A DNA stretch of 64,000 nt from Podarcis filfolensis. Its lineage: Eukaryota. A program made the position numbers and the translations under genes. Under the pieces are notes generated by a model that was given only the letters and a program-made list of their open reading frames with translations, was not told the origin of the DNA and made no database searches. The stretch is from NCBI GenBank assembly GCA_964270895.1, contig OZ185453.1; one strand, given 5' to 3'. Below are positions 1 through 64,000 of the stretch, piece by piece. Every line of letters begins with the position of its first letter. Position 1 is the stretch's first letter.

Positions 1-275
1 GAGTATAAAAAAAAGACTTCAGCCTATCGGCTTCCAGTCATTCTCAAAAGATCCTCAGATGGCTCCTAATTTGGTATTGGGGCAAACAACTGTATGCATC
101 AACTGGCTTTTTAGCAGTATGGTGGAGGGACAGAAGAAATTTTTGCAAAAATGGCTTTTCATACAGAAGAGTCTCACCTTTTCCACTGACTAAAGAAGGA
201 GAATCTTGGCTTTTACTCCATGTGGGAAGGGAAAATAGGTAAACTGGCAGGAATCCCAGTTAGGACAGTCAAGTA

Positions 276-694
276 CAGGGGCTGTCAAACTAAGACCCGG
301 GGGTGAGATGCCCCCCCAGGCTCGTAAATCTGGCCTATAGACCCTGCCTCCCGCTCGGTCAGTCCCCGTGTGCTGAAGTCGCCTCGCCGTGCGGGGACTG
401 ACTTCCGCGACGCTGGCACAGCTTCTTGGTGGGCGGCAACACTGGCACAATTTCGGATTGGCTGCAGGAAGGTCCTGCAGCCAATCTGAAGCCGCAGACA
501 GCTCTGGGCAGGCGGTGACGCTGGCGCCGAGACGTGCTCCTGAGCGCGCGCAGAGTGCGTTCCTCCTCCAGGTCTGGAGACAGCTGTGGGACTGGCTTGC
601 AGGGTATTTATATTTTTCAGAATATAGTCCGGCCCCCCACAAGGTCTGAGGGACGGTGGACCGGCCCCCTGATGAAAAAGTTTGCTGACCCCTG
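276..694. mobile_element. hAT-superfamily non-autonomous element (MITE)
   Basis: Imperfect TIRs CAGGGGCTGTCAAACT / AGTTTGCTGACCCCTG. The 8-bp TSD reads gtcaagta (268-275) and gtcaagca (695-702). The interior is GC-rich. Confidence 0.8.
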
Positions 695-2344
695 GTCAAG
701 CAGCTCAGGGCAACACAAGAATAGGCCTTTTCTGCAGTGGCTTCCTCTTTGTGGAATGTTCTCCCCAGCGTGGCTCACCTGGCACCATCATGTCGTATCT
801 TAAGGTGCCAGGTGAAACCAGGCCTTGGCTGTCAAACAATCAGTGGCCTTTTAAATGCGTGTGGGATATTATTCTTATTCATTATTCATTTTGTGTTTTT
901 ATGTTTTAAACCACCCTGTGATGAAGGAATGAAGGGCAGAGTAGAAATATAATTAATAAGAATTATCAGAATTGTGGTATGATGCAGATGCAGTGAGAAT
1001 CCGAGGAAAATACATACAGAATGCTTTCCAAACTGCTTACCCATGCAATCCTGCTCTCCTTTTAATTATATTTTCATCATCAGAAATGCTGATAATGTAT
1101 AAATGAACATGATTTGTAGGCAGAGGGTTTTTTCGTTTTTTACTTTACTGCTAAAATGTAAGTTTCTGATAAGGGCATACAGTGTCGTCGTCAAAGAAAC
1201 ACTGATGTACAACAAATCTCCTAAAGAATTCTAAGCTATGAGAATGGTATCGGGTTAACTTTTTAGACAGATGGCCATATATTGTTAAGAACAGATCGTA
1301 CACTACCTTTCTCTAGTATGGCATTACTTCCTGCTTATTCTAACAGAAATGCTTCAAATGTATTGATTTTTTTTGAAAGGCATAATAATAATGCTATTAA
1401 AGGGACCCAATTGACATGTGTCAGGACAAACTGTTTGAAACTACTCTGTTTCTTGCTGCACTTGCAGAAGATGAGACTTTCAGCCCACATAGAATATGGG
1501 TTAAAACAAGAAATTGTACATTTTAAACAAAGAGTTTAAGACAATTATTATGTAATCTTTCTTAAACACACGGGACCCCCCCTTCTGAAAATACCAATGG
1601 AATTACCACCATTTCTAGCAGAATGAAGTCAGTGGGGACAACCTTGTGAAAATGTCATTCTGTCTACTATATTTAAGGTTATGTCAGCTTTTCCACTGCA
1701 AACCTGTTTACAGAAAGTGATAACGGATCCATAAAGTTTCATTCCATGCTGTAGGCAAATACACACAATTGGTAGGCTGTAGGAGGCCCCCCCCCTCAAA
1801 GAAAGCTCCAAAGACTGCTTATTTATTTAATGGAATATAGTAAGACACAGAAAATATTTCATCACTAGGATGGTTTCTGAATTTTTCTTCTCGTGCAGCT
1901 GCCAGAAAAACAATTGACAAAAAAAAATCAATTTGCTGTGAGAATCATGCTTACTTGTTTTTTTTTTTGCGTGTGTTCATTTTAATAGACTCTCTGCACA
2001 TTTACACTCCATAAACTTCATAGCTTTTAATGAGGCTATTTAAGTTGAAGATTATGCTCAGATATAATCACTATAGCATGTGCTTGATGAGGAGATGACC
2101 TTCTGACCTGATCTGATAAGATATGCTTGTAGAGAAAACTGAATCTATTCTGCAGCACTTGAAAAGGATGCACCTTTTAGGAGCACTTATCTGACAATGA
2201 TAGCAATTACGAAGGTCAGGGCTTTTTGTCATGGGTGGCAGAGGTAGGTTGCCTTAATACACAATTAACTGGATACGTAATCTGTCACTTCTCGTCTTCC
2301 AAGCATACAAAATACATTTGCCCGACACACACACACAGACACAG

Positions 2345-2977
2345 TGCCCCAGCCACTCTGGGCGGCTTCCAACATATATAAAAACATAATAAAACATTAA
2401 ACATTTAAAAACCTTCCCTATACAGGATTGCTTTCAGATGAATCAGGGGTTGGATAAATCCATACCATGCAACATTTCTCTAGTGAAAATAGGGACATCC
2501 TAAGGAACATCCTAGGGACGTGGGTGGCGCTGTGGGTTAAACCACAGAGCCTAGGACTTGCCGATCAGAAGGTCGGCAGTTCGAATCCCCGTGACAGGTT
2601 GAGCTCCCATTGCTCGGTCCCTGCTCCTGCCAACCTAGCAGTTTGAAAGCACGTCAAAGTGCAAGTAGATAAATAGGTACCACTCCGGCGGGAAGGTAAA
2701 CAGCGTTTCCATGCACTGCTCTGGTTCGCCAGAAGTGGCTTAGTCATGCCACTTGACCCGGAAGAACTGTCTGCGGACAAACGCCGGCTCCCTCGGCCAA
2801 TAAAGCGAGATGAGCGCCGCAACCCCAGAGTCAGTCACGACTGGATCTAATGGTCAGGGGTCCCTTTACCTTTACTAAGGAACATCCTAAGGGACATTTC
2901 AGGATCAAATCAGAAACTGGGATGGCTTCTCTGAATCAGGGATGTCCCTCGGAAAATAGGGACACTTAGAGGGTCTG
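2345..2977 (-). mobile_element. Composite MITE with an L2-type 3' tail, left end truncated, interrupted by a Sauria SINE
   Basis: It has the same organisation as 31499-31902: a reverse L2 tail (gccccagccactctgggcggcttcc...), then catacc...aacatttctc...gaaaatagggac, ending ...ttagagggtctg. Confidence 0.7.
2515..2875 (+). mobile_element. Sauria SINE (Squam1-type), full length
   Basis: tRNA-derived head gggacgtgggtggcgctgtggg...ttcgaatccc and tail ...ccctttacctttac. The 14-bp TSD taaggaacatccta lies at 2501-2514 and 2876-2889. Confidence 0.9.
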
Positions 2978-3469
2978 GTGGATGTGGTAAAGGCCTCGTG
3001 GTTTAGTGGTGAGGAGATCTATGGTCATTTTAGTGAGAGCAATTTCAAAGTAATATAGAGGGCAGAATGTAGATTGTTATTACATGTATTGCCACAGGGA
3101 AGCGAGGCCTGTAACTGCAAAAATAATATTCTTTCATTTGGTGACTTTTGCATAGTGGGATTTCAAGCATCTAAACTAACCCTGAGAATTGCACATCTTT
3201 AATAATGCCTGTAAGAGACAACTAGTTGAGAAACTAGCTCCTTTCCTGTTGTCTTGCTCAGAAGCTTCTCCACTAGTGTATGAATCATAATGCTGATGCA
3301 GCAGTGATAAAGCATAATGCTTCTCAGCAGAGTTTCAGTATGGCTACACTAGAGCTTACACCTGTATATGGATTACAGCACCTCATTATGATAACGACTT
3401 AGATAGAAGAGACAGAATACATAGAAGAGCAACAAATATTAAGGAAGGATTAAAAATGGCTCTGTTCAT

Positions 3470-3590
3470 GGATAGCTAGGGGAGTTTAACTGCATACAGC
3501 TTGGAGGAAAGGAGATAACAAGAGAATGTGATAAGAACCTGCAAATATTTGAGAGGGACTAACAGAGGAATGCGGGATGACTTACAGCGG
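3470..3590 (+). mobile_element. Degenerate CR1 LINE ORF2 3' fragment
   Basis: tacagcttggaggaaaggaga...gtgataagaacctgcaaatatttgagaggg resembles the CR1 segment FSLEKRRLRGDMIATFKYLKG. Confidence 0.5.
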
Positions 3591-5397
3591 CTGAAGCAAC
3601 GTAAGAAGAATTGGTGTTTTAAAGTTAGCAACATGAAAAGCATAATCTAGAATAATTATGTTTACCATGTGGCTTAAACATGGAATGATAGTATTGGTTC
3701 AAGTCACAGGTTTGTTAATGCCTTATATGGTTTTCAGTATCTCTCAGAAGTTACAGGAAGTGGGAAGAAAATCCAGCTCTTTTTCCTCTGCTGAGCAATG
3801 TATCTACACTTACAGCACAATCCTATTTGAAAATAAATCCCACTGAGTTTAATGGATCTTACTTCCAAGAAAGTGGGTATAGGATTGCAGTTTTTATATA
3901 TTTCATTTGTATACAGGTTGTTGGTTTGTTTGTTTTTAGATATAGCGAAGGGCTATTGGGTGCACAAGGCTGCATGAAAACTAAATTTCCTATTTTCACA
4001 TATGATTTGGAGAAAGCCCTTTCATTAGATCAGTTCTTTTACGCTTAGTTACTACTGCTGCTTTCCCTGTGGCCAAGTGTATAAGACAAGGCTGAAGCCC
4101 AAAGCAAAATTTAGGTAAGGAGGTAATGGCACCCAACTGGATAAAATTAAGAGGTAGGCTGTAAGAATGTGATACTCTAGAAAACACAAGTGGAATAAAT
4201 CTCCAGCTCCTGCAGCTGGCACCCATAAGGAAAAGCACCAACCGCTAAACAATTAATACTAAAAAAAGAGAAATCAGCTGTGCTTATCTGATGTGCAACT
4301 CTGGCTCTGTTAATAGAACCCTTGAACTCCTTTTGTCTGCCAGCTCTAAGAAAGATGTAAATATTGCACCTATATGGTTGTCCAACATGGAAAAACTTCA
4401 TTCTGTAGCCATTTGATAGAACTAGATGTGATGTAAGAAATCTCTGATAGGAATTGCCTGCTGTTTGCTCAAAAATTAATAGTACTTGCTGGCAGATAAA
4501 TCAGAATGACTATGTAGAACTAGTGGAAGGGAGAAGTTAAATCCAAAAAACTGCCAGGGAGGGGAAAATCCAGGTAACTACTGCAGGGGGAGTATTATCA
4601 GGAGAACATGGGGTAGAATAAATATTCTTCCCAAAATAACATTGTCTTTACTTGATTTGACCTTTCAACCTCTGGCGCCTATGTTTTTTTTAAAAAAAAA
4701 ATCATGAGAGATCCTAATCATTTGCTTCGTGTCTAATATGCCACATTACCAAACTTTTTTGCTCATTCATTGTGAAACAGATCAAAGCCCTTAGACGTGT
4801 GTCCATATTTCACTTCTCTTCCATAACCCTTTGCCTGCCCCTTATTCAGTACTTGTGTCATCCATTCTTTCTCCCCCTGCAAAAATAAAAAATAAAAATC
4901 ACCTCTCTCCGTCAAAACCTGCTAAGTAACTTAATCTTCTACCTACCCTCCCAACCTATATCACTTCTCCCTTCCTTTGTAGCATAGTACTAGAGATGCA
5001 CTATAGTCATCTCTTCTTCTGTATAGATTTCTTTGGAAATTGACTAGTATCCTCCCTTGTAAGCTTTGGCTTCACTTAGGCTTTACCTTTCATTTACTAT
5101 ACCTTCAGTCAAATCTGGCAAAAATGCGGTTTTCTGCCTTTAGAAGAAAGCCTCTGACTTGCTAAGTTCTCAAAAACAAAAAACAACAACACTCACCATC
5201 TTTCTGCAGAGACCTTATTTTAAAACATTTTGAATACCTTAGCACCAGGGAGCTTAATATGACAAAATTCAACCAACCTCCCCCCCAAAAGCATCAGTCA
5301 ATTACACTCCTATTTTTCTATACCTTACATCCAGGTGTGTAACAATAGTTTTAGCTAATTTAGATTAATTCTCTCTTTTTAAAAATTTCTTTTGTAG

Positions 5398-5453
5398 GAA
5401 TGCTGTCTGTGTAATTTGAGAGGTGGAGCGCTCAAGCAGACTACCAACAGAAA
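5398..5453 (+). CDS. KDM4C: KDM4C internal coding exon (56 nt, phase 0 to 2), ECCLCNLRGGALKQTTNR(K), PHD region
   Basis: Acceptor ttttctttttgtAG at 5396-5397 and donor GTAAGT at 5454. The translation matches the KDM4C motif ECCLCNLRGGALKQT. The terminal aa joins the first g of the next exon to give Lys. Confidence 0.93.
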
Positions 5454-7265
5454 GTAAGTGAATTCTACAGCAAAGCACGGGGGGTGGAGCAGGATTGGGC
5501 TTGGGAACCAAATTTTGTGTTCCCCCATCCTGGTGGACCATTTTGACAGGTGGATGACTCCTCTCAATTACCTGATGTCACCATGATGTCAGGTTACCCA
5601 TCTTCAAATTAAAGAATGGGGGGGGCGGGCACACTCTTAAATGCCTTCCTGGTTGTTCTTCCTTTGCAGCCCGGCTGCAAAGAAAATTCTCAGATGAAAC
5701 TATGGCTTTCAGTTAGTGCTGCAGTGCTAACTTCAAGCCCAACTTTCTGCATGGATCAGCTGTATTTTGAAGCTCCCAGATGAGAACTCAGGGAACTCTT
5801 GTCCTTTCTGTGCTTCAATATCAATATGTGGTTGTTATGTACCAGCTACATGTGCACCCACCCTTAAATTTTAAAAAAAATCTCATAATTTTGTTGCCAC
5901 CATGCTTTGTGTATGGTTTGGCACCTCTGAAGAATGGTTGTAACACATTTTTTCAAAAACCTATTGGTGCAATTTTGTATTATTTTGATTAGCCTTTCTG
6001 TCAAAGAGAAGTGGGTTTTAACTGGGTTTTAGAAATGCCTGTGGAAACTTAAAGAAAAGATTACTGCTGTGTTACATACCTTTCCTTGCAAACTCCACTT
6101 TTAGTGCCGGGTTTTAAATTTCAGTTAGCAGGCTTAGACAAAGGCAGCTTCAAAATGTAATTTACGTACAGTATTCTTTTATCTCTACAAAAATGAGCTA
6201 ACATATGGACCTCTCTTCTCCAACTGAAAGGTACAGGTAGCTTCCAATTAACTTGCTAAGTTAGGTTGCTGCTGCTTTTTAAATGCATTTTGTGAGCTAA
6301 TGTGCAAGTTTTGTTTTATCATCCTCTCATGCTTAAATATTCCACACTCAGCTTTTGTTGATGACAATATAAAGGAAGGAAATGAAAGCTCATTTGTCAT
6401 TGTTTGCATGGGAAAGTCTTACAGTTTTATCTCATGTTCAACTTATTTTTCTTTAGCTCTGGAATTCTGTGATTATGGTAGTTAATGTGGTACCACTAAA
6501 CTTTTGATAGAAATGAGCATTTATTAACAAAATAATCAATCTGAATCAATTTAGAATAACTCTGGAACTCAAGCTGGTTGGTTTTCTTACTATTACTTAC
6601 AATAGACTCAGAAAATAGCTCTGCAGTTGACACCATACTGTTTGTAAGACCAATATTCTGTAGTCAAATAGAGCAATGTTTTAGCTTAGCAAATGATGGA
6701 ACTAAAGGAAGCTTTACCAACATGGTACCTGCACAGACTTTCCCAGGTAACCACAGGTCTTTCCTCCCCTTTTTGAAATTAGACTCGAAAGAAGCATTTG
6801 TTTGTAACCAGCTATTGTTGTTGTTTGTGATCCCCAAAAAAGTTTTCCCCGGTTTGCAAATGTGGCCATGGTTCCCCAAAGGCTGGTGATCCCTGAACCT
6901 TTTTGTTCAGTTGTAGAAAAATCTGTACCACTAATTCAGTGCTATTTTTGTGTATCCTTCAGTCATTTCCTCCAGGAAATGTGCGTATTTCCAAAAAAGA
7001 CTTTCATTTAAAAGCTCTCTAATTCAAGCCCTTTCATTATTAGCAGTGTTAAAGACAGTCTGGATGGGCAGAAACCTCCTCTTGGTTGACTTTCACCCTG
7101 TTGAATAACTCTTAACAATTTATGCTCTGGATATTCCAGGAACTTCCCACTCTTGCCTTTTGTTTTGAAACATCAATCAGGTACATGTTTGGATTTTTAT
7201 GAAAGGACAGCAGTTCAGATTAAGAGCGAGGTTAAGCAATAACTTTCCCCATGACTGGGTGGACA

Positions 7266-7589
7266 GGAGTGTCTCCACCCCCATCGTTCAACCTGGACAC
7301 TGAGGTCCAGCTCCGAGGGCCTTCTGGCGGTTCCCTCATTGCGAGAAGCGAAGTTACAGGGAACCAGGCAGAGGGCCTTCTTGGTAGTGGCGCCCGCCCT
7401 GTGGAACGCCCTCCCATCAGATGTCAAGGACATAAAATAACTATATGGCGTTTAGAAGACATCTGAAGGCAGCCCTGTTTAGGGAAGTTTTTAATGACTG
7501 ATGTTTTAATGTACTTTTAATCTTTTGTTGGAAGCTGCCCAGAGTGGCTGGGGAAACCCAGCCAGATGAGCGGGGTATAAATATTATTA

Positions 7590-7633
<44 letters not shown>
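7266..7633 (+). mobile_element. L2-clade LINE 3' end with (ATT)n tail
   Basis: It is highly similar to 44373-44813 and 17254-17404, and ends ...gctgcccagagtggctggggaaacccagccagatgagcggggtataaata(tta)n. Confidence 0.8.
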
Positions 7634-7634
<1 letters not shown>

Positions 7635-10600
7635 GGACAGGGCTCCCCCACTTCGTTTAGCCTTCTATCCGGAAGGTTGTTCCACACCTCTCTGGTTCAT
7701 TTATCAGGACTGCTTCACACAAGTTCTGATTCATCACTTCGGAATGTTGCGAGGAGACTGATCTTTGCTATTTTTTCTTTCTTTCAGTTTGCTTACGCTG
7801 TAGCTTGCATCCCTTCCTTGCCTCCACCATTCCTTAAAGCTGTGTTTGTGATTTTGTTTTCAGGGCTAGTTAGGACCCTTTGCAGAAATACCAGCTGGAA
7901 TATTCTGAAGGGAAGAGATACTTCTAGCTTTGAACTTAACTGAGAAGAGTTCAGAGAAACCAAGAGGATGGAACTGGGCTTGGGCTCAACGGCGACATAA
8001 TTGGCCACTCTGCCGCTGCTGGAGCCTTAGCAGGGATAGGAAGTATCCCTCACAAAGTGCATGCAAAGGAATCCCACTTGAAATTCATTATTTCTATCCA
8101 GTGAGGTTTTTTTGGCTCCGCTTCTCTGACAGAATCCCTGCTTGCCACAGCGATGGCTCTGAAAGTTTTAAACTGACAACACCATCCTATTCCTTCCCCA
8201 TTTGGACAGGAAATATTCACACTCCAAGTTTTCCAATTTCTTAGGTCTCTTGTATTGTTCTGTTCTTGCTGTATCTGGCTCTTGAAAGTCAGGAAAAGGC
8301 CTTTAATTTTTATTTTATTTAGAAAGATTGATAGATCATAAGAATCATTAACATAATAAAATTATCAATAAAATCCACCAAGCTGTTCAAAAAACAAGTA
8401 TAAGATCATCATCAATTTAAAAAACTGATAAAACTTGCAAAACTAAAATAATCATAGATAACTACTTTAAACTACTACTTAACATATAACATTTCCCCTT
8501 TCCTGGTTCTTTCCTCTTCTCTCTAAGAAAACTAGGTTTTTTGAAGACTCACCTTCAGAGTTCCCTATTAGGCAATTTTCCTACTTTAGTCTTTTCTCTC
8601 TATCTCTGGTTACAAAAGTAGATGGTCCAGGCAAGGCATGGGTAGTCTGTGCATCCATTATTAGCCCACTCTTTTCTTTATTTTTTCTGCAATGGTGTTT
8701 CAAGCCACGATACTACTTCCCTTGCTCTTAAATTGTCTTATATTGTCTTGTTATCACCTTTAAGTTTCTATTGATTTATAAATGAATATTCTAATTACAG
8801 CTGCCGTGTGTTTATTGCTTTCTGTTTGGAGCAAGCGCACTAAGCTAAATTCCCCAAATTAAGCAAAGTTATCAGAGCCAATGCCATCCTGTCTATGTAA
8901 AGATCTTGAGAGTAATATTGCTAATTCCCTCAAATTACGCGAGTACGCATGTAAGATGTGTCTGTATGTGAATGTGTGCACTAGTGGAACTGGTAACACA
9001 TTTTTGAGCAGTGTTCTATAGGTGGTCATATGGCATGTATAAATGATTCATGGCTTGGTTTAGATGGGCATTCTGGGCTTCAAAAACTGTGGTTTATGAA
9101 GTTGTGCATGAGTGTTGGGCCCTGGTACCGCACACCTCATCTCCTGGCTTTAATACAAATCGGAATCTTTGCGGCAGTTATGTCTGAACCAAGGGACTCT
9201 ATCTTAATATTGATCGATGTCTTTATTTCTTAAATGCGGTATTGCCATACAGATAAATTTATAATACATCTGCCCAGTATTTTAAATTAGCTGCAAATAG
9301 TTATTATAATCTCTTTGCAGTCAGCTTTTTAGCTAAATGTTAATTAAGCATCAAGTATCTCATAATAGAGTGCTGACGGAAATAAACAGATTTCAAAATA
9401 TAGATCCAGGAAATGTCAGCTAAATTGAATGCAACACTTTTCTTTGATATCTACCGATGAGAGCCCACAAAGGGCATGTATGAAAATCAAAATCCTTTCT
9501 GTGCGTATTGTATCTTAAAAGAAAAATCATGAATGAAAAATGTGGGAGTGGTTTCTGTTTACAGAGGAATCCTACTTCCACACATGTTTCACACGTGTTT
9601 CGTGTCTTTTCACAACACTGTGTTTTGCTATTTTTGTGTTTTGACTCGACTGGCAGTTTTAAATAGTAAAACAATCGCTTTCCACAGGAGTCCGTAATTT
9701 CCTATAATCACCTCACTGGTTTCCTCTTTTAATACATTTCCTATGAGTAATATCTACCAATGCATAGTAAGTTATTTATAAAGATATTTTTTTCGGAATG
9801 TAGAGAAACAGGAAAACATAGTGGGCAGTGAAGGATGGTCAGAGCATTTTCAGAAAAAATGGATTTCCAGAGTCACGGGACCATGCCCATAAAACCCTGT
9901 TCTAGACATTCGCAGATACAGAATCACAACCCTGGGTAGAGGCTCTTAATACACAAGAGCTGTGGTGTAGTGAGACGGGGACAAAAGGCCACCCACTCTT
10001 TTCACAGCTGGAACAATGATGTCCTGGGGTCCTATTTTCCATTCTCCTGGGGTGCATGCCAGGTTTTTGTCACCTGAGAAACCCACCAAATCCTCACTAA
10101 GCTGAGATAAGAAAGATTGCATTAGCCTGCAAGGTTAAGGTATAAACTGCATTTTTATTTTGACTTCTGTTTAAGCCCCTTTATTATAAATCAACAAAAA
10201 TGTCACAATATAGTGAGGAAACTTGAGTTCCTCCGAAGTCTTCGTAAGCTTGATTGTTATATAAGGTGGTAAGAGGGCTGAGAAAAATGCTGGCTTCATT
10301 GCATTGGCCAAAATTCATTTTTCTTTTATATCCAGGCTATGCAGGCATGGCAATGCAGGGTATAATGAAAAGTGCCTGCACATAAGGATAACGCTACACC
10401 ACTAAACAAGGGTCTGTTTTTCCCCTGCACACCTTGGCTGGCCAGCTGGGTACATCAAACACAACCATCAGGGAGCTAGGCAAGTTATACATGTCGTCAG
10501 GATTAAGCAGCTTCTGCTGTTTCTTCAGTATGCATGATTATCTCAATGCCACGAGGAACGCAGCCCCAGGACTCTTCATACTGCGTTTTCTAATAGAACT

Positions 10601-11375
10601 GGAACTATTTTCAAACAATACTTGTAAAGGACCTCAGAATAAATATTTATGGTATTTATTTCTCACCAGTGGCCGAGATCCAGTCCTCCCATGTGTGGAC
10701 AAAAAGTGTTTCCAACTTCCATTATATGTGTGTCAGTTTCTGTTTAGCTGCATCTCACACCATTATATGTGTGTGTTTATATTTATTTATTGTGCTTTCG
10801 TTAAGTTTTTTTAAATATATATATATAAACATAACAAGGATAGGGAAGCTAAGGGAGAACAAATAACAGCTCACAAGGGAAAGCCCTCTTTCCATTGTGA
10901 ATCTTGTTCTCGAGATGAGGTCATCAATATGCCTTCTTGGGGTCCCAACACCCTCAGGTGCTTCCCTTGGCACTTTTCTGACATTTGCAGGGTTGTTTAG
11001 TTCTGGGGATGCTTTTTATTTTTGGATGCGGAGGCTATTGTTTGCGTTTCTGTTTTGTGCCTTATCTGTTGTCTTAGCAACACCATTCTTTTCATTGCTG
11101 AGATGGATATTCTGTGGTTTCTTAAATTTCCACCGGTGCTTCCAGAGCCAAAAGGATTGGGGAACCCTGCTCGCACAGTGCTCTGTATGTGGTTCTTTAG
11201 AGCTCAGCGAATATGTAACAAGTTTTTCCAGTAACGGACTAGAATATTTTCAACAAACTTTTTCGAAATTACTGGGCATGTATGAATGAGGATGGAATCA
11301 AAAGAAATGTTTGTCTGATTTTACAAGCCAAGGGAGCCTTTCACCTACGTTTCTTTAAAAACAGCAGCCCAGTTT

Positions 11376-11567
11376 TATATGGCAAACATATTTTGAAATT
11401 GCAGGAAGATTCAGAAGGATTTTGTGACGTGGCATCTGATCAAACAGAAAAAGGAAAAGATGTTGCTGGGTACCACCAAACATTGACATGCCTAAAGTAA
11501 TTGGATCTGAGCCATTATTATTACTGTTGTCGTTTTAACAAATGTAACACGTTATATGGTATGAATA
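11376..11567 (+). repeat. Local direct duplication, copy 1 (192 bp)
   Basis: Near-identical to 12784-12985, from tatatggcaaacatattttgaaa to cacgttatatggtatgaata. Confidence 0.92.
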
Positions 11568-11753
11568 CTGTGTAGGCATATCAATTTGGGGAGGAATTTA
11601 TGGTTTCTCATTGCATTCCTTGTGAAAAAAACGCCATTATGCAAAGAATAAAGTTTGAGAAATGCAGTGGGAAAATCTATTTCTCTTTCTCTCTCTATAT
11701 ATATACTTAAAGTGTTTGCATATCTCTTTTTTTTTTTGTATTGTTATTTACAG

Positions 11754-11862
11754 GTGGGCTCACGTCATGTGTGCAATTGCTATTCCCGAAGTGAGATTTG
11801 TGAATGTCATAGAGAGGACACCAATAGACACAAGCAGGATACCTTTGCAGAGGTTAAAACTG
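11754..11862 (+). CDS. KDM4C: KDM4C internal coding exon (109 nt), (K)[36 protein letters not shown]
   Basis: Long polypyrimidine tract with acAG acceptor, and donor GTGAG at 11863. The phase fits the previous exon. The peptide matches KDM4C WAHVMC...RIPLQRLKL. Confidence 0.96.
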
Positions 11863-12072
11863 GTGAGCAGTAATGATCCAAATTTCTATTCTGACATATA
11901 TTTTATGGTTCTAAGAATGTGTAGTAAACCTCCTTGATGATGTTCATGTTGTACAATTGTCACAGAGTGCTCAATTTCTGTTTTAAAACGCCAGTCAAAA
12001 TGTGTGAGAACTGTTGTTTTGTACTTCCTGTTCAAAATTGCCTTCATTTTCATACTAAGTACCTGTGGGGAA

Positions 12073-12203
12073 TAGCTGTGGGGAACCTTGAGCCCTCTAG
12101 GAGCTGCTGAACTACAACTCCCATCATTCCCAGCAAGCACGGCCAGGGATGATTGGGGTTTTAGGGTAGTAACATCTGGAGGGCCTTAGGTTCCCCACAC
12201 CTG
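12073..12203. mobile_element. Palindromic hAT-type MITE (actacaactcccatcatt family), degenerate
   Basis: TIR-like ends gctgtggggaaccttgagccctc / gagggccttaggttccccacacctg. The core is shared with 21208, 34121 and 48045. No clear TSD. Confidence 0.65.
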
Positions 12204-12544
12204 AACTAGTGGAACAAAAACCTCATTACCATAATAGTCTTTAAGAAAACATAATCTAAGATTTTCCTAGAAATAGCAGAGACTGAAAACACCTTCCGTT
12301 TATGACATGTTGGCAGGTTTATGACATCACAATTTAGCTTCCCTTGTCACTGCTGATTAGATTTAGGCAGTGATTTCCTTTTCTTAAAAAAAATACACCA
12401 TGTTCACTGGAATCCCTGTTTGTTAATCCTAGCCACGTGAGGACAGGCTGCTGTTACTGTTTATGAATGAAAGACATTCTGGAGATTGTTCCACAGTAGC
12501 TGGAGTAGCTAAAATAATTAAAACAATTAAACACGTTAGAAGTA

Positions 12545-12730
12545 CAATGGCACCTCTTGTGAACGGGATCCGTTCCGGAGGCCTGGCCGTATACCGAAAT
12601 CTTCGTAACCAGAGGTGCCCTTCTTCGCATGCGCGTGTGGCAAAACTTGGAAGCATACACTTCTGGGTTTGCCACATTCACAACCCGAAAGATACATTAC
12701 CCGAAGGTAACGTAACCCAAGGGTCCACTG
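12545..12730. mobile_element. Tc1/mariner (Tigger-like) MITE
   Basis: TA flanks on both sides, with termini CAATGGCACCTC / GGGTCCACTG resembling the CAGTGGTACCTC family. Confidence 0.65.
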
Positions 12731-12783
12731 TAAATTTATATCGTGATTTAAATGGATTTGATTTAAATCAAATCCACCCTATG

Positions 12784-12985
12784 TATATGGCAAACATATT
12801 TTGAAACTGCAGGGAGATTCAGAAGGATTTTGTAACGTGGCATCTGATCAAACAGAAAAAGGAAAAGATGTTGCTGGGTACCACCAAACATTGACATGCC
12901 TAAAGTAGTTGGATCTGAGCCATCATGTATTAGAATTATTCCTGTTGTTGTTTTAACAAATGTAACACGTTATATGGTATGAATA
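12784..12985 (+). repeat. Local direct duplication, copy 2 (202 bp)
   Basis: It matches 11376-11567 with a few substitutions and a ~10-nt insertion. It follows the perfect palindrome ggatttgatttaaatcaaatcc and caccct. Confidence 0.92.
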
Positions 12986-13987
12986 AAGAGTTTTAAAATC
13001 TCTTAAAACAATACAAATAATTATAATAAAAACAGCCAGCCGTTTTATTAAAAGTTGTCAGTTCCCAAAAGTCTATTGGAAGAAGAAGGTCTACAACCTG
13101 CTGACAGCAGCGCAACAAGGAGGCAGCTTCTATAGGGAGGGAGTACCAAAGTCTGGGAGCAGCCACTGAGTCTCCCGCATCCCCACCAAGAATTCCTATG
13201 AGGGTGGTGAGACTGAGAGAAGAGCCTCTCCCGACTATCTCAAAACCTGGGCAGGTTTGTATGAAGGAATACAACCTTCCAGATTTCATATGCTTCAGAC
13301 TCTCTTACATTGCAAGCAAGCATCCTCATAAACCTTTAAAATCCCAGGTGAGTGAAGCTTTGATGTGCATGGAAAAAGCACATGTAAAATAATAACAAAA
13401 TACTGCTAAACTATAATTTAGTGGTGCCAGTTCAGCACGGGTTCCCCTTCCGTTGAACTCTTTTCAAGTGTCTGGAACAAAAAATAATTCTGCAAAACGT
13501 AATTGTGAACGTTTCCATTTTCATGCGCCTGCAAAGTGTCAAGTAACATTCCTCTCTAATATACAATTAGCAAGAAAGGGCAAGAAACTTAACACATGAT
13601 TATCTCTTAACGAATTACGTCGCAAAGGATGAGTATAACGAAGTGGGCATTTGCTGAGTTCAGCTTGATGTAAAGTTCCATAGGGTTGTATCCCCATGTT
13701 GGGTCTTGTTGGAGTTGAACTTAGTTGGATACAACCCAGTATCTTTATCATGTTTCTGAATTTCTTCAGTTTTGTGGGGATAAACTATGATACGTATTGG
13801 GAGGTTAGGGCAGGGATAGTTCTTCAACATTATTCCTTTTTAATCCTATGGCTTGTGGGTTGTACAGGCAATAGTTATCAGTTGAGTTTGGGGGAAAGAA
13901 GAGACAGATTATAGAGAAGGAGTCAGCCCTGGAAGGAATTCCAGGTGAGAAACTGAAGGAGGAGAGGGGCAGAGGAAAGGACCTGCT

Positions 13988-14011
13988 CTCTCTCTCTCTC
14001 TCTCTCTCTCT
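13988..14011. repeat. (CT)n microsatellite
   Basis: Direct dinucleotide run. Confidence 0.95.
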
Positions 14012-14020
14012 ATATGTATG

Positions 14021-14453
14021 TGTCAGGGAACTGCCATTGGAGCCCGAGGGAGAGGGAGGGCTCCAGAGGGGTTTCGGAGAGCGTCCCGGGAGGGAGAGAA
14101 GCAGCCCATCTTCTGGGGAAGGAATTCAGCGTAGCACCAGTGGAGAAGGGGGGCAGATGGGGGAATCAGCGAGGTGGCTCCATGACTCCTCGCTGGAGAC
14201 CAGCGGGGAGAGCACGGGTCCTCCGCTGCCCACACCCTCCCTGCGCAGAAGACTTCCGCGCAGGGAGAGTAGGAGGAGACTAGGCGTCAAAGAGCTCCTT
14301 TGCTGGAAGAAGTTCAAGAAATGCCCACTGACGGATTCTGCCAGCGATTGAGACAGCCACGGGTGAGTGGCTGTCCGGACAGAAAGGGTTCACCCAGGTA
14401 ACCTAGCCAGGTGTGGCGTCGATTTATGCACGAGCAACCCCTAGAACCATTAC
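14021..14453. mobile_element. Putative solo LTR (Gypsy/ERV-like)
   Basis: It starts TGTCAG and ends TTACA, is GC-rich within AT-rich intron, and is flanked by gtatg / atatg (near-perfect 5-bp TSD). No internal retroelement sequence is present. Confidence 0.55.
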
Positions 14454-15892
14454 AATATGCATTAGCATTTTGTTACAATACAGTTTACAGTTCATCCACA
14501 CTGAAAGGACAGTGACCACCGTTTTACACACTAAATCATGTACAGACCAAATGTCTATAAAAGCTCTGTTGAGCAATCTAACTTTCTCCGCAACCTTGTG
14601 AGAATTTGCACATTACTTCTCCAATTTTATGGTTGCTTAGCACAGGCCACCACGATTGTGAGATCGTACTGGATTGATGTCTGTTATAAAATGTAACTCA
14701 GCGCTCCACAGAATGTTGAAAAGTATATGTGTATATGTATGAATAGGTCTGATAGCTGTGGCTAAAACAATAATTCGATACAAACCTCTAGGTCTGATTC
14801 TGCCACTATGTCAGCATTGGTTTATTTCTGTTTTTAAATTCCTCTTGGTTTTCAGCAGAGTAAATGGCACAGGAATTTGTACATCTGTCTGTACCTTGAC
14901 CAATGGTGGCCCCCCCTGCCACATAGTTTCCTATTATTTTTACATTTCAGATCTATTTCTTCAAACAGAGGTAGAAAATGAGTTTTAGAAAGACTGAAGT
15001 TGCCCTTGGGCTTTTGATTACCTCAAATTTGTATTTGAGAAGTGAATCCAATACAAGCATGAGTATATCCTGAGTGAGAAATATTATTTTGAAAATAGAA
15101 TTACACAGTGATGATGACTGATCTACAAGCCTTTCAGTATCTGGCTAAGGCTAAAGTGTTATATGCAGAAACGTATTTGCTTGAAAATTCACACCTGAAG
15201 GCAGATAACAGTAAGCTTGAAAGCCAAAGATTATAGTCTTGACCCTTGAAAGGGGAAATCAGTTCAAAAAATAGAGATTTCACGGTGGCATGCCTGTATA
15301 AAGAATGGAATCTTCACACTGGACAAATATGACTTAAAAGCACAGGCATTTCATCTTCTGAAATATTTTAAATATTACTATTATTTAAAGTAGAACTAAA
15401 ATCTTGCCCATTCTCTTTGATCTAATTTTGTATAAAAATTAGAAGGTTTATAGAGACCCTTGTTTCTAGTTGTAGAAAAATGCTTGACAGTGATGCATAC
15501 CACTGTTGTCATGCAATTCTTGAAATATAAGCAAGTATTGATTAACTTTCAGCAATTTTAAAAAATATTGCTGCAGGCGGTAAAATCAAGGAAAGTCATT
15601 ATACTGAACATTAACTTACACATTAACTAGCTGACTTTCACACATTTTCTGTTTTAGGGGAGAGCACTCAGGCGTGTTTAACCATATTTCTAAAATGTTT
15701 TTAAAATTATATTAAAATAGTTTGATGAGGAATAAACGCTTCTTCTTTTTTTCAATTAGAGATTTGCTAAAATACAGAAGATCCTATAGCCGACTAACCA
15801 ACCACTATTTATTATGTTAGTTAAATATATATGGATCCGTTAAACCACACAAAATATATGTTATCATACAGCCTTTTGCCACTATCCCTATC

Positions 15893-16200
15893 TTTTTGGC
15901 GATCATTCGTAGCCGAGTAAGATTGTCTTCCATGAAGGCAGTCTTAGCAGTGTGCCCATGAGTGACTGTGGAGGCCAGTTTTGGATCCACACGTCCTTCC
16001 ACAGTGGGGACATAGGTTTCTGGGCAGGAGTTGATCACGGTGAGGATTTGCCAAATGTGCCTTACTTTTAGCTCGCTTCTCCTGAGTTTCGTCCTGAGTT
16101 TGTGCTTCTTCAGAGTCCAAGACACCTTTGTTAAAGGCTGTTCTCCAATTGGAGTATTTGCAGGCCAGTGTTTCCCAATTTTATGTGCTTATACTACTAT
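15893..16200 (-). mobile_element. RTE-clade LINE 3' fragment (ORF2 C-terminus with C2H2 finger)
   Basis: The minus strand reads as a degenerate ...WETLAC...FTKGV...LANPHRDQL.P.NLCPHCGRTCGSK.GLHSH.. C-terminus. Confidence 0.7.
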
Positions 16201-16491
16201 CCCTATAGAGTTGTAATAAGTGGTTGTCTAAATTATGTGCATTACAGGCTATATCTACTGAATGGTCTGATTTGCGCAACATGGTGAGCCAAACCATGTC
16301 TTACCGAGACTCTTTGCTCCCCCCCCCCCAGTCCTTTTTACTATTGCACTGTGGCTTAGCATGTCCAAACTGGGACCTGTGGATAAATTCCCTACCAACT
16401 ACTCATGAGAGGTAGCTGAGTTTTGTTCTTGCTATAACTATAAATACCTTTTGGAAACTGAATCTGTAAAAGTAAATGCAAAAGAATTAGT

Positions 16492-16829
16492 TACAGGTAG
16501 GTAGCCGTGTTGGTCTGCCGTAGTTGAAACAAAATAAAAAAATCCTTCCAGTAACACCTTAGAGACCAACTAAGTTTGTTACAGTAGTACCTTGGGTTAC
16601 AGACACTTCAGGTTACAGACTCCGCTAACCCAGAAATAGTACCTCGGGTTAAGAACTTTGCTTCAGGATGAGAACAGAAATCGCACAGTGACGGCGCAGC
16701 GGCAGCGGGAGTTCCCATTAGCTAAAGTGGTGCTTCAGGTTAAGAACAGTTTCAGGTTAAGAACAGACCTCCAGAATGAATTAAGTTCTTAACCCGAGGT
16801 ACCACTGCATTGGTATGAGCTTTCGTGTA
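16492..16829. mobile_element. Penelope-like repeat fragment interrupted by a Tigger-like MITE
   Basis: tacaggtaggtagccgtgttggtc...caccttagagaccaactaagtttgt and ttggtatgagctttcgtg are contiguous in the squamate repeat as I recall it. The family assignment is from memory. Confidence 0.5.
16582..16807. mobile_element. Tc1/mariner (Tigger-like) MITE, opposite orientation to 40450 and 42290
   Basis: TIRs CAGTAGTACCTTGGGTTA / TTAACCCGAGGTACCACTG. The left flank is TA and the right flank CA. It is the reverse complement of the 40450-40675 family. Confidence 0.85.
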
Positions 16830-17253
16830 TTCCATTAAACCTATTCTAGGTTTCAAATGATCAAAAGAATGAAATAAAGGTACAGAAAATACCAGTTCAA
16901 AACAAATTTCATCACTTTGCTTTTTCAGTATTCTGGTGTATGGAGCCCCATCTATCTATGTATATCAAATGTATATCAAATGAACTTACATTAATTAAGG
17001 AGTCTACACAGAATAACTAAAGTCCCCCCCCCCCCCGCTTTCTATGTCACTCAGTTTTGTATGATTAGTTTCTAATGAGCTGCTTGCTCAGAGTTACATC
17101 CCAGCTTTGTTCATAGGCATGGATACTTTGGCTGGTGTTAAGGCCACTTATAATATATTTGTAATAAAAAAATCAATAGATGTGAGTACTTAATGTGTAG
17201 CATTCATTCTGATTATTATTAAACAATTAATTTATTAGAAACTTACAATCATT

Positions 17254-17362
17254 TGTTAGGGAAGTTTTTAACGTGTGATATTTTATTGTATTTTTGGTTT
17301 TTATGGAAGCCGCCCAGAGTGGCTGGGGAGGCCCAGCCAGATGGGCAGGGTATAAATAATAA

Positions 17363-17404
<42 letters not shown>
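17254..17404 (+). mobile_element. L2-clade LINE 3' end with (ATT)n tail
   Basis: gttagggaagtttttaa...gccgcccagagtggctgggg...gggtataaataataaa(tta)n. Confidence 0.8.
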
Positions 17405-17406
<2 letters not shown>

Positions 17407-19986
17407 GAAGATAAACAGCACAATCCTAACTATGCCAGTTTAGAAGGAAGTCCTATTGAATTCAGTGGTGTTTACTTCCACGAAATTAGGGTTAGGATCA
17501 CAGCCTAAGGCTGCAATTCTTTGCACTCTTTGCTGATGGTTGGCCCATTAAATGTGATGGAACTTATTTCCAAGGATTGTGCAGCATATGCACAGCTGTT
17601 GGAAAGCTAGAGGAGGATTTATTTGACCGTTTATTTCAAAATCAGAATAAAGTGAAGTTACCGTTGGAACAACTTGGCTATTGTCTCAGTGATCAATAGT
17701 AACCTGCTGTTTATTACATGACTTACTTAATAAACTTACAATAATTCAGCATTATAACGTAATGCAGCAAAAATAGTCTTAATTTCTTAAATCCAGTTCC
17801 AGCTCAGCTCAGTCGGAATAGCCAAGTGCTCCTCTCATCACAGCATTGCCTATATTGCCCCCACTTGCTACAGATAATATTGCTGAGTGATATCCAGAGT
17901 GAATTAGTTTGCTAACAGATTGGTTCCACACCTTTGTTGCTGGAAAACTGTGACTAACATATTATTAGATAGCAGCAGAAGCTGCTGCTGACTGCACATT
18001 TTTACAAATACCGTTTTATGCTGTTTTGAAGTTCCTTTCCATAACAAATATGTACTAAATAAATACTCCTGAACAGTTATGTTACACTTGCCCACCTTCC
18101 CTCAAATGGATTTCGTTTAAAATACTGTACACATCTCTTAAAATTAGTCAGAAATGTGATACTCATTCTACAAGATGATGTGTTTTACAGAGAGAGAGAG
18201 ACTGAACGAACATCTTAGAATAATTCACCAATAGCAACAAGAATGTAAAGTAGAATTATTCTTCCACAAGCTCCACCTATGTAAATTATGCGAACCGTTA
18301 TGGATGTGTGTTTTAAGGTTGGAGAATTACACAAAAGCAATTGAATAAGGGTTTACCATGCACAGATCCTAACCAGAAGACAATTTGCATTGCAGGAACT
18401 GTATAGTTTCCTGGTAAGCAAAATAATAAAGCTTCAGAGTAAAAATGCACAGTAGTGGAGAAGATATGAACAGGTGCAAGGACAATGTATAAGGACAGAG
18501 GGGAGGCAGAGCATGAAAGGCTTCAGAAAAAGGTAGAACATTAGTCATTTGTCAAAGTCAGTTTGCACATGGCAAGAGCATTCTTAGGCATTTGAAAGGT
18601 GCTCTAGACTTACAGCTGTACTGTATGGCTTGCCACAGTATCTCTAAAAGCAGCACTATTTCCCTAGGCTTCTGAAATTTGTTTCTAAATATATACACTG
18701 GAAACATCTCATGTTGAAAAATTCAATTTGCATTGTTGCGACAAATGAAATGAACAGTATGAATGCAATTGACTACCACTTTTGCAGAAGCCATGTACGA
18801 TATAGGAATTGATGCTGGGTATATATTTAGGGAATTTCAGCAGCACTTCAGCCTTTTCTGCGCAAATAGGCTCCTGTGTGATTTGGAACTACAGATGACC
18901 AGGTTTCTAAATTGTGTGGGTTCAGCTTGAGTTCAACAGGCAGAAGTTCAGCTCCCAATGTGTGGGAGGCTGCAGGGACAGTAACAAGGACATGCAGGAT
19001 GGAGTGGAACAACAGGCTTCTCCCCATTCTCTGCCTCCCATTATGATAATTCTGTGTATGGGGGGTGGATGCTATTGATTGAATTGATCTCAAGTTTCCA
19101 CGCAGTCATAAGGTAGATCTATGTACCACCTGTCATATTAGTTATAGAAGTATATATACTTCACTTTAGATCAGCTATAAAACCTATCCATCTGCTCTTC
19201 AACTGCAGCCTAATAGTCATGTTCAGATGGTACAGAGAAGCAAAACAATTATTATTCTGTTCTCTTATTTCAACAAAAATAAGTAACTAAACAAAAAAGT
19301 CGAGTTCTAGACCTGCTATAATTTTTAATGAGGTAATGAGCTTCCTGACTACAGCAGACTGTGCTCTGCCTGACTTCTACAATGATGAATTGACGATGTC
19401 AAAATATGCGGCATAGTACAGGGAGATATTTTTCCTGTGAAAGTTTCTCATTCTTTATTTATTAGAGCCATGGTAGTGTCATAACTTATAATACAAGTGC
19501 CATTTTGCGTGATTTATTTTAATGAATGTCAGTTCTTGACATGTTTAGAGATTCTTGACCCATATTTAATGCTCAAAACTCTTAAGTGTTCTGAAATGTA
19601 ATAAATCAGCCCTGATATCTTTATGAAAATCAACAAACCACATATCTTTGTAAGTTGCTTTCCTCTTAGAAAGTTGTGCTTATATCACAGCTTTCCATCA
19701 GGCAGATATTGTCTCGGCTGATTTTATATATCTTTCAAAGGTCACCCTTGTCTTTATTAAATATATATATGTATTTAATTGTTAGCAAAATACCACACTG
19801 CAATCCTGAGAAGGTTGGCTGAAGTCCAACTGAACTCAGAGGAACTTGCTTCTGCATGAAGATTCTAATTAATCAAAAAGCATCTTTATACTGTTTTGGC
19901 TTTGCCTTTTGGTAACACACATGATCCAGTCCTGTTGCAATGCCGGCAAAGCAATCATAGGATCATCTAAAAACTGGTATGGCACT

Positions 19987-20096
19987 CATACCATAGAACC
20001 AGCGAGTTGGAAAGGACCCTGAGGATCAGGAATATGCAGCTGTCCTATACAAGGATCAAACCTTGGTGTTATCAGCACCACGCTCTAACCAACTTA
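19987..20096 (-). mobile_element. tRNA-derived SINE with CR1-type tail (Squam2-type), internally deleted
   Basis: Reverse complement of the 45627-45783 element. Confidence 0.75.
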
Positions 20097-20403
20097 GGTA
20101 CCTCTGAGGTTCTCCTTGTGCATCCATGGAGCTTTCCTGCTCCTGGTGGGAAGGAAACTGGGAAGGCCACTTTGCAGAAGCCTAAGGCATATTAGTCACC
20201 TCACCTTCAAAGGGCCTCAAACCTTTCTCCCATTGAAGTCAATGGGGAGGATTTTGTTTAAAAGGGAAGGAAAAAGAGAGAGAAAGCTACTTCACTTTCC
20301 ACCCCTGCTATAGCTATCTGACAGAGCTTTGGATGTAGGTTTTGCTCTGCTGTACAGTCTCACAGGCTTGCTCTCTGATGAAGCCAAGCAACCGTAGAAA
20401 TTA

Positions 20404-20977
20404 CCGTATTTTTTGCCCTATAGTACACACTTTTCCCCCTCCAAAAATGAAGGGGAAATGTGTGTGTGTCCTATGGGGCGAATGCAGGCTTTCGCTGAAG
20501 CCTGGAGAGCAAGAGGGGTCGGTGCGCACCGACCCCTCTTGCTCTCCAGGCTTCAGGAAGCCATCCGCAAGCCATGGGAGAGCTGCGCGACTTGTGGAGA
20601 GCTGCCTGCACCCCGAAGCCTGGGGGCGCGCTGAGCTCAGCGCCCCCAGGCTTTGGGCTTCGCGCAGCTCTCCGCAAGCCGTGGGAGGGCTGTGCGAAGT
20701 CGCGCAGCTCTCCCACGGCTTGTGAAGAGCTGCCTGCACCCCGAAGCCTGGGAGCACACTGAGCTCAGCGCCCCCCAGGCTTCGGGCAGCTCTCTGCAAG
20801 CCTTGGGAGGGCTGCGCGAAGTTGTGCAGCTCTTCCACGGCTTGTGAAGAGCTGCCTGCATGGCTTGCGGAGGGCTGCCTGTCCTGGGGGCTGGGGTTGG
20901 GGGAAGCTTGGGCTTTTTATTTCCTCTTTATTTCCCCCCCAAAAAACTAGGTGCGCCCTATGGGCCGAAAAATACGG
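20404..20977 (-). mobile_element. TA-flanked Tc1/mariner-type MITE (CCGTATTTTT TIR) with a degenerate GC-rich hairpin array
   Basis: ta|CCGTATTTTTTGCCCTATAG ... CTATGGGCCGAAAAATACGG|tg. It belongs to the same family as 52401-53355, in opposite orientation. Confidence 0.85.
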
Positions 20978-21207
20978 TGTTTTCAACCATCTTCATAGCA
21001 AAAATACTCTTGCACTCCAATCCTAGATATATCACTGTGCACTTTGAAGGTGGTTATGAGTGATTGGGAAGATGGGAAGAACTATGGGAGCTTAGGAAAG
21101 GTACTCCTTACATTTATGATTTGCTTTTTATCATAGTTAGAAAATTATTTGTCTTTTAAAGTCATAACTTCATAATTCACTCTTGCCGTTCTTACATTAC
21201 CCTAAAC

Positions 21208-21343
21208 CAGGCTTCCTCAAACTCGGCCCTCCAGATGTTTTTGGCCTACAACTCCCATGATCCCTCGCTAGCAAGACCAGTGGTCAGGGATGATGGGAAT
21301 TGTAGTCTCAAAACATCTGGAGGGCCGAGTTTGAGGAAGCCTG
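21208..21343. mobile_element. Young palindromic hAT MITE (136 bp)
   Basis: Long TIRs caggcttcctcaaactcggccctccagatgttt / aaacatctggagggccgagtttgaggaagcctg. The perfect 8-bp TSD ccctaaac lies at 21200-21207 and 21344-21351. Confidence 0.93.
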
Positions 21344-22554
21344 CCCTAAACTGATTTGAAACATTTATATTGTGATTAGCACTAAACAGGTCAGCAGCTA
21401 TGTGCTTTAAAAAAATGGCAGCTTTTTAAGGTTGTGTGATTACACCTGTCATGCATTTAGTTCAGAAAATAAACTTCCATGAGTTGCAAGATGAAAGACT
21501 CAAAATTAAGAAAGTCTCTCTGCCAATGTATGAAAATGTAGTTGCCTGCCCATCCCCCAATGTGCTTAGGCTATCATTTCAAAACCCTGGGCTATAAATG
21601 TGCGAATATTGCCATTTTGGAGATAAAAATGAAACGGTTGAGACAAGAATCCAGAATTACCCTACTTGTGAAGATGCTATGGTTAATTATTTAAATTCTT
21701 ATCACTACCAGTACTTTATTTCTATTTATGTTTTCTCCACTTTCTTATCTATGTTGTCTTCTTCCCATATAGCGTTAGGTTTCCATCCTCATATTTGCTT
21801 ATCTTACCTTCTTATCCATACCTGTCCATTTTGTTCTTTTTGTATCGATACAACTGCTGCACTTTACTGAAATATACAAGAGTTCTGCATTTTGAAACAC
21901 TGGTGTGATGCACTTAGGGCACAGTAATTCCCATTTTGCTGCTGTTGCCAAGTGATACCACTGAGTTGTCATTAAAAAGTAGTTGGTGCTGAGAGGTCTA
22001 GTTTATTATGACAAGCCCAACCTCTTTGTTGGATGACTTGGGCAATTTGAAAAACAACAACAACCTTAAATGGGTGCTAGTTTTCAGGCCATCAAATCTA
22101 ACAGCCTTTGAAGAAGCATTACAGATAAAGAATATGGCTTGCTTTTATTTACTTTTAGTGTGTGGGCTCTTACTGATCATCGCTATCCTACTTAGGAATG
22201 CAATAAAACACAATGCGTAAAAACACCACCTTAGCAAGATCTTCACATCCTTTATGTAATAGTAGCAATTTCTAATATTTAAAGACATATATTTGAACAG
22301 AAGTTGCCTTGGGAGCACATGACATGTTTAGTTGTATAGCTGTTCATAAGACTTTTTTGCCTAGAAATGTGAAGCATGGGCACAACAAACACAGTGGCAA
22401 ACATGTGGATCCTACAGGCACCCTCATTAAGTGGCAGTGATTGGCTTCAGCTTTTGAATGCCCTCAGCAAAGTTGGTTGGAATGGTCCCTAGGATTCCGG
22501 AGGTGGGAGATGTGACTGTACTTTCTGTTGGAAATCTGCAACTAAGAATTATAT

Positions 22555-22660
22555 TGTTGTTGTTGTTTAGTCGTTTAGTCGTGTCCGACTCTTCGTTACC
22601 CCATGGACCAGAGCACGCCCGGCACTTCTGTCTTCCACTGCCTCCCGCAGTTTGGTCAAA
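22555..22660 (-). mobile_element. RTE/BovB-like LINE, extremely 5'-truncated 3' end with (CAA)n tail
   Basis: ttgttgttgtttagtcgtttagtcgtgtccgactc.... The 11-bp TSD aagaattatat lies at 22544-22554 and 22661-22671. Confidence 0.85.
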
Positions 22661-23637
22661 AAGAATTATATAGAATGTGTGAAATATGAAGTAGCACAGT
22701 GGCTGTCTCCATAGTTTGTTTATATTAAGTACTAGATGCATATAAATTTTACTGAATGAGTATTCAAATGCTCAAAATGTGTTTGTGTATTACATGCAAA
22801 ACAGGGAAGAGCTCTGTCCTACTGCAAAAATTACTGCAGGAAATCACTTGTGTTGTGCAGGAAATTAGAATCATTAGGCAATTACGGTAGTCCCTTCTGA
22901 CCTTTTCACATACCTGAAATACTGTAGAGTATTTACAGTTATTAAAATTGTAGCATGATGGGATGAGCCTGTCCTTGGGGTGGAAACAGTGAGCTAGAAG
23001 ATGACCAACCAGGCTTTCTAATTGGTTCCAGGTGGGTGATGATGAACTGGGCCCAAAGCATAAGATGGAGGTGAGCAGGCCTTCCTGTGAACAGCACTTC
23101 CCGTGGGAAGATGCTGAAATGAAATCGCATCCCTAGGCATCCAGCTGACCAAAAATCAAATCAACACTGTTAGGCAAAGCAGCTGTTCAAGACCTACCCC
23201 TGCTGAAGAGTCTGCATGGGGAAAACCCTGGTCAAGGTTGTCTAACAGGATACCTGAGTGAGAAGGAAGTGCAGAGCAAATCTGAAAAAGATTGTGAACT
23301 TATTGCTGTACCCTGGGGACAGCAAGACTCTACAAAAAGCCTATTAAAATATAGGACATAAACTGCATTTTAAATTAATATGGGGAGTTGAGACAGCTTG
23401 GGTGAGTTCATAATTCCTTGAGCTGGATAAACAGATTATGTTCTATAGATGAGGGCTTTTTTTGGAAATAATGTGGAATGTCAAAGTATTTTTGTCCCAT
23501 TGGTAAAATATATTTGTGATATGCATCTTTTTCATTAGCAAATAAATAGCAAGGCTGTTTTTGGACAACTATGATTGTTCTGATAGCTAGAGCTCATGAC
23601 AAAGCTTGACTTCCAGTTGGCCAAAGGTTTTTAAATC

Positions 23638-23640
<3 letters not shown>

Positions 23641-23676
<36 letters not shown>
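23641..23676. repeat. (CT)n microsatellite
   Basis: Direct dinucleotide run adjacent to an old SINE tail. Confidence 0.95.
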
Positions 23677-23681
<5 letters not shown>

Positions 23682-23895
23682 ATTACATTTATATCCCACC
23701 TTTCCATAAGGCGCTCAAAGGTGGTGTACATGGTTCTTAATGTCCCTGGTTTATCATCACAACAGCTGCATGACGTAGGTTAGGCTGAGAGATAGTGATT
23801 GGTGCAAGTTCACTCAGTGAGTTTCATGGCTGAGTAGAGACTAGAACCCTGGTCTCCTGGGTCTCAGTCCAAGACTCTTAGACCACTCTGGCTCT
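23677..23895 (-). mobile_element. Old tRNA-derived SINE (MIR/Squam3-like), degenerate
   Basis: ttatttattacatttatatcccacctt...cacaacagc...gtaggttaggctgagagatagtga...gaaccctggtctcc pattern typical of CORE-like sauropsid SINEs. Confidence 0.6.
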
Positions 23896-26800
23896 CAGAT
23901 TTAGACTCAAAAGAAAGTTAATGTTATAGAAAAGAGAGACTCAAAGCAAAATAATAATTATAAACCACTATTTCTATGATTAAGTTGCTACATCTGTATT
24001 TAAGCACATTAAAGAGGACTTCAAAGATGGTGTAATATACAACACTATTGCCTTCAAGTAGTTAAGCGTTTGGTTTCCCAGTCCAAATACTATGTGAGAT
24101 CCTGAGATTTTGTTGTTCCCGACAGCCCTCAAAGATTTTGATTATAAGCGTCTTTAGTATGAGGTTGGAAGATCAAAGGCAGCCTACTTAGAGATCTATC
24201 AGAAGCCAACTTTAGTGCCTTGGGGCAACTTTTGTCCTTGTGAGTAATTATAATTTGTCGGTAAATGTAGATATCACAATAGCTTTAATTGCTCTGTAAA
24301 ATATTTTTTCCCCTTCTCATATCAAAATGCACAACATACGAATCATAAAGATAAGTAGATTTTCAATAAATTTGTGAATGTGCATACATAACAGCTTTAT
24401 AGCTTTGCCTATTTGCTGGGAAATGCACCAGGGACTGAGATAGGATTTGGCTCTGATCACGGTAAGAAAACTGGAGACATATTGGCTCATGGCTTTGGGC
24501 AGCATTCTCATTGTAGATGTTGCAGGCCGGCTTGTGTCCTGTCAATGAAGAGGAGGGACACTGGAAAGGGGGGTGGATTGCAGTGTTTTGGATATAGTAG
24601 TACAAGAGTGTGTTTGTTTATGTGTGTACTGGTATATGTACATACATACATCAGATTCTCATATGAAAGTATAATGTGGAACCATACTATCTGGCGGTGG
24701 GGGCGGGGGGAAATTTGATGAAAGAAAGATTAATTAGAGTAAGATTAGTTTATGACTTTCTTCTTTTAAACAAGGAGGAGGAAATGTTTGTGCCTTTCGT
24801 GTCCTTCTCATATATCTTTACCTCAGTGCAAAAGGGATTGTGAGGAACAGACCCACACCAAAGCAAGATATGATACCAACCGGGATCTTAAACTGAAGAT
24901 CAATAATGCAAACAGTTACTGTTGCTTACTTTATCTCAATGGAGCCTAGATGTATCACAGGCTGTATATTCTGGTCATTGACAATCTCCAGAAGTGCCTA
25001 TTTATTCTTTCCATCATGGGAAGAAGCAAACATAGCTAATCAAATTGAAATAGTCCTGAAATATCTCTTGCTGCAGTCCAGTCAATCATAGTTCTTGACA
25101 CTAAAAATGGCACTGACGGCAGCAGGAGTTGAGAGGATGGATTAAAAAATAAAATTATAAAAGTCACGTATAGCTTGCAAGTCTCTTTCCTTCAGTGCCT
25201 TGCATCTGGTTCATTAAAATGATTCCAGAATACACCTTCTGGGGTCGCTGAAAGATTTGTAAGTAAAAAGCCACATCCAATGCAGACATTTGCCTGATTA
25301 CTTACAGCTCAGCTCATTATTCAGTTGTCATTCTTAGCTCCAGATTACTCAAAGCTTTAGTTCCAAATACCTCCAGGGCAGGAGAACCTTTAGGGAATAG
25401 TCTTAAAGCTGGCAACTCTGTCAAACACTTGCAGCAGACCACACAGCCAACAAATCTGAAGTCACTGTTGTTGCTTTAAAAAGAATGAGGACCGAGCTAC
25501 ACTGAATCAAGTGCCAAAATTCCTGTAGTCAGAAATAGCTGAACACATCCCCAACGCTGAACATTTTGTTTATCCTTGAAGCATTTTCATCCATATAAAC
25601 ATAGAGGGCAAATATATATTTACAATAAGTAAAGTTACTTTGTATGAACCCTCCTCTACAGGCTTTGCACATTACACAGAAGCATTGAAATAGAAAGTGG
25701 AAGTTGTGCATTTCAGAATTTCCCCACACGAGGTTCCCAAGTATCTCAAACATGAGGGAACTACACAATTCTCTCCTTCCATCCAGGATATACAAACCAT
25801 CTTATTAGAAACAGAATATTTCTAAAAGATTAACCCATATCCCATTTGTAGTATTGAATATGCTTTAAGTCGACAGCAAGAGAGGCATACAAACAGTGTA
25901 TAGGAGGGGCTTGTCACATACATCCAGTAAATCTGAGAAAATGCAAGCAAATTAACTGGTGTCCTGTACAACACTGACTTTGACACATCCTGGGACCATT
26001 AACCCGAAAATTGGCACTGTTGAAATTTCTTTATTGATCCTACTGACTTCCGGGGAGGAATCATGGCAGACTAGATATCTGCTGCTGGCACTCCTGCCAG
26101 CAGAGATAATTATGCAGTGACGAGGTAATCAAGACATAAATCTTGATTGCCAAACTCCCTTCTGAATGAGAGGGGGGGAGGGGTAAAGCCCCAAAAGCTC
26201 AGAAATTGATACTCATCAAACCGTGGTACAGAAGCCTTTGGGAGTGGAGAGGCGTCGAAAGCAGGGAAACGCCACCAGTCCACACACTGCATAATCACCC
26301 TTGAATTAGGGTTTCAGGTCTGCAAACCTCCTTTTAACTATGATTAAGGCTGGGAATTAGCATGAATAGGATTTTCTATCTGTCAATTAAATAACACCCA
26401 GAAAAGAAGCGGGTTGCTGGGTGGCGAAAGAACACTAAATAACAGGCTGGAAAATATATCAAGAAGCATAAATTAATTGACTATCCTGAAAGATCGTAAT
26501 GGTTCTGAAGTTGCTTGTAGCCTTTGCTTAGCGTTGCTTGCAAATATCTATTTCTTCTTGTGCTGAGGAAAATTTATAAACCCCCCAAATAAGACTCAAC
26601 TTCTAAGTCTACTTCTTCTCCAAAGAAAAGGGCTTCTGTTTCTCCCTACTAGCTATATTGTTTGGACATTTCTGCTTCTGTTCTTAAAACAGCTAAAAAA
26701 ACACAGCATACGTGGTTCCTTACACTGTGCCACTATGTGTTACACTTTCAGTTCTGGTTAGTTGCAGGTGTCTCACTTTATCATACAGAGCCTCACCTGA

Positions 26801-28592
26801 TAGTGAATATCTGTTAACTAGGATACTTCAACATCTGTTTATATAACCTGCAAAAAGGAAGGCATAGCTTTGCAATTAGAAGACTATTTTACTGTGCTGC
26901 TTACATCATTATGCATATAATTTTGCCCACTTTTATACTTACATCCAATATTTTATTATATATTGCAAAATTCAGAGGACCGAAAGGTCAGTTATCTCCT
27001 CACATTGAAGCAAATTTAGGGATGTGAGAAACCCCTTAAGAAATATTACTAGTCTTATCTAAAGTCTTCCTTCAGTGTTCCATAGAGGTGTCAACTGAGC
27101 AGGAATCTTGAGGATTTCCTCTTGATTTCCTTTTTAGGTGAAACTGGTGGCAACCATTTTTCTAAGCCTAAGTTGTAATTAGCCCCTTCCAGCTGCCCTG
27201 GGCTCCTTTGGAAGAACAAGAAAAAGTCATTATAATAATTACTACTGCTATTATTTTTCGACTTCTTCCTCCTCCTCTTTATTGAAAGAACACAGTCTGG
27301 TCAACTAGGATACTGCATCCTAAAATCTAAGAGCAAAAACATGATGGATGTAAGATATGTACAAGATATATGGGATAAGAAACAGTTCAATAAAAAACAG
27401 ATAGCTGAAGCAAATAACCCATGTCATATTGCTTCAGGAAAATGGAAAAGACACCAATGTCACTAGCCAGTATTAATCTGTAGAATGTTTCTGTTTCATC
27501 ACTACATTTTGTGATCTGCAATAAATGTCTTCTATCAAGCCGTCCAACAGAAACCTTTTTAGAATGTAACCAATCAATTCTGTCCAGTATGCCATTTCCA
27601 GTTGTGGAGTCTGTTCCCAAATTTCCATTAACTGCATTAAAACTTTCCATCCTGTTTTTTAAAAATAAGTTAATAATAATAATAATCATCCAGTGACAAT
27701 CAATGAGGTTGTTTGTGTGATGATACTGCCAGGAGATCATTCAAGAATTTCACTATCCTGGTTATTTGAGGCCTTCTAATTTCAATAAACCATCTGAATT
27801 AATTAATGGATCCTATGTACCCATCACCTCCATATAAAAGCGACGTTGAAATAACAAGATATCAAAAGTAACAAAACCAAAGCAAAAGCTACTGGTAGTT
27901 TTTCATATTACATGATGTGAGTAAAGATTTAATTTTATACACACCTGTTAGTAAGGCCCTTGGAACTCAGTGGACATGTACAGGAATGCACTATAAAATC
28001 AACTGCAATTTATGTAGTAGACTAAATATTCAAAATAACTATAACAGCTATTATTTAAAAACTAATTTTCTTCTGCTCAAATTCTTTGTTTTCCCATCCT
28101 ATTCCCCACCCCTTTATAAATACAGGCCATTTGTTGCTTCTTCCCGTGTCTCAATAAGATAAATGAACAAATTCAGAATATTTTCCATGCCTCATCTGTC
28201 TACTCCCCAAGCTGTCAGTGAGCTCATGCTAGAAGTCCATAGCAAGCAAACTGTATTTTAAAATATATAAAAATAAGAATATTGCTTCCATGGTAACCTC
28301 AGAACTTTTACCAGATCTGTTCATGTGTCTGTACCCACGTCTATGTGAATACATATCTTACAAGTATAGTCATGGAACTATTCGAATCTTTACTTGAGGC
28401 GATTGTGCACCAGTATGTTACTGCAGTAGACATGTCCTCTACATTTCCTTGGTCCTGCCTCTTAACTGCCTTTTCCTCCACCATTGATCCATATTTCAAA
28501 AAAGTGAAAATCCGGACACAAAGGTTGTTGAGTTTTGTTTTTGTGTTGAGGTTTTTGAGCAATTTTTAAGGAAATTCACCAAAAAATCAACA

Positions 28593-28718
28593 CTTGGCTT
28601 GCTATACGTCTAGGTTTCCCCAGACATTTAGTGATTTTCGGAAATTCCTCCTGGACGCTATTTCTGACAGACGAATCCCAGATATGTCTGGGGAAAACCC
28701 GGACATATGGCAGCCCTA
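28593..28718. mobile_element. hAT (Blackjack-like) MITE remnant
   Basis: Imperfect ~35-bp inverted termini cttggcttgctatacgtctaggtttccccagacat / atgtctggggaaaacccggacatatggcagccctag. Confidence 0.6.
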
Positions 28719-29265
28719 GCTAAGTTGTAAGAAAACAGAAGCCAGATTAGCCCTAACTCAATGAGGGTTTGAGACCCATCGGCTACCCTCACCTGGTTTT
28801 AGCAGCCCGTTGAAGCTGTTCCTGAGGTACGGCCGCTGTTGCATGCTGACAGCTTCTAGCAGCCACAGGTGAGAGCTGAGTGCAAGATGAGGATGAAGGG
28901 TGGACAAACTATGCCAGAAGGAGCATGATGTGTCCCCTGTCAGAAGTACTACCCCTCTCTTAACATCCCATATACTCTCCAAAAGACAAGATGCTGCACA
29001 GATAACAAAAATCATTATATGCTTGTTTCCCAGCTATCTTGGAGTTTTTTAAAAAATAAAAACAAAAACGTTGAGCTATGATCTAAATAATACTAAGATT
29101 CTTAATTACTATGGATTGTTAGGTTCATAAACACAGTTGTTCTCCAATAGGGTAATGTGAAGACAGATTAGGTATATGGCTGCAAGGGATTCCATTCATT
29201 TCTTTGGTTGCTGTAGGCCCCAGAAGGGAGACTAATAGAGGAGATGAATACTGTCGGGTTAACTA

Positions 29266-29669
29266 TGTTGTTGTTTAGTCGTTTAGTCGTGTTCAACTCT
29301 TCGTGACCTCATGGACCAGAGCACGCCAGTCACTCCTGTCTTCCATTGCCTCCTGCAGTTTGGTCAAACTCATGCTGGTAGCTTCGAGAACACTGTCCAA
29401 CCATCTTGTCCTCTGTTGTCCCCTTCTCCTTGTGCCCTCTATCTTTCCCAGCATCAGGGTCTTTTCCAGGGAGTCTTCTCTTATCATGAGGTAGCCAAAG
29501 TATTGGAGTCTCAGCTTCAGGATCTGTCCTTCCATGAGCACTCAGGGCTGATTTCCTTAAGAATGGATAGGTTTGATCTTCTTGCAGTCCATGGGACTCT
29601 CAAGAGTCTCCTCCAGCACCATAATTCAAAAGCATCAATTCTTCAGCGATCAGCCTTCTTTATGGTCCA
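29266..29669 (-). mobile_element. RTE/BovB-like LINE 3' fragment
   Basis: The minus-strand ORF ...LKLRLQYFGYLMIREDSLEKTLMLGKIEGTRRRGQQRTRWLDSV... is the BovB/RTE ORF C-terminus, with a (CAA)n tail. Confidence 0.9.
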
Positions 29670-31498
29670 TGTACAAGTGCAAATTCACTTCAGATGTGAC
29701 TTCTTACGTGTGAGTTTGGAGAGAAATATGAGTAAATCAGGAAGTGAGGCTTGCATACTTTAAAATTCCAAACAGCATTGCCACATACCTTTTTAGAAGG
29801 TAATCCAGTAATATTTATTATTACTATTTGACTTTACATTTAGATCTCAGTGAGACTTTTCACCCTTCCTTGCTGTTTTGATCATAGAGTATGATCAGAT
29901 TCGGAGATAACATGGTTATCTGAATGTGGGGTCTCCTATGAACTGGAAGATTAAGCTCACTTCAAATAATGCAGTAGCTTCTCTTCATGGGCAGGGGGGA
30001 ACTGGGTATGAAAGGACGACCAAAGCCCATTTATGATTGCTCCCTAGGGAGCATCACGGGGGAGTAAGGAAGCTGCTATGTGACAGGCTCCCCTTCTGGA
30101 CTATGGCTTGTTCTTGTGAAAATAGTTGATGATCCATGAATTATTCACCTCTAGCAATTCATAAAGGCATCTTTCTTTAAGCCTAACATACGGGTGACTT
30201 TTTGTGGTTCACTAGAGAATTATGTAGAAATGCTGCCTAGTGGCACGGGCTTCCTAAACCACATTGTCCACATCACTCATAAGATATTTACATCTGCAAT
30301 GTGTTCCACTTCAGCAGATAAGACAAATGGAAGTGTCCCCTGCCATTACCCGTGTACTTCAGAAATTTAACCTTCTCCTACCCAGCAGCAGAGAGCATTC
30401 ACCTATATAATTTGCCATGGCCTCCTGCTGCCCAGAGCATAGGGACTCTGGTCGGTTCCTATTTCAGATCTTTAAGACACATTGAAGCACATAGTTGAAA
30501 TGCCACTAGGCCAGCCTCAAGGTAGATGAAATTTTGATATGAATATTTGTATCACCGTCAGAGTTCCCTGTCTTAAGTTTGACAAGATTCCTGTTTCTAA
30601 ATATTTGAACATGCAAGTCTTAAATGTGACTGGCTGTCTCAAGACTCTTTCCATCTCTCTTGGTGGGGAGGAGTGTGTGTGTTTTTAATTTAAATTATCT
30701 CTTTTGAGGTTTGTAGGGGAAAAGAAAATATTTATCTTTTAGCTTATTGATATCAGCAGGCAAGCTAGCTAGTCTCAGAAGGATGGAAGGTTTATTGGTT
30801 AAGAGATGCAGGCACCCAGTTTGTGATAAAGGAATTCTTTGCATTTTTCCTCAGCAAAGTAAATTGCTTGTAGGATATTGCACAGAACTTAATCCTTTCA
30901 GAGCTGCATCTCAGTAAATCTGTTTTAAAATGCTGTCTGCTATTAAATAGTTAATGTTGTGTATGTATACACATGTATGTTAAATACAGAGATGAAACTG
31001 AATTCCATAAAGAAACTTCCTGGGAAACAGTTCAGAACTGCATGCAGGATCTCCGTCCCTTCTAAATAGGCTCACTTCTACACAGACACGTTTGTGGCCC
31101 TGAGTAAATTTTATATATTTGAAGGAACATATCAGAAATGGGATGGATAGATAGGAATCATAATTATCTTGCTACTTTTGGGGGTGTTTGCTATGCATTT
31201 TCATATCACTGGGCCACCTGACTATCGATCCAGAACTCATCATAGCATGCATGAGTGGACCTGCTTCGTGCTTCCTCACATTAGATTGCTGTCCAGAATA
31301 TTATTTTTTCATGCCAGTTGCTGGTTCTATTCAATGAAAATTGCAGCTGGTAGAAGGTCCATGGTAGCATCTCAAGGGGGGAGTTTTCAGCTTAATAGTA
31401 TAAAAATTCCATATCCCCACACTATTAAAACTATGCTATTGTGATCCTTCTCTTTCCATGGTATACAGAGAAAGCTGGTGTGGCTGCTTGTCACATGC

Positions 31499-31902
31499 CA
31501 TACCCTCCAACATTTCTCCAATGAAAATAGGGATGTTCTATTCCATCATCATCATAATATAATAATAATAATAATTTTATTATTTATACACTTTCCAGCT
31601 GATTGGGTTGCCCCTGTCATGGTGGGCGACTTTCAGCATATATAAAAACATAATAAAACATTAAACATTTTAAAACTTCCCTGTAAAGGACTTCCTTCAG
31701 ATGTCTTCTAAAGATAGTTCAGTTACTTATCTCCTTGGCTTGGGGGTTGGGGTTCATATAACTCCATACCCTTCAACATTTCTCTGATGAAAATAGGGAT
31801 GTCCTAAGGAAAAGTGGGATATTCTGGAATCAAATCAGAAACCGAGACAGATTCTGTAAATCTGGGGCAGTCCCTAGAAAATAGGGACACTTGGAGGGTC
31901 TG
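31499..31902. mobile_element. Composite non-autonomous DNA transposon carrying a captured L2 3' tail
   Basis: TIRs CATACCCTCCAA / TTGGAGGGTCTG, a second internal copy of the left end near 31764, and a reverse L2 tail at about 31555-31710. The possible 8-bp TSD tcacatgc / acatatgt is degenerate. Confidence 0.7.
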
Positions 31903-32759
31903 ACATATGTTTGCCTCATAATACTTTGAACAACTCTGGAAGTAGGAAGAAACTTTGGAGGAGAGAGTTTTGTTTTTCTGGTAAAGAGATTGCCCAGGCA
32001 ACATAGTGAGTTTAGGAAAGAAGACTATGGATAATCACAATTGCATTTTTAAAACCTTCACTTATCCACATTAATGCCTTAGAAAACAATAGGTGCCATA
32101 TTTAATTCTTAAAAGCCTCTTGCACAGTAGGGTCATATTTTTAATAATAATTCGTTTGAAAGAGGCTATTTCAATTTGTTTATATAAGTTCACTGTAATC
32201 ATTACGTAAATTAGCAGCATTGCTTTGGTTTGCAAATTCTGGCATCCTTTTGCTACCGCTTGAAAGATCACCTGTCTGTCAGGAGCTCGTCTTACACTTG
32301 AGTAGGACCCTGGCAGAGACACATGCCCGACTGGCATGTTCTCTCCCTCCTGGTTGATCGTTTGGGAGCTTCAAAAGCTTTCTTCAACCCGAACATTACA
32401 CCGACCAATGCCAACAGACATCAGCACACTTAGGGATCCGCAGAGTCTTTGCAGCTTGCGTAATAGTCCTCAGCAACTCAGCATTTTGGCTAATCTGCTT
32501 TATTTACATATAAACACACATGGAGCATTGCAATATGGCTCTGTCTCTCTCTAGCATCAGATAGCAAAGAGAGAGAACAAAGGACAATAGTCCCACTTCA
32601 CAGAACACAGTAACACAAGCATCCTGTCTCCGTCACTTCCCACCTTGTGGAGTCAAAACATACACTGTCATGTGATAGACAAAAATCTCATGACTGCAAT
32701 CATGGAGCAGAAATTCTAACACTGTCAACCTGTTCCTGTGAGTTCAGAATACATTTATG

Positions 32760-33433
32760 CTACCATCCAACGGGCAGTGAAAGCCTCATCGTGGCCATGC
32801 TTAGTGCAGTATGAAGCCTGCATATCACAAAGGAGGTCTTCTATTCTTAACCAATCGCATTGAGGAGCCAATTGGAGTGGGCGAAATCATGGTCTTTAGG
32901 ATTGAAAGAAGGGGAATCCCAAGAGCGCATTGGGTTTTGAAAATTCATGAAAAACAAAACGGAGACATCAAGTTCTTGACAAAGGGTGACAATAACGCTG
33001 TTGATGACCAAGGCTCGTACATGCAAGGTCAGCACTGGCCGGAGAAGAAAGATGTAGTAGGACGAGCAAGAGGATTTGTGCCATGCATTGGAATAGTGAC
33101 CATCTTTAAATTTAAGTACATTGTCCTCTTTTTATTGGACTTGTTTGTTCTAGTGCATCATCAAGAGTAGCCTGCAACCCAGGGAGGCCAGCTGGAGATG
33201 CCTTTTGGTCTGAGTAGACAGTGGCGTGTGAAGTATGCACATTTCACCGCTTCTTAACCAAGTTTGGCTTTTGGCTTTTGTTTTTCTACAGCCACGTAAC
33301 AGGAGAGTTGAGTCCAGTATTTTGAACATTTTGTCACATTATAGTATTTTTGTACACCAGTGAATTTTCATATTAAAAGTTTTAAGCAAAAAAGAAAAGA
33401 AAAGAAAAGAAAAGAAAAGAAAAGAAGAGAAAT
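32760..33433 (+). pseudogene. SEC11A: 5'-truncated processed pseudogene of SEC11A (signal peptidase catalytic subunit SPC18)
   Basis: Intronless homology over 32773-33170: [25 protein letters not shown]...GEI.VFRIE...[21 protein letters not shown]...[25 protein letters not shown]. There is a 1-nt frameshift near 32806 and an in-frame loss of the MNDYP segment. A 3' UTR follows, with ATTAAA at 33372-33377 and an A-rich (AAAAG)n tail at 33388-33432. The 13-bp TSD gaatacatttatg lies at 32747-32759 and 33434-33446. The residues fit SEC11A better than SEC11C. Confidence 0.93.
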
Positions 33434-33543
33434 GAATACATTTATGTTGAAATACTCTGGTGGGAGGAAGTGGCTACTTACACACCTAACCTGGTTACTA
33501 GGAAGCAGTTATACTGGACGAGAGCATGAGCCACTGCCTTGTG

Positions 33544-33726
33544 GGTGCTGATTTGAGTAAACCAATGGATAAAAGGATACGCAAAGGAACACAACCAACA
33601 TGTCATGACTTCAGTCATGTAACAACCACAGCAGAAAGTGTTTCTCTACTCATGGGCCTCTCTGCAGGTCAGGTGCAACTTGTAGATCCTATTAAAAAAG
33701 AAAATAGCAAATTATTTAATAAAGAA
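33544..33726 (+). pseudogene. WDR20: Isolated copy of a WDR20 internal exon (183 nt, 61 codons, no stops) followed by a GTGAG donor
   Basis: Translation GADLSKPMDKRIRKGTQPTCHDFSHVTTTAESVSLLMGLSAGQVQLVDPIKKENSKLFNKE against recalled WDR20 AADLSKPIDKRIYKGTQPTCHDFNHLTATAESVSLLVGFSAGQVQLIDPIKKETSKLFNEE, about 50/61 identical. It is closer to WDR20 than to the paralog DMWD. Neighbouring WDR20 exons are absent on both sides. Confidence 0.85.
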
Positions 33727-33954
33727 GTGAGGACTTATTCCAACAGACTTTGGGAACTGACTGCTTTTAATGAAAGGGCCGGTGCTGTGCTCTTTTTATT
33801 GTAATTTTGTGTAGCTTTTTACTGGATCTTAAAAGTTTTTAATTCTATTGATGTTTAACCGTTTTTTAATGATTTAAAAAATGTTTTTAGCTTTTCTTAT
33901 TTAATTTGTAAGCTGCATTGAGCCCCTCTCAGGGAAAAAGGCAGGATATAAATG

Positions 33955-34092
33955 CAGTGATGTTTTTCTAGAAAAAGAAGTGCTGTAACTCATCATGAAC
34001 GCATCCCTTGTTCGTTCTCTTATAATGCTATGGCACCCACCTAAGAGGTGCTGTAACTGAGTTTTGGAGAGTTTCAGCTAAAAAAAGCCCTG
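33955..34092. mobile_element. hAT-type MITE, degenerate
   Basis: Ends cagtgatgtttttctag / ctaaaaaaagccctg, an internal repeated gtgctgtaact motif, and flanks tataaatg / gataaata. Confidence 0.55.
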
Positions 34093-34120
34093 GATAAATA
34101 TATGATGACTGTGATTAAGG

Positions 34121-34258
34121 CAGGGATGGGGAACCTGCAACCCTCCATATGTAGTTAGACTACAACTCTCATCATTCCTGATCATTGGCTATGCTTGCTG
34201 GGGCTGATGGGAATTGGAGTCCTACAACACCTGGTGGGCTACAGGTTCTCTATTCCTG
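34121..34258. mobile_element. Palindromic hAT MITE (actacaactc family)
   Basis: Ends cagggatggggaacctg / caggttctctattcctg, with degenerate 8-bp TSD gattaagg / ggctaagg. Confidence 0.75.
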
Positions 34259-34834
34259 GGCTAAGGGGACAGTGGGGCCTACCTTTAATTGGTAGTAATT
34301 TATTTTAAGGAATTCTGGTGAGTGATTGTTTGCTGTGAATAAATAATCTAGAAAACATTAAATAATATAACATATTGGATGCTGTATTTTAATTCTCTGA
34401 CATGAAGAAATTCACTTACCTTTTAAAGTAACAGCAGGCTACAGAGATACTGCAGCTTTCAAAGGCGTATGAAGTCAGCAAGAATACATTGTAGTAAGAA
34501 ACATTTTGCCTTTTGTGTCAAACAGGAAATGTAAAGTTTATAGAATCAAATGTAAATCCATATCAATTTGACATGCTAACTGCATTTCCCCTAAGAATGG
34601 TTTAAATAGGTTTAATTTAAGTATATAATTACAGAATGCTATTACATTTCATTTTTTTTCTGTGGCAGTATGGCAAAACAAATGCAATTTCTGCATTTAC
34701 AGTTTTGCAAAATCCCTCAACCTCCCTCATTCCATAATGTTAGAAAAGATAATTAGTAAATTGGTAGATTTGTTTGTTGCTTGGTCTATTTTTCCTTTTC
34801 TACTGGGGAGCCCAAAAATGAGGATAATAAGTTG

Positions 34835-35470
34835 AAACGCAATTGATTTGAAACTTAATTAAGACAAGACAGAGTTACTTCCAGTAGATGGTTCAGTTGA
34901 CAATGATGAAAGTGGTGGTATTTAGTTTGTTCTGGTTGGGATTGCAGTCCTTAAGAAATAGGTTTGCAGCTTGCGGGTGTTATTAGACCTGGCACTACAT
35001 GGATACTGAAGTGGAGTCCGTGGTTCAGAACAGTGTGATTGGTGCACAAGTCTGCAGTCTCTTCTCCAAAAACAATCTTTCCAGAGTGATCCATTCCCTG
35101 ATAACATCTGCCATGACCTGTCCAAGACATTTTGGCATCAGAGAACCCCAAAACTGGACACACCTCCTTCCCACCAGGGAGGACAGGGCGAGTGAAGATT
35201 GAATTTAGGAACAAGGCAGGGGAGAAAGAGTAACATAGGGATCTGCTGCCCCCAGGGACCCTGCTGCTTGAGACAGTTGCCTCACGTGGCTGACCCTGAC
35301 ACCCGGGTTAGAATATAGTGGCATGTTATATGTGGGGTTGCTTCTGAAATAGCAACTGGTTCAGAATGTGATGGCCAGGCTGCTAACTGGAATCTGCCAT
35401 CTGAAATAAATTTTGCCAATGAGTAAAGACCATAACCGACTCCCAGTTTGTTTCCAAACACAATTCGAAT
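34835..35470 (+). mobile_element. Old L2-clade LINE ORF2 fragment(s)
   Basis: Degenerate LKLN.DKTE, V.SL.VLLD and LDY.N.LY.GL.LK...LVQN..ARLLTG motifs. Confidence 0.6.
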
Positions 35471-36688
35471 TTCTTGAGTTACCCTGTTAGCAGACCACTT
35501 GGAGCTGTTGGGAAATGCCCTGAGGTACCCCTTCAGCCCCCGAACTCCAAGCGTCTTCCGGTATACACAGCTCTGGAAAAGGCATATAGTGACATGTATC
35601 AAATGATATATGCACGCTAATCTTCTAGCATAACACAGCAAGAGGCGGGAGACATCGTAGAGCTAGTCTACTTATTTATTTACACACTATGTACAGACAA
35701 AGGAAGCATAGTGTCTTCTCTCTCTCCAGCTCTGAGAGAACAGGTCACAAGTAAAAGCAAAAGTACAGTACAATAAGTACATACTCGGAAGAGATAAGGC
35801 TGTCTTCTGTTCCCACACTCTTCCCAGACAGGCATGTGATTTACACCAATCTCATCTGCATCATCGGAGGTGTGAAATACTAACAGGGGCTTTACAGTAT
35901 AGATTATCTTGAGAAGTTGGATCCTGCTAACAGAGGGTCCATGTTGTGCTCGGCCCCTGAAACTCTTCCCCAACTGGATTGTGGGTGAGGCTTGCCCCGT
36001 TCCAAGCCGGTGGTGCCACAGTTATGCCACTGGCCTTTAACCAATCAGCATCGTGGCAAAGGTTGGGGGTTGGGGGTGCCTTCTACCATATAACTAACCT
36101 TCTACCCATTTGTTTTGAGATATCAGCTCCATGTCTTTTGTCCTCAAAGTTTAGGACAGAATACGTACCCGAAACATATCCACCTTGTATCTACCTTGCT
36201 GTCTTCTAAGTGCCAGAATAACAGTGCAATCCTATTTATGTTTACTTACATTTAGTGGGGGGAGATAAAACACACTGCCCTCATAAGATGGTTTACATAC
36301 AGTTGTTGTTGTTGTTTTTTAAAAATGGTATCAATAGCAATATTTACAATGTAAGCACTAATTTGAAAATGTTAATTAAAAAACCAGGCCCCACTGCTAC
36401 ATTATTGTCTCATCTCTCTTTCTGATGAGTTCAGTCTACATAGATAAAATTGCCACTGAACATAAGCATTTAACTGTATACTAATTCACACAGCTGATTC
36501 AATATACATGACGTCTTAGAGCACATCCAAGCTTAACTTCCTTTGGAAAGGCATCCGAAAATGCGTGTGAGAGATGTGTGCAGTCTTAAGAACACAGATG
36601 TGTGAATTTAGGCATAGCTGATTAAACAGAAGTACCTGCTTGGCAGCTAAAATGAAGTTAATTGGAAATTCTCCTTTTGTGCCTACAG

Positions 36689-36874
36689 AAATGTATCTTC
36701 TGCAGACAAAGAATTAAGAAAATATCTGGCGCCTGCATCCAGTGTTCCTACGGTCGTTGCCCAGCTTCTTTCCATGTTACATGTGCTCATGCCGCAGGAG
36801 TGCTGATGGAACCAGATGACTGGCCTTATGTTGTCTATATCACATGTTTCAGGCACAAAATCAGTCAAAATGTG
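36689..36874 (+). CDS. KDM4C: KDM4C internal coding exon (186 nt), [62 protein letters not shown] (second PHD finger)
   Basis: Acceptor ctccttttgtgcctacAG and donor GTAAGG, 62 codons, phase 0-0. Cys/His spacing fits a PHD finger. [36 protein letters not shown] is the KDM4C form rather than KDM4A or KDM4B. Confidence 0.97.
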
Positions 36875-37384
36875 GTAAGGATTTGCATAATTTAATTCCC
36901 GTATTATTTCCCCCCATTTTATTCCATGTTGTTGTTTCTTTGTTTTCAAAAACAAGAACACTGCTACTAGGCTGAACCAGGTTAAAAAGCTTGCTAGTTC
37001 CTGGCTGTCACGGAACAATGAAAAAATGCCAAGAATGTATGGACTGGGTTTGAAAGGCAATGAATGATAGTTGTGTGCAGTGGTAAATTAATTTCATAGA
37101 AGGAGAGTTACTCTTTTAAATACTAAGCCCAGACAAGTCAGGGCTTTTTGCTTGGTTCTAAGCAAATGCATGTAGTTTGAGAAACTCTCTTCATTGTTTC
37201 ATTATCTCATTATCCGGAGCTGAGCTCTGGCATTCAAAGCAAGTCCTGAGTATGAGAAAGGCTTGGCTCAAATTAAATCCACACTATATCACTTTAAACT
37301 GATGGATGCAGTCTTGCTCTGAGGTAGGATAAAATTAAGCTGTAGGATTCTACCATTTCTCCTTGTGATCTGGACACTACATAC

Positions 37385-37730
37385 AGTGTAGAACCACATT
37401 CATAGCTTGTGGTCTGCTAAACCCCCTAGATTCCTTTTTACATGTACTGCCATCAAGTCAAGCCTCTCCCATACTGTAGTCTCATCTGATTCTTCCTGCC
37501 TAAATGCAGAACTTCACATTTATCTCTGTTGAAATTCATGTTGTTAGCGCCCCATTCTCCATCCTGTCAAAATTATTTTTTAATCTGGTTTCTGTGTTTG
37601 CAGGTATTAGCTACCCCACCCAGTTTGGTGTCATCTGCAGATTTGATGAGCACCCTCCCCCCCACTTTCTGCCAAGTCATTTATAAAGAAGTTAAACAAG
37701 ACTGGGCACAGACCAGAACTCTGCAGCCCC
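37385..37730 (-). mobile_element. CR1 LINE reverse-transcriptase fragment
   Basis: The minus strand contains IKSADDTKLGG, matching the CR1 RT motif FADDTKLGG. Confidence 0.8.
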
Positions 37731-37755
37731 CCCCCATTGATCATTTCATATATAC

Positions 37756-37975
37756 CAGGCATGTCCAACCGGTCGATTGCGATCTACTTGTCAACCGTGG
37801 GGCGTCCCTGGTCGATTGCATGATCCTGATGGAGCCCCCCCCCAAAAAAGCTCAACAACTCTGAACAATCCTCCCCCCAAAAAACTCAAAAACTTTGGTC
37901 AATCCAGTGGGTAGATAACTGCCATTTTTTAATAGTGGGAGTAGATTGCAGGCTCTTGGGAGTTGGACATGCCTG
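37756..37975. mobile_element. hAT MITE (220 bp)
   Basis: Perfect TIRs caggcatgtccaac / gttggacatgcctg. The perfect 8-bp TSD atatatac lies at 37748-37755 and 37976-37983. Confidence 0.92.
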
Positions 37976-40449
37976 ATATATACAAATCACAGACTTCCTG
38001 ATGACACCTTCTGTGTAGCCAGTCATTCACTTGCTCTGTACTTCTGTCTCTTCTGAGGCCATGACCTTCAACAAGGAAGGAGTGGTGAAAACACCACCTG
38101 TGTCCCAGTGTCCTTCACCTTTCTACTCAGAGTCTCATAGCGATTTGCAGTAGGTTTAGTGCCATGCCTGCCATTGTTACTTGTTCCCACATGTTTCAGC
38201 AGCAAGGGATAAAAGTCAGTGGGTTTGACGAGACTTTATCATGTCAAAAGGGAACTATTTCAAAGCCAGTTTTTCTAAGGACTGTGAAGTTGACCTTCTT
38301 TCCAAGGGCTGAAGTGCCATAACATGTGTTATTTATCATAGGTCTTCCAGGACCTATATAATCACTATAAAAATAACAGAAAAGGTTAGCTTTCTGTCCT
38401 CATACATAGGAGGCAAGATAAAACTTTATAATACTTATTCATAGTATTTCATTTCCACACATAAGTCCAAGATTACCTTTCTTCTTCATTGTGATTTGCT
38501 GTGGCTCATATTTTTATATGACTACCTTAGTTCATTCATCGCTCATGTTACACAAAAGAAATCGTGCTGTCCAAACCGCAGCCTGCACAGTAATCCAGAA
38601 AATGCCACAGATGTTTATCTAATCTAATTCAGTTCTTTGCATAACAGCTGTCCCTCTGATCAAAAATTGCATTCTTTGCATCTATAAATTCTTAGGCTTC
38701 TGTGGTAGAAAATCTTTTTTTGGAACATGTTTATCAATAACACTTTCTGTGAGATACATTTTTCCAGGAATGGGAAATCGAAAACTCTTAACGCACTCTC
38801 CACGTTGGGGTAAATTACTGTTTTTTGAACTTTTAATTGCATTTTTTTAAAAAACAAAAAAACCCAAACACAATCCACCAGCAGAGGACTGCACACAGCA
38901 ACTGTTGCCACCAGAGGTAGGGCAGCACAGACTTTCCAGGTGAAATGTAGGGCAAACATAGGTCCAGGAAAAATGGGAGCAGATCCACAAATCCTTAAAT
39001 GACTCACCAAGAGTCAAGTGTGCAGGCAGATATATAGAAGGGACAGTTACTAATCTGGTGCCTTTCAGCTGTTCTGGACTACAGCTTCCAGCCAGCACAG
39101 TGGGAGGGCACCAGGTTTGCAAAAGCTGCAGTGAGGCTGAAGGCAGCTCAGCATCGGGAGTGGCTCATACCAAAACAATCAAATTATATTCACGATGAAT
39201 TGGAGTAAGTGAACATTTCACCCATGAGAAGTTCTAGATTTAGGTTATTAAAAACACACACACATTTTTATTAGGTTTTATACAAATACAAGAACCATTA
39301 AACACTTACCCAGCAGTACATCTGACGGTGTTTGTTTTATCCGTGGACTCTAGACATAAACTTACACATTCAACATTGAAACATATTAGATTCAGGTTTG
39401 AGGAGTCCCTTGGCAAAGCGTCCTTTGGGAGTCCCTCTCCTTCACCATTGGGCCTTGTCAGGCTTACCTGGTGGTGGTAGTGTTCCAAACAGCAGTGGGC
39501 AGCTGGGTCTAGCTTTAGTTTTAATTTCATACCATGTCACAGAGCAATGCTATGCTAGGGACATTGTGGAAATGTAATGGTGGCTAGAACCAGTTGACTG
39601 GGGCTACTGAGAATGCCAAGATGGGGTGGGGCAGGGCAGAGTATCTACATATGTGTTGAGGCCCTAGCAGCTGCCCAAGGATGCCCTGGCTACAAGTGCT
39701 ACTGACCACTGGTTAATTCTGCACCACTTCTGCTCTTATTTCCTAATAATATAGTTCATTATAACTTACCCCTTTCAATGCACAGGGCTGAGAAGTGAGA
39801 GGGGAACTCGGGATCTGTGGACATCAGGGGCCCTGGACTCTTCTTGGACTGCTTGCTCCATTTTTCACCCGTACAGCAAGAGCCATTCTGGTTCCAAACC
39901 TGGTTAGGTGTAACCCCTGGTTAACCACTGCAGATACAATGCCTAGCTACCATGGTTTCATGCTGGCAGGAAGAGAATGGGGTCTTTGCATTTAAGTAGT
40001 ACAGGGCAAGGTGTAGGTAATATGAATTTCTTCAAGGACACACCTATATATACAACCATAATTCCACAATCAACAATGGAATATTGATAAAGGCCCATCT
40101 TTTAAAAATCAAATCCACTATGTATTGCAGTGTTAAAGCAATGAGACATGGTTTAATCCAAAACGTTTACTGAGGTGTTTCAAAGTATTTTGATATATTC
40201 ATCTTGTAGGTACTCACAATTTAGTTCTCTGAATGTATTGAATAGTTTGCTGCTCTCAAAGGTTACAATCATTAGGTAATAAAGGGCAGGTAATCAGTCT
40301 GCATATGTCACATTTTTTTTTCCAGCTAAGTAGATTTCTAATTTTGAAACATCTTCCTCTCTAAATCAGTTATACATTTGAACATTTCCTGTTTTCTCTA
40401 CATTTTATTACCTGGCTATAGCCATAGGCTTTATTAATGTTGGCATATA

Positions 40450-40675
40450 CAGTGGTACCTCAGGTTAAGTACTTAATTCGTTCCGGAGGTCTGTACTTAA
40501 GCTGAAACTCTTCTTAACCTGAAGCACCACTTTAGCTAATGGCGCCTCCTGCTGCTGCCGCGCCGCCAGAACACGATTTCTGTTCTTATCCTGAAACAAA
40601 GTTCTTAACCTGAAGCACTATTTCTGGGTTAGCGGAGTCTGTAACCTGAAGCGTATGTAACCTGAGGTACCACTG
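40450..40675. mobile_element. Tc1/mariner (Tigger-like) MITE
   Basis: ta|CAGTGGTACCTCAGGTTA ... TAACCTGAGGTACCACTG|ta. Confidence 0.92.
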
Positions 40676-42289
40676 TACACAAAGTGAAATGTGCTACATG
40701 CAGTGTGTGGTACAGATTGGTGAGTGGGTTGATTTGTAGTTACCTGAAACACATCCCCTCTCCTTCGTCTTACCTTTCAATAGGTTATAAGTGCTGCAGT
40801 GCAAGCAGCAGAGAGAGAGGGAAGACGCTCTCTCCATTTATTTCCTTTCTCAGACATTCCATGCACCGATTAGCAGCCTGCTGGGTGATGGAAACCAGTG
40901 GCTCATGAGAATGCATGAGACAGAGATCTCCTTGGCCTGTCACACTGCTACCCTGTGCCCCAGAGCAACGGAGAATGAAGCAATCCTAAAGCCGTTGTTT
41001 CTCACCATATATATATCATAAGGCCCTACCCAAATGTAGCAACTGGTTTGAAAATGTGATGAACCCTTGGACATTTTTGTAATAGATGCGAGCTTTCTTT
41101 AATCTACGCTTTATCTACTGGAAGCTGATACACTCATTTTGATTGCAAGTGGCGATTGCAGAAGCCTGTGTGGCAGTGTGACACATGCTAATGATTCCAT
41201 GCTTCTGAAACTGCAGGCAAAGCAGGTACCTGCATGCATCCTCAGGACCGCTGTAAGCCATGATTTTCATCTCCAGTTCTGCAAGCAAACAAATGTATAT
41301 CTGCGCATAGGATTTTAGCATCAGTCAAAAGATCTTTGGAGTTGTATGTGGCTTTCAGAGACACCTTAAGCAGAATGACTATAGCATTTTGACAGTCTGT
41401 CACTTCAATAGGATGCTGCTGCAGCTGCAACCATTTCTCTATTTAGTGTTGGTGGTAAAGGTGTCGGCAATACTGTTCTCAGGAGCTCTTTAGGGAATGC
41501 AAGAGGCATTGCTGAATGTGTGACTGGTAAGAAGGACTCGCCAAGCAAAGCCTCTTGCGTTGTCAATGCTGTATTGTCTCCTTTCAGCCATGAAGGTGGC
41601 ATTGACAGCCAGATGGAATGGATGCTAGGTAGATGTGGAGGAAAGCAGTGGAGTGGTAGCTGGGATTTGGCAAGAGAAAGGAAGCAGCCAGGCCCATGCA
41701 GAGGGGTGGGGGGAAGGTGGGCACATTTGCCCTGGGCCACGGTGGGGCTAAGCCAGGGACCAGCTGCTTTTTTTGTTTGAGTTTATAACTTTATTCTAAC
41801 AAGACTGCCGGCCCAGGCTTCAGAAGTCGCTGCAACCTCTGCACAGACCTGGAAGCAGCTGCAGATTATTAGGAAGTGGGAAGAGAGTGAAAAACAAGCA
41901 AGATGGAACAGCAAAGCCACAACTCTCTCTCACCCCATGTACATTTCATATGAGACCTGATAAATTGATGGTCTGTTTACTAGCCCTCAATAAAACACTT
42001 GAAACAAGACAAATTATATTTTATCAATTTCAGTTAAAAGCTCACCTACAATGCATCACGTTTTCTGTGCAAGTTCTTGACTCTAGAAGCAAGCGGCTTG
42101 GGCTAAGGGAGATGTTTCTAAACAGTTGCTTTCTGACAGTTGTGGCTGTGGCAAAGAAGGCCTTCATTCATCTGTTTATTTCATAAAATTTATACATCGC
42201 TTGATTGTTAAAAAACAACAACCCTCAAAGCAGTTTAGAAAAGATAAAACAGTAAAATCAAGAAAAAATTGCAACCCTACTTTAAAGTA

Positions 42290-42460
42290 CAGTGGTACCT
42301 CGGGTTAAGTACTTAATTCGTTCTGGAGGTCCGTTCTTAACCTGAAACTGTTCTTAACCTGAAGCACCACTTTAGCTAATGCGGCCTCCTGCTGCTGCCG
42401 CGCTGCTGGAGCCCGATTTCTGTTCTTATCCTGAAGCGTATGTAACCCGAGGTACCACTG
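42290..42460. mobile_element. Tc1/mariner (Tigger-like) MITE, internally deleted relative to 40450
   Basis: ta|CAGTGGTACCTCGGGTTA ... TAACCCGAGGTACCACTG|ta. The deletion falls between two ctgaa motifs. Confidence 0.92.
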
Positions 42461-42682
42461 TATCAAAAAGTTAAAATACTAAAAGAGATGAATATTACCT
42501 CAACTTTCTAAGCACCTGGGTAGGCTTGTCTAAACAGAAATGTTTTTAGCAGGCACCAAAAAGAGTACAGTGAAGGTTCTTGATCTCATTAGGCAGGGAG
42601 TTCCAAAGTTGTAAGTGCTGCCATACTGAACGATTTCATAAATGTGGAACGGGTATTATGTGGCACCTACAGCAGTGCCAAA

Positions 42683-43037
42683 GGGACGCGGGTGGTGCTG
42701 TGGGTTAAATTACAGAGCCTAGGACTTGCCGATCAAAAGGTCGGCGGTTCGAATCGCCTCAAAGGGGTGAGCTCCCGTTGCTCGGTCCCTGCTCCTGCCA
42801 ACCTAGCAGTTCGAAAGCACGTCAAAGTGCAAGTAGATAAATAGGTACCGCTCCGGCGGGAAGGTAAACGGCGTTTCCGTGCACTGCTCTGGTTCGCCAG
42901 AAGTGGCTTAGTCATGCTGGCCACATGACCCGGAAGCTGTACGCCGGCTCCATCGGCCAATAAAGCGAGATGAGCGCCACAACCCCCTAGTCGGCCACGA
43001 CTGGACCTAACAGTCAGGGGTCCCTTTACCTTTACCT
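42683..43037 (+). mobile_element. Sauria SINE, full length
   Basis: Same family as 2515. The 14-bp TSD tacagcagtgccaa lies at 42668-42681 and 43038-43051. Confidence 0.92.
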
Positions 43038-43324
43038 TACAGCAGTGCCAATTGAAGTGGTCATGTGGTCACATGTAGGGTAAGGTGATCTCGTAGTTGT
43101 AAGCTGGTCTCAATTTTTAAAGGGATTTATATATCAATAGTAATACCTCAAACTTGGTCTGATAGCAAATCAGCAATCAGTTCAGATCTCTGAGCACAGG
43201 TCTTTCATGAATCCTGGTCATCAGACACAAAGAATCCTTAGATGTACAGGACCCAGTGGATTGAAACGAGTGAGACAAATTTTGTGGCTGATATAACTAT
43301 GTGTGCTTAATTTTTGCTTTCTAG

Positions 43325-43495
43325 AAAACCAAAGCCTTCGAGAAAACGGTCTCAGCCGGCCAAACTGTCATAGCGAAACACAGGAACACACGGTACTATA
43401 GCTGCAGAGTAAAAGAAGTTACATCTCAAGTTTTCTACGAAGTCATGTTTGATGACGGTTCCTTCAGCCGGGACACCTTCCCTGAAGACATTGTG
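43325..43495 (+). CDS. KDM4C: KDM4C internal coding exon (171 nt), [57 protein letters not shown] (Tudor)
   Basis: Acceptor ttttgctttctAG and donor GTAAG, 57 codons. [21 protein letters not shown] is the KDM4C Tudor motif. The supplied + strand ORF track misses it because it has no start codon. Confidence 0.97.
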
Positions 43496-44372
43496 GTAAG
43501 TATTTATTTTAAGAAACTGATTTTTATTTTTATTTTTGAAAGTTAAATAAGGAAAATTGAACAATTTCTTCTGACCTTTCAACAGGGATAATTAACTTAA
43601 TATTCTGCTTGTGTTTGCTATTTCTTGCTGCAGAGAATTATTACTTTCTCAGGGGCTTCCCAACCTTGTTTGTTCTAATTAGTATCCACCATTTCGTCAA
43701 ATGAATCAAAACTAATCTTCCAAAGTCTTTTAATTAAATAAGAAGTATGTTTTTAATAAAAGATATTAGAGTGGGAATTCCACATATTGTAATGTGTCTC
43801 TGAGAGATAATATTACAAAATTCCTTGATGAATTGAGAAAAAGCCCATGTTCAAATATGTAATAGGCAGAATGGTTCTCATGAATCTAGTATGATGACTT
43901 GTTTACATCTTGGATGTGTTTGTAAGATTCCATTGCCTAATGATACTAAATCCGAAGGGAAATGGCATTGTTTGCAACATTTCACAACATGCATTTCAGT
44001 GCATGTTTAAACCAACATTTTATTATAGCAATTAATCAGTGCTTCATGTTCTTATATGGTGCAGTAGATTCAGGGTGATTCTGTCTTGCCTTGCATGTAA
44101 CACAACTTGCATGCACTCTGGTATTGTGGTTAGTCCCTTTGCACTTTTCTCATCCTGGGAGTGCTGCATCTTGGGCTGATGTCTGGCCTCCTGTCAAAAT
44201 TCTTCAGGCTCCATTACATCAGTCAGACGTTGCCAGGATATGGCAGCAATACATTTATTCCTCAGGCAGGCCCTCTCCCTTTCTGTCCCTTGTGCTTCGG
44301 AAAAGAAAAAAAAGTTGCAAAGCTGGCTCAGCATCCGGTTTTAGATGTTTAAAAATACTGAAAGGGTTTCTG

Positions 44373-44762
44373 GGCACAATTCAAAGTGTTGGTCCTGAAC
44401 TTCAAAGCCCTAAACGGCCTTGGCCCAGTATACCTGAAGGGGCGTCTCTACCCCCATTGTTCAGCCCGAACACTGAGGTTCAGCGCTGAGGGCCTTCTGG
44501 TGGTTCCCTCACTGCGAGAAGTGAAGTTACAGGGAACCAAGCAGGAAGCCTTCTCGGTAGTGGCACCCGCCTTGTGGAATGCCCTCCCACCAGATGTCAA
44601 AGAAATAAACAACCACCAGACTTTTAGAAGACACCTGAAGGCAGCCCTGTTTAGGGAAGCTTTTAATATTTGATGGATTACTGTATTTTAATCTTTCGTT
44701 GGAAGCCTCCCAGAGTGGCTGGGGAAACCCAGCCAGATGGGCGGGGTATAAACAAACAAACA

Positions 44763-44813
<51 letters not shown>
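44373..44813 (+). mobile_element. L2-clade LINE 3' end with long (ATT)n tail
   Basis: The ORF end ...FKALNGLGPVYLK..L.PH...TLR..AEGLLVVP....AFSVVAPALWNALP..F...LK..LF is the L2 ORF2 C-terminus. Confidence 0.85.
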
Positions 44814-44815
<2 letters not shown>

Positions 44816-45626
44816 AGTATGGACTTCAAACTCCTAAGGTATAACAGTCCTGAGAGCCAACTGTTGAACTCTTTAGCCAGTGCAGAGTATGTGATTTTGG
44901 ACCGTTGTTTTTGTGATATCCATGATTGATGAGTCATCATCTTGAATCTTGTACATTATCTGACAGTTGGGGTCTTTTGGATGGATTTGTATTTAAACAA
45001 TGCTTTTTTCAAATATCTGCTGTGATTTCAGGCCCACATTTTGGTTTGCTTGTGAAGTCTTCATGAGGTGTTAGAAGACTAGCCAGTAAAGATGTCTACC
45101 TCTCTGTCCTGTTTTGCTAATCTCTATGTCCATGTGACATATTATCCGGGGAATCTCTCCTACTGCATTTAAATAGGTATCTTCTAGAGAAACAGGAACT
45201 TCTGTCAGATGTTTGTACACATTCTTGTATAAGAGGCCTATGAGCTTCAACTACAAGGAATAAGGATCACACAGGTTTTATATGGTCAACTCGGGATTTG
45301 AGTTGTGAGTCTAGTGCCTACCTAATAAATGAAAAAGGCTGCAGAATTGTGCTCACATGGTGGGATTGACAGCAAAGAACTTCACATGTGGCGTTCAGTT
45401 TGTAGATAACAACTGTAGGAAAAATGAGTGCTATTGACATTGAAGAACTATAAAGAGAATTAACTATTGGAGGCAGGAAGATTGATGAGACGCAACAAAG
45501 AATGAAAGTGTTAGTTTGGCTCCACTAATTTGGCAGACAGATAGTACTATGGGATTAAAAAAAAAAGCATTGGTCATGTATTTTCCTTTGCGAATTGCAA
45601 ATATAAAGCATAGAACATGGATAGCT

Positions 45627-45783
45627 GGAGCTGGATAGCTCAGTTGGTTAGAGCACGGTGCTGACAATGCCAAAGTTGCAGGTTCAATCCCCATAAGGGA
45701 CAGCTGAATATTCCTCTATTGCAGGGGGTTGGACTAGATGATCCTCAGGTTCCCTTCCAGCTCTATGATACTATGATTCTATG
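45627..45783 (+). mobile_element. tRNA-derived SINE with CR1-type 3' tail (Squam2-type)
   Basis: A box tagctcagttgg and B box ggttcaatccc, followed by the CR1 3' end gcagggggttggactagatga...ctatgattctatg. Confidence 0.85.
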
Positions 45784-48044
45784 CTGTGGGCAGGGAGAAT
45801 CACAACACATTTTGTTCCCTGTAGTGTTGCTGGATAGAGCACAATGAAGTTGGCCAAGGTGTTACGATCTTCAGGCTAGGTCAGTATGCTGCAAGCCTGC
45901 TATCACAAATGTCCATCTTCGCTCGCCTGTAGGTATGCATGCTGATCTCTGCTGTTGTCTTACTTTGATTTCAGGAAGGAAAGCTGTCCTTCAAACATTA
46001 TTAGCAGAGATTATACTGTTTTCCTTGCTAAGTCCTTACTTATAAAAAGGTCTTATACCTTTTTTGGAAGTATAACACTCAAAGTGGGGCAGTTTCAAAG
46101 CAGTGTGTGATGGATTTAGCTGTTCACCTCTCACTGGTGATAAAGGAAGCCGTGCAGCTAAATTCCTGCTACGGCCCTTTGAAAAGCTACTTCTTTGTTT
46201 GGAATGTTATAAAAAGCATCATTAATGATTGGGGATGCCTTGATTTAAGGAACACTGAGATATATGAGGCTGTGTTCCTTAGTGGAAGCCACCGTTTTCT
46301 TTCCACCTGCATCAAAGCTTGAGCTGTGGGAGAGAGGAAAACTGCTTACCACCCAAGTGGGGTGGTTTGATTTGGTGCTAAGAGGAAATGTAATCAGGCC
46401 TGGATATGCCTCAGTGCTTCTCAGATAGTAGAGGAACAACATATAATTGTTTGAAGCAAATGCCAAAGAACTTTCAGATTCCGTAGAGAAATCTTTGTGT
46501 GTTTTCATTAGATAATATACCTGTAGCATCAGTAACAGGAAGGATTCCTCCCCCCAAAAAACCCTGCCTTCCTAATCCGTGCAATGTGCATATCAGGTGT
46601 TAGTGCCACTGGGAGGACTTATTCATCAAATTTTGTGCGGCGGCAATGTTGCTGCCTATTGAAGAAGCTATTTCTCTAATCTGTTTCCCTGTTCAGCTAG
46701 CTCACAAAGATAGCAAAAGCTTTCTGCTTTACGTGTTCAAGCCACTGCACAATTTCCGTTCGGTTCACAATTGCATTTATGGGAGACAAGCCACCATTTC
46801 GTGTCTGTACAGCCTTTGGTAAGATTGCTTGCAAGGAGAAAGAAGGGGTTTGGGGGAAATTGCAGCCTTCCCCCCCAGATTTTCAGTTCCTTGGTTCATA
46901 CAGGTCAGGGAAGACACTGTCTTTGTTTCTACTGCATGTTTTGAAATTTACAGCAATGTTTACCAAATCCAACAGTCCAACTATGTTAAGCATACCTATT
47001 CAAATCAATGAAAATGAATGCGTCTCCAGCTTACTCAAGTTATTTTTAACTTGAGGAAGTATGAAGAGCATTTTGGTGGTTTTCTAGTCATCCCTGCAGA
47101 GGAAGAAACTTGACCAAAAAAATAAATAAATCAGATGTGGATTGTGTGTGTGAATTCCTTTAGTTCTCAGCCACTATATCTAAGACCAGAATAGTTTGTC
47201 CTTGTAGATTAGATCCTAAATTCTGTACATACAGTTCTGAACATTACTCCCTAATATTTTTGGAAGAGAAGCATGTAGCAATAACGTTATCCTGTAGTCT
47301 GTCCTCACATGTATGTCATTACACAGAGAGAGGGGTCAGCTGTGCCAATAGCACCAGCCCTGACACAGCCTGAGTTGAGCAGCCTGGAGCCATCTGAATA
47401 TGGGTCCCCCAACCTGGACTCCCAGAGATTGCATCTCCTGAACCAGATCCCTCCCCCACCCCATGGAACCAATACCCCCTATTCCAAGAGCCAGAAATAA
47501 TGAAATATCAAGGAGTGTCGAACTTGAGGGCTGCTACTTTAAGAATCTCCATTGTCCATCAAAAGGAAAGGTCCTAGGAGAGGTAGGCCCAGTAGCTATA
47601 AAGGGGATCAGTTTGAACTCAATGCCTGTTGCAACATGTAGTCTCTTCCCTAGGACATGTCTCTGACAGCTTTGGCTTTTTAGTCCTAACTCATAATCTC
47701 TGAGTAAATACTGCCCCTGCTTGCCAGTCATCTGCTCTGGTTGCCTGCTTCAGAATGCTGCCTGACCCACTTCCTCCAGAAACTCTCCCCCCGCCCCATG
47801 CTAGGACTGAACACAGGTCCTGGCAGCATTCTGTAAGGACCAGCAATGGATCATGAATTCTGGAGATAGGAGCCACCCTGAGGTTCACAGAAAATACCTA
47901 TTTTCCCCCACAGGGGGCTGCTTTGTGTATTTAGCATATAAGCACCAAATAAATATTCAGGAAGCTAATAATAGTTGTGTTGCCATATTACAAAAAGTGA
48001 AATATTCCAGATATGTCTGGGAAATTCCGGGCGTATGGCAACCC

Positions 48045-48178
48045 TAGTTTCCCGAACTTGGGTCTCCAGCTGTTTTTGGACTACAACTCCCATCATCCTT
48101 GGCTAGCAGGACCAGCAGCCAGGGATAATGGGAACTGTAGTCCAAAAACAGCTGGAGACCCAAGTTTGGGAAACTCTG
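48045..48178. mobile_element. Palindromic hAT MITE with a clipped left TIR, abutting a Blackjack-like terminus (about 47995-48046)
   Basis: gtttcccgaacttgggtctccagctgtttttggactac / gtagtccaaaaacagctggagacccaagtttgggaaactctg, preceded by ...gggcgtatggcaacccta. Confidence 0.75.
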
Positions 48179-49440
48179 GTTTATATCATGACCCTTATTT
48201 TAACTCATATTGAGAAAATGACTTTGGGTTGATACCAACCACAGTGCTTTCATAGTCAAAAGTGACATTTGAGTCCCAGTTTCCAAAGTCCACACTGTAG
48301 CACTGTTCACTGATCTACATTGTTGGTCATTTAAGTGTGTTTAGAACTGGAGTCTAAACCGTTAGTGAGAAAATTGCGGTTGGGAGCTAGTGGCCTGGCC
48401 ATGGACACTCCATTGCATTCATAGTCAAGGTACGGTTTGTATCCAGATTTCTCAGGACCCTTGAGCCACATGTATGTTAGAAACATACATGTTTATAGAA
48501 CTGGAGTCTAAAGCCATCAGAGAGAAAGAAAAGAAGATATTCCATTTCAGTTTATAAAACACCAATGCTGAAATGTATCTCAGTCTTTGGACTGTGCTGC
48601 ATTTTCAAGACTCTCAGAGGATATTCCAAATGCCCATGTGTTCTTGTTCTGTTCAGTATTAAAAATGCCCAAATATGTGTATTCTGTGGGGTATATAGCA
48701 CTGTGCAGTTAAACTCAGCCTGCAAGTCACAGCAGTCAAAAACAGTAATAAAAGACATATTACTACATGACTCAGGCTGTCAATCCAAGTAAATGTGACA
48801 CAATTTACAGATTATTATTATTATTGGTCTACCAGCCTTTTCCAAAATGGATGTTTCCTCACCCGAAAGAGACAAACATGAATAGAAATTTGAGGATTTT
48901 TCCTCATTTTTTTTTTAAAAAGCCAACATTGATACACGGAGCCCTTAACAGAATTATGCTGACACTAATGTAACTGCATCCTTTCAAACAGAGGACCCGA
49001 GAGAGCCTTCACTGAGATGAGAATGGTGACGATTAAGCCCCATCAGTCTGTGCTTCAAATTCATCTCCAGCTATGAAAAAAGGAAGAGAGCCATTTAGAA
49101 ATGTGACAGCAAAAGTACATCACAGAAATTTTCTAAAGACTACTTCTGCATTTCCAAATACACCTAAATTTCACAAAACATCAAATTACCATCTTTGGCT
49201 TCCTTTGTAATGGAATTGGGCACATTTTCGTGATCATGCATTTGAACAAAAACGTCAGCATAATAACATGACAAATGGAATGCTATTTAAAAATAAGAGT
49301 TCTTCCACCCACATGGATGTCTTAGCCACAGATTTCCATAACTGAACATGTGCATGAGCGCCCAATGGCTGTACGTTATAGCCAATTAGTGTCCCACAAA
49401 AGAGCTGTCAGTGTGCTAGGGGACCCTAGTTTAGACTCCA

Positions 49441-49787
49441 GTAAAGGGACCCCTGACTATTAGGTCCAGTCATGGCCGACTCTGGGGTTGCGGCGCTCAT
49501 CTCGCTTTATTGGCTGAGGGAGCCAGCGTACAGCTTCCGGGTCATGTGGCCAGCATGACAAAGCCGCTTCTGGCGAACCAGAGCAGTGCACGGAAATGCC
49601 GTTTACCTTCCCACCGGAGCGGTCCCTATTTATCTACTTGCACTTTGACGTGCTTTCGAACTGCTAGGTTGGCAGGAGCAGGGACCGAGCAACGGGAGCT
49701 CACCCCTTTGCGTGGATTCGAACCGCTGACCATCTGATCGGCAAGTCCTAGGCTCTGTGGTTTAACCCACAGCGCCACCCGCATCCC
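49441..49787 (-). mobile_element. Sauria SINE, full length, antisense
   Basis: Reverse complement of the 42683 family. The 12-bp TSD gtcagtgtgcta lies at 49407-49418 and 49788-49799, with 22 extra nt at the 3' junction. Confidence 0.92.
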
Positions 49788-51102
49788 GTCAGTGTGCTAC
49801 TAAAAATAAATTAATGAAACAAGGACCCTTGTGATTCCAGTGTACCAACACACAGAGGGAGCTATCCACTGAGTCTCTGCATAATCCACTGTCCTTCTGG
49901 CCTGGCATGAAAGGTAAACTTTTCCGATACAAGAGTGAGGCATGCCTCAAAATTTAATTCAGAAACCAAGTATGCTTCAGCTGTCAGAAGACTGGAGACT
50001 CAGCTACTTTAGTAAAGAAAAAGCATGTTATATGCGTTATAACACTGTGACACCAGATGGTGCTGTGGAGTTACGTCTTCCGCCAATGTGATTTCCCACT
50101 TGGAGGTTTAAGGCGTGTTTTCTTGAAACACTTTATTTGATGTGTCTAGATCCAGCCAGGAAAACCCACATTAGAACAATAGGGAAGGGTGTGTATCAAG
50201 TAGCTTTGTTACTTGCAGTGTTTACTTTATTCGTTCTCTTTAAAATAAATAAATAAGTTACCGATCCTGCATTTGAACTGGTAAGGAAACATGATTTTAG
50301 AATGGCATTTTCTATCTCATAACGTTATGCAGCGGCTTTCCCTTCAGCAACGATTGATGTCATGCCAACAGAAACATGCCAGCAATTATTAAGAGAGGTT
50401 AACTTGTGTAATCTGCTGATTAGGCTGTGCTGTATATCATTCCTATTATGTACTTCCAAGATTCAGCTTCCTTTAGAAGGAAGCTGCAGGAGGCTTGTGG
50501 CATTCTGTAACATTTGCATTTCTTTACAGTTATATCGGGTGAGCATAGGTAGAGATTCACCGCTTAATACTCCACAAACACCCCGAAGTGCAACTAGTAC
50601 CCTCAGATTCTTCCAGAGAGAAACTCAGCTCTCTGTCTGCTTCCAGTTTTTGAGCTCATCCACACAAGAGTTTAAAGTGGATTTGAAGCTGCTTCAGTCT
50701 TACCCACCTCCCCCTTTTTTTGTCGCATCCACATGATGCTCTCATCCGAGTGGCAGCCTTCACTACCCACCCCCAATCCATTCCCCCCCCCCAATCCATG
50801 GATAACCTGATAAGGGAAGTATTTGCAAAATTAAAGCACGTGTTACCCAACTGTGAATGCGATGAAGTGCATTGTGAGAGCAGGGTTTGTATAGGTTTCA
50901 TTAGGTTCCATCTAACACTACAACACCTAATTCCATTTTGCTTCCATCAGCTCAAAGAAAAGGATGCAGTCTGCTCTTTTTATAAGAATAAAATATCCCA
51001 CAGAATTATTGTTGCTTCTCAGGCTCTCATTAGGGGCAGTTTAAACATTCTTGATGGACTAAATGTTTTCTCATTGCTCCAACATTATTGTGCATATACG
51101 TA

Positions 51103-51497
51103 CAGTCATACCTTGGATCCTGAACGCCTTTGTGAGTTGAACGTTGTGGCTCCCGAACCCTGCAAATCCAGAAGGAGTGTGGTGGAGTCTCCTTCTTTGG
51201 AGGTCTTTAAGCAGAGGCTTGACAACCATATGTCAGGAGTGCTCTGATGGTGTTTCCTGCTTGGCAGGGGGTTGGACCCGATGGCCCTTGTGGTCTCTTC
51301 CAACTCTATGATTCTATGATTCTATGATTCTATGAGTGTTCCGGTTTGCGAACGTTCTTTGGAACCTGAATGTCTGTGGCTTCCACGGCTTCCAATTGGC
51401 TGCAGGAAACTCCTGCAGCCAATCGGAAGCCGCACCTTGGTTCCCGAACGTTTTGGAAGTTGAACAGACTTCCAGAACAGATTCCGTTCGACCACTG
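51103..51497. mobile_element. Tc1/mariner (Tigger-like) MITE interrupted by a CR1 3' end
   Basis: It begins ta|cagtcataccttgg and ends ...gttcgaccactg. It has an internal hairpin at 51387-51431 and gaacg repeats. Confidence 0.7.
51181..51333 (+). mobile_element. CR1 LINE, 5'-truncated 3' end with (ATTCTATG)n tail
   Basis: gtggagtctccttctttggaggtctttaagcagaggcttgac...ccaactctatg(attctatg)3, flanked by gagtgt at 51175-51180 and 51334-51339. Confidence 0.9.
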
Positions 51498-52400
51498 CAG
51501 ATATATAGAGATAGAGCACAATAGTTGGAAAGTGGGGGAAGGCGGTTGGGGGGGGGGAAGCCTCTGAGTTTCATTGTGGGAGGAGTACTTTTTGTTGTGC
51601 TTTTATCAAAGAAGACAAAGCTTTGGGGGTGGGCAATGAAGAGGGCTGGTGAATCTGTTTGGGGTCCCACAGTAGATTGGAAAACAAGGCTCCATCTTAG
51701 ATCCCTGCAGAATTCTGACAATTACACATTTCAGAAACCAGGCTCTTTCACTCAAACAGTTTGAACTAGCACATACAGTCATGCATGTACAGTTCTCCCA
51801 AGCTAAATATGGTCAAAGAGGCTTTTGAGATGCTTGCAACCAATTTTCAGAGTTCTTCTTTCCATTAGTTTTAATAGCTTGAGTAGATAAATTTTATTAG
51901 TTGCTTTCATCTCTGTCATCATATATATTTCTATGATAAGCTTGTCTATTGCTGAGCTGTTAATACTAATTACAGTGGTCATGTTCTTTATGAAAACTAT
52001 CACTTTGTAAGCACAATTGTGAAAGCTTAATCACTCACACCCAAATTTCAAGCTAATGCACACAGAAATGGCTTAAGCAGAATGGACAGCTTGCATTTAG
52101 TGTATTAACTGAATGGGCTTGTTGACATTTCAGTTCAGTCCTGAGGGATACGCTTCCCATCTCAGGGAACCCCAATTCAGTCACCTTTACAACTTTGCTA
52201 CAGGAACCCTTCTTTTCCCCCTAGATTTTAAACAGTGTGCGCTCACTCTTTGTGACAGTTCCCGTACTCCTTCTCTTGCAATCTTTTTAAATATATATTG
52301 CCACTCTAAACCCTTGCTGAAACAATCATTAAATTTTCTATTACTACAGTGAATAGCCCATTATAAAGTTGGTAGGAGCTTTGATTTCTTCATGCACCTA

Positions 52401-53355
52401 CCGTATTTTTCGCACCATAGGGCGCACCGGACCATAGGGCGCACCCAGTTTTTTTTGGGGAAAATAAAGGGGAAAAATTATTTTTCCCCCAGGCGCGGGG
52501 CTGGGGCGGGGGAAGCTCGAGCTTCCCCCGACCCCAGCCCCCAAACAGGCAGCTCTCTGCAAGCCGTGGGAGCGCTCCCACTGCTTGCGGAGAGGTCCGC
52601 GAAGCCTGAGCGCGCTGATCTCAGCACGCGCAGGCTTCGGCATGCTGGCAACTCTCCGCAAGCAGCGGGAGCGCTCCCGCTGTTTGCGGAGAGGTCCGCG
52701 AAACCTGGGCGCGCTGATCTCAGCGCGCGCAGGCTTAGGCATGCTGGCAACTCTCCGCAAGCAGCGGGAGCGCTCCCGCTGTTTGCGGAGAGGTCCGCGA
52801 AGCCTGGGCGCGCTGATCTCAGCGCGCGCAGGCTTCGGCATGCTGGCAAGTCTCCGCAAGCAGCGGGAGCGCTCCCGCTGTTTGCGGAGAGGTCCGCGAA
52901 GCCTGGGCGCGCTGATCTCAGCGCGCGCAGGCTTCGGCATGCTGGCAAGTCTCCGCAAGCAGCGGGAGCGCTCCCGCTGTTTGCGGAGAGGTCCGCGAAG
53001 CCTGGGCGCGCTGATCTCAGCGCGCGCAGGCTTCGGCATGCTGGCAACTCTCCGCAAGCAGCGGGAGCGCTCCCGCTGTTTGCGGAGAGGTCCGCGAAGC
53101 CTGGACGCGCTGAGTTCAGCGCGCGCAGGCTTCGGCATGCAGGCAAGTCTCCGCAAGCAGCGGGAGCCCAGCGCTGGGCTCCCACTGCTTGCAGAGAGGT
53201 GTGCGAAGCCTGGAGAGCGTGAGGGGTCGGTGCGCACCGACCTCTCTCACTCTCCAGGCTTCAGCGAAAGCCTGCATTCGCACCATAGGACGCACACACA
53301 TTTCCCCTTCATTTTTGGAGGGGAAAAAGTGCGTCCTATGGTGCGAAAAATACGG
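52401..53355 (+). mobile_element. TA-flanked Tc1/mariner-type MITE (CCGTATTTTTCGCACCATAGG TIR) containing a 99-bp tandem array
   Basis: ta|CCGTATTTTTCGCACCATAGG ... CCTATGGTGCGAAAAATACGG|ta, a perfect 21-bp TIR. Confidence 0.92.
52559..53211. repeat. 99-bp GC-rich minisatellite, 6 full units plus a partial unit
   Basis: Units start at 52559, 52658, 52757, 52856, 52955, 53054 and 53153 and are nearly identical. Confidence 0.95.
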
Positions 53356-55368
53356 TACTTTTTTTTAATCAAAAGGTAGAAAAAGTGGTACATCTTAGAA
53401 ACATTCAACCAAAGACAATTGGAGAGCCTGGTGTACATTAAAATAAAGCAGCTATGCATATTGGGCCGGCAGCTTGCATGTTATGCCTAGAAAGATTCGT
53501 TGCCACTGCTGTTGTTGCCAGACCACAGATGAGCAGAGCAGATCAGACATTCAAGAGAGCAGGAGTTCTTCTCTGGATGGGATTAAAATCCAAACCAGAG
53601 GTGGGTCATATTGAAGGCGGGGCGGTATTGCCTTCACCCAGTTGCCAGTTAGGAGATTCATATAATGATGATAAATAATAAAAGCATAAATATAATGTTG
53701 AATAGATAACTATCATGCTTACGTGATTTAATAATGTAATTAGCCATCCAGTTACTTTTGCTGGTAAGAGAGACTGATTATAAAGGCCATGACATTATTA
53801 GAATGGAAATATTGTCGTCAGTGGACACTCTAAATTGCAGCTAACACTCCAAAATCTTTCTAGAGGCAAAACTCACCAGCTCTACATTCTTTTCACTGAT
53901 CTGCATTTCCTCTCTATGTTCATACAACCCACACTCATTTAGGACCGTTCTTTATAGGGGAATCCCTAGGCTGCAGCCTGAATCTGCTTAGACTTGTTTT
54001 TAACCATCCTTGGTGTATATCTGTTATGAGGTTCCTTTGGCCCACTTCATGTATCTTCTCAACTCTGGAGAGTGTTAATACCAGTTTCTAACATAATTTC
54101 CCTTACAGAGCCATTATCCCACGTTAAGATTTTTTTCTTTGCCCTGTAAATATGTTTAAACAGCACTTCTAGAAAAGACTTTGTATCCAACGTTTGGTAA
54201 ACCACTAAGGCAGGGTTGAGGAACCCGTGGCCCTTCAGAAGTCGCTTCTATCATCCCTGAGCATGGAGCCCTGTTGCCTGGGGTTGATGAGAGCTGAAGT
54301 CCAACAATAAATGGCGGGACACAGGCTTCCCACCCCTCCACCATTGGAAGGAAAATCTACAACTGGGGAAGCCACTGAGAAGCCTTCTTAGTATCTCTAG
54401 CTGTGAAACTGGCACACTGGTAATCAAGAAAATTCTCCAGGTTGAACTTAAAGACCAATGTAGCATATTAAGGAGAAGGTATTCTGTGTTCCTTTACTAT
54501 CTGGGGCTTAATAAGTAAAAAAAACCCAACACCTATTCTTGTGCCCTGAATATCATAAGAAACCCGTGGAGACTCTGGCAAAATTGGTGTAATCCCCCCC
54601 CCCTTCATTTCTTGGTTTGTCAGGTGTGTTTTGCAGCCAAGGAAGTTTCCAGGAAGTCTTTATCAATAAGACTTCAACATAGAATGCATGAGCCATTTTG
54701 CTTTGAATAATGGAGAAATGGCTGGTGGTTATTAGGCACCGTCAAACAGAGCAGATGGCAGTCTTCTTGCAAAATGAAAATAAGCATCACTTCCTCAACC
54801 TGGGCATCCAAACATGAGAGACCAGGGAAAGCTGCTGTGTGCATTCCTATCCTTGCATTTTCAGCCACAGGGTCTTACTACATCGCTACCTTAGTTGTTT
54901 TTTTTATGCACCCTCTGTTGCATCATCTGTACCAATTTCCTCACCCTGGCCAAACACTGGGTCACTACCAATAGCAAGTTCTGCATGGCCCTGCAGTGAA
55001 AAAGCAGTTCTGAGATCACTTGTTTCTGCAGCAGGATTCTGGCAGCTGGAGGGAACATCAGAGGAAGTCTACAGCCATGGGGTGCATCATGCCGTGCCAA
55101 ATTAAACACTCGGCCTGAAATCCACACCTCATTTACTGGGAAGATATCCTGTTCATGTTGAAAGGACGGGATACAGGGTTGTGAACTGAAACATAATGCA
55201 AAATGTTTGTCTAGTGCCTCAAATGATATATTTTATCATATCAATGGCAGAAATGCTCATTTTCCCTCTCAGAATCAGCAGGAAAAACACTTGTTATATT
55301 ATATTTACAGCAGTAGTTACCTGAATGTATGTGTGTGTGTGTGTATACTGAGGACCGGAACCGACACC

Positions 55369-55373
<5 letters not shown>

Positions 55374-55408
<35 letters not shown>
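55374..55408. repeat. (CA)n microsatellite
   Basis: Direct dinucleotide run. Others lie at about 60510-60532 and 60597-60631. Confidence 0.95.
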
Positions 55409-55409
<1 letters not shown>

Positions 55410-56470
55410 TTCCTTGCTAATCAACATGCTGGTAGTTCAGCCCCACTGGAATGACAAACCCTAGGTAGCTCTCTTGCAAAGTAACATGTCAACCTTCCCA
55501 TCTATTTCAAAGCCCCACTGTAGCAGAGCAGCTTGTAGAAATGAGCTTAGCAATCATCTGCAGAAAAGAGTTCTAATCTTATCAAGATGGGAATTGATTT
55601 TCTTCATCTTGATATAAGGAGCTTCACAGCGTGCACATGCAATAGTATCAGTGGGATGGAAAGTACAGCTGTTCAGGCAAGATTATTAGGCTGGGAAACC
55701 TGTGGCTGCGTCCATATACAAGGCAATGTTGTCGTTGGCATCTAGGATCCTTATTGCCCAAATAAGTCGTGCACTCGTTTTTAGCCTTGCTTGAATCTAC
55801 CACCAGAGGGAGCTGAGTTTACAACACTTAACACACACAAAGAGAAAGAATGCTCGCTGATTACAAAAGCTTTAAGAGCCATTAACAAATGCTTTTTTTT
55901 CTGTAAAAGCTGTTCTCCGGCAGTTTGAATAAAGCTAGGGGTGGCATTTTTCCCATCGAGATTGAGATCATTTTCTGGCAACACTTGTATATCATCCTGA
56001 AGCACTTAAATGTAAATAATTTCGCTCCTCTCCTGTTTCATTGCCCTCTTGCAAGTGTGAGTCTTCGCTTTGTATTAGAAGAATGCAAAATAAAATGCGC
56101 CATTGTTATGGAAAACAATGGGTTAGTGACCATGGTCTTCCAATGTTTTAATTGGGAAAGGCATTCTCAATTCTACACCGATTGCCAACAAACTGAACAT
56201 CTGTGCTATTATTGCTTTCTAATACTCAAATAATTTTTAAGGGTTTTTTCGGGGGGTGGGGGTGGTATTGGCTTATATTTGCTTTTGATTTCCACAAATG
56301 AAAGCTGCTATACTAAGTGTTTATCTCATGCTGTATTTCTGCATTTAATAGCTGCATTAATTTACCAACAAGGCTAGGATTCTGCCTTCGGATTCTGACA
56401 GTTGAGTACCATGCAAGGATAAGAGTAGAGAATACCCCGCCCATCTGGGAGACTCAGCCAGATGGGCGGG

Positions 56471-56509
<39 letters not shown>

Positions 56510-56551
56510 CCCCCATCCACCACCTTTGTAGAGCTCAGTGAGTGCTACACT

Positions 56552-56807
56552 GAGAGCCAGTGTGGTGTAGTGGTTAAGAGTGGTAGACTCGTAATCTGGT
56601 GAACCGGGTTCGCGTCTCCACTCCTCAACATGCAGCTGCTGGGTGACCTTGGGCCAGTCACACTTCTCTGAAGTCTCTCAGCCCCACTCACCTCACAGAG
56701 TGTTTGTTGTGGGGGAGGAAGGGAAAGGACAATGTTAGCTGCTTTGAGACTCCTCTGGGTAGTGATAAAGCGGGATATCAAATCCAAACTCTTCTTCAAA
56801 CTCTTCT
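56552..56807 (+). mobile_element. tRNA-derived SINE with (CTT)n tail (Squam3-type)
   Basis: Head gagccagtgtggtgtagtggttaagag...gaaccgggttcg and tail caaatccaaactcttcttc. It is nearly identical to 62679-62929. Confidence 0.88.
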
Positions 56808-57171
56808 ACATAGACTTCTGGGTAGTGAGAAAATAGAAAAATATTTTATCTTAACAACATTAACCTTTTGAGCTCTCTGCAGTGATGGGAGAGTGTTGCT
56901 AAAGAGTATTGCAAGGCTTTTCTTTGGGATACATATCATCACCAGAATCCGCTTGTGCCATTCAAGTCACTGTGTTACGTTGACATTGCTCTTATGTATT
57001 GTTATGAGTGGGGGCTTGGAACACTCTTTGGTTCGTAGAGGAGGAGCGTGTTTTGTATGTGTGCTAACAGGATAGCAAGAAGACTCCCTTCGTGACTGAG
57101 CCATACGCATACATAGTCTTTCTACCTCCCTGTTTAATAACCGGATATCTCTTTGTTTTGTTTTGATCCAG

Positions 57172-57291
57172 AGCCGAGATTGCCTGAAGCTGGGCCCACC
57201 TGCAGAGGGAGAAGTCGTTCAAGTGAAATGGCCAGATGGAAAACTTTATGGTGCAAAATATCTAGGAACCAATGTAGCTTACATGCATAAT
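57172..57291 (+). CDS. KDM4C: KDM4C internal coding exon (120 nt), [40 protein letters not shown] (Tudor)
   Basis: Acceptor tttgttttgttttgatccAG and donor GTAAGT at 57292, 40 codons. It matches KDM4[31 protein letters not shown]. Confidence 0.97.
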
Positions 57292-59153
57292 GTAAGTTGC
57301 ATTTAGTGATCTGTAAATTGAAAACCTTCATTCGGTTGTCGGATTCTGGTGCTCATTATATGGCCAGTATTATGTTGGTTGTGCTAGATGAAAACTTATT
57401 TAACAGGGATAGCCAACTGACAGTCTGCAATATGTTTTGGCCCAGTACCTGTGGTTCAATTTGTGTCTCTCCAGATGAGAGTGTTCCCTAGCTTCACCTC
57501 TGCTTGGACAACTGGTAGCCTTGCTTACAGTGGTCGGAGGGTGGGAGGGATGACTTAGTCATACAGAAAATGTCTAAGGTCAGTAAGCCTGAATCACTTG
57601 TTTCAACCCAATTCTGTGTTCATAAAAGTGAACTCAGATCTCCAGAGAAACCTTGTCAGGATCATCGTTTAGTTACAGCTCACAATAAGAGCACCTCGTT
57701 TCAAACTTCTTAAGATACCCTTCAACAGCTGTGGATTAATCAAGGCTCAGAAGGGCATCATGACATTTGAAACTTAAGCCGCCTATCCTGGTCTTTTGTG
57801 GTGCCTGGCCTCTTACAGCTGACCCCCAGGCCGAGTCGTAACTGCAGCAGGTGGGGTGAATTCCTCACAGTGGTATTGGCAGCCTTGCAATAGGCTGTGG
57901 CAAGAACTCCTGAATTGTGTACTTCAGATACCTTGTATTAGAAATGCTATGAAGCACTAGTATGAATACCTCAACAGATGGGAAATGAAAATAACTTGAA
58001 ATGTTGGTGCAGAGTCATTTTAAGATACATAAAATTAGATGATGTAAGATGAACCATTGTTCTTGACAACTGTGGCCATTAAAAACAGTTACTCAGGGTA
58101 AGCACATGTGCCTTATTAGAAGTAGAATTATTTCCTGTTAGTCGGATTTAAGTGCCCTTTCCAAGGTCACATGAGAGCCCTAATTGCCCATTTCTTGGGA
58201 CCATGTGTCCTATCGTCTAACAATAAGATCAGGCAAAAAAGAAGTGCTAAAAAAAGCAGAAAGATGATATGACAGGTGGCATTTTAAAACAAAGCAGTTC
58301 CAATTAAGAAACCATAACATTCTTGTAGGGTTGTGGAAACATTTCTGTATGGAGGGTGAGAAAAGGAGAAATGAAAGAGTGGGGGAAACCTTTATGTTGC
58401 TTAGGACACCTTTATGCATTACAGTTCCCACGCCAGAAAATACTTATGTCCTTCAGGCCTAATGCCATTTTCTTTGGCAGCAGTAAAGAAACTGCTGAAA
58501 CCTTTCCCTGCCAGATGTGTTCTTTGTGAAGCTTGCCGTCAGCTGCTTTTACCCCACCAGTGTTCCAGGCCTGCTTCTGTGAGAGGCAGCATGATCATCT
58601 CAAGAGGGATTTGTTCCTCACAGCAGTGCCACACTCGAGTCTAAGCCTAGGCATCTCTCCTCATTCTGCTGTTCTGAAAAAAACCGAGCTTCCTCATTCT
58701 AATGGTCAGTTCTTTTGGTGCTTTGAAATACTTATGGTTAATCAACAAAGGAATTCCCCAGACTTCACCAACACTTGTTAATTGACTAGGATTAAAGACG
58801 TACACACTTAGACCGTTTACATAGGTTAATTAACTCTTCACGTGCTAATTGCTGATGTTCAGAAGTAGGTACACACATTCCAATGCACATGGATCTTGAT
58901 TACATTCTCTTTTTTTCCCAAAAATGTTTATTGATCTTGATTACATTCTCAAAGTCTAACACATAGTCTTTATACATAAAGACTAATTTAACACCACAAA
59001 CCCCTTGCATAAACCCCTTTCTTAGACACTTTCATACTGTCTTATAACACGTACCAGAATAACATACAGGTTTAAATCTTAATATGTACTAAACCTAAAC
59101 ATTTAGCACCACAGATCTATTACACTACTTAGTGATTAACACCAACATACGAG

Positions 59154-59509
59154 TGGGTGGCGCTGTGGTCTAAACCACAGAGCCTAGGGCTTGCCGATCA
59201 GAAGGTTGGCGGTTAAAATCCCTGTGATGGGGTGAGCTCCCGTTGTTCGGTCCCTGCTCCTGCCCACCTAGCAGTTCGAAAGCACGTCAGAGTGCAAGTA
59301 GATAAATACGTACCGCTCCGGCGGGAAGGTAAACGGCGTTTCCATGCACTGCTCTGGTCCGCCAGAAGCGGCTTAGTCATGCTGGCCACATGACCCGGAA
59401 GCTGTCTGTGGACAAACGCCAGCTCCCTCGGCCTATAGAGTGAGATGAGCGTACAACCCCAGAGTCGTCCGTGACTGGACCTAACGGTCAGGGGTACCTT
59501 TACCTTTAT
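59154..59509 (+). mobile_element. Sauria SINE
   Basis: Same family as 2515 and 42683, ending ggggtacctttaccttta. No clear TSD. Confidence 0.9.
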
Positions 59510-60593
59510 GAGCAGGAAGTGGCGCCATACTAAATAACCCCTTCCCCTGGTGTCTGCACACAGAATGCAAAGGTCTGAAGGAAGGAGCCTTTGCACGTCT
59601 CGGCTTCTGGAACATTTGGGGTTCCAGATTGCACAGAACTGTGATTGCACAAAATCTCAACCTTTCAGACGTGTGCATTCTATCAATGGCACTAGGGAGA
59701 AGAGCTGTTTGGCACAGTGTTGCTTCCTGCTCATTTTAATCATGCATAGAGCTTCGGTCTGAACTAGTTGGGTTTAGGCAGCACTTCCATGTCACTTTTT
59801 ACAGACGCTGAAGTGTGATAGGAAATCAAAACATGGTCACTGTTTTAGTGTTGCAAATCTGTGAAGATCAGTAATAATAAAAAAGGCCAGGATTTTTTAA
59901 GTGGAAACCTGAGCCTTAAACATTGTCTTACGATTTTGCTTGTGTGTCCCTTTTTAATATGCATGTGTGAGCTTATGAAGATGACTAAATTACCCATGTA
60001 CCTAATCAAATGCTTTCCAGCAATTCCAATTAAACTGCTAATTTATGATGTCCTGATGCAAGAAAAGCACATAGAGAGAACTAAGTAGCAAATGTTACTG
60101 ACATATTATTGCAGTAGTGGTTTTTATTATTATGTGTGTCTGTCTCTTGGGGCTGATATAAATTAATATGGACAGTGATTGACAAACTGAGTGGTCTACA
60201 TTATGCCAACTCAAGCCTAGTTCAGATTTGGACTCATTAGAGATGATCTATTGACACTCTCTGCCATAAAACCCTATTGAATAACTTAAAGGAGCCATTA
60301 CTTGTCATTAGATCTCTACAATTTGGAAATATTTTCCCAGCACAGAATAGAATTTGGTTTCTAATTAACTGGTGCGGCAGACACACGGCCGAATCTTCTG
60401 GAAGAGCTGAAACCGCATAGTATGGTAGTTTTATCTGGACAACATTGGCTGCTTTTGTGTGGTATATTATGCCTAGATTTAGAGGAGATTATCAGTTATG
60501 GGGAGCCTGTACACACACACACACACACACACATGCACATACTGATGTTGGACTACAATTCATCTCATCTCTGACTGTCAGGCAGTGGGTGGT

Positions 60594-60634
<41 letters not shown>

Positions 60635-60740
60635 CTAATATCACTACCCTGAAAATATTTGGGCTAACAAAAATCTTTTGATACTGTCAGGAAGGCTTTA
60701 GACATATTTGAGTAAGGTGTATGGATCCCTACTGTACATA

Positions 60741-61019
60741 CAGTGGTACCTCGCAAGACGAATGCCTCGCAAGACGAAAAACGCGCAAGACGAAAGAGTT
60801 TTTCATTTTTTGAGTCATTCCGCAAGACGAATTTCCCTATGGGCTTGCTTCGCAAGATGAAACGTCTTGCGAGTTCTTGCGAGTTTGTTTCCTTTTTCTT
60901 AAAGCCGCTAAGCCGTTAATAGCCGCTAAGCTGCTAATAGCCGTGCTTCGCAAGACGAAAAAACCGCAAGATGAAGAGACTCGCGGAACGGATTAATTTC
61001 GTCTTGCGAGGCACCACTG
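60741..61019. mobile_element. Tc1/mariner (Tigger-like) MITE with repeated GCAAGACGAA motifs
   Basis: ta|CAGTGGTACCTCGCAAGACGAA ... TTCGTCTTGCGAGGCACCACTG|ta. Confidence 0.9.
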
Positions 61020-62074
61020 TATGCAGTTTTTTATCTCTGAATTTATGATTATGATTATCATTATTAATGCATTTGTTTCAATGGGCACTTTGAACTTTAA
61101 AAATAAACAACCACATTTGGTCAAGAGCACAAAGAACAAAGCTATAGAAGTACCAGACGTCCATGTCTTGGCATTGGAAAAGTGGTGTCAAAAAAAGTAA
61201 CTTGGATCTTCTGAAAGGCACAACTGACTGCAGCAGCCGAGTCGTTTAGCATTCCCCACACCTTGCTGCATTCCCTTTCTCATTTTCTGCTAAAGGGGTT
61301 CATACTGGATTAGATCTAAACCTAAGCATGATAAAGCTTTTCATCTTCTGAACAGACTATTTTAAAAGAAGTTCCATCAGATTCAATATAATTCTGCTAA
61401 CTGGCATTTCCTTTAGTATCACTCATACCTTCCTCCTTTTGACATAAGTCTTCCACAACCTTGAAAACAGAAAGATTAATTCTTATCACTTGGGGAATTA
61501 GATTAACCATTTGGGTACGTTGGGCCCTAGGTCATGTGATGGGAGGGATGACTGGCTGCCTTGCATTTATTTATCTCCAAATTTGTAAACCACTCTACAT
61601 TAAAAAGAAATACCCAGGCAGTGTATAAAAATAGTACAGAGTAGTGTAGAAAAAGCACAGTGTGGCATTATACAGATTAAAAAAAAAAAAGGCAAGGCAC
61701 ATCATCAGCCCCATTGCCTGACCCAGGGGCATTTGTAGCCCCACTTTCCAATGTGAGCAGAAGCAGTCACACTTACCAGGAGCTATTAACTCTTTAAGGA
61801 AATCAGGGGGGAAGCTTTAAAGTGCAGCAGCAGCTGCTCTGAGCAGCTGTTAACTAAAGAAAGAAGAAGAAGGTTAGAAGTCAGTCCTTGGGCGACCTTG
61901 TAAAGTAAGTCATTTTATTGAGGGAGTGGCTGTGTATGAATTTCATGCAGATGAGCATTGAACAGCTAAAATATTTTGTTGCCTGTGCTATCCCATATCA
62001 GTAACAGAATCTCAAATAATGCAGATAATTGTAATCTGAAGAATTTCCGTATTTTTTTTTTTATATATAAATAG

Positions 62075-62167
62075 GTGGAGTTTGAAGATGGTTCTCAGAT
62101 AGCAACGAAAAGGGAAGAAATCTACACTCTGGATGAAGAACTGCCCAAAAGAGTGCGGGCTCGATTT
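62075..62167 (+). CDS. KDM4C: KDM4C internal coding exon (93 nt), [31 protein letters not shown] (end of double Tudor)
   Basis: T-rich tract with atAG acceptor and donor GTAAGT at 62168, 31 codons. It matches the KDM4 motif VEFEDGSQ...[12 protein letters not shown]. The final exon lies beyond the window. Confidence 0.97.
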
Positions 62168-62678
62168 GTAAGTACCGACAAACACATTGAAATTGGGGCA
62201 AAATGCCACAAGTTGATGATTGGATTTCTGTATCATCCTCACCGCTTTTATAAAGATTTAGTGCTTATGCGTTTCTTTTACAATTGCCCCATGGCGTCTT
62301 GTCAGATGTTGAAGATCAAGCCTTATCCAGCCTGCAAACATCATTTCCCTAGATCCCTGGATGCTATTATATGGCAGCTTGTCACAAGCCGGTCATTCCG
62401 GTGAAAGCAGGAAGAACTCACCCACCCCAGAAAACAACCTTGATGTTGCTTCCCTCTTCCACATTATTCATGTGTGCTCCCTACTTGCCTGGTCAGAGGC
62501 AGTAGTGCTTCTGAATACCATTTCCTGGAAACTGCAGGAGGAGCAAGTGCCCTTGTTCTCAAATCATGCTCGAAGGCTTTCAACAGACATCTTGGGTGGG
62601 CACTGTGAAAACAGAATGCTGGACCAAATCCACTGATCCAATCCATCACACCCTTTCTTCATTCTTATGCTCCACACT

Positions 62679-62929
62679 GGGAGCCAGTGTGGCGTAGTGG
62701 TTAAGAGCAGTGGACTCGTAATCTGGTGAACCGGGTTCGCGTCTCCGCTCCTCCACATGCAGCTGCTGGGTGACCTTGGGCTAGTCACACTTCTCTGAAG
62801 TCTCTCAGCCTCACTCACCTCACAGAGTGTTTGTTGTGGGGGAGGAAGGGAAAGGAGAATGTTAGCCGCTTTGAGACTCCTTCGGGTAGTGATAAAGCGG
62901 GATATCAAATCCAAACTCTTCTTCTTCTT
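62679..62929 (+). mobile_element. tRNA-derived SINE with (CTT)n tail (Squam3-type)
   Basis: Nearly identical to 56552-56807. Confidence 0.88.
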
Positions 62930-63059
62930 AGAAGTTCCAGTTGTAGAACTACAGGGTTTAGTTTCTTTTGACTATGAGAGCACTGGAGACTTACAGTGTC
63001 TTTCTAATGTTCACTTTATTTGCAAATATATGAGCAGGGTGGAAGCACTCTGTCGTGTA

Positions 63060-63900
63060 TAACTTTTATTAAATTTTCTGTTGTACAATTTAGAATATTC
63101 ATTTAAACAACCTTAAAATGTCAGTGACTTCCCTTCTTCTCTTTCCATGGTTCACTTTGCATATCATAAATCCCCACACATTTTACATAAACTATACTGT
63201 TCAGTATTCCATTATTACATCCATCAAAACTTGTTTACACTGTTGAGTTTATCTTAATGCTGCCAACATTTTCAAGTGTACACAATTCCCCCCCATATAT
63301 TCAATAAATATTTTCCAATCTTCTTTAAACGTACGTTCTTCTTGTTCTCTTATTCTATATGTTAGGTCCGCAAGCTGTGCATATTCCATAAGTTTAAGTT
63401 GCCATTCTTCTTTAGTTGGGACTTCGCTTGTTTTCCATTTTTGGGCTAACAAAACACGGGCCGCAGTAGTGGCATAGATAAATAACCTTTTTTTGACACC
63501 TGCGAATTTCCATCTAAATTATCCCCAACAAAATTATCCCCCAACAAAAATGGACTCTGTTGTGTTTTTTAGGAAAAGTACTTTAAAACATTTTTTTCAA
63601 TTCATTATTAATTATTTCCCAATACTCTTTTACCCCTTTACAGGTCCACCACATATGAAAGAACGTACCCTCAACCTCATTGCATCTCCAGCACTTATCT
63701 GATTTAGCCTTGTACATAGCAAGCCTACTCGGAGTTAAATAGAGTGAAAGCATTCTGTATCAGGCAGCTGCAAATTTCCTTACCCCTGAGTCAGATTCCC
63801 AGATGATACCTGCTGTAGCCTCTCTACGGTTCCACCCCAAAATCACAGCTAAACTCTCTTCTCTATCTCTCTATTTGTCTACATTCAAACTACAAGCTAC
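63060..63900 (-). mobile_element. L1-clade LINE ORF2 3' fragment
   Basis: The minus strand encodes degenerate YRML.LYLTPSRL...KCWRCNEVEGTFFHMWWTC (L1 CCHC knuckle) and ...LAQKWK....EEW...L......FKEDWK.FIEY, followed by 3' UTR. Confidence 0.85.
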
Positions 63901-64000
63901 CTTCTTTTCATTGACTTGTCATGTCACTTGAAACTATTGTTAAAACTACGTTTTGGTTTAAATGTGAATATGCAGCATGCTGATGCATCATGCTTCGCTC

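Follow-up and report, generated by a model that had tools for sequence, protein, structure and literature searches.

How did a single internal exon of WDR20, with an open reading frame and a donor-like sequence at its 3' end, come to lie inside an intron of another gene, and does it act as an exon there? The locus in question lies in a 64,000-nucleotide stretch of contig OZ185453.1 from Podarcis filfolensis (hereafter the window, which means the whole stretch of DNA that was analysed). The first-pass annotation of this DNA took the sequence for an orphan WDR20 exon in a KDM4C intron, copied from genomic DNA or unspliced pre-mRNA, and saw in it something like an exon-shuffling intermediate with a splice donor of its own. 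The features of the locus and its surroundings are as follows.

11734-11862, + strand: upstream host exon encoding a PHD-like zinc finger (PF13832, E = 6.6e-8), ending in phase 0
32747-32759, + strand: upstream copy (GAATACATTTATG) of the SEC11A target-site duplication, 13/13 identical to the downstream copy
32760-33433, + strand: 5'-truncated SEC11A processed pseudogene, residues 55-177 contiguous, E = 2e-55
33434-33446, + strand: downstream copy (GAATACATTTATG) of the SEC11A target-site duplication
33447-33533, + strand: 5' flank of the WDR20 piece, either old KDM4C intron or further WDR20 intron 1
33534-33543, + strand: WDR20 intron 1, 3'-terminal remnant (CTGCCTTGTG), by blastn to Crotalus; acceptor AG lost
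33544-33726, + strand: WDR20 exon 2 copy, an open 61-codon frame with 11 amino-acid changes from the tetrapod-invariant peptide
33718-33723, + strand: AATAAA, produced by a G-to-A change that turns E into K
33727-33731, + strand: GTGAG, a donor remnant, most likely the start (5 nt) of WDR20 intron 2
33734-33953, + strand: 5'-truncated non-LTR retroelement of SINE-like type, 3' part, in sense orientation, ending in AGGCAGGATATAAAT

The host exons were searched one by one, each open reading frame (ORF) taken alone. The next host exon starts at 36689 on the + strand, and according to the ORF coordinates the host intron is in phase 0 on both sides. An exon at 62075 encodes a Tudor domain whose best match is KDM4C (2XDP, E = 1e-10), followed by KDM4B (1.4e-9), and by this match the host appears to be a KDM4 gene of the KDM4C-like type. 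The sense orientation of the copy within a phase-0 KDM4C intron, as first annotated, agrees with both the ORF coordinates (11862/36689) and the Tudor match.

The identity of the copied exon is clear at the protein level. When all PDB chains were searched with phmmer, the translation of 33544-33726 matched residues 85-144 of WDR20 (50/60 identical, E = 1.2e-28), and the only protein represented among the matches was WDR20 (5K19/5K1C, 6JLQ). Once the first residue, a G in place of A, is added to the comparison, the identity becomes 50/61. A search of 1.84 billion representative proteins yielded 240 matches to the copy peptide, and among the matches listed all were WDR20/DMWD-type exon peptides; the copy is 83% identical to the WDR20 type vs 65% to the DM1-locus WD protein, in favour of WDR20 over its paralogue DMWD. 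No protein more than 83% identical to the exon copy was found in two protein searches, and thus no annotated product carries the variant peptide of the copy. A Pfam search of the 61 amino acids gave no match, which is the expected outcome for part of a WD blade, and the window's own ORFs were not found in the protein records searched.

The limits of the exon could also be established. Dozens of genomic read-through ORFs have the form ...Q/AADLSK...LFNEE/V..., where the slash marks the border, and spliced WDR20 proteins read YKGVRK/AADLSK...LFNEE/RLIDKS. Taken together, they define AADLSK..LFNEE as one 183-nt exon in phase 0-0. When full-length snake WDR20 was compared with the window by tblastn, exon 2 alone was matched; the other WDR20 exons are absent from the 64 kb (next match, E = 0.26), and similarity to exon 1 or exon 3 was found nowhere in the window. 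The first-pass annotation had given these exon limits, had counted 61 stop-free codons with 50/61 identity, had assigned the segment to WDR20 and had seen no similarity continuing into the spliced neighbour exons, and on each of these points it proved correct. The short motifs to which it drew attention (GTGAG at 33727-33731, TG at 33542-33543, and AATAAA at 33718-33723, where Crotalus reads AATGAA) are likewise all present.

To ask what kind of molecule was copied, the parent gene was represented by two snake orthologues, those of Ahaetulla prasina (L003; exon 2 at 23513-23695, bordered by CAG and GTAAG) and Crotalus horridus (L004; exon 2 at 501-683). As these orthologues stand in for the lizard parent, the extent of the copied introns and the dN/dS of the copy's branch are to be taken as estimates. 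The copy is identical to each snake exon at 160/183 nucleotides (86-87%), and its GC3 is 0.23 vs 0.25-0.26 in the snake exons. Five further WDR20 loci with a tetrapod-type exon 2 peptide were found in Logan assemblies, four of them in SRR311757xx-SRR311759xx (L001, L002, L005, L006) and one in DRR511882 (L007). These were rejected as parent, being GC-rich (GC3 0.51-0.93), with introns of only about 100-1500 nt, and merely 122-132/183 identical to the copy.

Remnants of introns were observed on both sides of the exon. Upstream, the window sequence CTGCCTTGTGG-G aligns by blastn, with one gap, to CTTCCTTGCAGGC, the last 11 nt of Crotalus intron 1. Downstream, GTGAG aligns by blastn to GTAAG, the first 5 nt of snake intron 2, and the alignment of the adjoining repeat does not reach these five nucleotides. 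The presence of intron sequence on both sides indicates that the template was genomic DNA or unspliced RNA, not mature mRNA, which supports the first reading of the locus on this point. The acceptor position (33542-33543) reads TG instead of AG. The loss of the acceptor was probably accompanied by a 1-nt deletion in the first codon of the copy, as implied by the better of the snake alignments, in which case the copied exon would be 182 nt long and not 183. Further upstream, the 5' flank (33447-33533) has no second copy within the window, and its comparison with snake intron 1 gave nothing above shuffled controls, a comparison that is uninformative at the snake-lizard distance.

A processed pseudogene lies close by. 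The SEC11A copy, which ends about 100 nt upstream of the WDR20 piece, carries ATTAAA at 33372-33377 and an A-rich, (AAAAG)n-like tail at 33388-33433; it retains an open frame of 119 codons at 32811-33170, with a 5-residue gap relative to human SEC11A. The WDR20 piece resembles such processed pseudogenes in being gene-derived, dead, intronic and decaying at about the neutral rate. Unlike them, it consists of one exon with intron remnants, whereas the SEC11A copy has contiguous coding sequence across exon borders, an ATTAAA, an A-rich tail and a 13-nt duplication. Neighbour exons are not joined to the WDR20 exon without introns; its flanks read as an intron end on one side and GTGAG on the other, no A tail follows the fragment, and no direct repeat of its own flanks it. 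The annotation's statement that this is not an ordinary processed pseudogene thus agrees with a single exon that has intron remnants on both sides. The perfect 13-nt target-site duplication of the SEC11A copy identifies it as a separate, self-contained insertion of the L1 type, and a single chimeric SEC11A-WDR20 event was rejected for the same reason.

A further candidate is a retrocopy of a WDR20 transcript that had kept an intron or had ended prematurely; longer at first, it would have been cut down by insertions and deletions to a relic of one exon. Many mammals have annotated short WDR20 isoforms that terminate directly behind exon 2, and retroposed sequences cluster in this region. However, the upstream flank reads as the end of an intron, not as exon 1, neither exon 1 nor exon 3 has left any similarity in the window, and the fragment is without a poly-A tail, so that such an origin seems doubtful.

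The 3' neighbour of the exon offers another route. The SINE-like repeat begins 8 nt past the end of the exon copy and has the same orientation. From 33734 onward it matches window positions 13085-12984 (minus strand) with 74% identity, and its 3' box, AGGCAGGATATAAAT, occupies 33939-33953 on the + strand. The same box is common to elements at 7568, 17343, 23701, 44739 and others, many of which then continue into (ATT)n. The piece next to the exon is thus about 220 nt of the 3' part of a retroelement, and the junction between copy and repeat falls at 33731-33734, with 0-2 unassigned bases between them. In other words, a cellular piece is followed directly by what remains of a 5'-truncated retroelement, its 3' part, and both run in the same direction. 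An Rfam search found no family in window positions 1-36700.

We consider the locus to be a copy of WDR20 exon 2 that is dead and decays neutrally, and that most likely belongs to a chimeric retrocopy in the KDM4C intron, of which it forms the 5' half, a reading to which we assign a probability of roughly 55%. By this mechanism, a reverse transcriptase would have started to copy the RNA of the SINE-like retroelement from its 3' end; some 220 nt in, it would have jumped to a WDR20 pre-mRNA just past the donor of exon 2, and from there it would have copied back through exon 2 into intron 1. We infer both the template jump and this order of events from the layout of the locus. Several observations are consistent with it. 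Exon 2 is the sole WDR20 match in the 64 kb and is bounded by intron remnants; the repeat starts at 33734 in the orientation of the exon, in the layout of known chimeras between cellular RNA and retroelements; the SEC11A copy is bracketed by its own target-site duplication; and the exon carries 12 nonsynonymous changes. No terminal inverted repeats were found around the WDR20 piece, only low-complexity inverted matches, and capture by a DNA transposon of the Pack-TIR type was rejected on that ground.

Template switching is described as a source of chimeras in which L1 is joined to U6, to other small RNAs or to mRNAs, and double jumps have been described for a fungal LINE (bioRxiv 10.1101/2025.02.02.635956; PMC2104539). 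Such chimeras share with the present locus a cellular piece placed 5' of the 3' part of a 5'-truncated retroelement, directly joined and in the same orientation (bioRxiv 10.1101/2025.02.02.635956; PMC2104539). Splice-mediated exon/L1 chimeras, in turn, end exactly at the exon border (bioRxiv 10.1101/2025.02.02.635956), and the presence of GTGAG beyond the border of WDR20 exon 2 therefore argues against a splicing route. There are also differences from the known cases. The partner here is a short SINE-like lizard element and not L1, as it is in the U6/L1 and mRNA/L1 chimeras; the cellular part is unspliced, comprising an intron end, an internal exon 2 and a donor, and is neither a small RNA nor a set of first spliced exons; and a target-site duplication around the composite was looked for and not found.

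This last point counts against a chimera. The search for a target-site duplication of the composite insertion (8-12-mers with at most 2 mismatches, the 5' breakpoint not being located) was negative; in the case of an old insertion, the duplication may since have been lost. Two copies of the 9-mer AAAGAAGTG, at 33721-33729 and 33974-33982, lie on either side of the repeat. This pair could be a target-site duplication that belongs to the repeat only, in which case the repeat would have been inserted later. The principal rival to a chimera draws in part on this possibility: the WDR20 exon 2 region would have been copied on a small scale at the DNA level, for instance as filler captured during double-strand-break repair or as what is left of a larger ectopic duplication, and the SINE-like element would afterward have been inserted independently at the exon/intron border; the copy would again be a neutral relic. 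A genomic source would account for the two intron remnants no less well than pre-mRNA does, and the negative search for a composite duplication also speaks for such a history. However, the second copy of AAAGAAGTG lies about 20 nt beyond the usual ATAAAT end of the element, and since a direct-repeat search returned 15 families within 1.4 kb, several such 9-mers are expected by chance. Past the repeat, nothing resembling snake intron 2 was found, although this is a weak test at that distance. Moreover, this history needs the coincidence that an independent element landed within 8 nt of the exon end and in the same orientation. We regard a DNA-level copy as possible, though clearly less probable than a chimeric retrocopy; the biological verdict on the locus would be the same in both cases.

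That verdict depends on how the exon has changed since it was copied. Snakes, mammals and many other genomes all have the same exon 2 peptide, and all 11 replacements can thus be assigned to the branch of the copy. Compared with the two snake exons, which differ from each other by 2 nt, the copy shows 23 nucleotide differences, of which 7-8 are at first, 4 at second and 11-12 at third codon positions. By the method of Nei and Gojobori, Nd is 12 and Sd is 11, with dN = 0.089 and dS = 0.35; the raw dN/dS of 0.25 mixes the constrained parent lineage with the branch of the copy and is not the copy's own value. When about 16 substitutions were placed at random in the snake exon by simulation, about 11 amino-acid changes resulted. 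The remaining differences, about 7, would then represent synonymous divergence between the lizard and snake parents, and the pattern fits neutral decay at roughly 9% divergence. The frame stayed open in 56% of the simulated trials, so that an open frame is no sign of selection. Consistently, the decay and the lost acceptor proposed at first are supported by these 11 replacements and by the TG at the acceptor position, and the copy is in all likelihood without function.

Could the copy nevertheless be spliced? Like exonised or shuffled exons, it lies in sense orientation in a phase-0 host intron, has a length near a multiple of three, and is followed by a donor-like GTGAGG. Unlike them, it has no acceptor, its peptide is not conserved, and the variant peptide was not met in protein searches. 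The donor-like sequence after the exon copy, AAG/GTGAGG, is fair, whereas the AG of the acceptor has been replaced by TG, and no usable AG with a pyrimidine tract was found upstream of the copy. Splicing to the closest AG on the upstream side (33529-33530) would yield an exon of 196 nt in which a stop follows the first six codons. The AG at 33521-33522 would give an in-frame cassette of 204 nt, but it is without a pyrimidine tract. A search of sequencing runs for this stretch returned matches in DNA runs, from the source species and three relatives, and none in RNA runs; the runs of the three related species contain 33-58% of the words of the stretch.

It is therefore very improbable that the copy is a KDM4C cassette exon, or an exon-shuffling intermediate, that combines the GTGAGG donor with a cryptic upstream acceptor. 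Its sense orientation in an intron of phase 0 on both sides, its open frame, its fair donor and the in-frame AG speak for such a role. Against it stand the loss of the orthologous acceptor, the stop or the missing pyrimidine tract at the two substitute AGs, 11 replacements at positions invariant in the parent, a frame whose openness is expected by chance, the lack of any RNA run among the matches, and the lack of the variant peptide from the proteins of both searches. Here the first-pass annotation is not supported: the supposed exon-shuffling intermediate with its own donor retains just 5 nt of the donor intron before the repeat begins, its exon would be 182 nt long, an upstream acceptor is not available, and its substitutions fit neutrality. 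If the copied exon were spliced into KDM4C transcripts through the GTGAGG donor and the AG at 33521-33522, now or formerly, a peptide derived from a WD repeat would be placed in the PHD region of KDM4C, and one would be looking at live exon shuffling by a retroelement-borne pre-mRNA fragment; we give this hardly any credence.

By itself, a further dead fragment of a gene in a lizard intron rich in repeats carries little weight. As a dead fragment, though, it is a fairly clean case in which an internal exon was copied with both of its intron borders and is fused to the tail of a retroelement. If the locus is indeed a chimera, the reverse transcriptase of a lizard retroelement can take up nascent, unspliced host RNA, which would provide one route for single exons to move between genes. 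The locus also invites caution in two respects: an open frame of 61 codons followed by a donor-like GTGAG is not evidence of function, and pieces derived from two genes may lie within 1 kb of each other and still have been inserted separately.

Other repeats were observed in the window. SINE-like elements ending in a GGGCGGGGTATAAA-type box are present at 7568, 17343, 44739 and 56464 (+), with relatives at 934, 23701 (-) and 61616. A long (ATT)n tract often follows the box in these elements, and their upstream part forms a pseudo-ORF ending in ..LKAALFREAF. Downstream of the WDR20 copy, a dispersed repeat at 34116-34248 has copies at 12083-12203, 54206-54337 and 21226-21325; the last of these carries the repeat on both strands and is thus palindromic there. 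Finally, G+C-rich arrays of similar units with long ORFs on both strands (e.g., ...GRADLSARRLRHAG...) extend over 20340-20990 and 52390-53380, and the former looks like a shorter relative of the latter.
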